From NCBI GenBank assembly GCA_963845755.1, contig CAWJTV010000003.1, positions 1 through 64,000 of the forward strand: DNA of 64,000 bases, written 5' to 3'. The notes beneath the pieces were generated by a model, which was given only the letters and a program-made list of their open reading frames with translations, ran no database searches and was not told the DNA's origin. This document shows, one piece after another, positions 1-64,000 of this stretch (the stretch's first letter is position 1; every line of letters starts with the position of its first letter). This DNA is from an uncultured Planctomycetota bacterium (GTDB lineage Bacteria; Planctomycetota; Planctomycetia; Isosphaerales; Isosphaeraceae). The translations under genes and the position numbers were made by a program.

Positions 1-54
1 GGGTCGGGTGCATCGTCAACCCGCTTTCGGGCCGGCGACTACGATTCTCTCTTG

Positions 55-212
55 TGCAACCCCGTTGGGGTAGGGGATCTTGTTGGCTCCGAGACCCAGG
101 GTGCGCCTTCGGCGACCCTGGGCTCTGCTGTGGAACGCCTTCGGCGTAAGGAGCCGACGTGGCCGTGCCCCAACGGGGTCACACATCAAAACCCAGGGCC
201 GCCGAAGGCGAG
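55..212. repeat. REP doublet upstream of RAYT
   Basis: Palindromes aaccccgttggggt, cccaggg..ccctggg, acgccttcggcgt, followed by an inverted partial copy (ccccaacgggg..cccaggg..gccgaaggc); same unit recurs at 700-895. Confidence 0.85.
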
Positions 213-239
213 GTGGCAATGCTTGCGGAAGGCGGACCT

Positions 240-692
240 ATGCCCCAGTCGCTCGCTCAGATTTACCTCCACATCATCTTCTCCACGAAGGACCGCGAGC
301 CCTTGCTGATGGACAAAGTCTTTCGTGACGGCTTCACGCCTACCTGGCTGGGACCTGCCAACAGTCCGAAAGCCCTGCTGTGATCATTGGCGGAGTCGCC
401 GACCATGTCCATATTCTGAATCGCCTGGGACGGACGATCGACGTGGCGACCTTGATTCGCGAGCTGAACGCGACAGTTCGAAGTGGGTCAAGGACAATGA
501 GCCGAAGTTGCGGGGATTCCATTGGCAAGCCGGGTATGGCGCGATTCTGTCAGTCCCTCCCATGTCGACGCGTTGGTGGAATACATCAAGAATCAAGACG
601 AGCACCACCGGGCAGTCACGTTTCAACAGGAGTTCCGTCGCATTTGCAAGAAGTACGGGATTGCGATCGATGAGCGTTACGTTTGGGATTGA
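240..692 (+). CDS. REP-associated tyrosine transposase (RAYT, IS200/Y1 HUH superfamily), frameshifted
   Basis: MPQSLAQIYLHIIFSTKDR, GGVADHVHIL (HUH), SSKWVK, FHWQAGYG, YIKNQDEHH, ERYVWD across several frames; REPs on both sides. Confidence 0.9.
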
Positions 693-699
693 GCGTTGT

Positions 700-895
700 G
701 GAACCCCGTTGGGGTACGGGAGAAACCTGGCCAAGGATACCCAGGGTGCGCTGCGACCCTGGGCTCTGCTGTGGAACGCCGTTGGCGTAAATTCATTTCC
801 CCGAAGGGGATACACATCAAAGCCCAGGGTCGCCGAAGGCGAGCCCTGGGTTCACAACCAACCCCCTTGGGATTCCTACGCTGAAAGCGTTGCAC
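700..895. repeat. REP doublet downstream of RAYT
   Basis: Near-direct repeat of the 55-212 unit (ctgggctctgctgtggaacgcc; acacatcaaa.cccaggg.cgccgaaggcga). Confidence 0.85.
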
Positions 896-1027
896 AACCC
901 AACCCAGGCTCGGCAGGCAGGCCTGGGGGCGAGGTCGTCAGAAGCCCCGTCGCCTCCGAAGATGTTCATCGCAGTGGTCAGGAGACCCACGCCGAGCGCG
1001 TTCGAGGTTCAGGTTTCTGTGCAGCGC

Positions 1028-4000
1028 TCAGTGGTTCTCGGGGCGCGGAAGCGGCTCACCGAACGGTCGGGTTCCGCGATCGCCCCTCCGACGTGCCCGG
1101 GCTCGCCGGATCGCCCGGGGTGCAGCCGTCGCCGTGATCAGGACCGCCGCCGTCGCGATCGGCAGCGCGAGCCGCCCGCGACCCGCCGCGAGCCGCTCGC
1201 CCTGCGGTCCGCCGTCACCTCGGGGCCCCGCTACCGGCAAACCCTCGGCCACCAGCTCGGCGATGGCCGCATCAGCCGCGACGGCGGGACCACTCGGCGG
1301 GGAAGACGAGGACCGACGATCGGAGGACGGTGCCGAAACCGGTGGCGGCGCCGGCGGCGCCGTACGGTTCGGACGGGAGACCGGGCCAGCCCTGGCATCC
1401 TCCATCAATCCGGCCCGCTCCATCACGCCACGCGCACCTGCTCCCACGCCTGCTCCAGCCCCGTCGCGATCCGATCCCACACCGGAAGGCTCGTGGGCGC
1501 AGGGGCGGCAGCGACCGGTCCTGAGGCGGGACCCGGATCGTCGGCCCCCTCGACCGATGGCTCGGGGCGGTCGTTGCGGGCCGGCTGACCGAGCGAGCCC
1601 GGGCCGGTCCCCGGCAGGGTGTTGGCCAGAAGCGCCACGCCCCCCTCCACGTCCGCAAACCCCGCAAACTCGCCTGCGACGATCGAGACGGTGAACAGCG
1701 GCGCGATCAGGCTCAGCGTCGTCCCGTTGGCACTCAGGAGCTGCGCCACCTGCTGGAACGTGCCCACCGTCGCCGACGCCAGCGCCGAGCTTGACGATTC
1801 CCCCGCCCCGGCACCCAGCCCCGCGCCGGAGAGCGTCACGCCCGGGCTCAGCGCGAAGGCCATCTCCGTCGCCACCTCACGGCCCGACGTGCTGGCGTAG
1901 AAGCTCAGCGTGCCGTCGGAGACCCCGGCGAAGCTCAACCCGGTCGGCTCGGGCACCGCGGGGCTGGTCAACGTCTGGGACAGGCTCAGGCCGCCCGGGC
2001 CGCCCAGCAACAGCGCCAGATGGCCGTCGCCGTTGTTGCCCACCACCAGGTCGGTGAACCCGTCGCCGGTGAAGTTGCCGGCAAACCCGGAGGTCGGCGC
2101 GTCGCCGCCGGTCGCGAACGTCTGGGTGGGCGGGTGTAACGCACCCAGGTCGGTGATCAGCGTGCCGTCGTTCGACCCGGTGTTGAGCGTGGCCAGTCCC
2201 TGGCCCAGCCCGTTGAAATCCCCCAGGAACAGCGAGGACGGCGACTGGCCGACGGGGACCGTCGTGACCGCCTTCTTCTGATCGTTGAAGAACCCGCCGC
2301 CGACGCCGGGGAAGATCTGGACGTCATCGGCCCCGCTGTTGGCCACGGCCAGGTCGGTCTGACCGCTGCCCAGCAGGTCGCCCACGGCCACCGCGACCGG
2401 ACCGGCGCCGGTCTGGACCCGCGGGCCTGGGATCATCGTCCAACTCGGCCCTTTGCCCTGGCCCAAAAGCACCGAGACGTCGTTGGAGCCGGTGTCGGCG
2501 ACCAGCAGGTCGGGCTGTCCGTTGAGATCGGCTACGGCCAGGCCAGTCGGATCCGTGCCGACGGGAAAGCCCTGCGTGCCGTTGATCGGCGGGCCGAACT
2601 GGCCGTTGCCCAGACCGGGATAGACCAGCACATTGTTGCCGCCACTATTGGCGACGATCAGGTCGGGGATGTCGTCCTCCGGATTCTCACTCGGAATGAG
2701 GTCGGCCAGCAAGACGGCACCCGGGGCGAGGATCCCCGTGGCCTGGTCGCCGACGACGTGGGAGTTGGTGGAACTCGGGTTCGGAGAGCCGTAGACGACC
2801 GTGATCTGATTGAGGGACTGGTCGGCGTAGACGAAGTCGCGGGCGCCGTTGCCGGTGAGGTCGGCGACGGCCAGGGCGATGTCGGCCTTCACCGGCTCAA
2901 ACGGCCGGAAGGTGCCGTCACCGTCGCCGACCAGGATCAGGACGTCGCCATAGGCGTTGCCGACCAGGAGGTCGAGTTGGCCATTACCCAGGACATCAGC
3001 GACGGTCAATCCGCTGGGATCGACGCCGGCGTCGTAGGTCACCGGGGGCGAGAAACCGCCTTTGCCGTTGCCGAGATAGATGCTCGCGCCTTGGGCGGTG
3101 AGCACCGCCAGATCGGCGATGCCGTCCCCGTTGAAGTCGGCCATATGCACCACCTCGGCGGGGCTCGCGGTTTCGGTGGTTACGGGATTGGCGAAGGACC
3201 ATCCTCCGCCGAGGTTCGCGAGCACGTCGAGTGTGTTCGCGCCGGGGTTGATCGTCACCAGGTCGTTCGGACCGTCGGGCGTCAGCGGCCCGCCGGCCAC
3301 GCCGGCTGTCGCCTCCAGGCTGGTCACCTCGGGTGTGCTGCCGGGATCGATCGCAGATGCGCCCGTCCCGGCGCGATACGGGACCAGGGCCGCGAAGCGG
3401 TCGTCGCCGTCGTTGTACAGGACGCCCACCTGGCCGGTCAGCTTGTTGGTCACCACCAGGTCGAGGTGGCCATCGGCGTTGGTGCTGATCGCCTGGACGT
3501 CGGAGACGCCCAATCCCACCGGGATCGAGAGCGGCGGCAAGAAAGGCTGGTCGAAGCCAGTGAGGAAGCTGCCGAGCTGGTTGTTGAAGAAGACCGTCAG
3601 GGTGCCATCGCCGGCATTGCGGACGATCAGGTCGTCCCAACGGGACCCATTGAGGTCGGCCGCGATGATCTGGGCCGGGAGCTGGCCGGTGGTCAAGGAT
3701 CCCACCGGGACGAAGCCGCCGTCGCGGTAGGCAAAGAACGAGATCGCATCGTCCTGGGCGTCGACGCTGGCCAGCAGCGGGCCGTCCATCGTGTTGGGTA
3801 CCCAGGCGATGTCGCGCGAGGGGTATTCCACGGCTCCCGTTGAGGGATCGATCGGCTGGACCGTGACGGGTGGCTCGAAGCTGCCAGGCTGGCCAGGAAT
3901 ACCCTGGCGATAGAGGATATTTCCGGCCCCGTCGACCACCAGCACGTCGTCGGTGCCGTCGCCGGAGACGTCGGCCACCAGGGGCGTGGCATGAGGTGAG

Positions 4001-7000
4001 GTGGCGAGCTGGCCGGGGTCCGTAAACGTGCCGTCGCCGTTGCCCAGCAGCACCGACACGGTGTCGTCCAAGAGGTTTGGGGTGGCCAGGTCAAGACGGC
4101 CGTCGCCCGTGAAGTCCCCGGCCACGATGGTTCCTAGCAACGAGTCCGCGGCGTAGGAGACCGGCGGCTGGAAGGTGCTGTCCCCGTTGCCCAGGAGCAC
4201 CGAGATTTCGCCCACATCAGTTTGGGTGACTGAGCTATAGTAGTAGCTTGTCACGGCCAGGTCGAGGTGGCCGTCGCCGGTGAAGTCGCCGGCCGCCAGA
4301 TAACCGTTATAACCGTTGATCGCCGCCGCGACGGTCTTCGCAGGCTGAAACGTACCGTCGCCGTTGCCCAGCAGCATCTGGATGCCACCACTGTCCACGA
4401 CCAGGTCAAGCTTGCCGTTGCCGGTGAAGTCGCCGGCCACCAGTTGACTGCTGCCCCCCGCCGCGTATTCCTTCGCGGGTTGGAAGGTTCCATCGCCGTT
4501 GCCCAGGAGCACTGAGACCTCACCCACAACGGTGTTGGTGGCGGGGTCCTGGTAGTCGTTACCTGCCACGGCGAGGTCGAGCCGACCATCGCTGTTGAAG
4601 TCACCAGCGACGATGGAGAATGGCGACTCCCCCGTGGCGTACCGTTGGGCGGGTTGGAAGGTCCCATCGCCGTTGCCCAGCAACACATACACGCCACCTG
4701 GGTCGGTTCCCGGAGGATACATGTCTTCATTGCCTTGACAGGCAACGGCGAGGTCGAGTATGCCGTCGCCGGTGAAGTCACCCGCCACGATCCCATCGGG
4801 GTTCTCCCCCACCGCGTAGGTGATCTGGCGCTGGAACGTGCCGTCGCCGTTGCCCAGCAGCACCGACACCGTGTTGTCACCGGAGTTGGCGACGGCTAAG
4901 TCGGTCCGCCCGTCGCCGTTGAAGTCGCCCGCAACGATGGCATCTGGAAGCAGCCCCACCGCATAGGTGACTTGGGGCTGGAACGTGCCGTCACCCTTGC
5001 CCAGAAACACCGACACGCTGTTTCCGAGGGCGTTCGTGACAACCAGGTCGGTGCGGCCGTCGCCGTTGAAATCGCCCGTAGCAATCGAAGTCGGCCCTCC
5101 ATCCGCCGCGTTGGTGACCGTTGACTGGAAGGTGCCGTCACCGTTGGCCAGCAGAACCGAGACGCTCGGTCCGTTATCGAGGGCCAGGTCGGTGCGACCG
5201 TCTCCCGTGAAATCGCCCGCCACGATGGATTGGCCGCCCCCGAAACCATAAGCAATGGACCCGGCCTGCACCCCCCCCACCACGTCGGTGACCGGTGGCT
5301 GGAAGGTGCCGTCACCGTTGCCCAGCAACAGCGACACGGTCTCCTTTGAGCCAAAATAGTATGTGACAGCCAGGTCGGTGCGGCCGTCGCCGGTGAAGTC
5401 ACCATCCGCCATGCCTTCGGGGGATACGTCGCTCTCCGCCACCGTGTCGGTGACCGGGGGCTGGAACGTCCCGTCGCCGTTGCCCAGGAGCACCGAGACT
5501 TCACCGTAGCCGGTGGAATTGTCGGTACCAGCAACGGCCAGGTCGAGGTGACCGTTGCCGGTGAAATTGCCCGCCACCATGGGCATGGGGAAGAATCCAG
5601 TGAACCCGAGCGCGTAGGTGACCGGCGGCTGGAACGTGCCGTCGTCGTTGGCCACGAGCACCGAGACTTCGCCCACATCGGCGTTGGTGCCGAAGTTGTA
5701 GCCTGCCACGGCGAGATCGGTGCGTCCGTCGCTGGTGAAGTCACCCGCCACGAGCGATCCTGGGGAAGACTCCTCCACGGCATATTGGCTTGCGGGCTGG
5801 AACGTGCCGTCGCCATTGCCCAGGAGCACCGAGACTTCGCCCACATTGGTCTGGGTGACGGAGTTGTAGTTGTAGCCTGCCACGGCCAGATCGATGCGGC
5901 CGTCGCCGTTGAAGTCGCCGGCCACGATGCAGCATACATTATTCTGATTCGTCGTCAACGCCAACCCATCCGCGTATGTCGCCGGTGGCTGAAAGGTGCC
6001 GTCGCCGTTGCCCAGCAGCACCGCAACTCCGTCCACCTCTGTGTTGGTGACGTAGTCGTATTCGAGACCTGCCACGGCCAGGTCGATGCGGCCGTCGCCG
6101 GTGAAATCACCGGCCACCATGTACTCGTAGCCCGACAACCCCGTGGAGTAAAAGATCGGTGGCTGGAAGGTGCCGTCGCCGTTGCCCAGCAGCACCTCCA
6201 CAGCGTAAGAGTCGGCGATGGCCAGATCGAGGTGGCCGTCGCCGGTGAAGTTACCCGCAACCATGGACTCTCCAATGCCGACGGCAGGGCCGGGGTTGAC
6301 TGGGATGGGTTGGAATGGGGCAGACGACAGCGTCATCGAGGCGGTCAAGGTGTAAGTCCCCGCACCGCCTGTGCTCTCGACAACCAGAGAATAACCCCCT
6401 GGGACGAGATCTTGATCGATCACGGGATCCGGATCACTGGGCGAGAGTCCGTCGCTCTGAACGAGCACCCGGCCATGCGAGTCCAGCAACATCAGTTGGG
6501 CCGTGAAACTCCGGGGACTGACGATCGCCAGCAACTGACCTTCCGTCTCCACATCCACATGGTAGACCACAGTCGAGCCGCCGTCGGTTTGCTGTTGTGG
6601 CAAGCTGGAGATATCGGACTGGAGGGTCAAGTCCCCCGAGGAGGGAACCGATGCGAAGTCGAAGCCGTGAAAGACGCCGGCGGAGGTGATCAGACCGCCG
6701 ATCGTGTTGTTCGCTCCGTAAGAGCCGAAGCCGAACCCCACATAGCTGAGCGCGTTGCCGAGGGCCACCGTGCCGGTGATGTCAGTTCCGATCGTGTTGC
6801 CGGCGACGACATTGCCGTTGGCACCTTGCCCGTTGATCATGACGCCGTAGCCTGTCAAGGGTTCTTGAGGTGCGGGACCGTTCCCCGCGATCAAATTGCC
6901 GGCACCCGAGGTCGTGCCGCCGATCGTGTTACTGGCGGCGTACTCGATATCGATTCCGTTGGACCGGTTGACCAGGGCCACGCTCCCCGTTGCATCCGTC

Positions 7001-8398
7001 CCGATTTTGTTCCCAGCGACGACGTTGCCGTTCGCACCGGAGACGATCAAGACGCCGTCGTAGCCGTTGCCCGAGATCACGTTTCCTTCGTCGCTGACTG
7101 CCGCGCCGCCGTTCGGGTTCACTCCGATCCAGTTGGAAGACGCACCATTTATGAAAACGCCCGTGCCGGCATTACCCAGGGCGACTCCCCCCGTGAGATC
7201 GGTCCCGATCTTGTTCCCGGCGATGACGTTGCCGTCCGAGCCGTAGGAGATATCGACGCCGTCATCGCCGTTGCCGGAAATCAAATTCCCGAGGTCACCG
7301 ATTGCCGCACTACCGTTGGGATTAACCCCGATCCAGTTAAGGGAAGCGCCGTGTGCTAGGAAGACACCGTTGTTGGCGATGCCCAGGGAAAGTGTCCCGG
7401 TCACGTCGGTCCCGATGAAGTTGCCGGCCACGATGTTGTCGTCGGTACCGGGACCGACGAGGTCGATGCCATCATTCGCGTTACCCGGCGATCACGTTGC
7501 GCTCGCCGACGTCATCAACACTTTGCCCGTCGGTGCCGATCCGATTGCCAGAGGCGCCCCCCTGGATCACGACACCGCCCCCGATGTTGAATCCGTAGGA
7601 GTTTCCGGAGATGCTGTATGGGTAGTAAGCCGGTGAAGTGCCATTATCCAGGGCGACATCCCCGCTGACGGTCGTGCCGATGAAGTTGCCCGCGACGGCA
7701 TTGCCATCCGCCCCGTGGCCGTTGACCCAGATCCCCGCGAACTGGTTGCCGGAGATCACGTTCCGCTCGGCCGCGTCGCTGACGCCGTCTCCATTGGTCC
7801 CGATGAGATTGTTGGCAGCTCCCCCGTCGATCTCGACGCCGACGTTGTTCGGCTCGGCCTGCGTGCCGGTCGGATCGGTGCCGAGGAAGTTGCCATAGAT
7901 CCAGTCCCCTGTGGCGCCAGTGCCCGTGAGGTGGATGCCGGCGCCTTGGATGAAGCTGTCGATATCCAGTCCGCGGACGGTGACCTTCGGCGCGGTGATC
8001 AGCAGCCCGTCGCCGGTGCCGACCTGGGTTCCGCTCAGCTCGATCAACGGCGTGCCCGAGTAGCCGGGTTGGGATTCGCCGTCGATCAGCACGGGAACGG
8101 TGATCGTCGGAAGGGAGGAGAGCGGGGCGATCGTTTGCACCGCGGTCGCCGGGATGGCGAAGTCGATGGTATTCGTCGTTCCCGTAGCGGCGTCGGAATC
8201 GAGGATGGCCTGTCGGAGCGAGCCGGGGCCGCTGTCGTCGGTGTTGGTGACCAGGAACGTCGAGAGCACGGTCCGGTCTTCCAGCCATTCGCAGCGAGGC
8301 CGGTTGCGGCGGGCCAGGACGGGCGACCGGAGCACGGCGACGCGTCGCTGATGGCGACGGCGGTTGCGGTGGGGCAGGATGGAGATCGCGAGGTTCAT
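1028..8398 (-). CDS. Giant secreted/surface FG-GAP (VCBS-like) repeat protein with N-terminal beta-helix-like repeats and putative C-terminal membrane anchor; frameshifts near 7490 and 1430
   Basis: GGAGG then ATG at 8398; RRNRPRCEWLEDRTVLS planctomycete export motif; GNxIGTD repeats; 14 well-conserved GDFxGDGxxDL..LLGNGDGTF repeats plus degenerate ones; hydrophobic-plus-Arg tail in ORF 1028..1480. Confidence 0.85.
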
Positions 8399-8675
8399 GG
8401 GATCGAATCCTCCCGACGTCGGAGGGGGTTGCTTGGTCGTTTCGCGGGTGAAGCTTTTCTCGAGCGCATAACCGTTGTGTTGCACATGCTCAAAGCCCTC
8501 TCCCGAAGAACCCCCCGAACCCCCCCTTCGCAAGGGGGGACAAGAACTGGACGATCTGCCTCAATTGTCCCCCCCTTGCGAAGGGGGGGTTCGGGGGGTT
8601 CTGATCCCTCAGGCCCGCTGATCGACACGTCGGCGATTGAATCCCGATCACCCCCCGAACCCCCCCTTCGCAAGG

Positions 8676-10253
8676 CAGTGAGTTCAGGGTCTTGGCGTTC
8701 CACCGCGGACCCGAGGTCCGTATCATAAATACCCATCGGATTGCACCTTCGGTCCTCTCAGGAGTCCTTCGGTTATGGAGGTCGCCGTCTTTTCCGCAGC
8801 CGTCCGGAGTCCTTCGGTCCTCAACGACACCCCGTTTGCCGCCGAGGTGCTGAGTCGGCTTCCTCTGGCCGACTCGGTGTGGCGGTTGCTGCACTACGCG
8901 ATGGCGGATTCGTGGCTGGATGATCTCTGGGCGCAAATCGCGGGCCCTGCTTCGAGAAGCAGTTGAAGTTCCGCACGCTGGCCCATCTGATCACCGATGC
9001 CTTGATCGAGCACGAGGGGAGTGGCTACCAGGCCTTCACGCGGGCCCAGGAACAGGGCACGCTGCCGGTCTCGATCACCTCGTCCTATGACAAGTTGGGG
9101 AACCTGCCCCTGCCCCTCAGCGAGGCCCTGCTCGCCGAAGGCACCCAGCGGCTCAACGCGGTCCTGCCTGAGACCCTGGCCGTGGACCCGTTGCCGGCGT
9201 GTTGGGCCGGGTTCGAAGTCTTCGGGGCCGACGGCAAGGCGATCAAGCACGTTCGCCGGCTCCTCAAGCCGTTGCGCGGCTTGCAGGCGGGGATCCTGGT
9301 GCGCGGGCGTCGGTGGGCTTGGACCTGCGGACGGGCCTGGCCGTCGCGATGGTGGGCCACCTCGACGGCGAAGCCGGTGAAGCGGCTCTCACCGAGGGCC
9401 TGCTGCCGAAGTTGGCGGAGTTGGCCGGGGAGAAGTTGTGGTTGGTGGTCCTGGACCGACTCTACTGCAACCTGAGTTTTCCCCGGGAGGTGTTGAAGGC
9501 CGGCGGCCATTTCCTGATCCGCTACTGCAGCAACACGACGTTCGTTGCCGATGCGTCCCGGCCGGCGCAGGAGCTCCGCGACGCCGACGGGCGCCGGATC
9601 GTGCAGGAGTGGGGCTGGCTGGGCAAGGTCGCCAAGGCCGACCGCGTGTACGTGGCCGGATCACCAAGCATCTGGCCGACGGCAAGGAGTTGGGCGTGAT
9701 CACCGACCTGTTGGACGAGGCGACGTATCCCGCCGAGGCGATGCTCACGACGTATCACAGTCGCTGGAGTTTGGAGACGGTCTTCCAGCAGATCACCGAC
9801 GTGTTCTCGCTGAAGCACCTCATCGGCACGCAGCCGAAGGCGGTCCTGTTCCAGTTGTCGTTCTGCCTGCTGCTGTACAACGCCCTGCAAGTCGTGCGGA
9901 CGCACCTGGCATCGCATCAAGAGTGTGAGGCCAAGGCGATCTCCAACGAGAAGCTCTTCGGTGACGTGGAGCGGCAAATGGTGTCGGTCAGCGAGTTGGT
10001 TGAGGTCAAGACGTTGCTGTCGTTGCTGGGCGCCGTGCCGACGGCGAGTGAGGTGCGCACGTACTTGCGGGAGCGGTTGCGCAGGCGCCTGGAGCGACCG
10101 TTGGTGGAAGGCGCCCAGCTCCGGCCGTGGCGGTCATCAGAAAGTCAAGAAGCGTGTGCTCGGCAACCATACGTCGACCTACCGGGTTCTCCAGCAAGCA
10201 CATGAGCAAAAGACGGGGCCCCCTAGAGCCAGAGGAAAACCCTGAACTCACTG
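8676..10253 (+). mobile_element. IS4-family-like insertion sequence
   Basis: Terminal inverted repeat cagtgagttcagggt / accctgaactcactg (15 bp perfect); 11-bp direct repeat ccttcgcaagg at 8665-8675 and 10254-10264. Confidence 0.92.
8775..10245 (+). CDS. DDE transposase (IS4-like), multiple frameshifts
   Basis: VFGADGK, VVLDRLYC, GVITDLLD, YHSRWSLETVFQQ (YREK-like) in ORFs 8775, 8963, 9199, 9438 and 9925. Confidence 0.85.
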
Positions 10254-10652
10254 CCTTCGCAAGGGGGGGACGAAGGGCGGGGGCATACTCCGCCTGTCGA
10301 GGACCTCTCGTTCGATCGCTTCGAGCACACCATCGAGGTTCTCGTAAATGTCGAGGTTCAAGAATCTCACGATCTTGATCCCGAACGACTCGATGAACGC
10401 CTGGCACTTCTGGTCGTATTCGCCCGCCCCTTCCTGAAAATGGGTGTCTCCATCCAGCTCGATGCCCAGCTTGATCTCGGGTGAATAGAAATCCAGCACG
10501 AAGGCTCCGATACTGTATTGCCGGCGAAACTTGCATCCCAACATTTGACGCCCCTTGAGCCGTAGCCAGAGGAGCACTTCCGCCTTGGGCATCGAGTTGC
10601 GGAGCTCCTGGCGTTTGTCCTTTTCGGTTTCGCGGTTGAAGAATTCGTTCAT
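10248..10652 (-). CDS. DUF559 family (Vsr-like) endonuclease
   Basis: RQELRNSMPKAEVLLWLRLK..KFRRQYSIGAFVLDFY..KLGIELDGDTH..GIKIVRF; stop codon supplied by the IS end. Confidence 0.9.
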   Translation of the reverse strand: MNEFFNRETEKDKRQELRNSMPKAEVLLWLRLKGRQMLGCKFRRQYSIGAFVLDFYSPEIKLGIELDGDTHFQEGAGEYDQKCQAFIESFGIKIVRFLNLDIYENLDGVLEAIEREVLDRRSMPPPFVPPLRRQ

Positions 10653-10924
10653 GGTCGTGCTCCTAACGCTTTCTTGTCCCCCCTTACGAAGCGGGGTTCT
10701 GTGATTGAGGCTATTGCGTCTACATACCTCGAAGCTAGGCTCATCCACCCCCCCAACCCCCCCTTCGCAAGGGGGGGACAATTCAGGTGGGCCGGCCCCG
10801 GTCTTTTCCCCCCCTTGCGAAGGGGGGGTTCGGGGGGGGTGTATTCGCATCCCCACGGGGCGTACTCGATTCCATCGTTAGGCGCGTCAGCCGGTGGATT
10901 TCACCGACCCTCCAGGATTCCCCG

Positions 10925-13900
10925 TTATCCCGCCCCGCGGCCGGGGCGGAGCGGCCGGAGCGCGGGGTCGGCCAGGACGGCGGCGCGATCCGGCGCGGGC
11001 GTCTCATCGAGGACCTGACGAAGCAGATCGAGCGAGCGAGTGCGGTAGCTGCGGTAGAGCCGGACGGCGCGCTCGCCCTGGCGGCCGACGCCGGACGCGA
11101 CGTACTCGGCGGCCTGGGCATAGATCCGCGCCGCGTTGAGGCGGGCCTGGCGGCGGGCGCGGGGCCGGACTCGTCGGTCGCACGGGCGCTCGCCAGGCGG
11201 ACGGCGGCGTCGGCGTCGGCCACGGCTTTCTCCCAGTCGCCCAGCCGGACCCGGGCCAGCCCGCGGCCGGCGTGGGCCTCGGCCTGGTCTTCGATCTGCT
11301 TCAGCGACGCTTCAAAATCGGCCAGCGCCAGGCGGGGTGCATCGGCGAGGTGGTAGGCCCAGCCGCGATGGTTGAGCAGGCGGGCCCGGATCGTCGGCTC
11401 GGTGTCGGGCCGCAGCTCGATCGCCCGGGTGTAGTCGGCGATCGCGCCGGGGAGGTCGTCGCGGGCGACCCGGGCCAGGCCGCGGATCTCCAGGACCTCG
11501 ACCGTGGGCTCCTCGCGGGCGAGGTAGGCGTCGCACGAGCCGAGCACCTCGTCGTGACGCTTCAGGGCCAGGAGTGACGAGATCCGCAGCCGGTGGGCCC
11601 CGGCATGGTCGGGGACGCGCCGCATCGCCTCGGCGCAGGCCGCCAGGGCCGCCTCGGGCTGGCCCCCGGCGAAGAGGAGCCGGGCGCGCTCGACATGGTC
11701 GTCGGCCACCCGCGATCGGTCGGCGGGATCCAGCCGGATCGCCTCGTCGAGGTCGCGCAGGGCGGCGGTGCGCTGCTCGGGCGTCGCATCGCGCCGGCCG
11801 GAACGCAGCCGGGCGCGCGTCCGGTGCAGCTCGGCGCGCTTCGACGGGTCGGGCGCGCGCTCGATGGCCTGCGCGAAGGCCCGCGACGATTCTTCTAGAG
11901 CGTCGAACGGTTGGGTCGCGCCCACCTCGGGTTGAGGCGAAGAACCCCCCCGAACCCCCCCTTCGTAAGGGGGGGACGATGGATGCGGGCCGGCCCGTTC
12001 TTGTCCCCCCCTTACGAAGGGGGGGCCAGGGGGGGTTCTTTGGGAGAGAGCTTCGCGCATGCGCAACCCAACCGATAGGCGCGTCTCAGCCGCCCCTGTT
12101 CCTGGTAGAGCTGGCCCAGCGTGGCGTACGCTTCCCAGGGCCTTGGATTAAGCCGAATCGCCGCCTCCAGGTCGGCGAGCGAATCGGCCGCCCGGCCCGC
12201 CTGGAGGTACATCCCCCCGCGGTTCACCAGCAGGAGATAACGCACCTTGTCGTCCGGGCGGCGCTCCATCGCGGCCCGGTAGTCGGCCAGGGAAGCGTCG
12301 AAGGACCGGGCGGCCTTCTCGCGGAGCGCCGGGGCCTCGGCGGGGTGCTCGCGGATCATCCCCATGAGGTGGTTCCCCTGCTCGCCGTGGATCAGGGCGC
12401 GCAGGAGGTACAGCCCGATCAGGTCGCGATGGGCCCGCAGGCAGGTGTTGACGCTGCCCAGCGCCTCCGCCAGCCGCCGGGGCTGCACCTGGTAGTGGCA
12501 GACGGCCAGCAGGAGGTGGGCCGCCGTCAGGTTGGCGTCGAGCTGGACGGCCTCCTCCAGCGCGTCGATGGCCTCGTCCCACCGGCGCCCGATGAGCCGC
12601 TCGCGGCCGATCAGGAAGTGGTCCAGGGCCGTGACCGGAGGCCGGCGGGCGGCCAGCCCCTCCTCCCGCGCCCGGGCGTCGGCGTCGCCGAGCCGGGCCA
12701 GGAGCGCGGCGCGTGCGCAGGTGGTAGGCGGCGGTCGGATCATCGGGCGCAGCCGCGCCGCACGATCGAGGATCTTCAGCCCCGCGGCCGGCTCGACGGC
12801 CCGGGAGAGGATCAGCAGCAGGTCGTAACACCCCTCGACGACCGTCTGCTTCTCGATGTCCTTCAGGGAATCGGGCAGTTTGCCGGCCAGGGCCCAGTCC
12901 TCGTCGGTCCATCGGCCGTCTCGCGCGTAGACCGACAGCGCCTCGCGGACTGCGTCCCGGAACCGCGCGTGGCCCTCGGCCGGGTTCAGCTCGTACTCGG
13001 CGGCGCCGAGCTGGGCCTGGGCCCGCAGGCCGACGAACCGGTCGAATTGCTCCCGCTCGGTGCGCACCAGCTCCTCGTGGGCCTGGCGATCCCTCGCCTC
13101 TCTGAGCTTCGCCTCGACCTCTTCGAGGGATGCGGTCATCCGGCCCTCCAGATCCGGGATCAGCGACTTGTCTTCATGCTTGAGAGTGCCGAGGAAGTTG
13201 GAGATCTCACCATGGACCCGGGTCAGGTCCTCGGTCGTGGACGCATCGCGAACGGCGTCCCGCAGGCGGTCCCTCTGGACGAGCCTCGTCACGGCCCGCT
13301 GGCTCCGCCCGACCAGATACAGGGCGCCTCCGATCGTCGTCCCCAGGAACCCGGCGACGCCCATGGCCCACAAGGCCGCGACGGCCGGCCGGCGGCGGGC
13401 CCACTTGGTTCCCCGCTCCAGCGCCGAGGCCCGGCGCGCGAGGATCGTCTCGCCGTCGCGGAACCGCGCCAGGTCCTCGGCCAGGGCCCGCGCCGAGGCG
13501 TAACGCCGCACCGGCTCCTTGCTCAGGCACTTCAGGCAGATGGTCTCCAGGTCGCGCGCGACCTTCGGGACGAGTCGGGACGGCGGCACGGCCTCGGTCT
13601 CGACGACCTGGCGGATCGTCTCGATCGGCGTCTCCCCCTTGAAGGGCGGGCGGCCGGTGAGCAGCTCGTAGAGGATGGCCCCCATCGCGTAGATGTCCGC
13701 CGCCGGGCCGACGTCCCGGACGTGCCCCCGGGCCTGCTCGGGGGCCATGTAGCTGGGCGTCCCCAGGATGGCGCCGCTCTCGGTCTGCTTGCTGTCCGAC
13801 TCCATCCGCTTGGCCAGGCCGAAGTCGGTGACCTTGGGGATGCCGTCGCGGGTGAACAGGATGTTCGACGGCTTGAGGTCGCGGTGGACGATCCCCGCGT

Positions 13901-14639
13901 CGTGGGCGACCTGAAGGGCCTCGGCCAGTGGGATCATCAATTCGACCGCCTCGCCCCCCGGCCAGGGCGTGCCATTGAGGCGCGCATCAAGACCGCCGCC
14001 CTCGAGCAACTCGAGCGCCACATAGGGCAGGCCGCCGGCCTCGCCGATGTCGTAGATCTGGAGGATGTGGGGGTGGCGGATGCGGGCGACCACCTCGGCC
14101 TCGATCCGGAACCGGGCAAAGTGCTCGGGGCGCGCCTGGTCGCCGCCGCGGATCATCTTGATCGCGACGGCACGGTTCAGGCCGATCTGATGTGCCAGGT
14201 AGACGACGCCCATGCCGCCCTCGCCGATCTTCTCCCGGATCGCGTAGCCGGCGATCGCCGGCCAGCCGGAGCGGACCGGGGCCCGCGGACGGTCCTTCTG
14301 CGTGTCCGGGCCGAGGTTCGCCGTCGCGTCCGACCCCGCTGTGGCCTCATCGGGCGCGATCGTCTCGCCCAAATAGGCCGTCGGGGGCGGCCCATCGGTG
14401 CGGCCGTTCGACTCGCCCGCCTCTTGCGTGTCCCGATCCTCCCAGGCCCGGCGGGCCGTCAGCCTCTCGAGCTGGTCCTGGCAGGCCGGGCAGTCCTCGA
14501 CGTGGGCCTCGATCTCGGACTCGCGGACCGGCCCGAGGCGATCCTCGATGAGTCGACGGAGTTCTTCGAGGGCCGGACAGGGCTCGATGATCATCGGCGC
14601 AGTCCCCGTTCGGGCGTCATCGCCGATGCTGGAATCCAT
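10925..14639 (-). CDS. Ser/Thr protein kinase with N-terminal zinc-finger (anti-sigma-like HxxxCxxC), transmembrane segment and TPR repeats; interrupted by a repeat element and frameshifts
   Basis: HVEDCPAC, IGEGGMGVVY, VAIKM, HRDLKPSN, DFGLAK, GTPSYMAPE; TPRs continue in ORF 10783..12066 and a final frame ending TAA at 10925. Confidence 0.88.
11896..12088. mobile_element. MITE-like element with REP doublet, inserted within the kinase gene
   Basis: Ends tagagcgtcgaacggttgggtcgcgc / gcgcaacccaaccgataggcgcgtctca; internal inverted pair of cccccttcgtaaggggggg hairpins; flanks rejoin as QGRL-EESSRAF. Confidence 0.8.
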
Positions 14640-14689
14640 TCACGATGTTTTACAATACGGACAAGCCCCCCGGAATATTACATCGAGAT

Positions 14690-14972
14690 TTTTCATGGGT
14701 CGGAATTCGTCCGATGAGCCGGGACGCGACAATCCGCTGGATCGGCGAGGCGACCTCGTAGCCGTCCATCCGCGGGAGCTTGATGTCGAGGATGATGTGT
14801 TCGGAGAAGCCGTGCCTGGCGAGACGATGTCCTCCGGGCCGCGTCGTGGACGATCGCCGCGTCGTGGCCGAGGAGCCGGATCAGCCTGGTCATGCCGCGG
14901 GCCGTGTCCGCGTTGTCGTCCACGATTGAGGATGCGGCCCGGGCCGACCCGGCCACCAGGTGGATCCTGCAC
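14690..14972 (-). pseudogene. Degenerate response-regulator receiver domain
   Basis: GRIL/IVDDNADTARGMTRLIRLLGHD and IILDIKLPRMDGYEVA in different frames; remainder missing. Confidence 0.6.
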
Positions 14973-15137
14973 GTGCCTTCAGGTGCCCCATCGGCGGCGG
15001 CGTTGCCGAGGGTGGGAACGAAGCCGCCACTACTACCGGCGCAGACATGACCACCGGCAGAGTCGCGTTCAACTCCTAAACGATGTGCTGCGCAGAGTAT
15101 TGCGCGCCTCGGTCCGACCACATGAATGGCACTCGCT

Positions 15138-15251
15138 TAAGAAACCGTCCGAGAAGAGGATCCGGGGTTTGTCGGGTGGGTGAAACCCACCAGAATCGGG
15201 ACACTTCCTGATGGGTTTCACCCACCCTACAAGATTCTCGGATCGTTTCTA
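15138..15251. repeat. MITE-like shell containing a GTAG-type REP doublet
   Basis: agaaaccgtccgagaa / ttctcggatcgtttct (14/16 inverted) around gtcgggtgggtgaaacccacc..tgggtttcacccaccctac. Confidence 0.75.
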
Positions 15252-15369
15252 AGTAAGCTCAGAATCCTCGTGGCGCCGTCGGAGTCTCTCGAGCTTCTCG
15301 GCAAACCGATCGGGACTGTCATCCACCGGCTCCTCGGATGCCGTGAAACCTTCGATTCCATGGTACTTT

Positions 15370-16416
15370 TCAGGCTTTGCGACCGATGATCCGATCCAGC
15401 GCATCGGATGCCTGAACGATCAGCGCCTCGGGGTAATGTGAAAACGGGTGAAAGTATTCGAACGTGAGATAACCCTCGTAGCCGACTCCCTCCAGTGCCT
15501 CCATCACGGCCGGCCAGTTCGTGGTCCCGTCCAGGAGCGTCCGGAACGAGTCGAGGCTGTGATCGGACCCCTTCTTCGAGAACTCCTTGAAGTGGACGTT
15601 CTTGATCCGTCGGCCCAGGATCGGGATCCAGTGCTCGGGGAACTGGAAGAGCATGACGTTGCCGGTGTCGAAATGGACCTGGACGTGTTTGCTGCGAAAG
15701 CTGTCGATGAAGGCGTTCATCTCGGCGGGCGTGGTGAGATAGCCATTGAACCAGATGGTCTCGACGTTGAGCGAGACGCCCCGTTTCTCGGCGAGGGGGA
15801 GCAGTTGGCCGATGGCCTCGCGGGCGCGGCGGTCGCAGACGTCGATCGGCACCGGCTCGCGGTCGGGGAGCCAGGGAATATAGGTCGAGCCGGCGATGGT
15901 CAGGAGGTTGTCGGTGCCCAGCTCGTGGGCGGCGTCGATCATCAGCCGGGCCAGCTCCAGGCCCCGCGTCCGGCGGGTCGGGTCGTTGTCGGTCAGCGAG
16001 TAAGGCCAGTACAGGAACGAGCACAGGCCGCTGATCGCGATGCCAATCTCCTCGGCCGTCTTACGGATCGCCCGATACTGGTCGGGTGATGCCTTGGGTG
16101 AGAGGTCGTTGTCGAGGTCGTAGTTCAGCTCGATGCCGTCGAACCCCGCATTCTTGGCGAGCTGGAGGCAGTCGCGCAGGCTCATCCGCTGCGGGTAGGG
16201 GAACGCCCAGAGATTGATCGATTTCTTCATCCGATAGGTTCTGGGAGAGGCCCGCCGGGGGTCGGGCGCGGCCTGCGAAGGGGGCTGAGCCCCGGCCGAG
16301 GCTTCGCCGGGACCGACCGCCACGGCGCCGGCCGCGGCCAGGGTCGATTGCAGTGCCGTGCGGCGATTGATCTTCGACGGAACGGAGCCTTCGCCGTCGT
16401 GGGCGCCGGGGGTCAT
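15370..16416 (-). CDS. Sugar phosphate isomerase/epimerase (AP endonuclease 2 TIM barrel) with Tat-like signal
   Basis: INRRTALQ signal; AGFDGIEL, LNVET, HFDTGN, VHFKE, GYLTFE. Confidence 0.85.
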   Translation of the reverse strand: MTPGAHDGEGSVPSKINRRTALQSTLAAAGAVAVGPGEASAGAQPPSQAAPDPRRASPRTYRMKKSINLWAFPYPQRMSLRDCLQLAKNAGFDGIELNYDLDNDLSPKASPDQYRAIRKTAEEIGIAISGLCSFLYWPYSLTDNDPTRRTRGLELARLMIDAAHELGTDNLLTIAGSTYIPWLPDREPVPIDVCDRRAREAIGQLLPLAEKRGVSLNVETIWFNGYLTTPAEMNAFIDSFRSKHVQVHFDTGNVMLFQFPEHWIPILGRRIKNVHFKEFSKKGSDHSLDSFRTLLDGTTNWPAVMEALEGVGYEGYLTFEYFHPFSHYPEALIVQASDALDRIIGRKA

Positions 16417-16541
16417 CGGGGAGCCTCCTGACCAGTATCGGGAAATTCGTCGCGGTTCGTGCCAGCGATCGTTTTACCCGAGACGGGCCGCGGGTCGAAA
16501 GCTTGCTCCCTTTTTTCTCGATGGGGCGACGGGCAGAACGT

Positions 16542-18515
16542 TCAGGGATCGTCGTGGACCGGCGCGGCGCGCGCGTGACTCCCGACCCGGAGAGGATGGT
16601 CCGGCGTTCGGGTTCTCTCGATGATCCGGCTGAGGATCCGGCGGCATTGCGCGAGGACCGGCGCGGCACTCGCTGACCCGCTCAGGTTTCGCGACTCGGA
16701 CGGGTCAACGTCGAGATCGTACAACTCCTCCGGGGCGGCCTGATGACGGATATACACGGTACTCCCGGCGAGGATCGCCTGACTTGGACCCGGAGACGGA
16801 GCGTCTCCGGCCGCCTTCTCGATCGGAGCGTCCAGCTCCGAGAGCGGAGCGTCGTCCGATTGCGGTTCCTCGGCCGGCGACCCGTTCCAGGTCCGGGTGA
16901 GCGACCTGCCGGGAAAGGGTGACTCGTCCTTCCCACCGATCAGGTCGACCACGGTGGCGGGTATGTCGCGAAGGCTGACGGCCTCGCGGACGACCCGCCC
17001 GTCCGGTACCCGACCGGGAAAGCTGACGAGGAGCGGCACATGGACCTCGGGCTGATAGAGGCTCATGCCGTGGCCGTAGTCGCCGTGTTCGCCGAATTGC
17101 TCTCCATGGTCGGCGGTGAGGATCAGCAACGTCTGATCCAGGATGTTCCGGCGCTGGAGCTCGTCCATCAGGGCCCCCAGGTCCCGGTCGAGCGCGGCGA
17201 TGCAATCGTCGTAGCTATCCTGTGCCAGCGATAACGACGCCGGGTCGAGTGATTTCTTGTTCATTTTTTGCCAATCGCGGAGCATCTGGAATTCGCGACG
17301 CGACTTCGGTACGGATCCCCAGGGACGGGCGGGTTGCTGGGACGGGAGGTACGGGTCGTGCGCGTCGAAGTAATTCAAGAAGGCGAAGAAGGGTTTCCGG
17401 CCCGTGCCCCCGAGCCAATCCAGGAGCTCGCGATTGACCATCGCCGCGGTCTTGCGCGGGAAGTCGAGGCTGATGCTGGTGGGGCCCCGGGTCGTGAGCA
17501 ACCAGAGGAGCTCGTCACGGATGCGACTCCCCGTCCGCGCCAGGAACCAGCCGAGGCTCGAAGCGCGCACGACTTCACCCGGGTTGATCGGGTAATCCCG
17601 GTAGGTCTGGAAGCCGCGCGACAGGCCGGATTCATGGCCGCAGAAGAACTGGTTGGCCACGAAGCCCGCAGTCGTATATCCGCGGCTTCCCAGGAACTCG
17701 GCCAGGGTGGTGTAAGTGGCATCGAGCCAGCCGAGCCGCTCCACCCCGAGCTCGTGAGGCCAGCGACCGGTGAACAGGCTGGAGTGGGAGGGGAGCGTCC
17801 AGGGAGCCGCCGACCGCGCTCGGTCGAAACGGACTCCCCGATTCGCCAGCCGAGCGAGATGGGGCGTGGTGTCGCGTCCGTACCCATACAGACTGAGATG
17901 ATCGGCGCGAACGGTGTCCAGGACGATCAACAGGATGTTCGGAGTCTGGCCGACAACGGCGGGGAGCGGATTTGGCGGGGGGCGCCGAAGATACGCCTCG
18001 CGCACGATCGACAGGATCACTAACAGGCCCAGCATGACCAACAACACTGCATACCCGCGACGGATCAGCCATCCAAGCCCCGTCAGTCGAGGCGTCATCC
18101 ACAAGGCCGCCCGGTAGGCGATCCCGGCGGACAACAATGCGCACGTCACGGAATGCAGTCCGCGGACCAGCAGGAGCTGGCTGGCACAGGACAGGAACAA
18201 GAGACTGCCCAGCACCCACCGCGTCGGCAGCCGCCATCCCAGCCACGAGGCCAGGGCCAGCAGGAGACCCCAGCTCCCGAAGATCGCCAGGTCGGAGACG
18301 GGCACCATCCAGAGGAAGTGCGTGCTCCTCAGGAAAAAGCCCTTTTCGTACACCTGGACCCGGACAACCAGCAAAGCGAGCTCAAGCAGGCCGGCGGCGA
18401 GTCCGAACCATCCCGCCATAAGTAGGATGGAGAGCGGTTCGCTCCACGCCGTCGTTCTTCGTGACTCGGCTTCCGGGTCAATGGTTGCGGTAGCGACACC
18501 TGACGGATGAACCAT
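16542..18515 (-). CDS. Membrane-anchored sulfatase-like hydrolase/transferase
   Basis: N-terminal hydrophobic helices; PNILLIVLDTVRADH, WTLPSHSSLFTG, DAHDPY, TADHGE, HVPL. Confidence 0.85.
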   Translation of the reverse strand: MVHPSGVATATIDPEAESRRTTAWSEPLSILLMAGWFGLAAGLLELALLVVRVQVYEKGFFLRSTHFLWMVPVSDLAIFGSWGLLLALASWLGWRLPTRWVLGSLLFLSCASQLLLVRGLHSVTCALLSAGIAYRAALWMTPRLTGLGWLIRRGYAVLLVMLGLLVILSIVREAYLRRPPPNPLPAVVGQTPNILLIVLDTVRADHLSLYGYGRDTTPHLARLANRGVRFDRARSAAPWTLPSHSSLFTGRWPHELGVERLGWLDATYTTLAEFLGSRGYTTAGFVANQFFCGHESGLSRGFQTYRDYPINPGEVVRASSLGWFLARTGSRIRDELLWLLTTRGPTSISLDFPRKTAAMVNRELLDWLGGTGRKPFFAFLNYFDAHDPYLPSQQPARPWGSVPKSRREFQMLRDWQKMNKKSLDPASLSLAQDSYDDCIAALDRDLGALMDELQRRNILDQTLLILTADHGEQFGEHGDYGHGMSLYQPEVHVPLLVSFPGRVPDGRVVREAVSLRDIPATVVDLIGGKDESPFPGRSLTRTWNGSPAEEPQSDDAPLSELDAPIEKAAGDAPSPGPSQAILAGSTVYIRHQAAPEELYDLDVDPSESRNLSGSASAAPVLAQCRRILSRIIERTRTPDHPLRVGSHARAAPVHDDP

Positions 18516-18665
18516 CGGTCGGTTGTTCCCTCTGGATCGATCCTCGCAACCGGGAATAAGGCGCGGAGACCTGCCCTCACGGGCAAAAGCCAGAGATTCG
18601 ACTCAAGGGAACGGGCGCGGGTACCCGTCGGTCATGGGGTCGCTTTCCGCGTGGCGAGCCGCGAT

Positions 18666-18833
18666 TCAGGAAGCCCCTTTCCTCCAGGATACCTTGGCAA
18701 ACCATCGCTTGACCAACCGGATCGGTGCACCGCCGACGAGCAGGACCACGCCGGAAATGGCCCCGATGGCCGAGATGAGCGGCAATTGCACTTCCGGCCC
18801 GAAGTAAGCTAAGAGGAAGGCACCCGATTGCAT
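18666..18833 (-). CDS. Small membrane protein
   Basis: MQSGAFLLAYFGPEVQLPLISAIGAISGVVLLVGG..KRWF: single hydrophobic segment and basic tail, co-oriented upstream of the sulfatase-like gene. Confidence 0.55.
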   Translation of the reverse strand: MQSGAFLLAYFGPEVQLPLISAIGAISGVVLLVGGAPIRLVKRWFAKVSWRKGAS

Positions 18834-19052
18834 GTCGTGATTTCCCGTTTCGACGATATTGAACAAGGTCAACGTCGATCGCCGGGGCACTCGGCCCGGC
18901 GGTTGCCCTCAGAGCACGAGGTTGTGGACCAACAAGAACCTACCGGCTTCCCCATCCCACAGATCGCGAGATAACAGGGGAGGCACATCCCATGCGATGC
19001 AGATCCTCGGCGGTCGAGGCGATGAACCGGCTCCAAAGCCGACCCAGTTAGA

Positions 19053-19196
19053 GTCTTCCTCCATAGGATCCCTGCGCCGTGCGTGCATCTGGGGATTGCG
19101 AATTCCGGATTCGCGATTCCGGATTCCCGGATCATTCCCCTTCGGGAATCCGGAATCGCGAATCCCGATGGGGTTGCGGCCGAAGGCCGCGTTAGG
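19053..19196. repeat. Dispersed repeat with inverted heptamer arrays, copy 1
   Basis: gtcttcctcc.taggatccctgcgcc..(gattcc/gattcg heptamers)..gaatcccgatggggttgcggccgaaggccgcgt; second copy at 62373. Confidence 0.85.
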
Positions 19197-19756
19197 GATG
19201 CACACAATCCTCATGCTTGGTTGTGGTAAATCCTACGCGATCGACTCGGTCGGAGTGAACTCAGGTAAGCCGAAGAACGCTGTCCTCTGCTGATTCTCAC
19301 ATTATGTCAGTGAGCGTCAATTGTGACTCGGTTGTCCCACAGAGTTCGCTCCATTCTCTATCAAGATGGTCGAGATTGCACGACTTTCGCGCCGACTTTG
19401 CCCCGGCTATCCCTCCGAGTTGACCCGCGAGTTATTCGCTTTGTTTTTCTGGCGCAAGCATTTGCGGAGAGACTGAGTACTTCGTCCTCGAGCAAGAGTC
19501 CGGTGTCAGCCAGACGACGCGTCGCAAGAATTGCAGCCGCCTTTTCGTGTTACAAATTGTAAAGAGGATGATTCCTGGATCAAGGTACGGGATAGACTCG
19601 GAGCCATCCGCTCATTGTGAAGCACGGTGAAGGTGGTAGATTGGTCGGGGCCGAGATTGGGCCTCGCTTCCGGCCGTCTCGGGAATGGATGTCGGCGTCA
19701 TCGTGCGATCGCGCCGGGACTTCATCGGGCTTGATCGATTCCCAGGAGTGCACCTC

Positions 19757-20725
19757 ATGACTCGTACGCTCTGGTTGCTGATCTTCGTGGCCGGCTTGAT
19801 GCCGGCGGTCTCTCGTGGCGACGAGCCGGCGGCTTACGATCGCAAGGAAGACGTGATTTATGCCCGCAAGTTCGGCAGCGCGCTGACGCTGGATGTCTTC
19901 TCGCCCAAGGCCAACGCCAACGGCGCGGCGGTCATCTGGGTCGTCAGCGGCGGCTGGTTCTCGGCGCACGATTCGATCAACATGGTCTTGCTTGACGATC
20001 TGGTCAAGCGGGGCTACACGGTCTTCGCGGTCGTGCATGGCAGTCAGCCCAAGTACACGATCCCGGAGGTCCTCCAGGACATGCATCGCGCCGTGCGGTT
20101 CATCCGCCATCATGCGAAGGACTATCACATCGACCCGGACCGGATCGGGATCACCGGCGGCTCGGCCGGCGGCCACCTGTCGCTGATGCAAGGGACCGCG
20201 GGGGATCTGGGGAACAAGGATGCCAAGGACCCGATCGACCGGGAATCCAGCCGGGTCCAGGCGGTCGCCTGCTTCTTCCCGCCGACCGACTTCCTAAACT
20301 ACGGCAAGCCGGGCGAGATTGCCCTGGGCTGCGGCATCCTCAAGGACTACAAGGCGCCGTTCGACTTCCACGAGTGGGACCCCGCCCGCAAGGCGTTCAT
20401 GCCGATCACCGATGTGGGCAAGATCACCGCAATCGGGCGGCAAATCAGCCCGGCTTACCAGGTCTCGCCCGACGATCCGCCCACCCTGATCATCCACGGC
20501 GACAAGGATTTCCTGGTCCCGATCCAGCAGGCTGAGTTGTTCCTCGACAAGCTCAAGGCGACGGGCGTCGAGACGAAGCTGGTGGTCAAGCAAGGAGCAG
20601 GTCATGGTTGGAAGGATTTGCACAAGGACATGGCGACCATCGCCGACTGGTTCGATGCGCACCTGAAGGCGAAGAAGGAAGCGGCAAGCGTTGACCAAAG
20701 AGCGGTGCCATCATCAGATCGGTAG
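19757..20725 (+). CDS. Secreted alpha/beta hydrolase (esterase/lipase)
   Basis: Signal peptide; SGGW oxyanion region, GGSAGGHL nucleophile motif, IIHGDKD, GAGHGW; AGGAG upstream. Confidence 0.88.
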   Translation: MTRTLWLLIFVAGLMPAVSRGDEPAAYDRKEDVIYARKFGSALTLDVFSPKANANGAAVIWVVSGGWFSAHDSINMVLLDDLVKRGYTVFAVVHGSQPKYTIPEVLQDMHRAVRFIRHHAKDYHIDPDRIGITGGSAGGHLSLMQGTAGDLGNKDAKDPIDRESSRVQAVACFFPPTDFLNYGKPGEIALGCGILKDYKAPFDFHEWDPARKAFMPITDVGKITAIGRQISPAYQVSPDDPPTLIIHGDKDFLVPIQQAELFLDKLKATGVETKLVVKQGAGHGWKDLHKDMATIADWFDAHLKAKKEAASVDQRAVPSSDR

Positions 20726-20767
20726 CCTCGCGGATCCCTCCCACCGGAGTGCTTCCTGGTATAATCC

Positions 20768-20929
20768 ATGGGATCTCGGCGGCCTCCTGGCGTACCGCTC
20801 AACCGAGTCCCCGACCGTGTGATGACGGACGGTTCGTGGATCGTCACGATCCGAATCAACGCGATCACCATGGGAACGATCATCCGGGACGCTGGACTCA
20901 CGGTGCCGGGGTTTCGCAAGCTGCTGTAA
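20768..20929 (+). pseudogene. HicA-family toxin remnant
   Basis: VMTDGSWIVTIRINAITMGTIIRDAGLTVPGFRKLL resembles a HicA C-terminal half, with internal deletions; no antitoxin nearby. Confidence 0.6.
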
Positions 20930-20956
20930 CATCCTGGCGATCGATGTCGCGATGAC

Positions 20957-22192
20957 TCACACCGGCCGCGACGGCACCCGGGTCCAGGCCTTCTTGAGCT
21001 GCAAGAACCGCCGCTCGTAACCGTAATACGAGGCCGCGGCCAGGCCGATCGTCAGGGCGAGGGTCGCGATCGCCAGCAGCTCCTCCTTGTTCGGGAACCA
21101 GCCGAGACGCGAGAGGTAGTGCTCCCGGACCCACAGCGCGATCTCGTGGTACATGTAGAGCCCGTAGCTGATCTTCCCCAACCAGACGATCCGGGGATAC
21201 GAGAGTGCGGCGCGGAGCCATCCGTTCCCCCAGATGGCGACGATCACGACTCCCAGCCCGCACAGCCAGACCCAGACGAAGTCCCAGGTCCGATGGAAGG
21301 TCGTGCCATGTCCCAGGTGGGGCCATTCCGCGGGGCCGGCGCAGCGGGTCATCACCCAGGCGATCGCCAGGTACAGCGGCCACTGGAGCCATCGCAGCCA
21401 TCGGGTCAAGGTCGGACGATTGCGGTCCCAGCCCATGACCAGGGCCAGCAGGACACCGCTCAACAACGTGTCGAACTGCGCGAACGTGTTGTACACGATC
21501 ATCATCTGCGACTGGTAGCGAACAGCACACCACCATCGCACACCGATCGAGCCGAAGATCAGGCCGACGACGATGGGGCGTCGGAACCGCGGGGCGATCA
21601 AGGCGATGAACAGCGGCACGATCAGGTAGAACTGCTCCTCGACGCAGACGCTCCAGAGCACGCTGAGCCAGTCGGCGGCGGGACGAATCAACGCCATCGA
21701 CCAGTTGCCCAGGAACGCCAGGAACGGGAGCAAGTGGATGCGCAGGGTCTCCCGATAGCCGGTCGTCCAGAGCTGTCCCTCGAGGCCGGGCAGCAGGAAG
21801 AACCCGATCACGACGACCAGGTAGTACAGCGGCCAGATGCGGAGGATCCGGCGGATCCAGAAGGCGCGGATCGCAATGCGACCATAGCGCGCCTCTTCGC
21901 GGAGCAACAGGGCCGTGATCAGGTAGCCGCTGAGGATGAAGAAGAGCTGGACGCCGTATCCGCCGTTGTCGCGGAACACGTCGGTGAGCGTCTTGCCGAC
22001 GAGCGGCCTGAGCACCGGCCAGGGCACGCCTCCGTGGAAGAGGAAAACCATCAGGAAGGCGACGAATCGCAGGCCGTCGAGCTCGGGGAAGTAGACGCGC
22101 TCGGCGGGCTCGGGGACCGCGGCCGTCTCGGCGGCCACGGGCGCCGCGGGCAATTCGGAAGACTGCACGAGGGTCGTTGCGGGTTCGTTCAT
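20957..22192 (-). CDS. Acyltransferase family 3 (OafA/YrhL-like)
   Basis: PELDGLRFVAF, GVQLFFILSGYLI, RRILRIWPLY, WSVCVEEQFY, LGKISYGLYMYH. Confidence 0.92.
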   Translation of the reverse strand: MNEPATTLVQSSELPAAPVAAETAAVPEPAERVYFPELDGLRFVAFLMVFLFHGGVPWPVLRPLVGKTLTDVFRDNGGYGVQLFFILSGYLITALLLREEARYGRIAIRAFWIRRILRIWPLYYLVVVIGFFLLPGLEGQLWTTGYRETLRIHLLPFLAFLGNWSMALIRPAADWLSVLWSVCVEEQFYLIVPLFIALIAPRFRRPIVVGLIFGSIGVRWWCAVRYQSQMMIVYNTFAQFDTLLSGVLLALVMGWDRNRPTLTRWLRWLQWPLYLAIAWVMTRCAGPAEWPHLGHGTTFHRTWDFVWVWLCGLGVVIVAIWGNGWLRAALSYPRIVWLGKISYGLYMYHEIALWVREHYLSRLGWFPNKEELLAIATLALTIGLAAASYYGYERRFLQLKKAWTRVPSRPV

Positions 22193-22237
22193 GGCGCGGC
22201 CTTGATGAGGAGACCTTCGATGGATTGCCCGGCCGGG

Positions 22238-22990
22238 TCAGGAGACTCGCGCCGAACGCCCTTTGGCGGCCCAGGTCATGATACGGTTGACCAGCCGCTC
22301 GGTCAGGTCGTCACCCGGCTCGAGAGTTTCCGGTTCCGCGCCGGGCCGGACCAGGTGGAGCGTATGCCGCCCCTGACGCAGGGTCTGGAGATCATTCGCC
22401 ACGGTCAGGTCGGCGCGGTTGATCCGGCAGGCGGCCTCGGCGCGGCGGATCAGCTCCTCGCGGGTGGCGCCGGAGAGCAGCTTGAAGCCGACGAGGTAGA
22501 CCGAGGGGGCCCAGTCGCGGACCGATCGGATCACCTTGGGCGTGGGCCGGCATCGCACGACCAGGGAGTCGGCGTCGGAGCTAACCTTCCCCGCGACCGG
22601 CTCCGGCTCGAAGTCGGAAACCGCCATCGCCAGGACCGCCGCGTCGATCGGCTGAGCGCCCAGGATCCTCCTCAAGGTCGCGGCGTAGTCGGAGACGGTG
22701 CCCTCCTTGAGCGGGACCAGGTGAAGGCGATCGCGCACGCCCAGCCAACGATCGCGGAGGCGCGCGAGCCGCTCCAGCTCCGCGGAGGGATCGGCCGTGT
22801 CCAGGGCGAAATGGGCCAAACGCTGGAGCGGAACCTGTGACGATGGAGCGTGGATGTGCCAGACCGACGCCCCACGATCCAGCAACGCCTCGCTGATCGA
22901 CGCCGCGAACCGGCCCGAGGAGATGTTGGCGATCAGCCGCACATCGTCGATGGGTGCGATCGTCCCGCCGCCGGTCACAACCACATTCAT
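22238..22990 (-). CDS. coaB: Phosphopantothenate--cysteine ligase (stand-alone CoaB domain)
   Basis: VVTGGGTIAPIDDVRLIANISSG, AMAVSDF, LVGFKL, VANDL. Confidence 0.82.
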   Translation of the reverse strand: MNVVVTGGGTIAPIDDVRLIANISSGRFAASISEALLDRGASVWHIHAPSSQVPLQRLAHFALDTADPSAELERLARLRDRWLGVRDRLHLVPLKEGTVSDYAATLRRILGAQPIDAAVLAMAVSDFEPEPVAGKVSSDADSLVVRCRPTPKVIRSVRDWAPSVYLVGFKLLSGATREELIRRAEAACRINRADLTVANDLQTLRQGRHTLHLVRPGAEPETLEPGDDLTERLVNRIMTWAAKGRSARVS

Positions 22991-23002
22991 CCTGGGTCCT
23001 CC

Positions 23003-23090
23003 AGGCAGTAGGCAGTAGGCAGTGGGCAGCAGGCAGATGTAAGGTTTATTCTGTTTTGACTGCCTACGGCCCACTGCCTACTGCCTACTG
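23003..23090. repeat. Inverted heptamer tandem repeats
   Basis: (ggcagta)n followed by (tactgcc)n around an AT-rich spacer. Confidence 0.85.
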
Positions 23091-23096
23091 AAACCG

Positions 23097-24403
23097 ATGA
23101 CTACCTCAGCAGACCGAACGGCCCGCGAACTCTTCGAAGAGATGGCGCGATGGCCGATCTTCGACCCACATACTCATATCGACCCGCATCGCCCGGCGGC
23201 GCGGCACTTCGATGAGGTTCTGGGATACCATTACTATACCGAGCTCGCCCACTCGGCGGGGATGCCGACCGATCGGGTCGCGCCGAGCTCGACCCGACGG
23301 TCCGGGCGATGAACCTGGCCGAATATCTGGACCGCATCGATTCCACGGTCCAGTATTCCTGGCTGCTGGAGATTGCCCGGACATTCCATCGCTTCCCGCA
23401 CGACCGGATCACGCCCCGGACGCTGGGCGAGCTGCTCGATCGTGCGGACCACCGGCAGGACGGCGAAGCCTGGGACCGGGAGGTCTGGGCGGCAAGCCGG
23501 CTGGATGCGGTGTTCCTGACCAACGAGTTCGACGATCCGCTGGAGGGTTGGGACACGTCGGCGTATATCCCGTGCCTGCGGACCGACGACCTGGTGCTGA
23601 AGCTGCACGAGCCGAGGACGATCGAGCGGCTGCGGGCAGCCTCGGGGGTTGACGTGCAGGATTACGCCGGGTTGCGAGCGGCGATCGGCCAGCGGTTCGA
23701 GGCGTTCGTCGGCAAGGGCGCGCGGGCCTGTGCCATCAGCCTGCCGCCGGATTTCGTCCCGCGGCGCGCCTCGCCCCGCCGCGCCGTGACGCCAATCCGC
23801 AAAGCCATTCATGGCATGGACCTCCGGCCCGACGAGCGCGAGGAGATCCGTTGTGCCGTCTTCTGGATGCTGGCCGAGTTCTGTGCCGAGTTCCGGCTCC
23901 CCTTCGACCTGATGATCGGCCCGGTGCGGAATGTCTATCCGGCGGGGGTCGCCGGGGGACGCGACCTGTTCGACCGCCGGGTGAGCCTCTACGACTACCG
24001 CGAGTTGTTCAATCACTTCGCCGGCGTGACCTTCCCCGTCTCGACCCTGGCACCCGACGCCGGCGCCGAGCTGGTCGCCTTTGCGTGGATCTTCCCCAAC
24101 GTCCTGCCGATGGGTCATTGGTGGTATTCGAATATACCGACGTTCATCGCACAGGACCTCCGGGCGCGGCTCCAAGCCTTGCCGAAGGTCAAGGTCCTGG
24201 GATACTATTCAGATGCGTACAAGCTGGAGTTCATCGCACCGAAGTTCAACATGTACCGCCGGGTATTGTCGGAAGTCCTGGCGGAGGACGCCATTCGGGG
24301 CCGGGGCTGGTCGGCCGAACAGGCACTGGAGGTGGCGCGACTCGTCCTGATCGACAATCCGAGGCGCGTTTTTGGCGGGGCGAGTTCGACGCCGGCGATT
24401 TGA
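23097..24403 (+). CDS. Uronate isomerase-like amidohydrolase, frameshift near 23290
   Basis: IFDPHTHI, LGYHYYTE, FLTNEFDD, GHWWY, YYSDAYKLEF. Confidence 0.78.
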
Positions 24404-24579
24404 CCCGGCCGCAATCGAGAGGCATGCTTGGCGTACGCGAGACGGTGAGAAGCGATCCGGGTTCGCCGTCCGGGAATGTCCAGTCGATCGGCCGTCGATT
24501 GTCTCGAGAACATCCCATCGGCATAACCGGCTCCCGAGCGCGAGATACGGGAGATCTTCCGTATAGGAGATCAGCCGCC

Positions 24580-26166
24580 ATGCGAAGCACACACGATCAC
24601 AGTCGGTCATCGGCGGCCCTGGCCCTGGGCCTGGCGCTGGGGGTGGGTTGCGCGGTTCAGGCCCAGGATATGTCGGGGTCTCCGGGCCTTTCCTCCGGTA
24701 CCGGTGCGGGCACGGGCGCCGGCGGGTTCGCGGGGGTGGTCCGCAGCCGGTCGAGCTCGATATCCGGTAACGCCCCGGAAAGTATCGGCGGCACGCGCGG
24801 AGGGCTGGACGCCCTGCGTTTCGGCCCGCGCACCGGCACGGTCGCGTTCGGACCCGGCGTGGATGTGCAGTTTCCCAATGACCCCTACCTGGTGCCGTTC
24901 CTGCTCCCCGAGGAGGTCGGCAACCCGCTCCAGGGTCAGGGCAAGGTCCCGACACACATCACCTCCGACCTGCTGGAGAACGCCCGTCGGATCTCCGACC
25001 CGGCCGAGCGGAGCCTGGCCCTGCGACAGATCGCCAACGGCGCAATCGCCAGCAATCAACTGGTCCTGGCCCACCATACGCTGGAGGAGTCGATCTCCGC
25101 CTCCTCTCACGTGAATGTCCCGCTGGTTCGCGACCAACGGCTGATTGGACTGGTCACCTCGATGACGGCCCTGACGGACGCCCTGCTGCGGGTTGCCCGC
25201 GAGAATCAGTCCGCGATGGCGGCCGATCAGGAGACGGAGGCCGCGGGACTCGATCCCTTGCCGAAACGCCAGGAGGACACGGTGTTGATCCGTCTGGCGC
25301 GGCTCGAGTGGCGGCGGGCGGTCTACCTGGCCGAGATCATCGGCAACCCGACGTACCGCAATGAGATGCTCTACCGCGTCGCGGAAAGCGAGGCCTTGGG
25401 CAGTTCGTCCATGGCCAAGGACTTCGGCCAGGGTGACATCGAATCGCTGGGGAATCGGTCGGCTTCCCCAGCGGCGCCTGCGCCGGGGACCCCGCCACCA
25501 CAACCGACTCCCGTGCCTCCGAGACCGGTTGCAACGGCTCCGCCGGCCACCGCGCCCCCACCCTCCAAGGCCAAGAGGCAGGCCGATTTCGACAAGCTGG
25601 CCGACGACGTCATGGTCGATGCCTGGCAGGTCGCCAACCGGATCGACCGGCTGATCTGGAAGAATCGGGCCATGGTGCGGATCACGCTGGCCGCCGCGGA
25701 TTCCCGCCAGTTCCATCGAGGTGTGGAGCAGGCCCGAACAATCCCGAACGCCGAGGCGCGGACCGAGGCCTTGCTCCTGATCGCCGACGCGCAATGTCAG
25801 GTCAACGACCAGAAAGACCTGGCAACCGCCACCTACCAATCGGCCGCCGAGGCGGCCGGCGCGATCACCCAGGAAGGTCTTCGCGGGGTCATGGTCGGGT
25901 TCCTGGTCGACAGCCTGATCGCATCGGGCCGATTCGATGACGCCCGGGCCTGCACCGTACTATATCCCGAGGAATCCGAGAGATTTGTCGCGCTGGGGGC
26001 CGTCGCCGAGTCGATGGGCAAGCGCGGCCTGGGCGTGGAAGCTCGGCAATGGATCGCGGCCGAGGCCCCCCCAGGCTACCGCTCGGCCTTGTACCGTCGC
26101 GTCGCCGCCGGCGTGCTCTATACCGTCGAGCAGTCGCGGAGCAAGGATATGCCCCTGGCCCGCTAG
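24580..26166 (+). CDS. Secreted helical-repeat hypothetical protein with Pro-rich linker
   Basis: AGGAG upstream of ATG; hydrophobic signal ending AVQA; Ala/Leu/Arg-rich helices. Confidence 0.7.
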   Translation: MRSTHDHSRSSAALALGLALGVGCAVQAQDMSGSPGLSSGTGAGTGAGGFAGVVRSRSSSISGNAPESIGGTRGGLDALRFGPRTGTVAFGPGVDVQFPNDPYLVPFLLPEEVGNPLQGQGKVPTHITSDLLENARRISDPAERSLALRQIANGAIASNQLVLAHHTLEESISASSHVNVPLVRDQRLIGLVTSMTALTDALLRVARENQSAMAADQETEAAGLDPLPKRQEDTVLIRLARLEWRRAVYLAEIIGNPTYRNEMLYRVAESEALGSSSMAKDFGQGDIESLGNRSASPAAPAPGTPPPQPTPVPPRPVATAPPATAPPPSKAKRQADFDKLADDVMVDAWQVANRIDRLIWKNRAMVRITLAAADSRQFHRGVEQARTIPNAEARTEALLLIADAQCQVNDQKDLATATYQSAAEAAGAITQEGLRGVMVGFLVDSLIASGRFDDARACTVLYPEESERFVALGAVAESMGKRGLGVEARQWIAAEAPPGYRSALYRRVAAGVLYTVEQSRSKDMPLAR

Positions 26167-26226
26167 GGCGCATAACAGGTGGGTTCCGCATACTCTGTCA
26201 GCCGATGTTCTGCGGCCCTTCGGGCC
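26164..26226. repeat. Partial copy of the TAGAGCG-type shell end
   Basis: tagggcgcataacaggtgggttccgcatac..gcggcccttcgggcc aligns with the reverse complement of 46440-46502; its TAG is the upstream gene's stop codon. Confidence 0.7.
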
Positions 26227-26282
26227 GTCGTTCAACGATGCAATCGTTACGCGCCCGTTGATCGCGCGGGCCCTTGGTTCGC

Positions 26283-27062
26283 TCACGGTCGGGGGAAGAA
26301 CGCGCCGTAACGAGTCTTGACGTCCCGGATGCCGGCGTGCACGACGTGGAGGTCGGCGGCGATGACGAACAACCGGCAGCCGAGGTTCTTCATTCGGACT
26401 GCGTAATCGGGCCCGCGTGAGAAGACCCCCCAGGGTTTCCCGGCCGCGGCGCAGGCGCGGGCGATCGATTCGATGGCCTCGAGGCAGCGGGGGTTCTCGA
26501 AATCGCCGGTCACGCCCAGGACCTGGCTCAAGTCGGAGGGGCCGACGAACAGGAGGTTGACGTCGGGAATGGCGGCGATCTCGCCGGCCGCCGCGAGTGC
26601 GCCGGCGGTCTCGATCTGGACGCCGACGAACGTCTCGGCGTTGGCCCGGGCCGTGTATTCGGCCAGGGGGATCAGCCCGAACCGGCCGTCGCGGTTCCCG
26701 CCGTTGAGTCCGCGTTCGCCCCGCGGCCAGAACTTGGCCCAGCGCACGGCCTGCTCGACCTCCGCGGCCGATCGGACCATGCTGATCATCACCCCCCCTG
26801 CCCCAGCCTCGAGCGGGCGCATCACGGCGGCGTAGTCGGTCGCGGGCAGGCGGACGAAATGGTCCATGCCGTAGCTGCGGGCTGCCATGGTCGCTAGCTC
26901 GATCTCCCTCATGGTGAGTCCGGCATGCTCCTGGTCCAGCCAGAGCGCGTCGAATTCCCCGTGTTCGCCGAGGATTTCGATGAATTTCGGGCTCAGCAAC
27001 TGGCCGCAACCGAAAACCCGGACCACTTTCCCCTCGGCGAGCATCGTTTTGATTCGTGGCAT
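26283..27062 (-). CDS. HpcH/HpaI aldolase family protein
   Basis: LWLDQEH, FWPRGERG, VQIET, LFVGPSDLS. Confidence 0.9.
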   Translation of the reverse strand: MPRIKTMLAEGKVVRVFGCGQLLSPKFIEILGEHGEFDALWLDQEHAGLTMREIELATMAARSYGMDHFVRLPATDYAAVMRPLEAGAGGVMISMVRSAAEVEQAVRWAKFWPRGERGLNGGNRDGRFGLIPLAEYTARANAETFVGVQIETAGALAAAGEIAAIPDVNLLFVGPSDLSQVLGVTGDFENPRCLEAIESIARACAAAGKPWGVFSRGPDYAVRMKNLGCRLFVIAADLHVVHAGIRDVKTRYGAFFPRP

Positions 27063-27233
27063 CCGTTGACTTCCCTCTCCCTGGCCAATCTTGGAGAATA
27101 AGACCGGGCTGGGGTCGCCCTGGACCCGCCGCCGCGCCGGGCTCTCGCTGCTCGCGATAGAAGAGCAGGCTAACCTGCCGGACGCCTCGAACCAAGAGGT
27201 CTGTCGCCCTCCGCCTTGATCGGGAGGGGCGTT

Positions 27234-27316
27234 GGAAGGATGAAGGCTGAGTCAACACCGGCTTTCAGTCGGCCTTCAGCCCTCCGACTTCAGCCTTGAT
27301 TCCGCCTTCCGCCTTT
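27234..27316. repeat. Degenerate inverted heptamer repeats
   Basis: gaaggatgaaggctga followed by ccttcag / ccttccg units. Confidence 0.6.
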
Positions 27317-27380
27317 CCAAGGGCAACTTCCCCGACAAGGGGGGAAGGAAAGCGACGCATCGCGCCCCAAGGAGCCTTCG

Positions 27381-28360
27381 ATGCCTGATCGTTTCCACGT
27401 GCTGATCGCCGACTTCCTGGATGAGATCTCGATCGAGTCGGCCGTCCTGGGCGACATCGCCGACCTGGTGATGGCCCGAGCCAGCGACGAGTCGGAGTTG
27501 ACCGGCTACCTGCCGCGAGCCAATGCGATCATGGTGTTCCACGACCTCTCCATCCTGGGCGAGCCGAGCTTCGCCCGGGCGTCGCGATGTCGCGGCGTCG
27601 TCCGGGCGGGCGTGGGATATAACAATATCGACCTCGCGGCCGCGACGCGCCACGGGGTCGTCGTCTGTAACGTGCCGGACTATGGTTCGGAGGAAGTGGC
27701 CGACCACGCGATCATGTTCCTGCTGGCCCTGGCGCGCGGCTGGTCCCGTCGCACCAGGCGATCCGGGGGGGGACGTGGGACTATCGATCGGCACTGGGCA
27801 CGCCCCGCCTGCGCGGCAAGACGTTCGGCATCATCGGTTGCGGACGGATCGGCACGGCGACGGCCCTCCGCGCCAGGGCCCTGGGGCTCGACGTCGTCTT
27901 CTACGACCCGTATCTCCGCCAGGGGATGGACAAGGCTCTCGGCATCCGTCGCATCTATCATCTCGACGAACTGCTCGAGCAGAGCGATTTCGTCAGCCTG
28001 CATTGCTACCTCGATGCTTCGAATTGCCACCTGATCAACGCGCGAACGATCGCCCGCATGCGGCCGGGGGCGCTGCTGATCAACACGGCGCGCGGGCCGC
28101 TCATCGACGAGGATGCCCTGCTCGATGCCCTCGACTCGGGCCACATCGCCGCCGCCGGCCTGGACGTCGTCGAGCGCGAGCCGCTCGACAACGAGCGACT
28201 CCGCCAGCATCCGAATGTCCTGTTCACGCCCCACACGGCGTTCTACAGCGTCGAAGGCTACGACGAGCTGCGGACCAAGACCGCCGAGGAGGTCCGCCGC
28301 ATCCTGCTGGGCGAGCCGCCGCGAAACCCGGTGAATGTCATCCCCGATCCGCTGGGATGA
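27381..28360 (+). CDS. D-isomer-specific 2-hydroxyacid dehydrogenase (CtBP-like), frameshifted
   Basis: RAGVGYNNID, NVPDYGSEEVADH, GIIGCGRIG, INTARG, AGLDV, TPHTAF. Confidence 0.88.
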
Positions 28361-28569
28361 GCCCGGGGAGTGCATGCGTCAGCGTCGGGGTATGGCAGGG
28401 CGGCGGAGAGCCGAGGGCAGGTCTGCCGGGTGAAGGGTCATCGGGCGGTGCCCATACCCCCCAAGGCGCCGGAGGCCGTGGTCCGGGCCGACCATCTGGA
28501 ATCGGGCGCGACGTTGCATGAGAATGGCCGGGAAATCCGCACTTGCGCACCTCGCACGGAGATGACGTC

Positions 28570-30288
28570 ATGAAGACCCGACGATTCTCGACGACCGCAG
28601 CATCGATTGCCATCGGTGCCTTGTTCGGGTGGTTGGCGGCTAATTGCCGCCTGGGACCCTATCCAGCAGGCCGAGGCAGCCCCGTCGATCTCCCAATCGG
28701 AGGTGCGATCGGCGGTCGTCTCCGACGAGGCGGAGAAGCCGGGAGGGTGCTCCCAGGAGTTATCCAACGTCCGGTTACTGGCGATGGCGGCGCCGAGCGC
28801 ACCGCGAGTACCCAGGAGGATCGGTCGGGCAAGAAGCCGAACATCCTGATGATCATGGCCGACGACATCGGGTGGTTCAACCCGAGTTGCTACCACCAGG
28901 GGATGATGGGCTACCAGACCCCGAATATCGACCGGATCGCCCACGAGGGCGCGCGGTTCACCGACTGGTACGGACAGCAAAGTTGCACCGCGGGCCGGGC
29001 CGCATTCATCACCGGCCAGTCGCCGATCCGCACCGGGCTGACCAAGGTCGGGGTGCCGGGGGCGGACATCGGCCTTCGGCCCGAGGACCCGACCGTCGCG
29101 GAATTCCTGAAGAACCTCGGCTATGCCACCGGACAGTTCGGGAAGAACCACCTGGGCGACAAGGACGAGTTCCTGCCGACCAATCATGGTTTCGACGAGT
29201 TCTTCGGCAATCTCTACCACCTCAATGCCGAGGAAGAACCGGAGAACCCCGACTATCCCAAGGACCCGGAGTTCAAGAAGCGGTTCGGACCTCGAGGCGT
29301 GCTCAAGTGTACGAGCGATGGTAAGATCACCGATACCGGCCCGCTCAGCCGCAAGCGGATGGAGACGATCGACGAGGAGACCCTCGCTGCATCGCTCGAC
29401 TTCATCGACCGCCAGCACAAGGCCGGCAAGCCGTTCTTCTGCTACTTCAACAGCACCCGCATGCACGTCTTCACGCACCTCAAGAAAGAGTCGGCGGGCA
29501 AGACGGGCCTCGGCCTTTACCCGGACGGGATGGTCGAACACGACGGGCATGTCGGCCAACTGCTCAAGAAGCTCGAAGACCTCGGCATCGCGGACAACAC
29601 CATCGTCGTCTACACGACGGACAATGGTGCCGAGGTGATGAGCTGGCCGGACGGCGGAACCACCCCGTTCCGGGGCGAGAAGGCCACGAACTGGGAAGGC
29701 GGGTACCGCGTGCCGATGTGCATTCGGTGGCCCGGCATTATCAAACCCGGCACGATCATCAACGACGTCTGTGCCCACGAGGACCTGATCCCGACGTTCG
29801 CGGCGGCCGCGGGCGAGCCGGACCTGGTGGAGAAGGTCAAGAAGGGTTACCAGGCCGGGGGCAAGACCTTCAAGGTCCACCTCGACGGCCACAACCTGAT
29901 CCCCTTCTTCAAGGGCGAGGTGAAGGAATCGCCGCGGAAGGACTTCGTGTACTGGAACGACGACGGCCAGTTGGTCGGCATCCGCGTGGGGTTCTGGAAG
30001 ATCGTCTTCTACGAGCAGCGGGCGACGGGGCTGGGGGTGTGGCGCGAGCCGTTCGTGGAACTCCGCCTTCCGAAGTTGTTCCACCTCCGGGCCGACCCGT
30101 TCGAGAAGGGCGACCAGTCTTTTGATTACGATTCGTGGTTCGTGGAACGTGCCTTCAACCTGATGGTCGGTCAGGCGGTCGCCACCCGCTGGCTCTCCAG
30201 CTTCAAGGAGTTCCCGCCCCGGCAGAAGCCCGCGAGCTTCAACCTCGACCGGGTGATGGAGAAGCTCACAGAGGGTGGAAAGAAGTAA
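28570..30288 (+). CDS. Arylsulfatase (Cys-type), indels in the N-terminal region
   Basis: PNILMIMADDIG, SCTAGRAAFITG (CxAxR), FGKNHLG, TTDNG, GEKATNWEGG. Confidence 0.92.
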   Translation: MKTRRFSTTAASIAIGALFGWLAANCRLGPYPAGRGSPVDLPIGGAIGGRLRRGGEAGRVLPGVIQRPVTGDGGAERTASTQEDRSGKKPNILMIMADDIGWFNPSCYHQGMMGYQTPNIDRIAHEGARFTDWYGQQSCTAGRAAFITGQSPIRTGLTKVGVPGADIGLRPEDPTVAEFLKNLGYATGQFGKNHLGDKDEFLPTNHGFDEFFGNLYHLNAEEEPENPDYPKDPEFKKRFGPRGVLKCTSDGKITDTGPLSRKRMETIDEETLAASLDFIDRQHKAGKPFFCYFNSTRMHVFTHLKKESAGKTGLGLYPDGMVEHDGHVGQLLKKLEDLGIADNTIVVYTTDNGAEVMSWPDGGTTPFRGEKATNWEGGYRVPMCIRWPGIIKPGTIINDVCAHEDLIPTFAAAAGEPDLVEKVKKGYQAGGKTFKVHLDGHNLIPFFKGEVKESPRKDFVYWNDDGQLVGIRVGFWKIVFYEQRATGLGVWREPFVELRLPKLFHLRADPFEKGDQSFDYDSWFVERAFNLMVGQAVATRWLSSFKEFPPRQKPASFNLDRVMEKLTEGGKK

Positions 30289-30308
30289 CCTGGAAGAAAT
30301 AAACTTTC

Positions 30309-31281
30309 ATGTCCGCACGCGATTCGTTGTTAGAGTTGAGGGAGCGCATGGGCGAGTCGATCATCGGCCAGCAAGCCGTGATCGACCGCCTGCTCATGGC
30401 GACTTCTGGCCGACGGGCACGTCCTGATGGAAGGGTTGCCCGGCCTCGCCAAGACGCGAACCATCAAGACGCTGGCGAAGAACCTCGATTCCGAATTCCG
30501 GCGCATCCAGTTCACCCCCGACCTGCTCCCGGCCGACGTGACCGGCTCGGAGGTCTACTACGACGAGGGCGGGAAGGGGTCGTTCCGGTTCCAGGCCGGC
30601 CCGATCTTCGGCAACCTGGTCCTGGCCGACGAGATCAACCGCGCACCCGCGAAGGCCCAGGCCGCGCTCCTCGAAGCCATGGAAGAGCGGCAGGTGACGG
30701 TGTCCGGCACCACGCACCCGCTGCCGTCGCTCTTCCTGGTGATGGCGACGCAGAACCCCATCGAGCAAGAGGGGACATACCCCCTGCCCGAGGCGCAAAC
30801 CGACCGCTTCTTGATGAAGGTGCTGCTCGGGTACGGCAGCGATTCGGAGGAGGTTCAGGTTCTACGGCTCGTCCGCGGAGAGGAGAATGCGACCGTCGCG
30901 AAGGCAGAGGAGCGGAAGAGGCTATCTCAGCAGGCGATCCTCGACGCTCGCGGCGAAGTGCACAGCGTGTTCGTGTCCGACGCGCTGGAGAAGTACTTCG
31001 TCGCGGTGATCGCGGCGACGCGGCGACCGGGCGACTTCTCACCGGACCTGAAGACGTGGATTCAGATCGGTGCCAGCCCGCGCGGGACGCTCGCGCTGGA
31101 CCGCTGCTCGCGGGCGCACGCGTGGCTCCAGGGTCGCGATCACGTCACGCCGGACGACGTGCGGGGCATCGCCCCGGACTGCCTGCGACACCGGCTGATC
31201 CTGACATACGAGGCCGCCGCGGACGGGATCACGCCGGACCAGGTCGTCGCCGAAATCCTCAAGAAGGTGGCCGTGCCGTGA
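30309..31281 (+). CDS. MoxR family AAA+ ATPase, frameshift near 30395
   Basis: EGLPGLAKT, RIQFTPDLLPAD, LADEINRA, ATQNPIEQEGTYPLPEAQ. Confidence 0.92.
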
Positions 31282-32225
31282 ACGCGATCCCTCCCGACGC
31301 GCGGGTGTACGTCACCCTGGAGCAGCTCGCCGCACTCCGCCACAAGGCGCGCGGCTTCAGCCTCTTGCCGCGTCAGCCGTTGACGAGCCTCCTCGCGGGG
31401 GGGCATGCGTCGAAACTCCGCGGGCGCGGGCTGGACTTCGAGGAGATCCGAAGGTACCTCCCCGGCGACGACCCGCGGACGATCGACTGGAAGGTGACCG
31501 CCCGGACGCGAATACCGCACAGCCGCGTCTTCACCGAGGAGCGCGAACGACCGGTGCTGCTGCTGGTCGATCAGCGGATCAGGATGTTCTTCGGCAGCGT
31601 GCTGATGATGAAGTCGGTGGCCGCGGCGGAGGCGGCGGCGCTCGCGGCGTGGCGCACCGTCGCGGTGAAGGATCGCATCGGAGCCATCGTGTTCAACGAC
31701 GCGGAGGCCACGGAGATCCGACCACAGCGAACGCGTTCCACCGTGATGCGAATCCTGCGAACGATCGAGACGCAGAACCGGGCGCTGCGCGTCGATTCGC
31801 CGACGCAATCGAATCCGGTGATGCTGAACGAGGTCCTCCGGCGCGCGTCTCGCCTGGCGACTCACGACTTCCTCGTCGTGTTGATCTCCGACGCGTCAGG
31901 GGCCGACGCCGAGACGCAGCAGTGGCTCACGACGATCGCCCGGCACAACGACGTGTTGATTTCGTTCGTGCTCGACCCGCTCGAGACCGACCTCCCGGAC
32001 GCGGGCAACCTCGTGGTCTCCGACGGAGAGCGGCAGATGGAGGTGGACACGGGGAGTGCGTCGTTGCGGGGCCGGTTCCGCACGGAGTTCGACGATCGCT
32101 TCGCGGCGGCGAAGCGGTTCCTGCTCACGCGCGAAGTGCCCGTGCTGCCGCTCCGCACCGACACCGATGTGGCCGATCAGATCCTGCACGCCCTCGGCGT
32201 CCGCTCGGGAGCCGGCCATGCCTGA
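31278..32225 (+). CDS. DUF58 domain protein
   Basis: RGRGLDFEEIRRYLPGDDPRTIDWKVTAR; start overlaps moxR stop. Confidence 0.9.
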   Translation: MNAIPPDARVYVTLEQLAALRHKARGFSLLPRQPLTSLLAGGHASKLRGRGLDFEEIRRYLPGDDPRTIDWKVTARTRIPHSRVFTEERERPVLLLVDQRIRMFFGSVLMMKSVAAAEAAALAAWRTVAVKDRIGAIVFNDAEATEIRPQRTRSTVMRILRTIETQNRALRVDSPTQSNPVMLNEVLRRASRLATHDFLVVLISDASGADAETQQWLTTIARHNDVLISFVLDPLETDLPDAGNLVVSDGERQMEVDTGSASLRGRFRTEFDDRFAAAKRFLLTREVPVLPLRTDTDVADQILHALGVRSGAGHA

Positions 32226-32697
32226 CACCGATCCGGGCAGCCTTGACCGGCTGCACGACATCGCGGTCCCGCCGCCAGTTCCGTGGTGGCCGCCGGCCCC
32301 GGGCTGGTACGTCGTCGGGGGAATCGCATTGGTTTTCCTCGGCCTGGTCGCGTGGGCCGCGGTCATTCGCTGGCGACGGGACCGCTACCGACGCGAGGCG
32401 ATTCGAGCTCTCGACCGCATCCTGCGCGACTCGCGTGCATCCTCATCGATGTCCGCCATCGCCGAGCTGGTGAAGCGCATCGCGCTGGCGGCGTACCCGC
32501 GCGACCGGGTCGCTTCGCTCAACGGCGACGCGTGGCTCGCGTTCCTCGACGCGACCGGAGGAACCGATGCCTTCACCCGCGGCGCCGGGCAGGTGTTGAG
32601 GGATGTCGCCTATCGGAAGGACGCGACGTGTGAGCCTTCCGAACTTCTCAAGGTCATGGACGTCGTCCGGCACTGGATCACTCGCCACCGATGCTGA
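32218..32697 (+). CDS. DUF4381 domain protein
   Basis: LHDIAVPPPVPWWPPAPGW, YRREA, WLAFLD. Confidence 0.85.
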   Translation: MPDTDPGSLDRLHDIAVPPPVPWWPPAPGWYVVGGIALVFLGLVAWAAVIRWRRDRYRREAIRALDRILRDSRASSSMSAIAELVKRIALAAYPRDRVASLNGDAWLAFLDATGGTDAFTRGAGQVLRDVAYRKDATCEPSELLKVMDVVRHWITRHRC

Positions 32698-33702
32698 CAC
32701 TGGCGTATCCCTGGTTGCTCGCGATCCTACCGATACCGCTGGTGATGCGGTGGCTTGCGCCGCCGTATCGAGAGCGGCGTGAAGGGCTGCGCAGTGCCGT
32801 TCCTCCCTCGGCTCACGCGAGTCACCGGGCAGGAACCGACCGCCGGAGCGGTCGTGCTTCGCGGCGGCCGGGTGCGGTCGGTCGTGCTCGTCGCCGGCTG
32901 GTCGTGCGTCGTCGCGGCGCTCGTCCGCCCGCAGTGGCTCGAGCCGCCGATCAATCGCACCGTCCCCGTCCGCGATCTGATGCTGGCGGTGGACCTGTCC
33001 GGCTCGATGGAGACGCAAGACTTCACCGATTCATCCGGCAGGACGGTGGACCGGCTGACCGCGGTGAAGCAGGTGCTCGGCGACTTCCTCGTCCGTCGGA
33101 AGGGCGATCGCGTGGGACTGATCGTGTTCGGGAACGCACCGTTCGTGCAGGCCCCGTTCACGCAAGACCTCGATGTGTGTCGCGAGTTGTTGTCCGAGAC
33201 GCGCGTCGGCATGGCGGGTCCGAAGACCGCGTTCGGCGATTCGATCGGACTGGCCATCACCGTATTCGACCGGAGCGACATGCCGGAGAAAGTGCTGATT
33301 GCCCTGACCGACGGCAATGACACCGGGAGCCAGGTCCCGCCGGAGAAGGCCGCCGCGGTCGCGAAGGACAAGGGCATTGTCATCCACACGGTCGCGGTCG
33401 GCGATCCCACGGCGGCGGGCGAGGACAAGCTCGACGAGGAAACGCTCCGGCGCGTCGCCTCGGTCACCGGCGGGACCTACTCACACGCCGGGAACCGTTC
33501 GGAGCTCGAGGCGATCTACGTGCGGCTGGACCAGCTCCCGACGCGCAAGGCGCGGACGACCACGCACCGGCCGCGACGCGACCTGTTCCACTGGCCGCTC
33601 GCCGTAGGGCTGGTGCTGAGCTTCCTGCCAACGGCGGTCGGGTTATTCGCGAACCGGATGCGGAATCCGGCGACCTCGCCGGCCCCCGCTCGAGCAGCGT
33701 GA
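32691..33702 (+). CDS. BatA-like VWA domain protein, frameshift near 32790
   Basis: DLSGSM MIDAS motif, DRVGLIVFG, TAFGD, LTDG. Confidence 0.88.
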
Positions 33703-33709
33703 GGTCATC

Positions 33710-34636
33710 ATGTCCGAATTCCACTTCCTTCGCGCGTGGTGGCTGCTGGCGATCATCCCCGCTGGGATCCTGGCATGGCGGTTGTGGGCGACCGAGGACG
33801 CGGCCCGTCCTTGGCGCAGGCTGGTCGCCCCGCATCTCCTCCCGCACCTGCTCACCGGTGGCGAGGAACGGCGTGGGTTTCGCCCCGTGACGGTGCTTCC
33901 CGTCGTCTGGGTGCTGGGCGCCGTCGCGCTGGCCGGGCCGACCTGGGAACGCGAGCCGGCGCCGTTCGCCGAGGATCAGGCCGTGCTCGCGATCGTCGTG
34001 AAGGTCACGCCGTCGATGCAATCGCAGGACGTCCAGCCGACACGGCTGGCCCGCGCGACCGAAAAGATCCACGACTTGCTCGCGGTACGACCCGGGGCGA
34101 AGACCGCCCTCTTCGCCTATGCCGGCAGTGCGCATCGCGTGATGCCGCTGACTTCCGACGCCGGGATCATCGACGCGTTCGCGGCGGAACTGGCCCCCGA
34201 CGTGATGCCGGTCGAGGGATCGCGTGCCGGCGACGCCCTGACCGCGGCCGACGAGACGGTGAAGAAGGCCGGACAAGCGGGGTGGGTGCTCTGGATCGCC
34301 GACGGCGCGTCGCCGGACGAGGTGCAGGCACTCCAGAAGTACCAGGGCGCGGGTCGTACGCCCGTGACCGTGCTCGCCGCGTCCGGTGAGGGGCCCGAGT
34401 TGGAATCCCTGAAGCAGGCGGCTTCGGTGCTCGACGCCCCGCTGGTGCGGCTGACGCCGGACGACGCGGACGTGCGGCAACTCGGCCGCAACACGCGGTT
34501 CTCGGCCGTATCGGAGCAAGCGGGCGGAGAGCGGTGGAAGGACTTCGGCTACTGGCTCGTCCCACCGCTCGCACTGGTGTCGCTCCTGTGGTTCCGCCGA
34601 GGTTGGATGATTCGATCCGCCGGAGGTGTTGCATGA
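33710..34636 (+). CDS. BatB-like VWA domain protein
   Basis: FHFLRAWWL, ALAGPTW, DVQPTRL, YAGSAH..PLT. Confidence 0.85.
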   Translation: MSEFHFLRAWWLLAIIPAGILAWRLWATEDAARPWRRLVAPHLLPHLLTGGEERRGFRPVTVLPVVWVLGAVALAGPTWEREPAPFAEDQAVLAIVVKVTPSMQSQDVQPTRLARATEKIHDLLAVRPGAKTALFAYAGSAHRVMPLTSDAGIIDAFAAELAPDVMPVEGSRAGDALTAADETVKKAGQAGWVLWIADGASPDEVQALQKYQGAGRTPVTVLAASGEGPELESLKQAASVLDAPLVRLTPDDADVRQLGRNTRFSAVSEQAGGERWKDFGYWLVPPLALVSLLWFRRGWMIRSAGGVA

Positions 34637-35265
34637 CGTCCCGCCGCCCGACGGTTCTGTTCGCGGCGTCCGTGCTGCTGGCCGGGGCCGCACTCGCGTT
34701 CGCTTCGAACCGAAACCCGAACTTCTGGTCGAAACCGGACCGACGGGGCGACCGGTTGCTCCGTGTTGGCCGGTTCGAGGATGCGGCGAAGGCATACAGC
34801 GACCCGTACCGCCGGGGTGTCGCCCTCTACCGCGCCGGCGAGTTCAAGGAAGCAGCCGCGGCGTTCGCCACGATCGGTACGCCGGAAGCCGCGTACGACC
34901 GCGGCAACAGTCTCGTGATGCTCGGCAAGTACGACGACGCGATCGCGAGCTACGACCGGGCGATGTCGCTCCGGGCGAACTGGCGCGAATGCGAGGAGAA
35001 CCGGGCGGTCGCCGTGGTGCGCCGGGACCGGTTGAAGTTTGGCGGCGGTGACGCGACCGGCGGGCAGGTGAAGGCCGACAAGATCGTTTTCGAGAAGGGC
35101 AAGAAATCGAACACGGGTCAGGAGACCGAAGTCGCCGGCAGCGACCCCCTGAACGACGAGCAGTTGCGCGGGCTCTGGCTGCGTCGCGTGCAGACGAAGC
35201 CCGCGGACTTCCTGCGCTCCAAGTTCGCGTTCCAGGCCCAGTCGATGGAGGCAAATTCACCATGA
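34633..35265 (+). CDS. TPR protein (BatC-like)
   Basis: GVALYRAGEF, AYDRGNSL..YDDAIASYDRA, WLRRVQT. Confidence 0.82.
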   Translation: MTSRRPTVLFAASVLLAGAALAFASNRNPNFWSKPDRRGDRLLRVGRFEDAAKAYSDPYRRGVALYRAGEFKEAAAAFATIGTPEAAYDRGNSLVMLGKYDDAIASYDRAMSLRANWRECEENRAVAVVRRDRLKFGGGDATGGQVKADKIVFEKGKKSNTGQETEVAGSDPLNDEQLRGLWLRRVQTKPADFLRSKFAFQAQSMEANSP

Positions 35266-36551
35266 GACGCTTCGTCCTGCTGCTACTGCTCTCCACGGCT
35301 CCGGCCATGGCCGACGATCCGCCCGCGCGGGTCAAGGTGGAACTATCCCCGAAAGACGGGGCGTGGGTCGGGCAGCGAGTCACGCTCGCGATCACGCTCG
35401 ACACGCCGGACTTTTTCGCGGGCGTGCCGTCATTCGCCATCCCGACGATTCCGGGCACGGTCGTGCTACCGCCGGCGGGTTCCCCCGTCCTCGGCTCGGA
35501 GACGATTGGCGACACGACCTTCACCACGCAGCGGCATGAGTTCGCGATCTACGCGCAGCGGGCCGAAATCGTGCGAATCCCGGCGTTCGCCATCCGGTTC
35601 GAGTCGAACGCCGGATTCGGCAAGCCGATCATCAGGCGCCAGGTCACCACCGAAACGGTGTCGTTCACCGCGAAGACGCCTCCGGGCGCGGACGGACTGG
35701 GGACCGTCATCGCAGCGCGCAACCTCAAGGTGACCGACGCGTGGCAGCCGGAACCGAAGACCGCCAAGGTGGGCGATGCGTTCACGCGGACGCTGACCGT
35801 GACCGCGGACGACGTGCCGGGGATGGTGTTCCCATCGTTTCAGCTCGACGGGATCGAGGGTCTGGCGGCGTATCCGAAAGAACCGGCCGTCGAACGATCG
35901 CACGGAACGCGGCGCGCTGACCGGTCGTCGCGTCGAGACGATCACCTATGTCTGCGAAGCCGTGGGAACGGTGGCCGTCCCGGATCGCACGCTGACGTGG
36001 TACGACCTCGATGCCAACGAACTGGAGACAGCGAAGGTACCGGGGCGGAACTTCACAATCGGATCCGTGCCGAAACCCGATCCGACTCCCGATTCCGCCA
36101 CACCCGCGCCAGGCGCGCGTTTCGGCGCGTGGGGGACCGTCGCCGCGATCGGGGTCGTCCTCGCGGTTTGCGGATGGCTGGCCGTCCGGCTCCGGCCGCG
36201 GTTTGTGCGAGCCTACGAGAACTGGACCGAGTCCGAGCCGGCGTATTTCGCGAGACTCCGCCGCGCCTGCCACTCCGACGACCCGCACACGGCGTTTGTG
36301 GCCCTGTTGCGGTGGCTCGATCGGTTCGGACCGATGTCCCTCGACGAGTTCGCGCACGGACCGACGATCCGGAACTGACCGGCACGATCGCGGCGCTTGC
36401 CGATCGCGTGTATGGTCAACCCGACGTCCACTCTGGGGCGTGGTCGGGAGGTCAACTGTTCGCCCGAATCGCGCTCGCCCGTCGCAGGCTGCGATCCTCG
36501 ACGACTCGGCCGGGGGCGCACTCCCTTCCGCCGCTGAACCCGGTCGGGTGA
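35262..36551 (+). CDS. BatD-like protein, compensating frameshifts
   Basis: Signal peptide, WVGQ, VGDAFTRT, YPKEP, C-terminal LPPLNP. Confidence 0.8.
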   Translation: MRRFVLLLLLSTAPAMADDPPARVKVELSPKDGAWVGQRVTLAITLDTPDFFAGVPSFAIPTIPGTVVLPPAGSPVLGSETIGDTTFTTQRHEFAIYAQRAEIVRIPAFAIRFESNAGFGKPIIRRQVTTETVSFTAKTPPGADGLGTVIAARNLKVTDAWQPEPKTAKVGDAFTRTLTVTADDVPGMVFPSFQLDGIEGLAAYPKEPAVERSHGTRRADRSSRRDDHLCLRSRGNGGRPGSHADVVRPRCQRTGDSEGTGAELHNRIRAETRSDSRFRHTRARRAFRRVGDRRRDRGRPRGLRMAGRPAPAAVCASLRELDRVRAGVFRETPPRLPLRRPAHGVCGPVAVARSVRTDVPRRVRARTDDPELTGTIAALADRVYGQPDVHSGAWSGGQLFARIALARRRLRSSTTRPGAHSLPPLNPVG

Positions 36552-36687
36552 CGGCTCGCGTGACGCGTCGGCATATTGGCGTCATGCCTAGCTCAAGGCT
36601 CTGGAAACCGTGACCCGCGGGGTGAGATGGCCCCCGAAAACTGGACCACTCGGGATGTTAAACTGATCGAAGTTCCCTGCTCCATCC

Positions 36688-36858
36688 TGGGGGAGCGTCA
36701 AATACGAAGACATTTATATCAATGACTATGAAACGGTGCCGGAGCTGGAGTCGGGCTTGGCGGCCTACTTCCGGTTCTACGATGAAGAGCGTCCCCATCA
36801 GTCCCTGGGTTATCGGACTCCAGCCGAGTTCTATCGGGCTGCGGCTTGCACAGGCTGA
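36688..36858 (+). pseudogene. IS3-family transposase C-terminal remnant
   Basis: SVKYEDIYINDYETVPELESGLAAYFRFYDEERPHQSLGYRTP. Confidence 0.85.
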
Positions 36859-37199
36859 GGGGGCGACATCCCGGGGCTTTTCCCGACCGGCCGAGGGTTC
36901 TCGTCCTCCGGCTTGAGCATCCTGAGCGTGGGCGCTCGGGGAGGCATCGTGGCGGGCAATCCAACAGGGCCCATCCTTCCCAAGAATAACGCCTGGGAGT
37001 ATGACTTCGCGGTAAGGCGACGTCGGTTTCATCGGCTCCCCGGCCGAGAATACGCCTCGGAAGAGCGATCCGCAGCCCCAGCAATAGGGCCGGGATCTTG
37101 TTACAATGGCAGGCACGCATCGCTGCTTCTCTTCTCGGAATCCTCTTGCGGCTTTGCCAGGATGGTTCACCGAGCACAACTCGCTGGGAGCTGATGATC

Positions 37200-40100
37200 A
37201 TGTCGCCTCCGATCGCCCCGTCGCGCGACCTGCTTTTCGGATTGCTCGCCCTCCAGAATGGTTTGATCAACCAGGTCCAGCTCGTGGCCGCCTTCCAGGC
37301 CTGGACGCTCGACAAGGCCCGCGCCCTGGCCGACCATCTCATCGCCCTCGGTCATCTTAACGGTGCGCAGAAGGCCGTCGTCGAAGCGATGGCGGACCTG
37401 CACGTCGCCAAGCACGGCGATGTCGAGCAGAGCCTGGCGGCCGTCTCGGCCGGCCGTTCCACTCAGGAGAGCCTGGCTCGACTCGGCGATCCCGACATCG
37501 AGGGCACACTGGGTCATATCCGATCCCGATCGACCCAGCAGAATGGCGAGGCCGACGCCGACCGCACCGCCACGTACTCGGTGGGCTCGGCCACCAGCGA
37601 CGGCATGCGGTTCCGAGTTCTCCGCCTGCATGCGCGGGGCGGACTGGGCGCGGTCTTCGTGGCGCTGGACCAGGAACTCCATCGCGAGGTGGCGCTGAAG
37701 CAGATCCTGGACCAGCACGCCGACGACCCGACGAGCCGGCAGCGGTTCCTCCTCGAAGCCGAGGTCACCGGCTGCCTCGAGCATCCCGGCATCGTCCCGG
37801 TCTATGGCCTGGGCACCCACGCCGACGGACGGCCCTATTACGCCATGCGATTCATTCGCGGCGACTCGCTCAAGGAGGCGATCGAGCAATTCCACGCCGA
37901 TAAGGGACTCGAGAAAGACTCGGGCCGGCGCTCGCTGGAGCTCCGCAACCTCCTGAAACGGTTCACCGACGTCTGCAACGCGATCGAGTACGCCCATAGC
38001 CGGGGCGTGCTGCACCGCGACATCAAGCCGGGCAACATCATCGTCGGCAAGCACGGCGAGACGCTGGTGGTCAACTGGGGCCTCGCCAAGGCCCAGGGAC
38101 GAATCGAGCCGGGATTGGACTCGGGCGAGCGGACGCTCGTCCCCTCATCGGCCAGCGGCTCAGCCTCGACACTCCCCGGCTCGGCACTGGGGACGCCGGC
38201 CTACATGAGCCCGGAACAAGCGGAGGGCGACCTGGAGCGCCTCGGGCCGCGCAGCGACGTCTACAGCCTGGGCGCGACCCTTTACTGCCTCCTGGTCGGC
38301 AAGCCGCCCTTCGCGGGGGACCTGGCCGAGGTGATCCGCGGCGTGCAGAAGGGGGTATTCCCGCCGCCCCGCCAGATCGACCCCTCCATCGACCCGGCGC
38401 TGGAGGCGGTCTGCCTCAAGGCCATGGCCCTGAAGCCGGCCGATCGTTACGCCTCACCCCGGGCGCTGACCGATGATGTGGAGCGGTGTATGGCCGATGA
38501 GCCGGTGACTGCCTGGCGCGAACCGCTCGTGCGGCGGGCGCGGCGATGGGCACGGCAACGCCGGACGGGGGTCACGGCGGCAGCCATTGCGGTCCTGGTG
38601 GCCCTCATGGGGACAGCCGCCGTCCTGGCTGTTCAGACCCGGGCGAACCGCGAGTTGAAGCGAGCCAACACGGACCTCGCCGTCGCCAACGTCAAGGTGA
38701 CCCGGGCCAACGCCGATCTGGCCGCCTCCAACCAGCGCGAGAGCGCCCGCTTCGCGCTGGCACAGGAGGCGATTCGGACGTTTCACTCCGGCGTCAGCGA
38801 AGACATCTTACTGAAGCAAGAGGAGTTCAAGGCGCTGCGGACGAGGCTCTTGCACGGGGCCCGCGAGTTCTACCGCAAACTGGAGGATCTGTTGCAGGGT
38901 TCGGCCGATCGCGACTCCCGCCTGGCCCTGGGCCGAGCCTATTATGAGGTCGGAAAACTTTCGAAGCAGCTCGACTCGATCGAGGAGGCCCAGGAGATTC
39001 TCCGTCGCGCTCAGGTCCTGTTCGAAGCCCTTTCCCGCGAGGACCCGGCTGATCCGGAACCGCGGCACGCGTTGGCGCGGGTCCTGTATTCTCTCGCTCC
39101 CAGCCTGAGCAGCGTTGGGCGGCAAAAGGAAGCCTTTGCGGCAACGGAACGGTCGAGGCAGCTACTCCGGGCGCTGTCTGAGGCTCAACCGGCCGACCGC
39201 CAGCTCCGGGCTGAATATACAGGTTGCGAGATGCTTTATGCGACGTTACTCCAGCATGTCGAACATCGCGACTCCGAGGCGCTGGAAGCGATCCGGCGGG
39301 CCCGGTCGACCCTCGAGACCTCGGTTCCGGTCGATCCGGCGGCCCACGAGTTCGCCGCTCAACTCCTGGATGTGTACGGCGTCCAGGCCGAGATCCTGAA
39401 TCAGACCGGTCGGCGGGACGAGGCGATCACGTCCTGGCAGAAGGCCCGCGACATCGGCGAGGCGCTGTTCCGAGCGAAACCCGAGGACGCCACGACCAGT
39501 CATGATCTAGTCAGGACCCTTGGCAACATGGGGGTCGTCCTGCGCGACCGTCCCGTCGAGGCGCTGGCGGCCTTCGACCGAGCCCGGGTTGTGCTCAAGG
39601 CGGCGGGAGCCCTCAACCCGACCCTCATCCTCTTCGCCGCCGACTCGGCCTGGATCGAGGCCGCGGCCGCCGAAGTCCTCGTCTCGCTTGGCCGGGAGGA
39701 GGAGGCCCTCGCGGCGCTCGAGCGGGCGCGGGAGGCCCGCGAGGTCCTGATCACGGCGAACCCCTCCGTCACGCGAAACCGCGAGATGTTGGCCCGGGTC
39801 CTCCGCCAGACCGCTGACATCCATCGCCGAGCGGGGCGGTTGCCCGGGGCGCTGGCTGCGCTCGAGAGGGCGGCACAGGTCAGTGCGGGCCTGGCTAATG
39901 ACCATCCACAGAACCGCGATTACCAGGTCCACCTCGCCTGGAACTATTTCGCCCTCGGCAACCATTGCGGCGAGATGGGCAAGTCCTCGGAGGCGTCGTC
40001 TTATTTCGACAAGGCGATCGCGATCCGCCGCAACATGATCGCGGCCGACCCGTCGACACCCTCGCATCGAACCGAGCTGGCATCCATGTTCCGCTACCGC

Positions 40101-40481
40101 GCGATCGTGATGCAGAAATGCGGCCGGCCCGCCGACGCGGTACGGGACTTCCGCCAATCGATCGCCATGTATCAGGAGCTGACGGACCCGACTCCAGGGA
40201 ATCGTTACGATCTCGCGTGCCTCCAATCCTTACTCGCCGGCGTCGCCGCCGAAGCCGGCTCCGGCCTGACGCCTGATGAGGGCCGAGCCGCCGCCGAGCA
40301 GGCGATGACCACCCTACACCAGGCTTTCGACGCCGGCTGGAACAATCCGGCCTGGATGCGAATCGACACCGACCTCGACCCGATCCGGTCGCGACCCGAC
40401 TTCCAGCTCCTGTTGATGAAGATGATGGACAGGCACTTTCCAGCCGAGCCATTCTCGAAGGACACATCCGCCGACCGCTGA
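37200..40481 (+). CDS. Ser/Thr protein kinase with transmembrane segment and TPR repeats
   Basis: LLFGLLALQNGLI N-terminus, HARGGLGAVF, VALK, HRDIKPGN, NWGLAK, GTPAYMSPE, C-terminal DTDLDPIRSRPDF. Confidence 0.92.
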   Translation: MSPPIAPSRDLLFGLLALQNGLINQVQLVAAFQAWTLDKARALADHLIALGHLNGAQKAVVEAMADLHVAKHGDVEQSLAAVSAGRSTQESLARLGDPDIEGTLGHIRSRSTQQNGEADADRTATYSVGSATSDGMRFRVLRLHARGGLGAVFVALDQELHREVALKQILDQHADDPTSRQRFLLEAEVTGCLEHPGIVPVYGLGTHADGRPYYAMRFIRGDSLKEAIEQFHADKGLEKDSGRRSLELRNLLKRFTDVCNAIEYAHSRGVLHRDIKPGNIIVGKHGETLVVNWGLAKAQGRIEPGLDSGERTLVPSSASGSASTLPGSALGTPAYMSPEQAEGDLERLGPRSDVYSLGATLYCLLVGKPPFAGDLAEVIRGVQKGVFPPPRQIDPSIDPALEAVCLKAMALKPADRYASPRALTDDVERCMADEPVTAWREPLVRRARRWARQRRTGVTAAAIAVLVALMGTAAVLAVQTRANRELKRANTDLAVANVKVTRANADLAASNQRESARFALAQEAIRTFHSGVSEDILLKQEEFKALRTRLLHGAREFYRKLEDLLQGSADRDSRLALGRAYYEVGKLSKQLDSIEEAQEILRRAQVLFEALSREDPADPEPRHALARVLYSLAPSLSSVGRQKEAFAATERSRQLLRALSEAQPADRQLRAEYTGCEMLYATLLQHVEHRDSEALEAIRRARSTLETSVPVDPAAHEFAAQLLDVYGVQAEILNQTGRRDEAITSWQKARDIGEALFRAKPEDATTSHDLVRTLGNMGVVLRDRPVEALAAFDRARVVLKAAGALNPTLILFAADSAWIEAAAAEVLVSLGREEEALAALERAREAREVLITANPSVTRNREMLARVLRQTADIHRRAGRLPGALAALERAAQVSAGLANDHPQNRDYQVHLAWNYFALGNHCGEMGKSSEASSYFDKAIAIRRNMIAADPSTPSHRTELASMFRYRAIVMQKCGRPADAVRDFRQSIAMYQELTDPTPGNRYDLACLQSLLAGVAAEAGSGLTPDEGRAAAEQAMTTLHQAFDAGWNNPAWMRIDTDLDPIRSRPDFQLLLMKMMDRHFPAEPFSKDTSADR

Positions 40482-40849
40482 TGGCGTTCCGCCCTGCGGC
40501 CCGCTCGCGCCAATGACAATCCGATGGCCTTTATTCTCGGTTTCGGACCGTGTGGACAGGGTCCATCGAAGAATGTTCCCGGTGCGTCTTCTGCCAGCGA
40601 ACTCGAATGCGCGCTCATCGACTCCATGAAGGACTCCTGAAGCCGATGACCGATTTGGTCGGTAATCGGTGCCCTACCATCGGTTGAAATGGGCAAGGGC
40701 GTTAACAAATACCCCTCGGTCGAGTGGTCCAGTATTTGGGGTCCACTTCAGGGAACCGTCTGGAACCGAGCGTATCGTTGCGTGAGAATGGTCGTAGGAA
40801 CCGCCTCCCTTTTCCACTGCGAGAGGGACATTCTCCTTGAGTATCGCCC

Positions 40850-41083
40850 GGTCGAACGTCTCTTGTCCGGGGCGTGATCCAGCGGCCTTCTCCATCTCCC
40901 ATCGAGAGGCGCCTCCTTGAGCCCGACCATCCTGAGCGATCCCGACCGAGCCGATGAGTCCGCTCTTCTCGGGGAGCCCCCCCCTGCCCGGCTAGGCTGG
41001 CTGGTCGTCGTGATGCTGACTGCCACGTTGACGGCCGTGTCCACCTATCAATCGTTGCGCGCTATGAAGAGCTGCGTAGCTGA
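40850..41083 (+). pseudogene. Diverged duplicate of the upstream region and 5' end of the DUF2079 gene
   Basis: Encodes RLGWLVVVMLTATLTAVSTYQSLR, identical to the gene at 42645; aligns with 42578-42812; ends at TGA. Confidence 0.85.
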
Positions 41084-41195
41084 ATCGCCTGGACAGACGC
41101 CCCTGTGTTGTATTCCGGCCGCCGCCCCTTATAATTTCAGAGGCGTTTTGGGACTTTTTCTGCAAATCCCGCGACTTGTTGGGGGGGGTAACGTC

Positions 41196-42461
41196 GTGTT
41201 GGTCAACTTCGAGGTTGAGAACTTCCGCTCCTACCGCGAAGCCAAGCGGTTCAGCATGGTCGCTTCCTCGGCCAAGGAACTTCCTCAGAACCTGATCGAC
41301 ACCGATCTGGGTTTGAAGCTCGTCCGCTCGGCCGTGCTTTATGGGCCGAATGCATCGGGTAAGAGCAACTTGCTTCGAGCCATGGACTACGTGGTGAGAT
41401 TGTTGGAATTCCCAGTCAATGAGGAAGCGCCGTCGGGAGGCACTCGGCCGCAGTTTGCTCTCGACCGGATATCGGTGAAGAAACCAAGTCGATTCCGAGT
41501 ACAGTTCTTGACCGAAGGCGTCCTGTACGACTATTCGATCTCCGTCCGTCCGCAGGCTATCGTGGAGGAGCGTCTCGTTGCGTACCCGCGGGGCCGGCCG
41601 CAGGAGTGGTTCCACAGAAGAGGAGAGGAGTATGAATTCAACGCCACTCATTTGAAGGGACCGAAAAAAAAGCTTCTGAGCGACATCCGTCCGAAGGTCT
41701 CCTTGTTGGCCGCCTACGCAGCCAACGGGCACGATCAACTCTCGCCCCCTTATCGCTGGCTGCGCGCAACCTACAAGACCGTCTTGCCGATCCTCAATGG
41801 GGCTTCAATCCGACGGACCTTGCGGCGCGGCTCTGGCACGAGCTCGGCACTTTGCGCTCCTGGGGGGCTGCCTTCTTGCGCCATGCGGATCTGGGAATTC
41901 AACAACTCGAGTTCGACGTGACGAACGATGATTCGAGAATTCCCATCTCCCAGCGTCGTTTGGACAGGCCGTTGGAGAAACATCGACCCTATTTCGTCCA
42001 CTCCGGAGAGCAAGGCCTCAGCGCACGGTTCGCGTACGGGGACGAGTCTCACGGGACCCAACGGTTGTTCGACATGTTGGTGCCATTGTACGTAGTCCTG
42101 CAAGATGGGGAATTGGCCGTTCTTGACGAGTTGAGTGCCAGTCTTCACCCGTCCCTCGTGAGGGAGATCATCCGCTACTTCCACGACCCGAAGCGCAACC
42201 CCAAGGGAGGCGCAGTTGGTATTCGCCACACACGACTCGTCGTTGTTGAGTGGAAGACTTTTCCGGCGGGACCAGGTCTGGTTCACGGAGAAGAATCAGC
42301 GTGGGGCCACGGACCTCTATTCTTTGCAGGATATCAAGGGGGTCCGCGAGGACGAACCGTTTGAAAAGAGCTATCTGCGAGGCCGCTATGGCGCGATCCC
42401 ATTCTTCGGCCAGCTCGACTTCCCGCCGATCACCGAAGAACCCGCAGAAGCGGACACGTAA
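41196..42461 (+). CDS. AAA_21 / RloA-like ABC-type ATPase, frameshifted
   Basis: FEVENFRSY, LYGPNASGKSN, ESHGTQRL, LDELSASLHP, FATHD, RRDQVWFTEK, YLRGRYGAIP. Confidence 0.88.
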
Positions 42462-42644
42462 GACATTCGACTCGTCCGCACAGCGATCCGACATGCCATG
42501 CGGGTCTTCGCTGAACGGTGTGCGAATCTGAGCATCCACCCCTGCGATTGTCACCCGTGCACGGAGGTCTATCGGCTGGTCGAGAGTCTCTTGTCCCAAG
42601 CGTGATCCGGCCATCAACGTGGTCTCCCATCGAGAGGCGCCCCC

Positions 42645-44285
42645 TTGATCCCGACCATTCCGAACCATCCCGATCAAGCCGCCAGCAACGCCGCTCCCTC
42701 CGCCGAGGTCCCTCCTTCTCGGCTGGGCTGGTTGGTCGTCGTGATGCTGACCGCCACCTTGACGGCCGTGTCCACCTATCAATCGTTGCGGCGTTATGAG
42801 GAGTTGCGCAGCGGCTGGTCGTGGGACCTGGCCTATTACAACCAGTGGTTCTGGGCGCTGACCCAGGGCGACGGCACGCTGTCGGTCCGGCCGGTCTCCG
42901 CCTATGCCCAGGAAGGGCCGTCGATCTGGAAGATGAACTACCTCGCGCCGATCCGGCTGGCAATCGCCCCGATCTACCGGCTCTTCCCCGATCCGCGGAC
43001 CTTGATCGTCCTCCAGAATGTCGTGTTCTGGTGGGTGGTCCCCGCGGCATACGGTCTGGTGCGTTCGGAGTCGCGCTCGCGGGGCGTGGCCTTGTCGGCG
43101 GCACTCCTGGTGCCGTTGACTCCCCTCTTCTGGCCCCTGGTGTGGAACGACTTCCGCGAGTTGCAGCTCGTGGCGCCGTTCATCTTGTGGGGGATTCAAG
43201 GAGTCCGTGGCCGGTCGGTCCGCCTGGCCGCGGTGGGGATCGGCGGGATGCTCGCCTGCCGTCAGGAGTTCGCCGTGATCGTCGCGACGCTCGCATTCCT
43301 GCCCCCGCGGCGGCCGGAATCGCTGGAGACGACCCTCCGCTGGCGGCGGGCGACCGTGTTGATCGGGCTTTGCTGGATGTTGTTCGGCTTCTTCGGCTAT
43401 TTGAGATTCATGGTCGGCCGGGCGCGCCCGGATGCGTTCATCGACCAGTTCCTCGGGACGAAGGCACCGGTCTCGGAGACGCTCCGAACGTCCGCCGAGG
43501 CCCTGATCCTGGGGATGGGCGGCTGGGCCGTGCTGATGTGCCTGGTGCCCCGGGTGGCGATCCTCGCCGTGCCGTGGATCTGGAGCCTGTGCAGCGGTCG
43601 CTGGGCCATACGGTTCCTGTCTACGCCCGAGTGGCACCACGTGCGATATGCCATGCCGATGGCCGTGATGGTCCTGGCCGCCGGCCTGATCGGTTACGCG
43701 CGACTGGCGGCCTGGCTGCTGCCCCGTCCCGCCGGCCGGGTCTGGCTGGCGATGGCCTGGCTCGCCGCCGTCGCGATGGGTGCCGCCGGCCTGCGAGACG
43801 TCTCCAACCGAATGGCGGCCGTGCCTCGGGTGTTCGAGCCTCAGGAAGCCGGGGAGATCTGGGGGTGGATCCGCCAGGTCAGCCCCGACGACGCCGTGCT
43901 GGCCGACTATGAAGTCTCCGCGCCCCTCTCCTCGCGGCCGTGGCTCTACAGCTACATCATGGACACCAACCTGCCGGACGGGTTTCCCCGGCTCCGTCCG
44001 GAATTCCACTGGCTGTTCGTCCGGAGCGACTATCGGTTGCTCAAAGTCTTGCTGGAACAGGGGTTCGACGTCGTTCACCGCGGACCCTACCTGACAATCG
44101 CCCGCCGCGGGACGATCAACCTGGCGGAAAAAAACGATTTTTTCCGATTTGCGCGAACCCGAAGCCGCGATAAGATGTCTAGGAACTGTACGACCGCTCG
44201 ATCGTCGTGTTCTTCGATCCCGCGCAGATGGGTGATGGTCTGTTCGACCGTCGCCATCCTCCGATCGCGATTCACGACAGGTTAA
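42645..44285 (+). CDS. DUF2079-like polytopic membrane protein (GT-C-type glycosyltransferase-like)
   Basis: WDLAYYNQWFW, LIVLQ, WNDFRE, ACRQE; multiple hydrophobic segments. Confidence 0.7.
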   Translation: MIPTIPNHPDQAASNAAPSAEVPPSRLGWLVVVMLTATLTAVSTYQSLRRYEELRSGWSWDLAYYNQWFWALTQGDGTLSVRPVSAYAQEGPSIWKMNYLAPIRLAIAPIYRLFPDPRTLIVLQNVVFWWVVPAAYGLVRSESRSRGVALSAALLVPLTPLFWPLVWNDFRELQLVAPFILWGIQGVRGRSVRLAAVGIGGMLACRQEFAVIVATLAFLPPRRPESLETTLRWRRATVLIGLCWMLFGFFGYLRFMVGRARPDAFIDQFLGTKAPVSETLRTSAEALILGMGGWAVLMCLVPRVAILAVPWIWSLCSGRWAIRFLSTPEWHHVRYAMPMAVMVLAAGLIGYARLAAWLLPRPAGRVWLAMAWLAAVAMGAAGLRDVSNRMAAVPRVFEPQEAGEIWGWIRQVSPDDAVLADYEVSAPLSSRPWLYSYIMDTNLPDGFPRLRPEFHWLFVRSDYRLLKVLLEQGFDVVHRGPYLTIARRGTINLAEKNDFFRFARTRSRDKMSRNCTTARSSCSSIPRRWVMVCSTVAILRSRFTTG

Positions 44286-44629
44286 CCGGGTGTGTTGCCC
44301 GGTCGAATCGAAGTCTCGTAACTCGAACGGACCCATGACTCGGTAACTTGAAAGGGACGATCGTAACGTCCCAATCCCCCGTGATGTGACGGCCCGGGGC
44401 TTTTTCTACCCGCCCCACTGTTGCCTCACTTCCAGATCCCGCCTTTTTTCGGCGGATGCGAGGGTTTCGCCATGATCAACCGCAAGAACCTGACGCTGTC
44501 GGCTCGGACGCTTTCCAACCGGCTGAATCTCGGGACGCGGTCGCTCGCCGCTAATGCGGGCGTCAATCATGGTGCTCTGACCTTGCGCACCCGCACCGCC
44601 TATCATGGCGTCATGCGCGAAGGGATGGT

Positions 44630-45430
44630 GTGGTATGACGTATTTCCGATTGATGATGCGAGATACGGAATTCCGACCATTCCCGGCTCACTGTTCCAGC
44701 CGCAGCAAAGCCTACCGAGTTGCTTAACCAGGCAACCCGGTCAACCCGCGGAAGGCGTTCGCGTCGAGCTCGATCCGAGGCCGGCAGACCTCGCCGATCG
44801 ACTCGAACGCCGTGTGACAGTCGGAGATCCCCGGTTTCCATCGGTGGCCGTTACCGCTCCGGAGCGACGAATGGAGGAGCGCGTCAGCGGCTCCCTCTCG
44901 CGTTCCGGATGGAAATCGCAGGGGAAACCCGGCTTGAAGCACGCCCCCGGGCGAGCTGCCAAGGCTAAGGCTAAGGCCGTGGTCGCGATAGCGGCCGCGA
45001 ACGTGGGAAAGTGAGTACCGACCGACCGCTCCTGTCCTGACGACTCCTGTGTCCGCGGCATCCCCTTGCGACCGGCGAGCGACCCGATTTCGGGACGTGA
45101 ACGCCGGGTGAGGATCCGCGGTCCTGATGCCCGAGGCAAAAGCGGACAAATCGGTTGAGTTCGCGCGGTTGGACAGGCTGATCCACCGCGCACGCGCCGT
45201 CTTACTGGTCGCCGCGCCGGAGACCGTCCACGCGTTCGAACGAGGCTACCCACGCCCGGGATGGGAGATCCCGGGAGGCCTCGTCGCGGGGACGGGACGT
45301 TTCCTCCGGTGCCGAGCGTGAAGACGTCCATGATGGCGATGAGTTTCGGCCCGGTTTCGTCGCGCCGACACCCAGGCGGACCTCCCGAACAGGGCCGGGA
45401 CTGGCAGGACCCCCGAAAATCGGGGAAGGC
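44630..45430 (+). ncRNA. Candidate large structured RNA or 5' leader of the ECF sigma gene
   Basis: Continuous nested stems found by eye (see findings); no recognisable protein; boundaries approximate. Confidence 0.5.
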
Positions 45431-45437
45431 GGTTCAC

Positions 45438-46112
45438 GTGTTGATCACGGAGAGGGATCTGGTTTCGGAGACTCGGGGCTGGGCCGACCTGGCGATCCTG
45501 GTGGGTCGCGCCGAGCGAGGGGACCGCGAGGCGTTCGGCGAGCTGGTCGAGCAGTTCCAGCCGACGGTCTACGCGATCGCGCTGCGGCGGCTGGCCAACG
45601 CCAGCGATGCGCTGGAGTTGACGCAGGAGGTGTTCCTGCACGTGTTGCGCCGGATCGGCCAGCTCCGGGAGCCGGAGCGGTTCGCCGGCTGGCTGCGGCA
45701 GGTCGCCGTGCGCATGGCGATCAACCGGGCGACGCGGCGGGTTGCTCCGCCGAGCGTCGAGTCGGGGATCCTCGAGGGGGCCTCGGAGTACTCCGATGAG
45801 CCGCTCGACCAGTTGATCAGCCGGGAGCGCGCCGAGCGGCTCTGGGAGGCCCTGGGCCGGCTCAAGTCCCTGGACCGCGAGGCCCTGGACGCCTTCTATA
45901 TCCGCGGGCACTCCCTGCTCGAGATCGCCGAGATGCTCAACGTGCCCCTGGGCACGGTCAAGCGGCGGCTGCACACGGCGCGGAAGCGACTGAAGGTCGA
46001 GCTCGAGGCCTTGGTCGCCGACGCCCAGGAGTGGACCGACGGACCGGCCGACGACGACGTTGACGAGTTCGACGAGTCGGAGTCCGAGCTGGTCGGCGCC
46101 GGCGCCTGGTGA
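45438..46112 (+). CDS. ECF sigma-70 factor with acidic tail
   Basis: GDREAFGELV, ELTQEVFL, FAGWLRQVA, EIAEMLNVPLGTVKRRLHTARKRL. Confidence 0.92.
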   Translation: MLITERDLVSETRGWADLAILVGRAERGDREAFGELVEQFQPTVYAIALRRLANASDALELTQEVFLHVLRRIGQLREPERFAGWLRQVAVRMAINRATRRVAPPSVESGILEGASEYSDEPLDQLISRERAERLWEALGRLKSLDREALDAFYIRGHSLLEIAEMLNVPLGTVKRRLHTARKRLKVELEALVADAQEWTDGPADDDVDEFDESESELVGAGAW

Positions 46113-46225
46113 TGATTGGCGAGTGGAGCGCTCGCTCCGCTTGCGGGGTGGCGGGGAGGTCGATCCTTCCCGCCGCCCGACGCCAGTCTCGGCTGAGATG
46201 CCTCGATTTACCTCAAGTGTCCCTC

Positions 46226-46502
46226 TAGAACGCCAGGCACTGGGTTGGGCACACATTGACGGCGGCCTGTAGGGCCGCCAGGAACCCAGCCCCGGGTGCA
46301 ACCCGGGGACTCGTGCATCCCGCGCCTCCCGCGTGCACCCTGAAGGGGTGCCGGAAGCGTCACCTGCGGCCCTTCAGGTCGCCGGAGATGGGGCTGCCTT
46401 GCTGCGCACCCCGGGTTGCACCCGGGGCTGGGCTCCCGAGGCCCGTTGGGCCGCCGAAGATCCGCTGAAATCGTGTGCGCAACCCATCTGTTAAGCGCTC
46501 TA
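46226..46502. mobile_element. MITE-like TAGAGCG-type shell with a different REP doublet cargo
   Basis: tagaacgccaggcactgggttgggcacac / gtgtgcgcaacccatctgttaagcgctcta; TA at both ends; internal ccccgggtgcaacccgggg and ccctgaaggg palindromes in inverted pairs. Confidence 0.8.
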
Positions 46503-46700
46503 ACGCACCCGAATCTGAGGAGGGAGTGCTCAATCTCACCGATCCGAGCACTCCGCCTCACGAGGCACCCGTCCGACTCGGCTGGACATGACGGGCTCAG
46601 CCCCCTTTGGACATGACGAGGTCAGACTCCTTTGGTCAGGGTCGCACCGCCTTGGATCGCACCGGTCTGCACGGTACAATCACGACAAAGGGAGCTGGTC

Positions 46701-47435
46701 ATGCCGCTACGCGATCACTTTCGCCCACCGGTCGAAAACCGCCATTCCTGGGACGAGTTGCACGGCGGTTGGCCGATGATCATCGTCCAGAAGCTCTTCC
46801 CGCAATTACCGGACGGATTCGTCGCGGCGCCCGGCGTACATCTGGGTACCGCGTTTGAGATCGATGTTTCGACCTATGAGCAAGATGAACCGGTTGAGGC
46901 GCCGGTGCCGGGTAGTCGAGGCGGCGTGGCCGTGACTACCCACGCGCCACCGTATCCCACGCTGACGCTGGAAACCGAATTGCCCGACCAGGACGAATAC
47001 GAGGTGCGGATCTACGACGATCGTCACGGCCGGCGGTTGGTCGCGGCGATCGAACTGATCAGCCCGTCCAACAAGGATCGTCCCGAGAGCCGGCGCGCCT
47101 TCGTCGGCAAGGTCGGGGCCCTCTTGCAACGCAATGTCTGCGTGTCGCTGGTCAACGTCGTTACGATTCGCGATTTCAATCTCTACGCGGACACCCTGGA
47201 ATTCATCGGCGCCAACGATCCCGCGCTGGGAAGCAAGCCGCCCTCCCTGTATGCGGTGACGATGCGCGGCCGAAAGCGCCCTCGCCGACGGTCGCTGCTG
47301 GAGAGCTGGTTTTACCCAATGCATCTCGGACAATCGCTTCCGACTTTACCGATTTGGCTGGACGTCGATCTGAGCATCGACCTGGACCTGGAATCCAGCT
47401 ATGAGGAAACCTGCCGCTTCCTGCGCATTTCCTGA
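46701..47435 (+). CDS. DUF4058 family protein (PD-(D/E)XK-like)
   Basis: MPLRDHFRPP..W..HGGW, RRLVAAIELISPSNKDR, LPTLPIWL, DLESSYEETC; TACAAT and GGGAG upstream. Confidence 0.85.
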   Translation: MPLRDHFRPPVENRHSWDELHGGWPMIIVQKLFPQLPDGFVAAPGVHLGTAFEIDVSTYEQDEPVEAPVPGSRGGVAVTTHAPPYPTLTLETELPDQDEYEVRIYDDRHGRRLVAAIELISPSNKDRPESRRAFVGKVGALLQRNVCVSLVNVVTIRDFNLYADTLEFIGANDPALGSKPPSLYAVTMRGRKRPRRRSLLESWFYPMHLGQSLPTLPIWLDVDLSIDLDLESSYEETCRFLRIS

Positions 47436-48325
47436 GTGCGGGAACCGGGATCGCGGGGTACCACAAGCCGCGAACCTGCCCGCGATGCCGCGGATCCTGA
47501 ACCCCGGTTGGCTCATGGGGCGAATTTGGTGGCGGCCAGCAAGTCGGGTCTGGCGGCCGGCCGCTCCTCGTCGCAACTTCTGACCACGGGGGGTGTTGTG
47601 CGCGAACGCCGCGCCAACCGACCCGCGGGTGAATTCCCCGGCACCGATCTGGCCACATGAGCCAAAGTGTTACCCTGGAGCCGAGCGATCTGAACCAGGC
47701 CCCTAAACAACAGGCTGAAAATTATTTTGGATTTCTTATCTGCCGCTCGGACTGAGAGTTGCGGCGACTCCCGGCCGAAATCCGCGATAGGTGCATTAAC
47801 GTTTTTCCAAAGTTGAGGCATCCTGAGAGTATGACCCACGCGAGATCACTCCCAAGATTGACGCCTGGACCGCGCCACCCGATCCGGGTGGTCGTCGCAA
47901 CCTGCTTTCAGCAAGAGAGATCGGGGATGGCGACTTTGAAAAAAGATGCCCCATTGTGCCACTTGGCGGCACGCTCATCGGTCGGTGCTGTCCCGGAGCG
48001 AAGCGGTCGAGTCTCCGGTGAGGCCAAGGTAGCCGCCTGGATGAACGCCGGGCGATCAACGGCCGGAGTCGCCACCGCGCGGATCATCCGGGAATCGCGA
48101 CCATTGAGAACTCCCCGGAAGGGGGTTGGCCTGGCGTCATTCGGGACGACAAGAAGGTCACTGCGCAGAGGTGGAGAACGGACACAGATCGATCAGAAAA
48201 GATGAACATAAATTGGCCCATCACCGATCCAACATGCGTTTTCGATGCCATCGGCGCGAACGAAGTCCTGCGTCGCGGCGCATCTCCCTCGGTTCGAGGC
48301 TCGCTCGCCAACGATGGCCCGCCTA

Positions 48326-48709
48326 TCACCCGCCGGCCCGGAGTCGCTCCCGCTCGCCGAGGTATTCGTCCGCCTCGCGGCGATAGCGCCGCGCCCGCGC
48401 GCTCATCCGCGAATAGTCCCACCAGGCCCCTACCACGATCGGCAGCAGGATGATCGCCACGAATTTCAGGCCAACGTCGGGGCGTCCGAAGGCGGTGAAG
48501 ATGGCGAGGATCATCGCGCCCACGATGGAGGGCACCGCAGTCAGAGCCCAGGTCACGCGGCGGTACCGGGCGAGCTGATCCTCGATCGGCTCGACGCCGA
48601 GGCGCAGCCGGCCGAGTTTGCGCTTCCAATATGTCTCGCGGAGGCGCCATTGCGCCTCCAGCTCCGGAAGTGAGGTCGGGGTCGAAGTGTTCGTTTCCAT
48701 GAATTCCAT
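48326..48709 (-). CDS. Small two-helix membrane protein
   Basis: Two hydrophobic segments flanked by charged helices; divergent from the FHA gene. Confidence 0.65.
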   Translation of the reverse strand: MEFMETNTSTPTSLPELEAQWRLRETYWKRKLGRLRLGVEPIEDQLARYRRVTWALTAVPSIVGAMILAIFTAFGRPDVGLKFVAIILLPIVVGAWWDYSRMSARARRYRREADEYLGERERLRAGG

Positions 48710-48908
48710 TCAACCGCGGGTGGGGGGTCATTTTGGCGGGAGCAGGCTGGGCACGCCGCCGTTTTCGAGGCGGACGTGACCGGGATTCTCGGAGTCTGGG
48801 ACCTCGGTGCTTGCCAGTCGGGTCGAGGCGATCTAAGATAGCGCCTTCGTGCCGACGATCGATGATGATTGTATTCGTGCTCGGGGCTTCGGTCGAGGAT
48901 CCGCCTCC

Positions 48909-49307
48909 ATGTCCGCCCGACTTGTGGCCATCGATGAAGGGCCCGACATCCTGCTGAACCGCCCCATGGTGGTGGTGGGCCGCCATCCCGCCTGCGATGC
49001 GCGGCTGGATTCGCTCCGGGTCTCCCGGCATCACTGCTGCATGACGCTGGAGGACGGCGTCGTGATCGTTCGCGACCTGGGTAGTACCAACGGCATCCGG
49101 ATCAACGGCTTGCGCGTGGAGATCGGCCGGCTGAATGCGGGTGACGAGTTATCAATCGCCCATTTCCGCTACCGGCTCGAGGATCCGCACGATCGCTTCC
49201 GGACGCCACCGCCGATCCCTCACTTCACGCCTCAGCCGGGGCCAGCTAATCCGTGGCTCTGGGTCCGGCCATCGGCCTGGGGCTTTGGGCCGCTGAACAA
49301 GGGTTGA
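48909..49307 (+). CDS. FHA domain protein
   Basis: VVGRHP, VSRHH, RDLGSTNG. Confidence 0.9.
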   Translation: MSARLVAIDEGPDILLNRPMVVVGRHPACDARLDSLRVSRHHCCMTLEDGVVIVRDLGSTNGIRINGLRVEIGRLNAGDELSIAHFRYRLEDPHDRFRTPPPIPHFTPQPGPANPWLWVRPSAWGFGPLNKG

Positions 49308-49587
49308 CCCCATCGTTCGTCGACGGTCGGCCACTTGGCGCTCCCGGCGGTCTGAAGGCCGCGGGGACAAGGCTTGCGCACGCCTTACAAGGTGCCAAGC
49401 GTTTAGGACGACCAAGACCCCGCAATCCGGGGTCCTCGGCACCACACATCCCCAGGCGCCCTGAAGGGCCGCGGGAAACCGATCCTCGGGCCCTTACGCA
49501 AAATCCGTGAACGTCAGAGAATTCTGTATGGCGCGGTCGGTTCGCTGCATTCTCAGGATGGAACGATCAAGACGGGGAGCCACGGCG

Positions 49588-51249
49588 ATGATCCCAGGCA
49601 AGAGTCGTCCGATCACTCGGCAGCTCGAGGAGCTCTGGACCTCCGGGACCCTGACCGGCCTGAGCGACGCCGAACTTCTCGGCCGATTCGTGGGGGCCCA
49701 GGGCCGGGACGCATTGGCCGAGTCGGCGTTCCAGGAGCTGATCCATCGCCACGGGTCGATGGTGCTGGGCGTCTGCCGCCAGATCCTCCGACATCCGCAC
49801 GACGCGGACGACGCGTTCCAGGCGACCTTCCTGGTCCTGGTGCGCAAGGCCCGCTCGATCCGGGTAGGCGATTCGCTGGCCCCCTGGCTCTATGGCGTGG
49901 CCTATCGCACCGCGCAACGGGCGCGGGCTACCGCCGCACGGTATCGCCCGGCCGGCGTCGAGCCGATGGAGGCCCATGGAGCTACGTCCGACGACATCTA
50001 CCAACTCGACCTGCGCCCCTTGCTGCACGAGGAGCTGAATCGCCTACCCGGCAAGTACCGGGATCCGATCGTACTCTGCCACCTCGAGGGCAAGACGCAT
50101 GAAGAGGCGGCCCGGCTGCTGTCGTGGCCGGTCGGCACGGTCAGCGGCCGGCTGTCGCGTGGCCGCCAGATCCTCAAATCGCGCCTGGAACGGCGCGGCG
50201 TGACCGTGTCATCGGCCATGCTCTCGGCCAACTGGCTGGCCGGGACGCCGGTTACCGTGACGCTCCCCTTGATCGAATCCACTCTGAATGCCGCGTTCCG
50301 CCTAGGAGCGGCCACCGCGGTCTCCACCTCCGTCCTGTCTCTGACCCAAGGAGTTCTCAGAACCATGCTGCTCGACAAGCTCAAGATGACCGCGGTCGCC
50401 GTCCTCATTGCGGGTGGAATTACGGGAGGTGTCGGCGTCTGGACCTATCGAGCCTTCGGATCGGCGAGCCCGCCCGCTCAAGACGGTCAGCCGGCACCAC
50501 AGGTCGTTCAGAAGGCGGCATCCGCGCCCGCTCCGTTCCCGAAAGCCCTGACGAAAACATCCGACCTTCCTCAAGGGAAGGCCGCCCGGAGACCTCCCAT
50601 GGAGATGGGCGGCCTGAATGCACCAGGGGGCATCGGATATGATTCTTCTCTGAACGTCCTCAGACACCAGTCGATCATCGTCGCTCAAGGTGAGGACGGC
50701 TCAAGCTGGGAGGCCATAAGCCTGGAGGCGGATCACCCGGACTGGCAGCGGCTGACGGTACCGCCTGAAATCACGGTGTCTCCGTCCTTCGGCCCGGACG
50801 CCGTGGGCCTGTGGCTCAAGGGAAAGTCGATCGACCATGTCGCAGCGTTCAGCAAGTCTCGGGGCACGTGGAGCAAACAGCATCTGCTCAAGCCCGTCGA
50901 GGGTGAGATGAGGCCACTCGTCGGCCCGGGGTATGTCTACTATCAGGCGGGGAACGACATCTATGCCTTCAGTGAAACGGTGGCGAAATGGGGTGTGCTG
51001 CACCTGGAAGGCGATGAGAAAGCCCGGGCCATTTGGTCTCCCAATGGTGTCGAGGTCCAGCAAGGCAACAAGTTGTACATCTTCAGCGTGAAGCACGGCG
51101 AGTGGTCGAAGGGGGTCGCCGTGAAGCGACTGCCACCCCAGGCTCGGAAAGGGACCGATGTTCGCAACGCGTTGCCGAAGGGGGCGACCCGAACGTCTCC
51201 CCGGCTCCGATCGGATTCGTCGAAAGGCGAGTCGGCGCTCCCGAAATGA
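49588..51249 (+). CDS. ECF sigma factor with transmembrane segment and C-terminal extension
   Basis: LSDAELLGRF, ADDAFQATFLVL, LCHLEGKTHEEAA..GTVSGRLSRGR, then hydrophobic segment and Trp-containing beta repeats. Confidence 0.9.
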   Translation: MIPGKSRPITRQLEELWTSGTLTGLSDAELLGRFVGAQGRDALAESAFQELIHRHGSMVLGVCRQILRHPHDADDAFQATFLVLVRKARSIRVGDSLAPWLYGVAYRTAQRARATAARYRPAGVEPMEAHGATSDDIYQLDLRPLLHEELNRLPGKYRDPIVLCHLEGKTHEEAARLLSWPVGTVSGRLSRGRQILKSRLERRGVTVSSAMLSANWLAGTPVTVTLPLIESTLNAAFRLGAATAVSTSVLSLTQGVLRTMLLDKLKMTAVAVLIAGGITGGVGVWTYRAFGSASPPAQDGQPAPQVVQKAASAPAPFPKALTKTSDLPQGKAARRPPMEMGGLNAPGGIGYDSSLNVLRHQSIIVAQGEDGSSWEAISLEADHPDWQRLTVPPEITVSPSFGPDAVGLWLKGKSIDHVAAFSKSRGTWSKQHLLKPVEGEMRPLVGPGYVYYQAGNDIYAFSETVAKWGVLHLEGDEKARAIWSPNGVEVQQGNKLYIFSVKHGEWSKGVAVKRLPPQARKGTDVRNALPKGATRTSPRLRSDSSKGESALPK

Positions 51250-51336
51250 CACTCTCCTGGGTCCTTCCGAACTCGTCGCGATTCCCATCGACGGGTCGGC
51301 CATCGAGAGCCGGCCCGCTCGCGTTTCCCGATCCGC

Positions 51337-54172
51337 TCAATACATGCCGCTCATGGTGAAGTTGAAGTACTGGACCCGATCCCCGTAGGCATGCATCACC
51401 GGAAATGCCAGGTCGAACTCGAACGGCATGGGGCCGAACATCGGGATATTCACCTTCAAGCCGGTCCCGACCGAGATCCGCATGTCGTTGAGCTGGTAGT
51501 TGGGCGTGACGGTGCCGAAATCGGTGAAGATGATCTGGTTGAAGGTGTCCTTGGCGTTCCAGGGGATCTGGTACTCGACCGACCCGATGGCCATCATGAC
51601 GCCGCCAGTGGAGACGCCGAAGGCGTGCGGGCTGACCGATCGATAATAGAAGCCCCTCAGGCTGCCGAAGTTGCCCGCGTAGAAGCGTTCGTAGACGGGG
51701 GTCGATTCGGTGGCGATCCCGAAGTGGCCGCGGATCGTGAAGAACTGCTTGCCCGTGCCGTCGGGCCGGCTGAAAGTGGGAATGTACATTCGCCCCTCGG
51801 CGTCGAACTTGGTGAACGTGAAGCTGCCGAATCCTTGCTCGACCGAGAAGTTCGCGTACTGGCCCTTGGTGGCCATGAAGGGGTTATTCCGATTGTCGAA
51901 GCGAAGGCTGGGCATGATCGCGTACAACTGGGTGAAGCCGCTGGCGGCCAGGTAATCGGCGGGGGCGGGCGTCTTGTAGCCGAAGAAGTCGACCGCCTCG
52001 GCCCAGGCGGCGATGTCGGCGTACATGCTGGTCCCGATCTGCTTCCCAATCGAGATGCGGCCGCCGCCGCGGCGTTCGTTCCACAGGTAGGGATAGTACC
52101 GGGAGAAGAGGTAGCCGGTGACGGCCGCACCGATATTCCTGTCGAAGAGGTAGGGCTCGCGGAGGCTCACCTGCATGCTGTTGACCCAGTTGCCCGCCAT
52201 GAGATTGATCCGCAATTCCTGGCCGCCGCCGCGGAAGGCGATGCCGTTGGCGATGTCGCTGAACGACCTGGGAAAGTTGGTGATATCGAAGTTCTTCTCC
52301 CAGATGGAGGCGCTGCCGATGAGCCCCTGAAAGCTGTTGGCCCCGACGCCGATCATGAACCGGCCGGTGGGGCCCTCCTCGACCGAGGTGATAATGTCCG
52401 CGAAGGCCCGGTTGGGGTAGGGATCGTTCCGGTCGGGCCCGACGTTGGTCATGCCCGTGCCGGGGATGCTGGGGAAGCTGCCGGGTGGCTCGCCTTCACC
52501 GACGGGTGGCTGTCCCGATGGAGGAGCGCCGGCCCCGGGGCCGGCCGGCGGCCCGGGCAGTGGTGGTGGGACCGTGATCGCGGGCATCGTATCCGGCTGG
52601 GGATCGAAGGGATTCTGCGGGAGCAATCCTCCCGCCGCCCGATGCCGGCGCGTTGCCGGGCATCTGCGGCGGGAGCGGTCGCAAGGCGTCGGGCACCGGC
52701 AGCGGGTCGGGCAAGGGGTCGCTGCCCGGGCCGGGGTCTTGCATCCGCGCCTGCGTTGCTTCGCCGATGAGCGGCATCGGAAGTTCGCCGTACGGCTTGT
52801 CCTTGGGACGCCGGTTCACGATCTTGATCTCGATCGGCTGCTTCCCATTCGGCTGACCTCCCTGTCCCTGACTGTTCTGGAAATATCCCAGCGACATCAG
52901 GCGCCGCCGATAGATCTCGATCCGGTTCTTGTCCAGGACCTCACCCGGCAACAGCCCGGCCTGCACGGCCTCGCGCCGGATCACCTTGTCCCGGGTCCGC
53001 GCGTTCCCCTCGACCTTCAAGTCGGCCAGCAGGTACGGCTCTCCCTCCTCGATCTTGTAGACCAGATCGACGACGCCCGACTCGTTGGTGAACTTCGGCT
53101 CGTCGACGATCTGCGTGTCGATGCAGCCGATCTCGTTGTATTTGATCAGCATGCGATTCTTGTCGGCGTCGCGCACCGACTGGAGGAACGGCCGGCCCGA
53201 ATGCAGCTCGAGGTCCTCCTTCAGGGCGGTCGCCTTGAGCTTGCTGTTCCCCTGGAGGAGCACATTGCGGACATAGTACCGGGGGCCTTCGTGAACGACG
53301 AAGGTCAACTCGAGCTCGCCGAGGTCTTTCCCGGCCTTGGTCACCGGCGTCACCTTGGCCTCGAAGAAGCCCTGGGACTGATAGTATTCGACGAGCTTCT
53401 GGCGGTCCTCATCGAGCATGTCGCGGTGATACTTGCCGAAGAGTCCCAGGATCGGCTTTCGGCTGGTGATGTGGGTCTGCAGGGTGGCCGGCGAGGCGAA
53501 CTGGCTGCCGACGAAGCGGATGCTGCCGATCTTGACCTTGGGTCCCTCGAAGATCTGGATCACGACCTTGGTATCGCCCGGCTTGCCCCCTTCGAGCAGC
53601 TTGACCTCGGCCAGGTCGTAGCCCTTCTCGTGGTAGAGCCGGAGGATGTGGCCCAGCGCCATCTGGGTGCTCATGGAATCGGCGCGGGCATTGACCTTCA
53701 GTCCGGTGGTATCCTCGATCTCCTTCTGACGGATGGCTTTTCGCCCCCGAAACTCGACGGAGGTCAGGACGGGCATCTCGTGGACGATGAAGGTCACGAT
53801 GAGCTTCCCGCTCTTGGGCTGGGATTCATCGCAGTAGATCTGGACATCGGAGAACCATTTGGTGTGCATCAGCGACTTGATATCGGCGTCGATCTTCTGC
53901 ATCTCGAGCGGCTGGCCGACCCGGCTCAGGAGCTTGGGCCGGATTTTCTCGGCCGGGATCGTGGCGTTCCCCTCAAATCGGATCTCGGAGATGGTCCCCT
54001 CGGGGACTCGCTCGACCTGCGCGGAGGCGGGGGAAGTGCAGGCGGTCGCGAGCAGCAGGGCGATGATGCCGGTGAGGGCGGCCGTGCGGAGCGTCCTGGC
54101 CCCGCGGCACATTCGGGGCCGTGATGGCGACGGGGACGAGGGGACTCTCGTGCCCAGGGCCGGCATCGGCAT
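51337..54172 (-). CDS. bamA: Outer membrane protein assembly factor BamA (Omp85), frameshift near 52640; start approximate
   Basis: POTRA repeats (IRFEGN, VEFRG, VEGNARTRDKVIRRE); barrel motifs FRGGGQ, ERFYAG..LRGF, DLAFP. Confidence 0.88.
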
Positions 54173-55063
54173 AGCGGCACCGGCCCCGACACCGGTCGGC
54201 TTTCCCGGCGTCCGTCGGATTCGACCCACGGGAGCCATCCTGGCCGCCGGTGGGATCTGGCGTACGTCAGATCTCATGAGCGATCGTTTCCTGACCCAAC
54301 CGATCGGGAGCCGCCCGGACGACGTCATCCGCGATACGGGCGTTGTCCTCGAAGCCGGGACGAGGATCCGCCGGCCATGAGCGCCGGCCCTCCTTGCCGT
54401 CCGTCAACCGCGCCGGAGCACCGTCCGCGCATCAATCCTAAGAGGATGGGAATGAATCGAATCGCAGAATCCAGATTCAGGACCCAATGAACGTAATACC
54501 CTGTTTAAACAGGGCTTATATCCATTTTCTGCCTTGAATTCTTGATTTGGAATCGATTCTTTCGCAGCCCCTGGGCCTATTCTTGACTGGCCGTCGCCGC
54601 CGCCATCCATGGCCCGGCGCCGCCTCGGCCCAATATGCCGCTGTCTGGGACATGACCTGCGCGGACCTTGTACCGAAGTCGAATCGATCTCGCAACCCCG
54701 GAAGCGACCAATTCCATTAAAGCCGACGGTAGGAATGAGCCGACCGCAGCCTGACGTGCCCGGTCGTCCGCGATCATCGTGAAGGCGCGTCCGCGTGACA
54801 TCCTAAAGAAACGGCCGGTCGTGCTTAATTCGAGAGCAAATGAAGGCATGCACGATGGATTGTGCCGACTTGACGGAGAAGGTTGACCAAGGAGAATTGA
54901 CGGGATCTACTCCAGGGAATCTCCCGAGCAACGCTCGGTTTTCGTCGCCAGGTCCAGATTGCTCGGCCCTTGATTATGAGGTTGGCATGAGGTTTGCGAA
55001 GAGCAAGTAAGATGCTTTGGTGATAGGGACAATAGCCCGTGATGTCCCGATAAGGGAGGAACG

Positions 55064-55159
55064 ATGAAGACACCACAACCCATTCGAGAAATCGCTCCGC
55101 CCGCCTGGCAACTGCCCTTGATCGCCAGTGAACCTCGCGGACCGCGTCGCAGAGCTTGA
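55064..55159 (+). CDS. Putative 31-aa peptide MKTPQPIREIAPPAWQLPLIASEPRGPRRRA
   Basis: Strong Shine-Dalgarno AAGGGAGG just upstream of ATG; no recognised homology. Confidence 0.35.
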   Translation: MKTPQPIREIAPPAWQLPLIASEPRGPRRRA

Positions 55160-55257
55160 CGTGCCGGAACTCTCGGGTAACATGACCTTGACGGTTCCGT
55201 CCGTTCGGGGCGGAGGTCCCGGCTGACTTCGAGACACCGAGGGCGCGAGGCGCGGGC

Positions 55258-56541
55258 ATGTCGTCGCTCGAACGACCCAAGCTTCGTCCGCTCACGGCTC
55301 GACGGATCGAGCACGAGGGACAGTCTTTCGTCATGCTTCAGGATCCGATCGGGGTTGTCCCGCAACCAATCCTGGTCCCGTGGGACGGTTATTCCCACGT
55401 CGTGCGACACTTTGACGGCCAATCGACGTTGATCGAGATCCAGGCGCGAGTGCTCCGCGAGACGGGGCAGTTCGTGGCGATGAAGGATCTCGAGGATCTG
55501 GTCCGGCGATTCGATGAGACGATGATCATCGAGGGACCGGCATTCGCGATGTTTCACCAGCAGTATCGGGAATCGGGCCGGCGCCCGGCGGCACTCGCGG
55601 GTCGCTCGTATGCGGCGACGTTGCGGGCGCTCCGCGCCCAGCTCGACCAGTTCTTCGTGGGTGCCCAGGGTGCCGGTGTGCCGGCCGCCGAGGGCGTTGA
55701 GCGCGCGGCGGGGTTCCGCGGCATCCTGAGCCCACATATCGACTTCCAGCGCGGCGGCCCGGTCTATACCTGGTCTTACCGGGAGCTCGTGGAACGTTCG
55801 GAGGCCGACACGTTCGTCATCCTGGGCGTCGCTCACCAATACTGCCGTCGCCGGTTCGTGCTGACACTTAAGGACTTCGAGACGCCGCTGGGCGTGGTTC
55901 CCACCGACCGATCCTACGTGGAGCGGATCGCCTCGCTGGCCGGTCGAGACCTGTTCGATGACGAATTGTCCCATCGGACCGAGCACTCGATCGAGTTCCA
56001 GGTCGTCTTCCTGCAGCACCTACTGGGCGGCCGGCGCCCCTTCACGATCGTTCCGATCCTGGTCGGCTCGTTCAATGACTTGATGGAACGGGCGATGGAC
56101 CCGATCGCGAACCCGGAAGTGCACCGTTTCATCGAGGCGCTGCGAGTCGCCGAGTCGGCCAGCGGCAAGTCGGTGGCCTACATCGGCGGTATCGACTTGT
56201 GCCATGTGGGCCCGGAGTTCGGTGATCCGAGGCCGGTTGACCCGATCCTCCAGGAACAGGTGCGCCAGTTTGACGGCGCGATGCTGGACCGGGCCGCGGC
56301 CGGCGATCCCCAGGGTTGGTTTCGCACGGCGGGTGCAGTGGGGAACCGCTGGCGGGTCTGCGGCCTGGCGGCGACTTATACTTTCTTGCACGCCATCGGC
56401 CCGGCCCGGGGCCGGGTGCTCCGGTACAACCAGGCCCTCGATGACCGCAGGACCTGCTGCGTGAGCTTCGCGAGCATGGCGTTCCACGCCTCCGAGCCAT
56501 CGGTGAATCCGCTTCATGCCAATCTCGTCATCCATGCCTGA
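55258..56541 (+). CDS. MEMO1 family protein (AmmeMemoRadiSam system protein B) with N-terminal extension
   Basis: LAGRSY, SPHIDF, ILGVAH, FETPLG, EHSIEFQ, DLCHVG, VCG. Confidence 0.88.
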   Translation: MSSLERPKLRPLTARRIEHEGQSFVMLQDPIGVVPQPILVPWDGYSHVVRHFDGQSTLIEIQARVLRETGQFVAMKDLEDLVRRFDETMIIEGPAFAMFHQQYRESGRRPAALAGRSYAATLRALRAQLDQFFVGAQGAGVPAAEGVERAAGFRGILSPHIDFQRGGPVYTWSYRELVERSEADTFVILGVAHQYCRRRFVLTLKDFETPLGVVPTDRSYVERIASLAGRDLFDDELSHRTEHSIEFQVVFLQHLLGGRRPFTIVPILVGSFNDLMERAMDPIANPEVHRFIEALRVAESASGKSVAYIGGIDLCHVGPEFGDPRPVDPILQEQVRQFDGAMLDRAAAGDPQGWFRTAGAVGNRWRVCGLAATYTFLHAIGPARGRVLRYNQALDDRRTCCVSFASMAFHASEPSVNPLHANLVIHA

Positions 56542-57516
56542 GGATCACGCGGGCGGTGCGGTGACCGCAGCCGCTTCCGCAGTCGAGGCGACACCGGGTC
56601 CCGAGGCCCCCCGTCCGCCTTGCCCGGCCCCGGCCGATTTCCGCGCGGAAGTCGTGCGCTACGACCGAGATGTGGAGGTCGACCGCTGGGACGGCCCGCG
56701 GTACCGCTTGACCTATCGCATCCTGGGACAAGGGCCGACCCTGTTCCTGATCCCGGGAATCGCCTCGACCTATCGCGTCTATGCCCTGTTGCTCAACCGG
56801 CTGGCCGAGCACTTCCGGACGATCGTCTACGACTATCCCGGCGAGCATACTGGCGACGGCGCCCGGTTGAGGCGGGTCACTCACGACCATCTCGTGGACG
56901 ACCTCTTCGGGTTGATCGATCACCTGAACGTCGGGCGGGCCTTCCTGGCCGGTTTGTCGTTCGGCTCGACGATCGCACTCGAGGCGCTGCGCCGGGAGCC
57001 TCGGCGGTTCCCGCGATCGGCTCTCCAGGGAGGGTTCGCGCACCGCCGGTTCTCGGCGGCGGAGCGTTGGGCGCTGCGGCTGGGCCGGCTCGTCCCGGGG
57101 ACGGTCTCCCGGCTCCCCCTGCAGCCGCACGGTCCTGACCTACAACAGCCGGCTGGAGTTCCCCTCACTCCTGGACGACCGCTGGGACTTCTACATCGAG
57201 CAGAACGGATTGACGCCGATCCGGTCCCTGGCCCACCGCGTTCGACCTCCTCACGCGCCTGGACCTGCGCCCGATCCTCCCGATGATCCCCGCGGAAATC
57301 CTCCTGATCCAGGGCAATGAGGACCGGATCGTCCCCCGGCGCGACCACGAGACACTCAAGGCCGCGCTGCCCAAGGGCGAAGGTGTCATCATGCCGAACG
57401 TCGGCCACCAACCTCATATGACCCACGCCGAAGTCCTGGCCCAACTGATCCACCAATGGCTGCTCCCCTGCGCCGAGGGGCCGGGGGGCTGCACGGAGCA
57501 CGCGGGCTGTCCGTGA
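56534..57516 (+). CDS. Alpha/beta fold hydrolase, frameshifted
   Basis: GQGPTLFLIPG, GLSFGS nucleophile motif, IQGNEDRIVP, VGHQPH. Confidence 0.82.
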
Positions 57517-57552
57517 CCGCCGAAGAGGCGAACGATCGCACAAGGATACTGC

Positions 57553-58463
57553 TCAACGGGATTTTCGGCTGCGGAGCCGTCGCAACTCCTCTTCCATCGC
57601 TCGGACCCGGGCCTCGGCGTCCACCCGGCCTTGGGCCTCGGCGTCGGCGCGTCGGGCTTCGGCATCGGCGCGTTGGGCTTCGGCATCGGCGCGTCGAGCT
57701 TCGGCCGCCCGGGACTGGCTGACCTCCGTGTAATCACCGATCTCCTCGTTCGTCGCCGGGTCGATCAGCACGACGCGGTCGCCATCCGTATTCGGATCCT
57801 TCCTCACCCCCAGCAACAGGTTCACCGGCTCCAGCGAGACGCGCCGAGTTTGTCGGCTGGCACGGACTGGTACGCCTTGCCTTTCAATCGATAGGCGATC
57901 AAGGTGATTCGTCGCTTTTCGCCTTCCTCATGAGCATCGACGATGACGTAATGGGGCACCTTCGCCATCGCATATTGGTTGACCTTGGTCTTGACGTCCA
58001 CGACCCGAGTGTCGTCCGAAGTGACCTCGACGATCAACGACGGCCGCACCTTCTCCGTTTTCACGCGGAAGGTCTTCCAGTCCTTGCGCCTCTTGACGCC
58101 GAAGATCACCGCCAGGTCGGGGCTATGATGGCGCAGGCCGGGAATATCCCAGTAGATGCCGCAATCGGAGAGCACGACAACCGAAAGGTCGTCCGCATTC
58201 TGGGCCTTGAGAACCGTTCGGAGATAGGTACAATCGTCGGTGTGAGGATCGCTGAGCAAATGGACGTCTCCTTGCCGGGGGTGGAGCACATCGTCCAGGG
58301 TCAAGGGGAGCCGGACCCAGCGAGAGCGGCCGTCAGGGAGCTTCTTGCACACCTCGCGATAACCATAGGCGAACGAGGCTTTCCCCTGGCGGCGATTCCG
58401 CGCGGGCCGCGTCTCGGACACATCAATGGCCGGCTTGTTGCGCCGATCGTGAACGGTGCTCAT
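57553..58463 (-). CDS. Uma2 family endonuclease with coiled-coil tail, frameshift near 57840
   Basis: HSPDLAV, PSLIVEVTS, KVNQYA..VPHYVIVD; AEARRAD heptad tail. Confidence 0.85.
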
Positions 58464-58715
58464 GCGACCCTCCGGGGATCGAGCCACTCGGCTCGCTCGT
58501 TCTCGAGACGAGCCTACCACAAATCGGGCTTACGGGCGAGGAGAACCGTTACCCCTCGGGCGGACGGGATCCCCCGGGCTTCCCGGGGATCCGTTTGCCG
58601 GCGTTGTCCTGTTGGCTTGTCGGCGGGAAGCGGATTACAATGTCGCAACTTGCGGCCACGGCCGTTTAGGATATTGGGGACATCGAGGCTGGCCCGTGCG
58701 ACAGGAACGGTCACG

Positions 58716-59982
58716 TTGAGCGACGGCCAATCGAAGCTGGTGATCCTGGGGATCGGCGATGACGGGCTCGCCGGGTTGACCGATCCCGCGCGCCGGTTGC
58801 TGTCGACGGCCGACCTGATCCTCGGAGCATCGTCGATCCTGACGTTGCTGGAAGGCGTGGGGGCGCGAAAGCAGCCGCTAGAGGCGGACATGAGCCTGGC
58901 GCTGCGCCAGGTCCGCGAGGCGCTGGCGCACCATCACCCGGTGCTGGTCTGCGGCGGCGACCCGCTGTTCTACGGGGTGGCGCGGTACCTTTGCGATCGG
59001 CTCGGGAAGGACCACTTCGAGGTCGTACCGCACGTCAGCAGCATGCAACTGGCGTTTGCCCGGATCAAGGAGAGCTGGGAGGACGCCTACCTGACCAGCC
59101 TGGCGGGCCGGCCGATCGAGACCGTCATCGACCGGATCCGGACCGCGGAGAAGATCGGCCTGTTCTCCAGCGACGAATGCCCCCCATCTCGGCTGGGGCG
59201 GGAGTTGCTGGACCGAGGGATCGATTACTTCCGGGCGTATGTCTGCGAGAACCTGGGCTCGCCGGACGAGCGCGTCACGCAATGCGAGTTGGTGGACCTG
59301 GCGGTCATGGACTTCGACCCGCTCCACGTGCTGATCCTCATCCGCAAGCCCAACCGGCCGGATCGCGCGGGGCGAGCCGGCCGGCACCGGCTCTTCGGCA
59401 ACCCCGACGATGCCTTCGCCCAATCGCTGCCCAAGCGGCGGGTTGATCACCCAGGCCGAGGTGCGCGCGATCGCGCTGGCGCAGCTCGATATCCGGCCCA
59501 CGAGCGTCGTCTGGGACATCGGTGCCGGCTCGGGGTCCGTGACGATCGAGGCCGCCCAGCTCGCGCATCAGGGGATGGTCTACGCCATCGAGCCGGAGCC
59601 GGCCGACATCGCGCTGATCCAGGCCAACGCGGAGGTCTTCGGCGTGCCCAACATCCGCACGGTGGCCGGCCGCGCCCCCGAGGTCCTGGCAGCGCTGCCC
59701 CAGCCCGACGCCGTCTTCGTGGGAGGGACGGGCCGGCAGGTTGACCTGGTCCTCAGCACGGCGTACGATCGGCTCTGCCAGGGGGGGACCCTGGCGGTCA
59801 ACGTCGCCACGATCGAGGGACTGGCAGCGGCCTATCAAACCCTCAAGGGCCTGGCCGGCCACGTGAGCGTCTGGAACGTCTCGATCGCTCGCGGGATCGA
59901 GCAGATGGACCGGCTTCGGTTCGAGGCGATCGCTCCCACATTCCTGTTGGCCGTCACCAAGCGGGAGCCATCCGATGATTGA
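58716..59982 (+). CDS. cbiET: Bifunctional precorrin-6Y methyltransferase/decarboxylase (CbiE/CbiT, CobL-like), frameshift near 59440
   Basis: ILGIGDDG, GGDPLFYG, PHVSSMQLAFA, ENLGSPDE, VWDIGAGSGSV, DAVFVGG. Confidence 0.9.
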
Positions 59983-60124
59983 TCGACGATAGGCGGCCGC
60001 CACGGGCGGTGAGGGCGGTCGCCGAGCGAGAGCCGGCCTGGCTGACGGTTGTGAGATGCCGATGAGATGAATATATTGGATCGATGGCGGATCGCATCCG
60101 CGATCGGCGAGGTGGGCAATCGCA

Positions 60125-60869
60125 ATGGCCGAGGTGCAGGAGCCTGAGCTGGACCTAATCGCCGTGGGCGCATCCCGACGACGTGGAGATCGCCTGTGGC
60201 GGGACCCTGGCCCGGCTCGCCCGCAAAGGGTACGCTGTGGGGATCGTCGATCTGACGGATGGCGAGCCGACGCCGAACTCGCCGGGACCGGACGTCCGCC
60301 TCGCCGAGGCGCGGCGGGCCGCCGAGATCCTGGGGGTCGCGACGCGGATCAACCTCAACCTGCCCAACCGCCGGCTGTTCGACGGATTCGAGGCCCGGAT
60401 CGCACTGGCCAAGGAGTTCCGACGGTACAAGCCCAAAGTCGTCGTCGGGTTCGGCGGCAAGACCGTCCTGGCCTCCCCCGACCATTATCAGGCCATGTTG
60501 ATCACCGACGCGGCGGTCTTCTACAGCCGCCTGACGAAGTGGGATGAGTATTTCGACGGGCTGCCGACCCACACGATCCACAACCAGTTGAGCTTCCCGA
60601 TCGCGTTGCATGGGTTGGACTTGCCCGAGGCATCCGGTTACATTGTTGCCGACATCGGCCCAACCTTGGAGGTCAAGCTCGAGGCGATCCGTTGTTACCA
60701 GACGCAGTTTCCCGCCAGCAAGGCCGGAATCTTTCGAGCCGTCGAGACGATGAACCGATATCACGGCTTGACGGCGGGCTTCGAGGCGGGCGAGTTATTC
60801 ATGACATATCGCTCCGTCGGCGTCGACGACCTGATGCGGTGGGCAAGCCCGGCGCATGCCCGAACCTGA
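60125..60869 (+). CDS. PIG-L/LmbE (BshB1-like) deacetylase, frameshift near 60170
   Basis: AVG(A)HPDDVEIACGG, DLTDGE, SPDH, KLEAIRCYQTQF. Confidence 0.85.
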
Positions 60870-61005
60870 ACGGTTCGGTCCGATCCGCCGGGCAATCGTG
60901 CCGTCGTCGTTCCGGTGTCGGCTCGGCTCCCCTCCCAGGGCCAACGGAGGGAGAGTCGCAGCTCCCTGGACCCCCGACAGCCTGGAAGGCATAAAGGCGG
61001 TTGCG

Positions 61006-62034
61006 ATGAGCACTCAAGCGGTGTTAGTCGGCTGGTTGAAGGGCCTGTTCCAGAAGGATGAACCTGAGGTGAGCTGGTTGTCGCGATTCAGGAACTGGCG
61101 GAAGCTCTTGTTCTTCGGGAAGGACCAGTCCAAGGACGACCCGGAGGCGACGGATGAATTCGCCACGCTCTCCTCGTTCACGCTCCTGCCAGGTCAGCTC
61201 AAGTTGCGGGTCGGGGTCGTCTCGGTGCGGGGGAACTACCGGGAGCACAACGAGGATAATTTCTACGTACCCGGACGGCGGTCGGTGCGGCATGATAGCG
61301 GCTCGGATAGTCACAGCGAGATGTCCACGATGACGCTGGAGCCATCCAACCTGTTCATCGTGGCCGACGGCATGGGAGGGCAGCAGGCGGGCGAGGAGGC
61401 CAGCCGGATGGCCGTCGAGCTGATCCCCAAGGCGGTCGCGCGCCGGCTGACTTCCGAGGAGCGCGAGCCGGGCCGGATCAAAGAGGCGATCCGCGACGCG
61501 GTCGCCGAGGTCAACCAGGAGATCCTGGGCAGCTCCGGCGCCGTGACCGAATTCACCAACATGGGCACGACTGTGGTCCTGGCCCAGTTCCGCTTCGATC
61601 GCGTCTTCGTGGCCGGCATCGGCGACTCGCGCGCCTACCGGCTCCGAGACGGCAAGCTCGAGCGGCTGACCAAGGATCACTCGCTGGCCGACGCCCTGCT
61701 CGAGGCGGGCACCATCTCCGCCGAGGAGCTGCCGACTCACAAGTTCAAGAACGTGCTATACCTCTATCTGGGCAGCAAGGACGCGCGCGGTGGCCCGGAG
61801 GATGTCCGGGTCCTCGACGTACGGCCAGGCGATCGGCTGCTGATGGCCAGCGATGGGCTCACCGGAGTCGTCCCCGATCACGAACTCCAGCGGATCCTGG
61901 CCACGATCGACGACCCCCAACGCGCCGCCGTGACCCTGAAGGACATGGCACTGGCCAACGATTCGCGGGATAACGTCACCTGCTTGATCATCCATGCCGT
62001 CGCCCAGCACGATGGCGCGGTTCCGCCCGCTTGA
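61006..62034 (+). CDS. PP2C-family Ser/Thr protein phosphatase
   Basis: REHNED, IVADGMGG, MGTT, IGDSRAY, TKDHS, ASDGL, SRDNVT. Confidence 0.92.
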   Translation: MSTQAVLVGWLKGLFQKDEPEVSWLSRFRNWRKLLFFGKDQSKDDPEATDEFATLSSFTLLPGQLKLRVGVVSVRGNYREHNEDNFYVPGRRSVRHDSGSDSHSEMSTMTLEPSNLFIVADGMGGQQAGEEASRMAVELIPKAVARRLTSEEREPGRIKEAIRDAVAEVNQEILGSSGAVTEFTNMGTTVVLAQFRFDRVFVAGIGDSRAYRLRDGKLERLTKDHSLADALLEAGTISAEELPTHKFKNVLYLYLGSKDARGGPEDVRVLDVRPGDRLLMASDGLTGVVPDHELQRILATIDDPQRAAVTLKDMALANDSRDNVTCLIIHAVAQHDGAVPPA

Positions 62035-62233
62035 ATTGCCTCAGACGCCTGAGAATCGATGCGATGCGGGATGGACCTTAATCCATCCTCGGCAGGTGTT
62101 TCCGTCGATTCCTTATTGGATTGAGAATCTTCGAGCCGAGCTTTTCCCAAACTCCGAGAGGCCGTGAGAGAATCGATTCAGAATCACAAATTCAGGATTC
62201 CGAATGGATGTTAAGCCCGATGAATCAGAGACT

Positions 62234-62369
62234 TAGTACCGCGCCACGCAGAAACGGCCCGGAAGTCCCTCGGGAAGACGAGCCTCCGTGCGAGCCGACC
62301 ATGGGGAAGCGGCTCGCACGGAGCCTCGCCCTCCCGAAGTCCGATCCCCATTTCCAGGGAGCGGTACGT
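62234..62369. repeat. MITE-like shell with REP doublet
   Basis: gtaccgcgccacgcagaaa / tttccagggagcggtac around gggaagacgagcctccgtgcgagccg..cggctcgcacggagcctcgccctccc. Confidence 0.7.
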
Positions 62370-62372
62370 GGT

Positions 62373-62510
62373 GTCTTCCTCCGTAGGATCCCTGCGCCCT
62401 GCGCGCATCCTGGCGATTCCCGATTCGTGATTCCCCGTTCCCCATTCCCGAATCATTCCCCATGGGGAATCGGGAATCCCGATGGGGTTGCGGCCGAAGG
62501 CCGCGTGAGG
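62373..62510. repeat. Dispersed heptamer-containing repeat, copy 2
   Basis: Matches 19053-19196 at both ends; heptamer number differs. Confidence 0.85.
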
Positions 62511-62541
62511 ATTCTGGAATCTTGAATTCGGGTCCTGGATC

Positions 62542-64000
62542 GAATGGCACGTCCTGAAGGCGTAACCTCCTTGCAACACGGCGATTCCGGAGCGCATCCA
62601 TGAATTCCTTAGAGATCGCCGGCCCCGGCGGCCTCGCCGGCCGTCTCTCTGGCGGTGAAACGAGACCTCACTTGTCGGATGATGGGGGTGTCATCCACAC
62701 CATCACTCGCAAGGAGGTCTCTCATGGCCCAGTCTACCACACCGCGGTTCCGCGCCCCATTCCATCGCCTCCGCAACCCCGGGACCGTCCCACCGGAACT
62801 GGGCGTCGAGGAGATCCTCCCCAAGGCCACCGTCGAGCAGGTGCTCAAGGAGGAAGGGGGGCGCTGGAGGGCGAAGCTTTACACCCCCTATGTGACCTTC
62901 TGGGCCTTCTTCTGGCAGCGGCTCGCGCCGATCGCTCGTGCCGGGCGGCGCTGAAGCGGCTGTCCGCCTGGATGGCCGCGCACGGTCAGAAGCTCGACGC
63001 CGCCGACACCGGTCCCTACTGCAAGGCTCGGGCCCGGCTGCCGGAATCGGCCCTTCATTGCTTGATGCGACAACTTGGTGCCCAGACCTCTCAAGGGGCG
63101 GCCGAGGTCTGGCTGTGGTGCCGCCGCCGGGTCAAGATGGTCAACGGCAGCACGGCGATCATGGCCGATACCCTGGCCAACCAGAAGGCGTATCCCCAGC
63201 TCTCGTCCCAGAAGCCCGGGTTGGGCTTTCCGATCGCCCGGTTCGTGGTGATCTTCTGCCTGGCCACCGGGTCGGTGCTGGAGGCGGCCATCGGCAAGTA
63301 CCAGGGGAAGCAGACCGGGGAAAATGCCTTGTTTCGCGGCCTCCGGGACGAGTTGGAGCCGGGAGATGTGGTCCTGGGTGACCGTTATTATGGATCGTAT
63401 TTTGATATCGTACTGTTGCAGCAGCGTGGAGTGGATAGCGTGTTCCGGCTCCATCAACGGCGGAAGAGCGACTTTCGCCGGGGTCGGCGGTTGGGCCAGG
63501 GCGATCAGATCGTCAGATGGGACCGGCCGGCGCGTCCGGAGTGGATGGACGAAGCGACCTATGAGAGCGTCGCCGCGACGGTGGAGGTGCGGATCATCCG
63601 GATTCACGTCGAGCAGCGTGGCTTCCGCACGCGGGTGCTGGAGGTGGTCACGACGCTCTTGAATGCGGAGATCTACACCAAAAAAGATGTTGGGATATTG
63701 TATCGCAAGCGGTGGCACGTGGAGTTGGATCTGCGGTCGCTGAAGGTGGTGCTGGGGATCGACATGCTGGGGAGCAAGACGCCGGAGATGGTGCGCAAGG
63801 AGATTTGGATGGCGTGTTGGGATACAATGTGATCCGGGCGTTGATGGCGAGAGCGTCATTGGCCCACCGGCGCGAGCCGCGCCGGCTGAGTTTCAAGGGG
63901 GCGTTGCAGACGGTGCAGGAGTTCGGACCAGCCCTGCGGGAAGCGTCGGCGCCGGCTGGGCCGTGGCTCTGGCCCGTCGTCCTGAATTCGATCGCCGACG
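62542..64000 (+). mobile_element. IS4-family element with frameshifted transposase (ATG at 62724), truncated by the window edge
   Basis: Probable left end gaatggcac; YCKARARLP, GLGFP, LGDRYY, VVTTLL, YRKRWHVELDLRSLK, KTPEMVRKEIW. Confidence 0.88.

Follow-up and report, generated by a model that had tools for sequence, protein, structure and literature searches.

Positions 44286-45437 of the window, the 64-kb stretch of planctomycete DNA analyzed here, are best read, with modest confidence, as the first two-thirds (5' side) of a transcription unit that encodes proteins, and not as an independent RNA gene. The proposed mRNA would carry a leader, an ORF and an ECF sigma factor gene, and would be gated at the level of translation. 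Five parts make up a syntenic unit on the + strand: a promoter-like block (44149..44181), a predicted 5'UTR of about 290 nt (44183..44471, ~289 nt), a family-specific ORF of 180 codons plus a stop (44472..45014), a structured spacer of 423 nt (45015..45437) and the sigma gene (45438..46112). The planctomycete family that hosts this unit has very large genomes and many ECF sigma factors, the control of which is mostly uncharacterized. This sigma gene is among the family's most conserved ECF sigma genes and has no recognizable anti-sigma partner; the same leader, ORF and spacer always precede it. Should this reading be correct, the sigma factor would be controlled post-transcriptionally, by way of translating a leader ORF of unusual length, and the locus would offer a concrete entry point for testing ECF regulation in a phylum for which genetic data are scarce.

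DNA matching 44285-44810 is present in 83 of 121 genomes, covering 38 of the 53 genera of one planctomycete family, with a single match in all but two of the positive genomes. Of 30 loci, 28 have a sigma orthologue downstream and the other two end ~510-570 nt past the ORF start codon; all 40 of a further 40 loci have it as well. Order and spacing (750-1300 nt) are kept in all 68 loci with enough DNA. A profile of the ORF N-terminal peptide matched 37 of 48 genomes of the host family and none of 152 genomes from 18 other families of the class; one ORF homologue is labeled Isosphaeraceae by one database source. Downstream of the sigma gene, products and strands differ among relatives, and no conserved partner gene was found 3' of sigma, either in the window or in five relatives for which the downstream ORFs were searched with Pfam (the regions of eight relatives were fetched). 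A literature search found no published description of the leader or the ORF.

Evidence that the ORF is protein-coding came from its reading frame. Of 70 related loci, 63 keep frame 0 open over 100 codons or more and 55 over 140 or more; the corresponding counts are 1 and 0 for frame +1, and 15 and 8 for frame +2. In an alignment of 26 loci, 11 of 12 gap runs within ORF nt 4-330 are multiples of three, as against 16 of 82 in the leader. The open frame and the triplet indels across relatives together point to a coding sequence. Its product has 278 database homologues at E <= 0.001, mostly 174-179 aa long, among which the C-terminal end "..GK" and the position of the stop are conserved. The frame is broken in 7 of the 70 loci; the six that were traced belong to assemblies with 54-84% completeness. 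Neighboring genes too align only partially in some frame-broken loci, and both neighbors look intact in one (G075). An earlier note on this DNA had reported no recognizable protein in the interval. That statement holds insofar as the ORF has no Pfam or NCBIfam family and no GC3 coding signal appears between ~44130 and ~45400, but the interval does contain a conserved ORF.

The promoter-like block was recognized from spacing-motif matches in related loci and from alignment. It reads either as TTGCGC-N16-TAAGAT, which is sigma-70-like, or as GCGCGAAC-N18-GTCTA, which is ECF-like, and a T-rich tract (44135-44148) lies upstream of it. Among 70 related loci, 41 have the block with its spacing kept, at 207-340 nt (median 298) before the conserved ATG, and transcription is predicted to start near 44183. 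A sigma-70 scan did not call the block, which has 8 of 12 matches. The one site that the scan placed within the ORF (44577-44606) was discarded, its −10 hexamer not being conserved in relatives. The pattern GCGAAC-N17/18-GTCTA has 6 and 8 occurrences, against 1-5 at other spacings, which is too weak for an ECF regulon.

The first ~100 nt of the predicted 5'UTR, as delimited from the conservation profile and alignments, are variable, and 44285-44471 is conserved. Folding of 44183-44480 gives an unexceptional z = −1.66, with 11 of 200 shuffles folding equally well. Three elements can be distinguished in the conserved part. Hairpin P1 (44285..44303; ACCGGG / CCCGGT with a 7-nt loop) covaries in an RNAalifold analysis of 35 leaders, where five of seven pairs have both sides changed with pairing kept (e.g., AU:19 GC:9 GU:6). 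The P2 region (44308..44343) is an interrupted helix (TCGAnGTC...GACTCGG) around a near-invariant core; its pairs are invariant, so that covariation speaks neither for nor against it, and this genome reads GTAACTC where 32 of the 34 other rows of the leader alignment read GGGAGCC or GGGAACC. Hairpin P3 (44354..44372; GGGACG / CGTCCC) was read by eye without a tool count, its 3' arm being misregistered by MAFFT, and pairing is kept among the stem variants GGGACG:CGTCCC, AGGACG:CGTCCT, GGGCG:CGCCC and GGGACC:GGTCCC. By motif, the P1-P2-P3 domain occurs in 32 of 70 loci, plus this genome and three variant loci, in about a dozen genera; more distant genera lack it and keep only the platform described below. 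The downstream genes, ORF and sigma, offer no metabolic hint to any leader ligand.

The expression platform (44424..44464, 58 loci) consists of an anti-SD, CCTCAC (44424-29), a hairpin, CCGCC/GGCGG (44439-43 / 44451-55), and GCGAGGG (44458-64), which contains the SD of the ORF. The hairpin is 94.8% paired across the 58 loci and the anti-SD:SD helix 80.3% paired, making this a conserved SD-sequestering pairing. One anti-SD:SD pair covaries (AU:24 GU:8 GC:6 other:19, the 19 rows being unpaired there); the same position is an A.C mismatch in this genome and its clade. Taken together, the anti-SD:SD helix and two hairpins have 85.7% of cells paired, compared with 38-47% when partners are slid. They contain 33 cells changed on both sides, compared with 4-17 for slid partners and 19.3 +/- 2.9 for shuffles, none of 500 of which reaches 33. 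Related loci show little or no variation in the GAGGG of the SD and in the ATG. The earlier note's suggestion of a cis-regulatory leader controlling sigma is thus partly borne out: 44285-44471 (~190 nt) belongs to a conserved 5'UTR and contains covarying hairpins and a helix that sequesters the SD, but it precedes the ORF and not sigma directly.

Constraint at the RNA level continues into the coding sequence. Codons 1-27 (44472..44552) are the most conserved nucleotides of the locus, with an identity of 0.87-0.89 that exceeds even the sigma gene (29 loci). Codon entropy is 0.50 bit in the 13 conserved degenerate columns of this core versus 1.32 in 73 columns of the sigma gene, and dS is 0.13 versus 0.66-0.88 in neighboring genes. 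The locus illustrates how the freezing of synonymous sites can reveal a putative RNA element within a coding region. An intragenic hairpin, CTCGC / GCGGG, follows at codons 25-30 (44544..44561), with covarying pairs across 58 loci (CG:37 UA:8 UG:4; CG:19 GC:10 GU:3; CG:36 UA:5 UG:4); the RNAalifold consensus of the 58-locus core alignment is weak (−8.2 kcal/mol). A candidate ACCGC/GCGGU helix around codons 3-24 was dropped, as its varying rows lack compensating changes. A minus-strand ORF (44406..44606) that shares the codon register of the core might have explained the frozen wobble sites, but it was set aside, the variable positions falling off its wobble pattern.

These features suggest the following mechanism for the leader-ORF-sigma mRNA. 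A promoter near 44149-44181 would drive one transcript with a ~290-nt leader, an ORF of 150-200 codons, the 423-nt structured spacer and the ECF sigma cistron. At the 3' end of the leader, the anti-SD (CCUCAC) would pair with the SD of the first cistron around the small invariant hairpin, and the first ~25 codons and the next hairpin would be constrained as RNA, such that initiation on the ORF is gated jointly by the leader and by how the first codons fold as RNA. Possible triggers are a ligand, a protein (e.g., one of 14 CsrA paralogues) or temperature. The ORF would be translated, with a frame kept open family-wide, weakly constrained amino acids and a product predicted to be disordered, and ribosomes transiting it would shield the transcript from Rho-type polarity or decay, keeping it productive. 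Rho itself might conceivably act at this locus, a purely conjectural step. Translation of sigma would then be set by the structured spacer and by a hairpin that half buries the sigma SD. If ORF translation gates the productivity of the transcript, then expression of the sigma factor would track ORF translation. With 423 nt between the ORF stop and the sigma start, direct translational coupling of the two genes is unlikely. What the sequences show directly is the anatomy of the locus, its conservation and synteny, the open frame, the constraint on synonymous sites and the covariation of hairpins; the transcription start, the joint transcription of ORF and sigma, and all of the regulatory logic are inferred from these.

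Parallels exist with several known systems. The stress sigma message rpoS of E. coli has a long structured untranslated 5' leader folded on the RBS, which is opened by small RNAs with Hfq. The locus described here would likewise have a masked RBS and a need for an opening event, but the masked SD is that of a 180-codon ORF preceding sigma, and no sequence or Rfam relation to the rpoS leader was found. In the E. coli rpoH thermosensor, RNA structure that includes the early coding region of the sigma gene itself controls initiation; early codons are constrained as RNA here too, although they sit in the upstream ORF and not in the sigma gene. For tnaC-tnaA, mgtL-mgtA and the corA leader, translation of an upstream ORF decides downstream transcription or translation, and the peptide matters little or only locally. 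Upstream-ORF translation would similarly decide downstream expression in the proposed mRNA, as in such leader-ORF or Rho-dependent attenuation. The differences are size and position: known leader ORFs have ~10-30 codons, compared with 150-200 for the present ORF, which stops 423 nt short of its target.

One alternative concerns the joining of ORF and sigma in one transcript. The sigma gene (GTG start, 224 aa, with a short acidic C-terminal extension ending in W) encodes a product that matches PF04542 (Sigma70_r2, 1.3e-13), PF08281 (Sigma70_r4_2, 2.6e-12), PF07638 (Sigma70_ECF, 8.8e-07) and TIGR02937 (9.6e-29). It has sigma-2 and sigma-4 regions without sigma-3, as in ECF factors, and its orthologues are 71-97% identical between genera. 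A hairpin, CCCC..GGGG (45410..45432), overlaps the sigma SD (GGGGAAGGCGG) with its 3' arm, 5 nt before the GTG. It is present in all 29 loci whose sigma alignment begins at residue 1, one of them with GCCC/GGGC. Further upstream, the spacer has conserved islands: the stop context (45003-45027), block A (45186-45222), a hairpin (45240-45284) and block B (45314-45338). Folding of 45015-45445 gives z = −2.74, with 1 of 100 shuffles as good. Compensatory changes in relatives occur in the 45240-45284 hairpin (five of eight outer pairs) and at 45083-45094. Overall, 74.9% of cells in the spacer helices are paired versus 34-48% with slid partners, and 34 pairs are changed on both sides versus 17-24. 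The suggestion of a sigma leader in the earlier note thus fits the 3' part of the interval to this extent: 45015-45437 is moderately structured, with compensatory changes and a hairpin over the sigma SD. In 17 loci, long-range pairing of the ORF-start core with the spacer did not exceed that of shuffled sequences.

Conserved islands split by a covarying hairpin, the 423 nt between ORF stop and sigma start, and the conserved SD hairpin would all be expected if leader and ORF formed one gene and sigma had its own promoter in the spacer, within blocks A and B, followed by a structured 5'UTR of ~100-250 nt; synteny would then reflect shared regulation only. We regard this two-unit arrangement as possible but doubtful. 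The promoter scan gave no consensus match for block A or block B. Each of them, like the ORF-start core, occurs just once in the genome, and they therefore yield no regulon. That order and spacing are strictly kept in all 68 loci with enough DNA suggests more than shared regulation. Contigs from metatranscriptomes of three studies lie on 44286-44824 (including 44286-44455), on the sigma gene and in part in the spacer, where contigs from relatives bridge 45334 to 45421, although contigs of this kind reveal neither strand nor operon structure nor where transcripts end, and DNA may be present in RNA libraries. Contig-free stretches (e.g., 44122-44208) carry no weight, and depths are not ranked between parts.

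A further alternative concerns the ORF product, which could itself be a fast-evolving, basic, disordered regulator of the neighboring sigma factor (a FlgM-like anti-sigma factor or adaptor, or an RNA-binding autoregulator), with the N-terminal ~45 residues as the working motif and a leader that just tunes its synthesis. FlgM is a small disordered anti-sigma-28 factor. A disordered protein encoded beside a sigma gene would resemble the ORF product in structure prediction; no sequence relation was found, and the conserved part of FlgM is C-terminal. We consider the regulator reading rather unlikely, while acknowledging several points in its favor. The open frame and its length are kept, and R4, N6, L9, S10, A11 and L18-R23 are conserved family-wide at >=90% (63 sequences). 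The closer clade keeps a PRPADL motif and a basic Ala/Lys-rich C-terminal end. The ORF is the sole conserved neighbor of a sigma gene that has no conserved downstream partner, and ECF groups without a recognizable anti-sigma factor, with short C-terminal extensions, are on record (PMC7826278). Against this, the N-terminal conservation is at least partly at the RNA level, since synonymous sites are frozen, and the products of distant genera cease to be alignable past ~45 residues. The dN/dS of the ORF is 0.52-0.83 by segment, versus 0.18 for sigma and 0.24 for the DUF2079 gene, and its amino acid sequence appears to evolve almost neutrally under weak constraint. GC3 is 0.68 versus 0.94 and 0.87 in neighboring genes, and an AF2 model has a pLDDT of 51 and no secondary structure. 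The high dN/dS, low GC3 and lack of a predicted fold therefore mark the ORF as an atypical gene. The product has no Pfam or NCBIfam match at E <= 0.1, so no recognizable anti-sigma domain of the zf-HC2 or RsdA type; it has no PDB-profile match at E <= 1 and no PADLOC match, and a protein atlas gave no usable match.

Two other proposals address what the conserved start regions do. They may be binding sites of CsrA-type proteins acting as a trans-acting switch, which is unlikely as a specific claim and is compatible with the gated leader-ORF-sigma mRNA. This genome has 14 CsrA-family matches above the Pfam cut-off; the ORF start region has GGAUGU directly after the hairpin and then GAGGG, and the sigma hairpin loop is GAGGAU in distant genera, motifs that we take to resemble the CsrA consensus. 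However, the sigma hairpin loop has no GGA in this genome and its clade, and GGA-rich SD regions are common. Alternatively, the ~120-nt core at 44438-44561 (SD hairpin, first 25 codons and intragenic hairpin) might be a functional RNA element itself. As a stable and abundant part of the message, it could bind a regulator (titration of CsrA paralogues is one option) or be recognized by the genome's own type III / RT-Cas1 system, and the frame would be kept open chiefly for ribosome transit. This is improbable, but if true it would wire an ECF sigma operon to an RNA-level switch and a self-directed CRISPR spacer.

That the whole of 44286-45437 is a single large multidomain structured ncRNA, as the earlier note had proposed, is very improbable: many helices exist, some with compensatory changes in close relatives, the spacer folds well (z = −2.74), and GC3 signal and known protein family are lacking, but the frame is selected open with triplet indels and a conserved stop and C-terminus, nucleotide identity falls to 0.17-0.32 over 44800-45180 (29 loci), most folding z-scores lie within background, and no Rfam family matches. 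The protein-level conservation that the note itself had named as contrary evidence, that of the ORF listed as 44421..45014, was found from the conserved ATG at 44472 onward. The helices it listed are present in the sequence, with 44754-61/44804-11, 44835-42/44908-15 and 45050-56/45142-48 being perfect complements with their inner arms found, and 44714-23/44732-41 having one mismatch, but the sets at 44714-41, 44754-811 and 44835-915 all lie inside the ORF. Folding energy, computed on the + strand for 14 overlapping 200-nt segments, fell below z = −2 in only two (44800-44999, −3.14; 45200-45399, −2.97) and does not confirm structure beyond chance; 49 background segments from the 64 kb average z = −0.45 (sd 1.68), and 12% of them are below −2. 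The note's failure to recognize any known RNA class was confirmed: Rfam gave no match at gathering score across the whole window, the best sub-threshold match at E <= 10 over 44000-45700 was CRISPR-DR8 (21.3 bits versus 39, E = 0.15), and searches of loci L098 and L002 gave nothing usable. A helix-rich, high-GC "gap" can thus mislead a reader.

A separate observation concerns a CRISPR array of the same genome, located next to an RT-Cas1 gene. One of its spacers matches the leader at 44277-44310, with identity over 27 nt and one TTA/TCGA difference, and it may stem from RNA or DNA, and from this genome or a close strain. The uptake of spacers from RNA by RT-Cas1 systems, with an antisense orientation bias, is reported (PMC6821258), and the present case resembles that account in the position of the array and in the inferred crRNA, which is antisense to the leader transcript. 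One ORF near the array combines RVT_1 (6.4e-20) with Cas_Cas1 (2.3e-07), and Cas_csx3, Cas_Cmr3 and RAMPs also lie within 14 kb; this RT-Cas1 fusion and the nearby Cmr/RAMP effector genes point to a type III CRISPR-Cas system with RT-Cas1.

The interval 44286..45437 lies in a 14.27-Mb, high-GC genome (G000), between a DUF2079 membrane-protein gene and an ECF sigma factor gene (45438..46112, + strand); the third-position GC signal (GC3) of ~0.9 in these flanking genes is absent from it. Conservation of the interval is non-uniform, as judged from a DNA search of 40 relatives. In a wider DNA search, 44285-44810 was found in 83 of 121 genomes and 38 of the 53 genera of the Isosphaeraceae-type family, with a single match per genome in all but two of the 83; one homologue is labelled Isosphaeraceae by one database source. 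Across 29 loci, the fraction of identical positions is highest (0.87-0.89) at 44470-44560, where it exceeds that of the sigma gene, falls to 0.17-0.32 between 44800 and 45180, and rises in small islands near 45190, 45310, and 45400. In 28 of 30 loci, a sigma orthologue with 71-97% amino-acid identity lies 750-1300 nt 3' of a conserved ATG; the DNA of the other two is too short to reach a sigma gene (it stops ~510-570 nt past the start codon). An orthologue is also downstream in 40 of 40 further fetched loci. The gene after sigma varies in product and strand, so that no conserved downstream anti-sigma gene was found in the window and in five relatives whose downstream ORFs were compared with Pfam, out of eight relatives for which this region was fetched.

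We somewhat favor a model in which a leader (44183..44471), an ORF (44472..45014, 180 codons, + strand), a spacer (45015..45437), and the sigma gene would be carried on a single, translation-gated message. Initiation at the ORF would be gated, in response to a putative trigger, by the leader together with RNA folding across the first codons. Passage of ribosomes through an ORF whose sequence can vary would then keep the message productive, perhaps with Rho involved, and sigma translation would be set by the structured spacer and a hairpin at its Shine-Dalgarno (SD) sequence. Under this model, stop codons in the ORF would be polar on sigma and hence selected against, such that an open frame with near-neutral amino-acid change is expected. 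SD-masking leaders and leader ORFs that precede regulator genes are a known kind of arrangement; what is new here is an ORF that is long, occurs across the family, and evolves almost neutrally, yet contains a frozen RNA core. The leader and ORF are absent from Rfam, Pfam, and NCBIfam, and a literature search found no paper on either.

In all 70 loci, the AUG is preceded, in order, by a CCUCAC-like anti-SD, a short spacer, a CCGCC-loop-GGCGG hairpin with a loop of variable length and sequence, an SD stretch (GUGAGGG or GCGAGGG), and 7-8 nt. In the 58 loci that remained after removal of 12 near-duplicates, this platform and an intragenic hairpin (44544-44561, + strand), whose pairs covary, were 85.7% paired versus 38-47% when helix partners were slid, and 33 cells had changes on both sides versus 4-17 slid and 19.3 +/- 2.9 in shuffles. 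The anti-SD:SD helix includes one covarying pair, which is an A.C mismatch in G000's own clade. Further upstream, a P1-P2-P3 domain was found by motif in 32 of 70 loci, and additionally in G000 and three variant loci. Both sides have changed in five of seven pairs of the P1 hairpin (44285..44303), P2 (44308..44343) is an interrupted, invariant helix, the P3 hairpin stem (44354..44372) is, judged by eye, retained with differing sequences, and a conserved CCCCGUGA is a further component. The invariant GGGAGCC of P2 is lost in G000, where 44319-44325 reads GTAACTC; among the 34 remaining leaders of the alignment, 32 have GGGAGCC or GGGAACC at this site, and the two variant loci are gapped. G000 also has one C fewer in the GGACCCC that follows, while a same-genus relative (G001) is canonical. 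By sequence, the sensor domain of G000 may be decaying.

In 41 of 70 loci, a promoter-like block (44149..44181) is located 207-340 nt 5' of the ATG. The block has two possible readings, one as a sigma-70-type element (TTGCGC-N16-TAAGAT, with a T-rich tract) and the other as an ECF-type GCGCGAAC-N18-GTCTA, which resembles ECF promoters; a genome-wide count of the pattern gives only a weak hint in favor of the ECF reading. Further GCGCGAAC / CGCGAAC-N17-18-(C)GTCTA sites occur on contigs 13 (254819, -), 20 (449964, +), 22 (12742, -), and 42 (296766, +), and these four are possible ECF regulon members. Within 44100-44285, the reading frame of the DUF2079 gene continues without a stop as far as 44285, crossing the promoter block and the beginning of the leader, and its GC3 signal stops near 44130; the final ~50 codons are unlikely to be a conserved portion of the protein.

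RNA-level constraint extends into the ORF. For columns with four- or six-fold degenerate codons whose amino acid is conserved in 80% or more of the sequences, mean codon entropy in codons 1-49 is 0.50 bit, with 8 of 13 columns below 0.4 (64 of 70 loci), versus 1.32 bit and none of 73 columns for sigma in these genomes (57 loci). The dS is 0.13 for codons 1-27, 0.47-0.87 for the rest of the ORF, and 0.66-0.88 for neighboring genes. By these values, wobble sites in the first ~25 codons are under selection at the nucleotide level; the intragenic hairpin is directly 3' of these frozen codons. In metatranscriptome contigs of run X13, summed word depth is 3040 at 44470-44556 versus 142-213 over the sigma gene, a quantity that sums over organisms and, per the tool's warning, is no measure of expression; it is only a lead to a possible abundant RNA piece.

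The spacer also appears structured. The complementary segments listed in the earlier note are present at the coordinates it gives, three perfect and one with a single mismatch. The note's helices in 44700-45437 were 74.9% paired in 11 aligned relatives versus 34-48% slid, with 34 pairs changed on both sides versus 17-24, a comparison in which, per the tool's warning, a structure drawn from one aligned sequence wins for that reason alone. Compensation best supports the double hairpin at 45240-45284, the small hairpin at 45083-45094, and 44714-44741 (inside the ORF); in the junction closed by 45050-56/45142-48 and ggcatc/gatgcc, pairs are mostly lost, uncompensated, in the 11 relatives. Alignments reveal conserved + strand islands at the ORF stop context (45003-45027) and at blocks A (45186-45222) and B (45314-45338), and a CCCC..GGGG hairpin overlaps the sigma SD in 29 of 29 loci. 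In distant genera (e.g., L043, L048, L067, L076, L053, and L057), the loop before the sigma SD is GAGGAU, presenting GGA in a hairpin; GGA is missing from the loop in G000's clade. Alternatively, sigma could have a separate promoter in the spacer, a doubtful but tenable arrangement. Metatranscriptome contigs from three studies (at least 85% likeness) extend over 44286-44824, stretches of the spacer, and the sigma gene, and reveal neither transcript strand nor ends. The sigma C-terminus (46020-46112 and orthologues) has a short acidic extension, EWTDG...ELVGAG..W, with the final W or WS kept in most orthologues; ECF groups that have a short extension but lack an anti-sigma factor are described in the literature (PMC7826278).

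The ORF is a real gene, but an odd one. Read from the ATG at 44472, frame 0 meets no stop in its first 100 codons in 63 of 70 loci and runs to 140 codons or more in 55, versus 1 and 0 loci for the +1 frame and 15 and 8 for +2. Among 26 loci from better assemblies, with four broken-frame loci left out, 11 of 12 distinct gap runs within ORF nt 4-330 have a length divisible by three, versus 16 of 82 in the leader of these loci. Frame 0 is shorter than 100 codons in seven loci; the six traced (G008, G062, G073, G075, G050, and G052) come from assemblies 54-84% complete, in some of which neighboring genes also align partially, G075 being an exception with intact neighbors. Five assemblies (G008, G062, G073, G012, and G069; loci L006, L019, L018, L005, and L012) have few contigs yet 54-63% completeness. 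In these, ordinary genes align by tblastn only in fragments, and the ORF contains single-base indels; indel error looks pervasive in them and would lower completeness scores. A protein database holds 278 homologues (E <= 0.001), mostly 174-179 aa, the named ones all "hypothetical protein". An alignment of 35 of the 120 homologues listed shows three features in common down to 51% identity: a block at the N-terminus, the motif PRPADL, and a basic tail that is rich in Ala/Lys and terminates in GK. A profile built on residues 1-50 gave a single match in each of 37 genomes, out of 48 from the family, and none in 152 genomes from 18 other families of the class.

The product could instead be a disordered regulator protein, which we consider unlikely. 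The gene is in any case atypical. Its product matches no Pfam, NCBIfam, PADLOC, or PDB profile, and AF2 with an alignment gave pLDDT 51, pTM 0.10, and no secondary structure. GC3 is 0.68 versus 0.94 and 0.87 in neighboring genes. Across 12 closer-clade loci selected for intact ORFs, dN/dS is 0.52 for codons 1-27, 0.81 for 28-65, 0.59 for 66-115, and 0.83 for 116-180, versus 0.18 for sigma and 0.24 for DUF2079. Products from distant genera are unalignable past ~45 residues, yet their length is still 106-213 aa.

CsrA-type control, which could coexist with the translation-gated message (not all of the alternatives exclude it), is less probable again. In its favor, G000 has 14 CsrA-family matches above the Pfam cut-off, a striking expansion of a family of translational repressors; examples are at contig 34 392715-392870 and contig 20 459019-459174.

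In agreement with the earlier note, no Rfam family matches the interval. Its folding energy is unexceptional: of 14 overlapping 200-nt windows, two have z of ~-3 and the rest -1.6 to +0.4, against a background mean of -0.45 (sd 1.68; 12% below -2) in 49 windows of the same 64 kb. For the predicted 5'UTR folded as a whole, z = -1.66, and for the spacer, z = -2.74. The single large ncRNA that the earlier note proposed is very improbable, since the open frame, the in-frame gap runs, and the homologues' shared N-terminal block and tail demonstrate protein-level conservation, an outcome that the note itself had named as refuting its proposal.

The sole other match to the interval in the G000 genome is a CRISPR spacer on contig 19 (261908-261942; L002 1501-1535), in an array of 54 repeats. 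It is identical to the leader over the 27 nt of 44284-44310, and over 44277-44310 (34 nt) save one TTA/TCGA difference; because relatives differ there, its source was G000 or a very close strain. If, by convention, the repeat is oriented to end in ATTGAAAC, which also agrees with the side of the cas genes, the crRNA would be antisense to the leader, consistent with, though no proof of, + strand transcription of 44277-44310. Genes for an RT-Cas1 fusion, Csx3, Cmr3, and a RAMP protein lie within 14 kb of the array. RT-Cas1-type systems acquire spacers from RNA, with one biased to highly transcribed regions and those studied biased to antisense orientation (PMC6821258). The leader-matching spacer would so be either self-targeting or an RNA-derived record of the leader. 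A second spacer, at 262604 on contig 19, matches contig 36 278682-278706 (L098 1983-2007) over 25/25 nt; this target is in an ORF of 535 codons that contains acidic repeats of the EGEQFYEA type. With two weaker self-matches (19/19 and 22/23 nt), 4 of the array's 53 spacers match their own genome.
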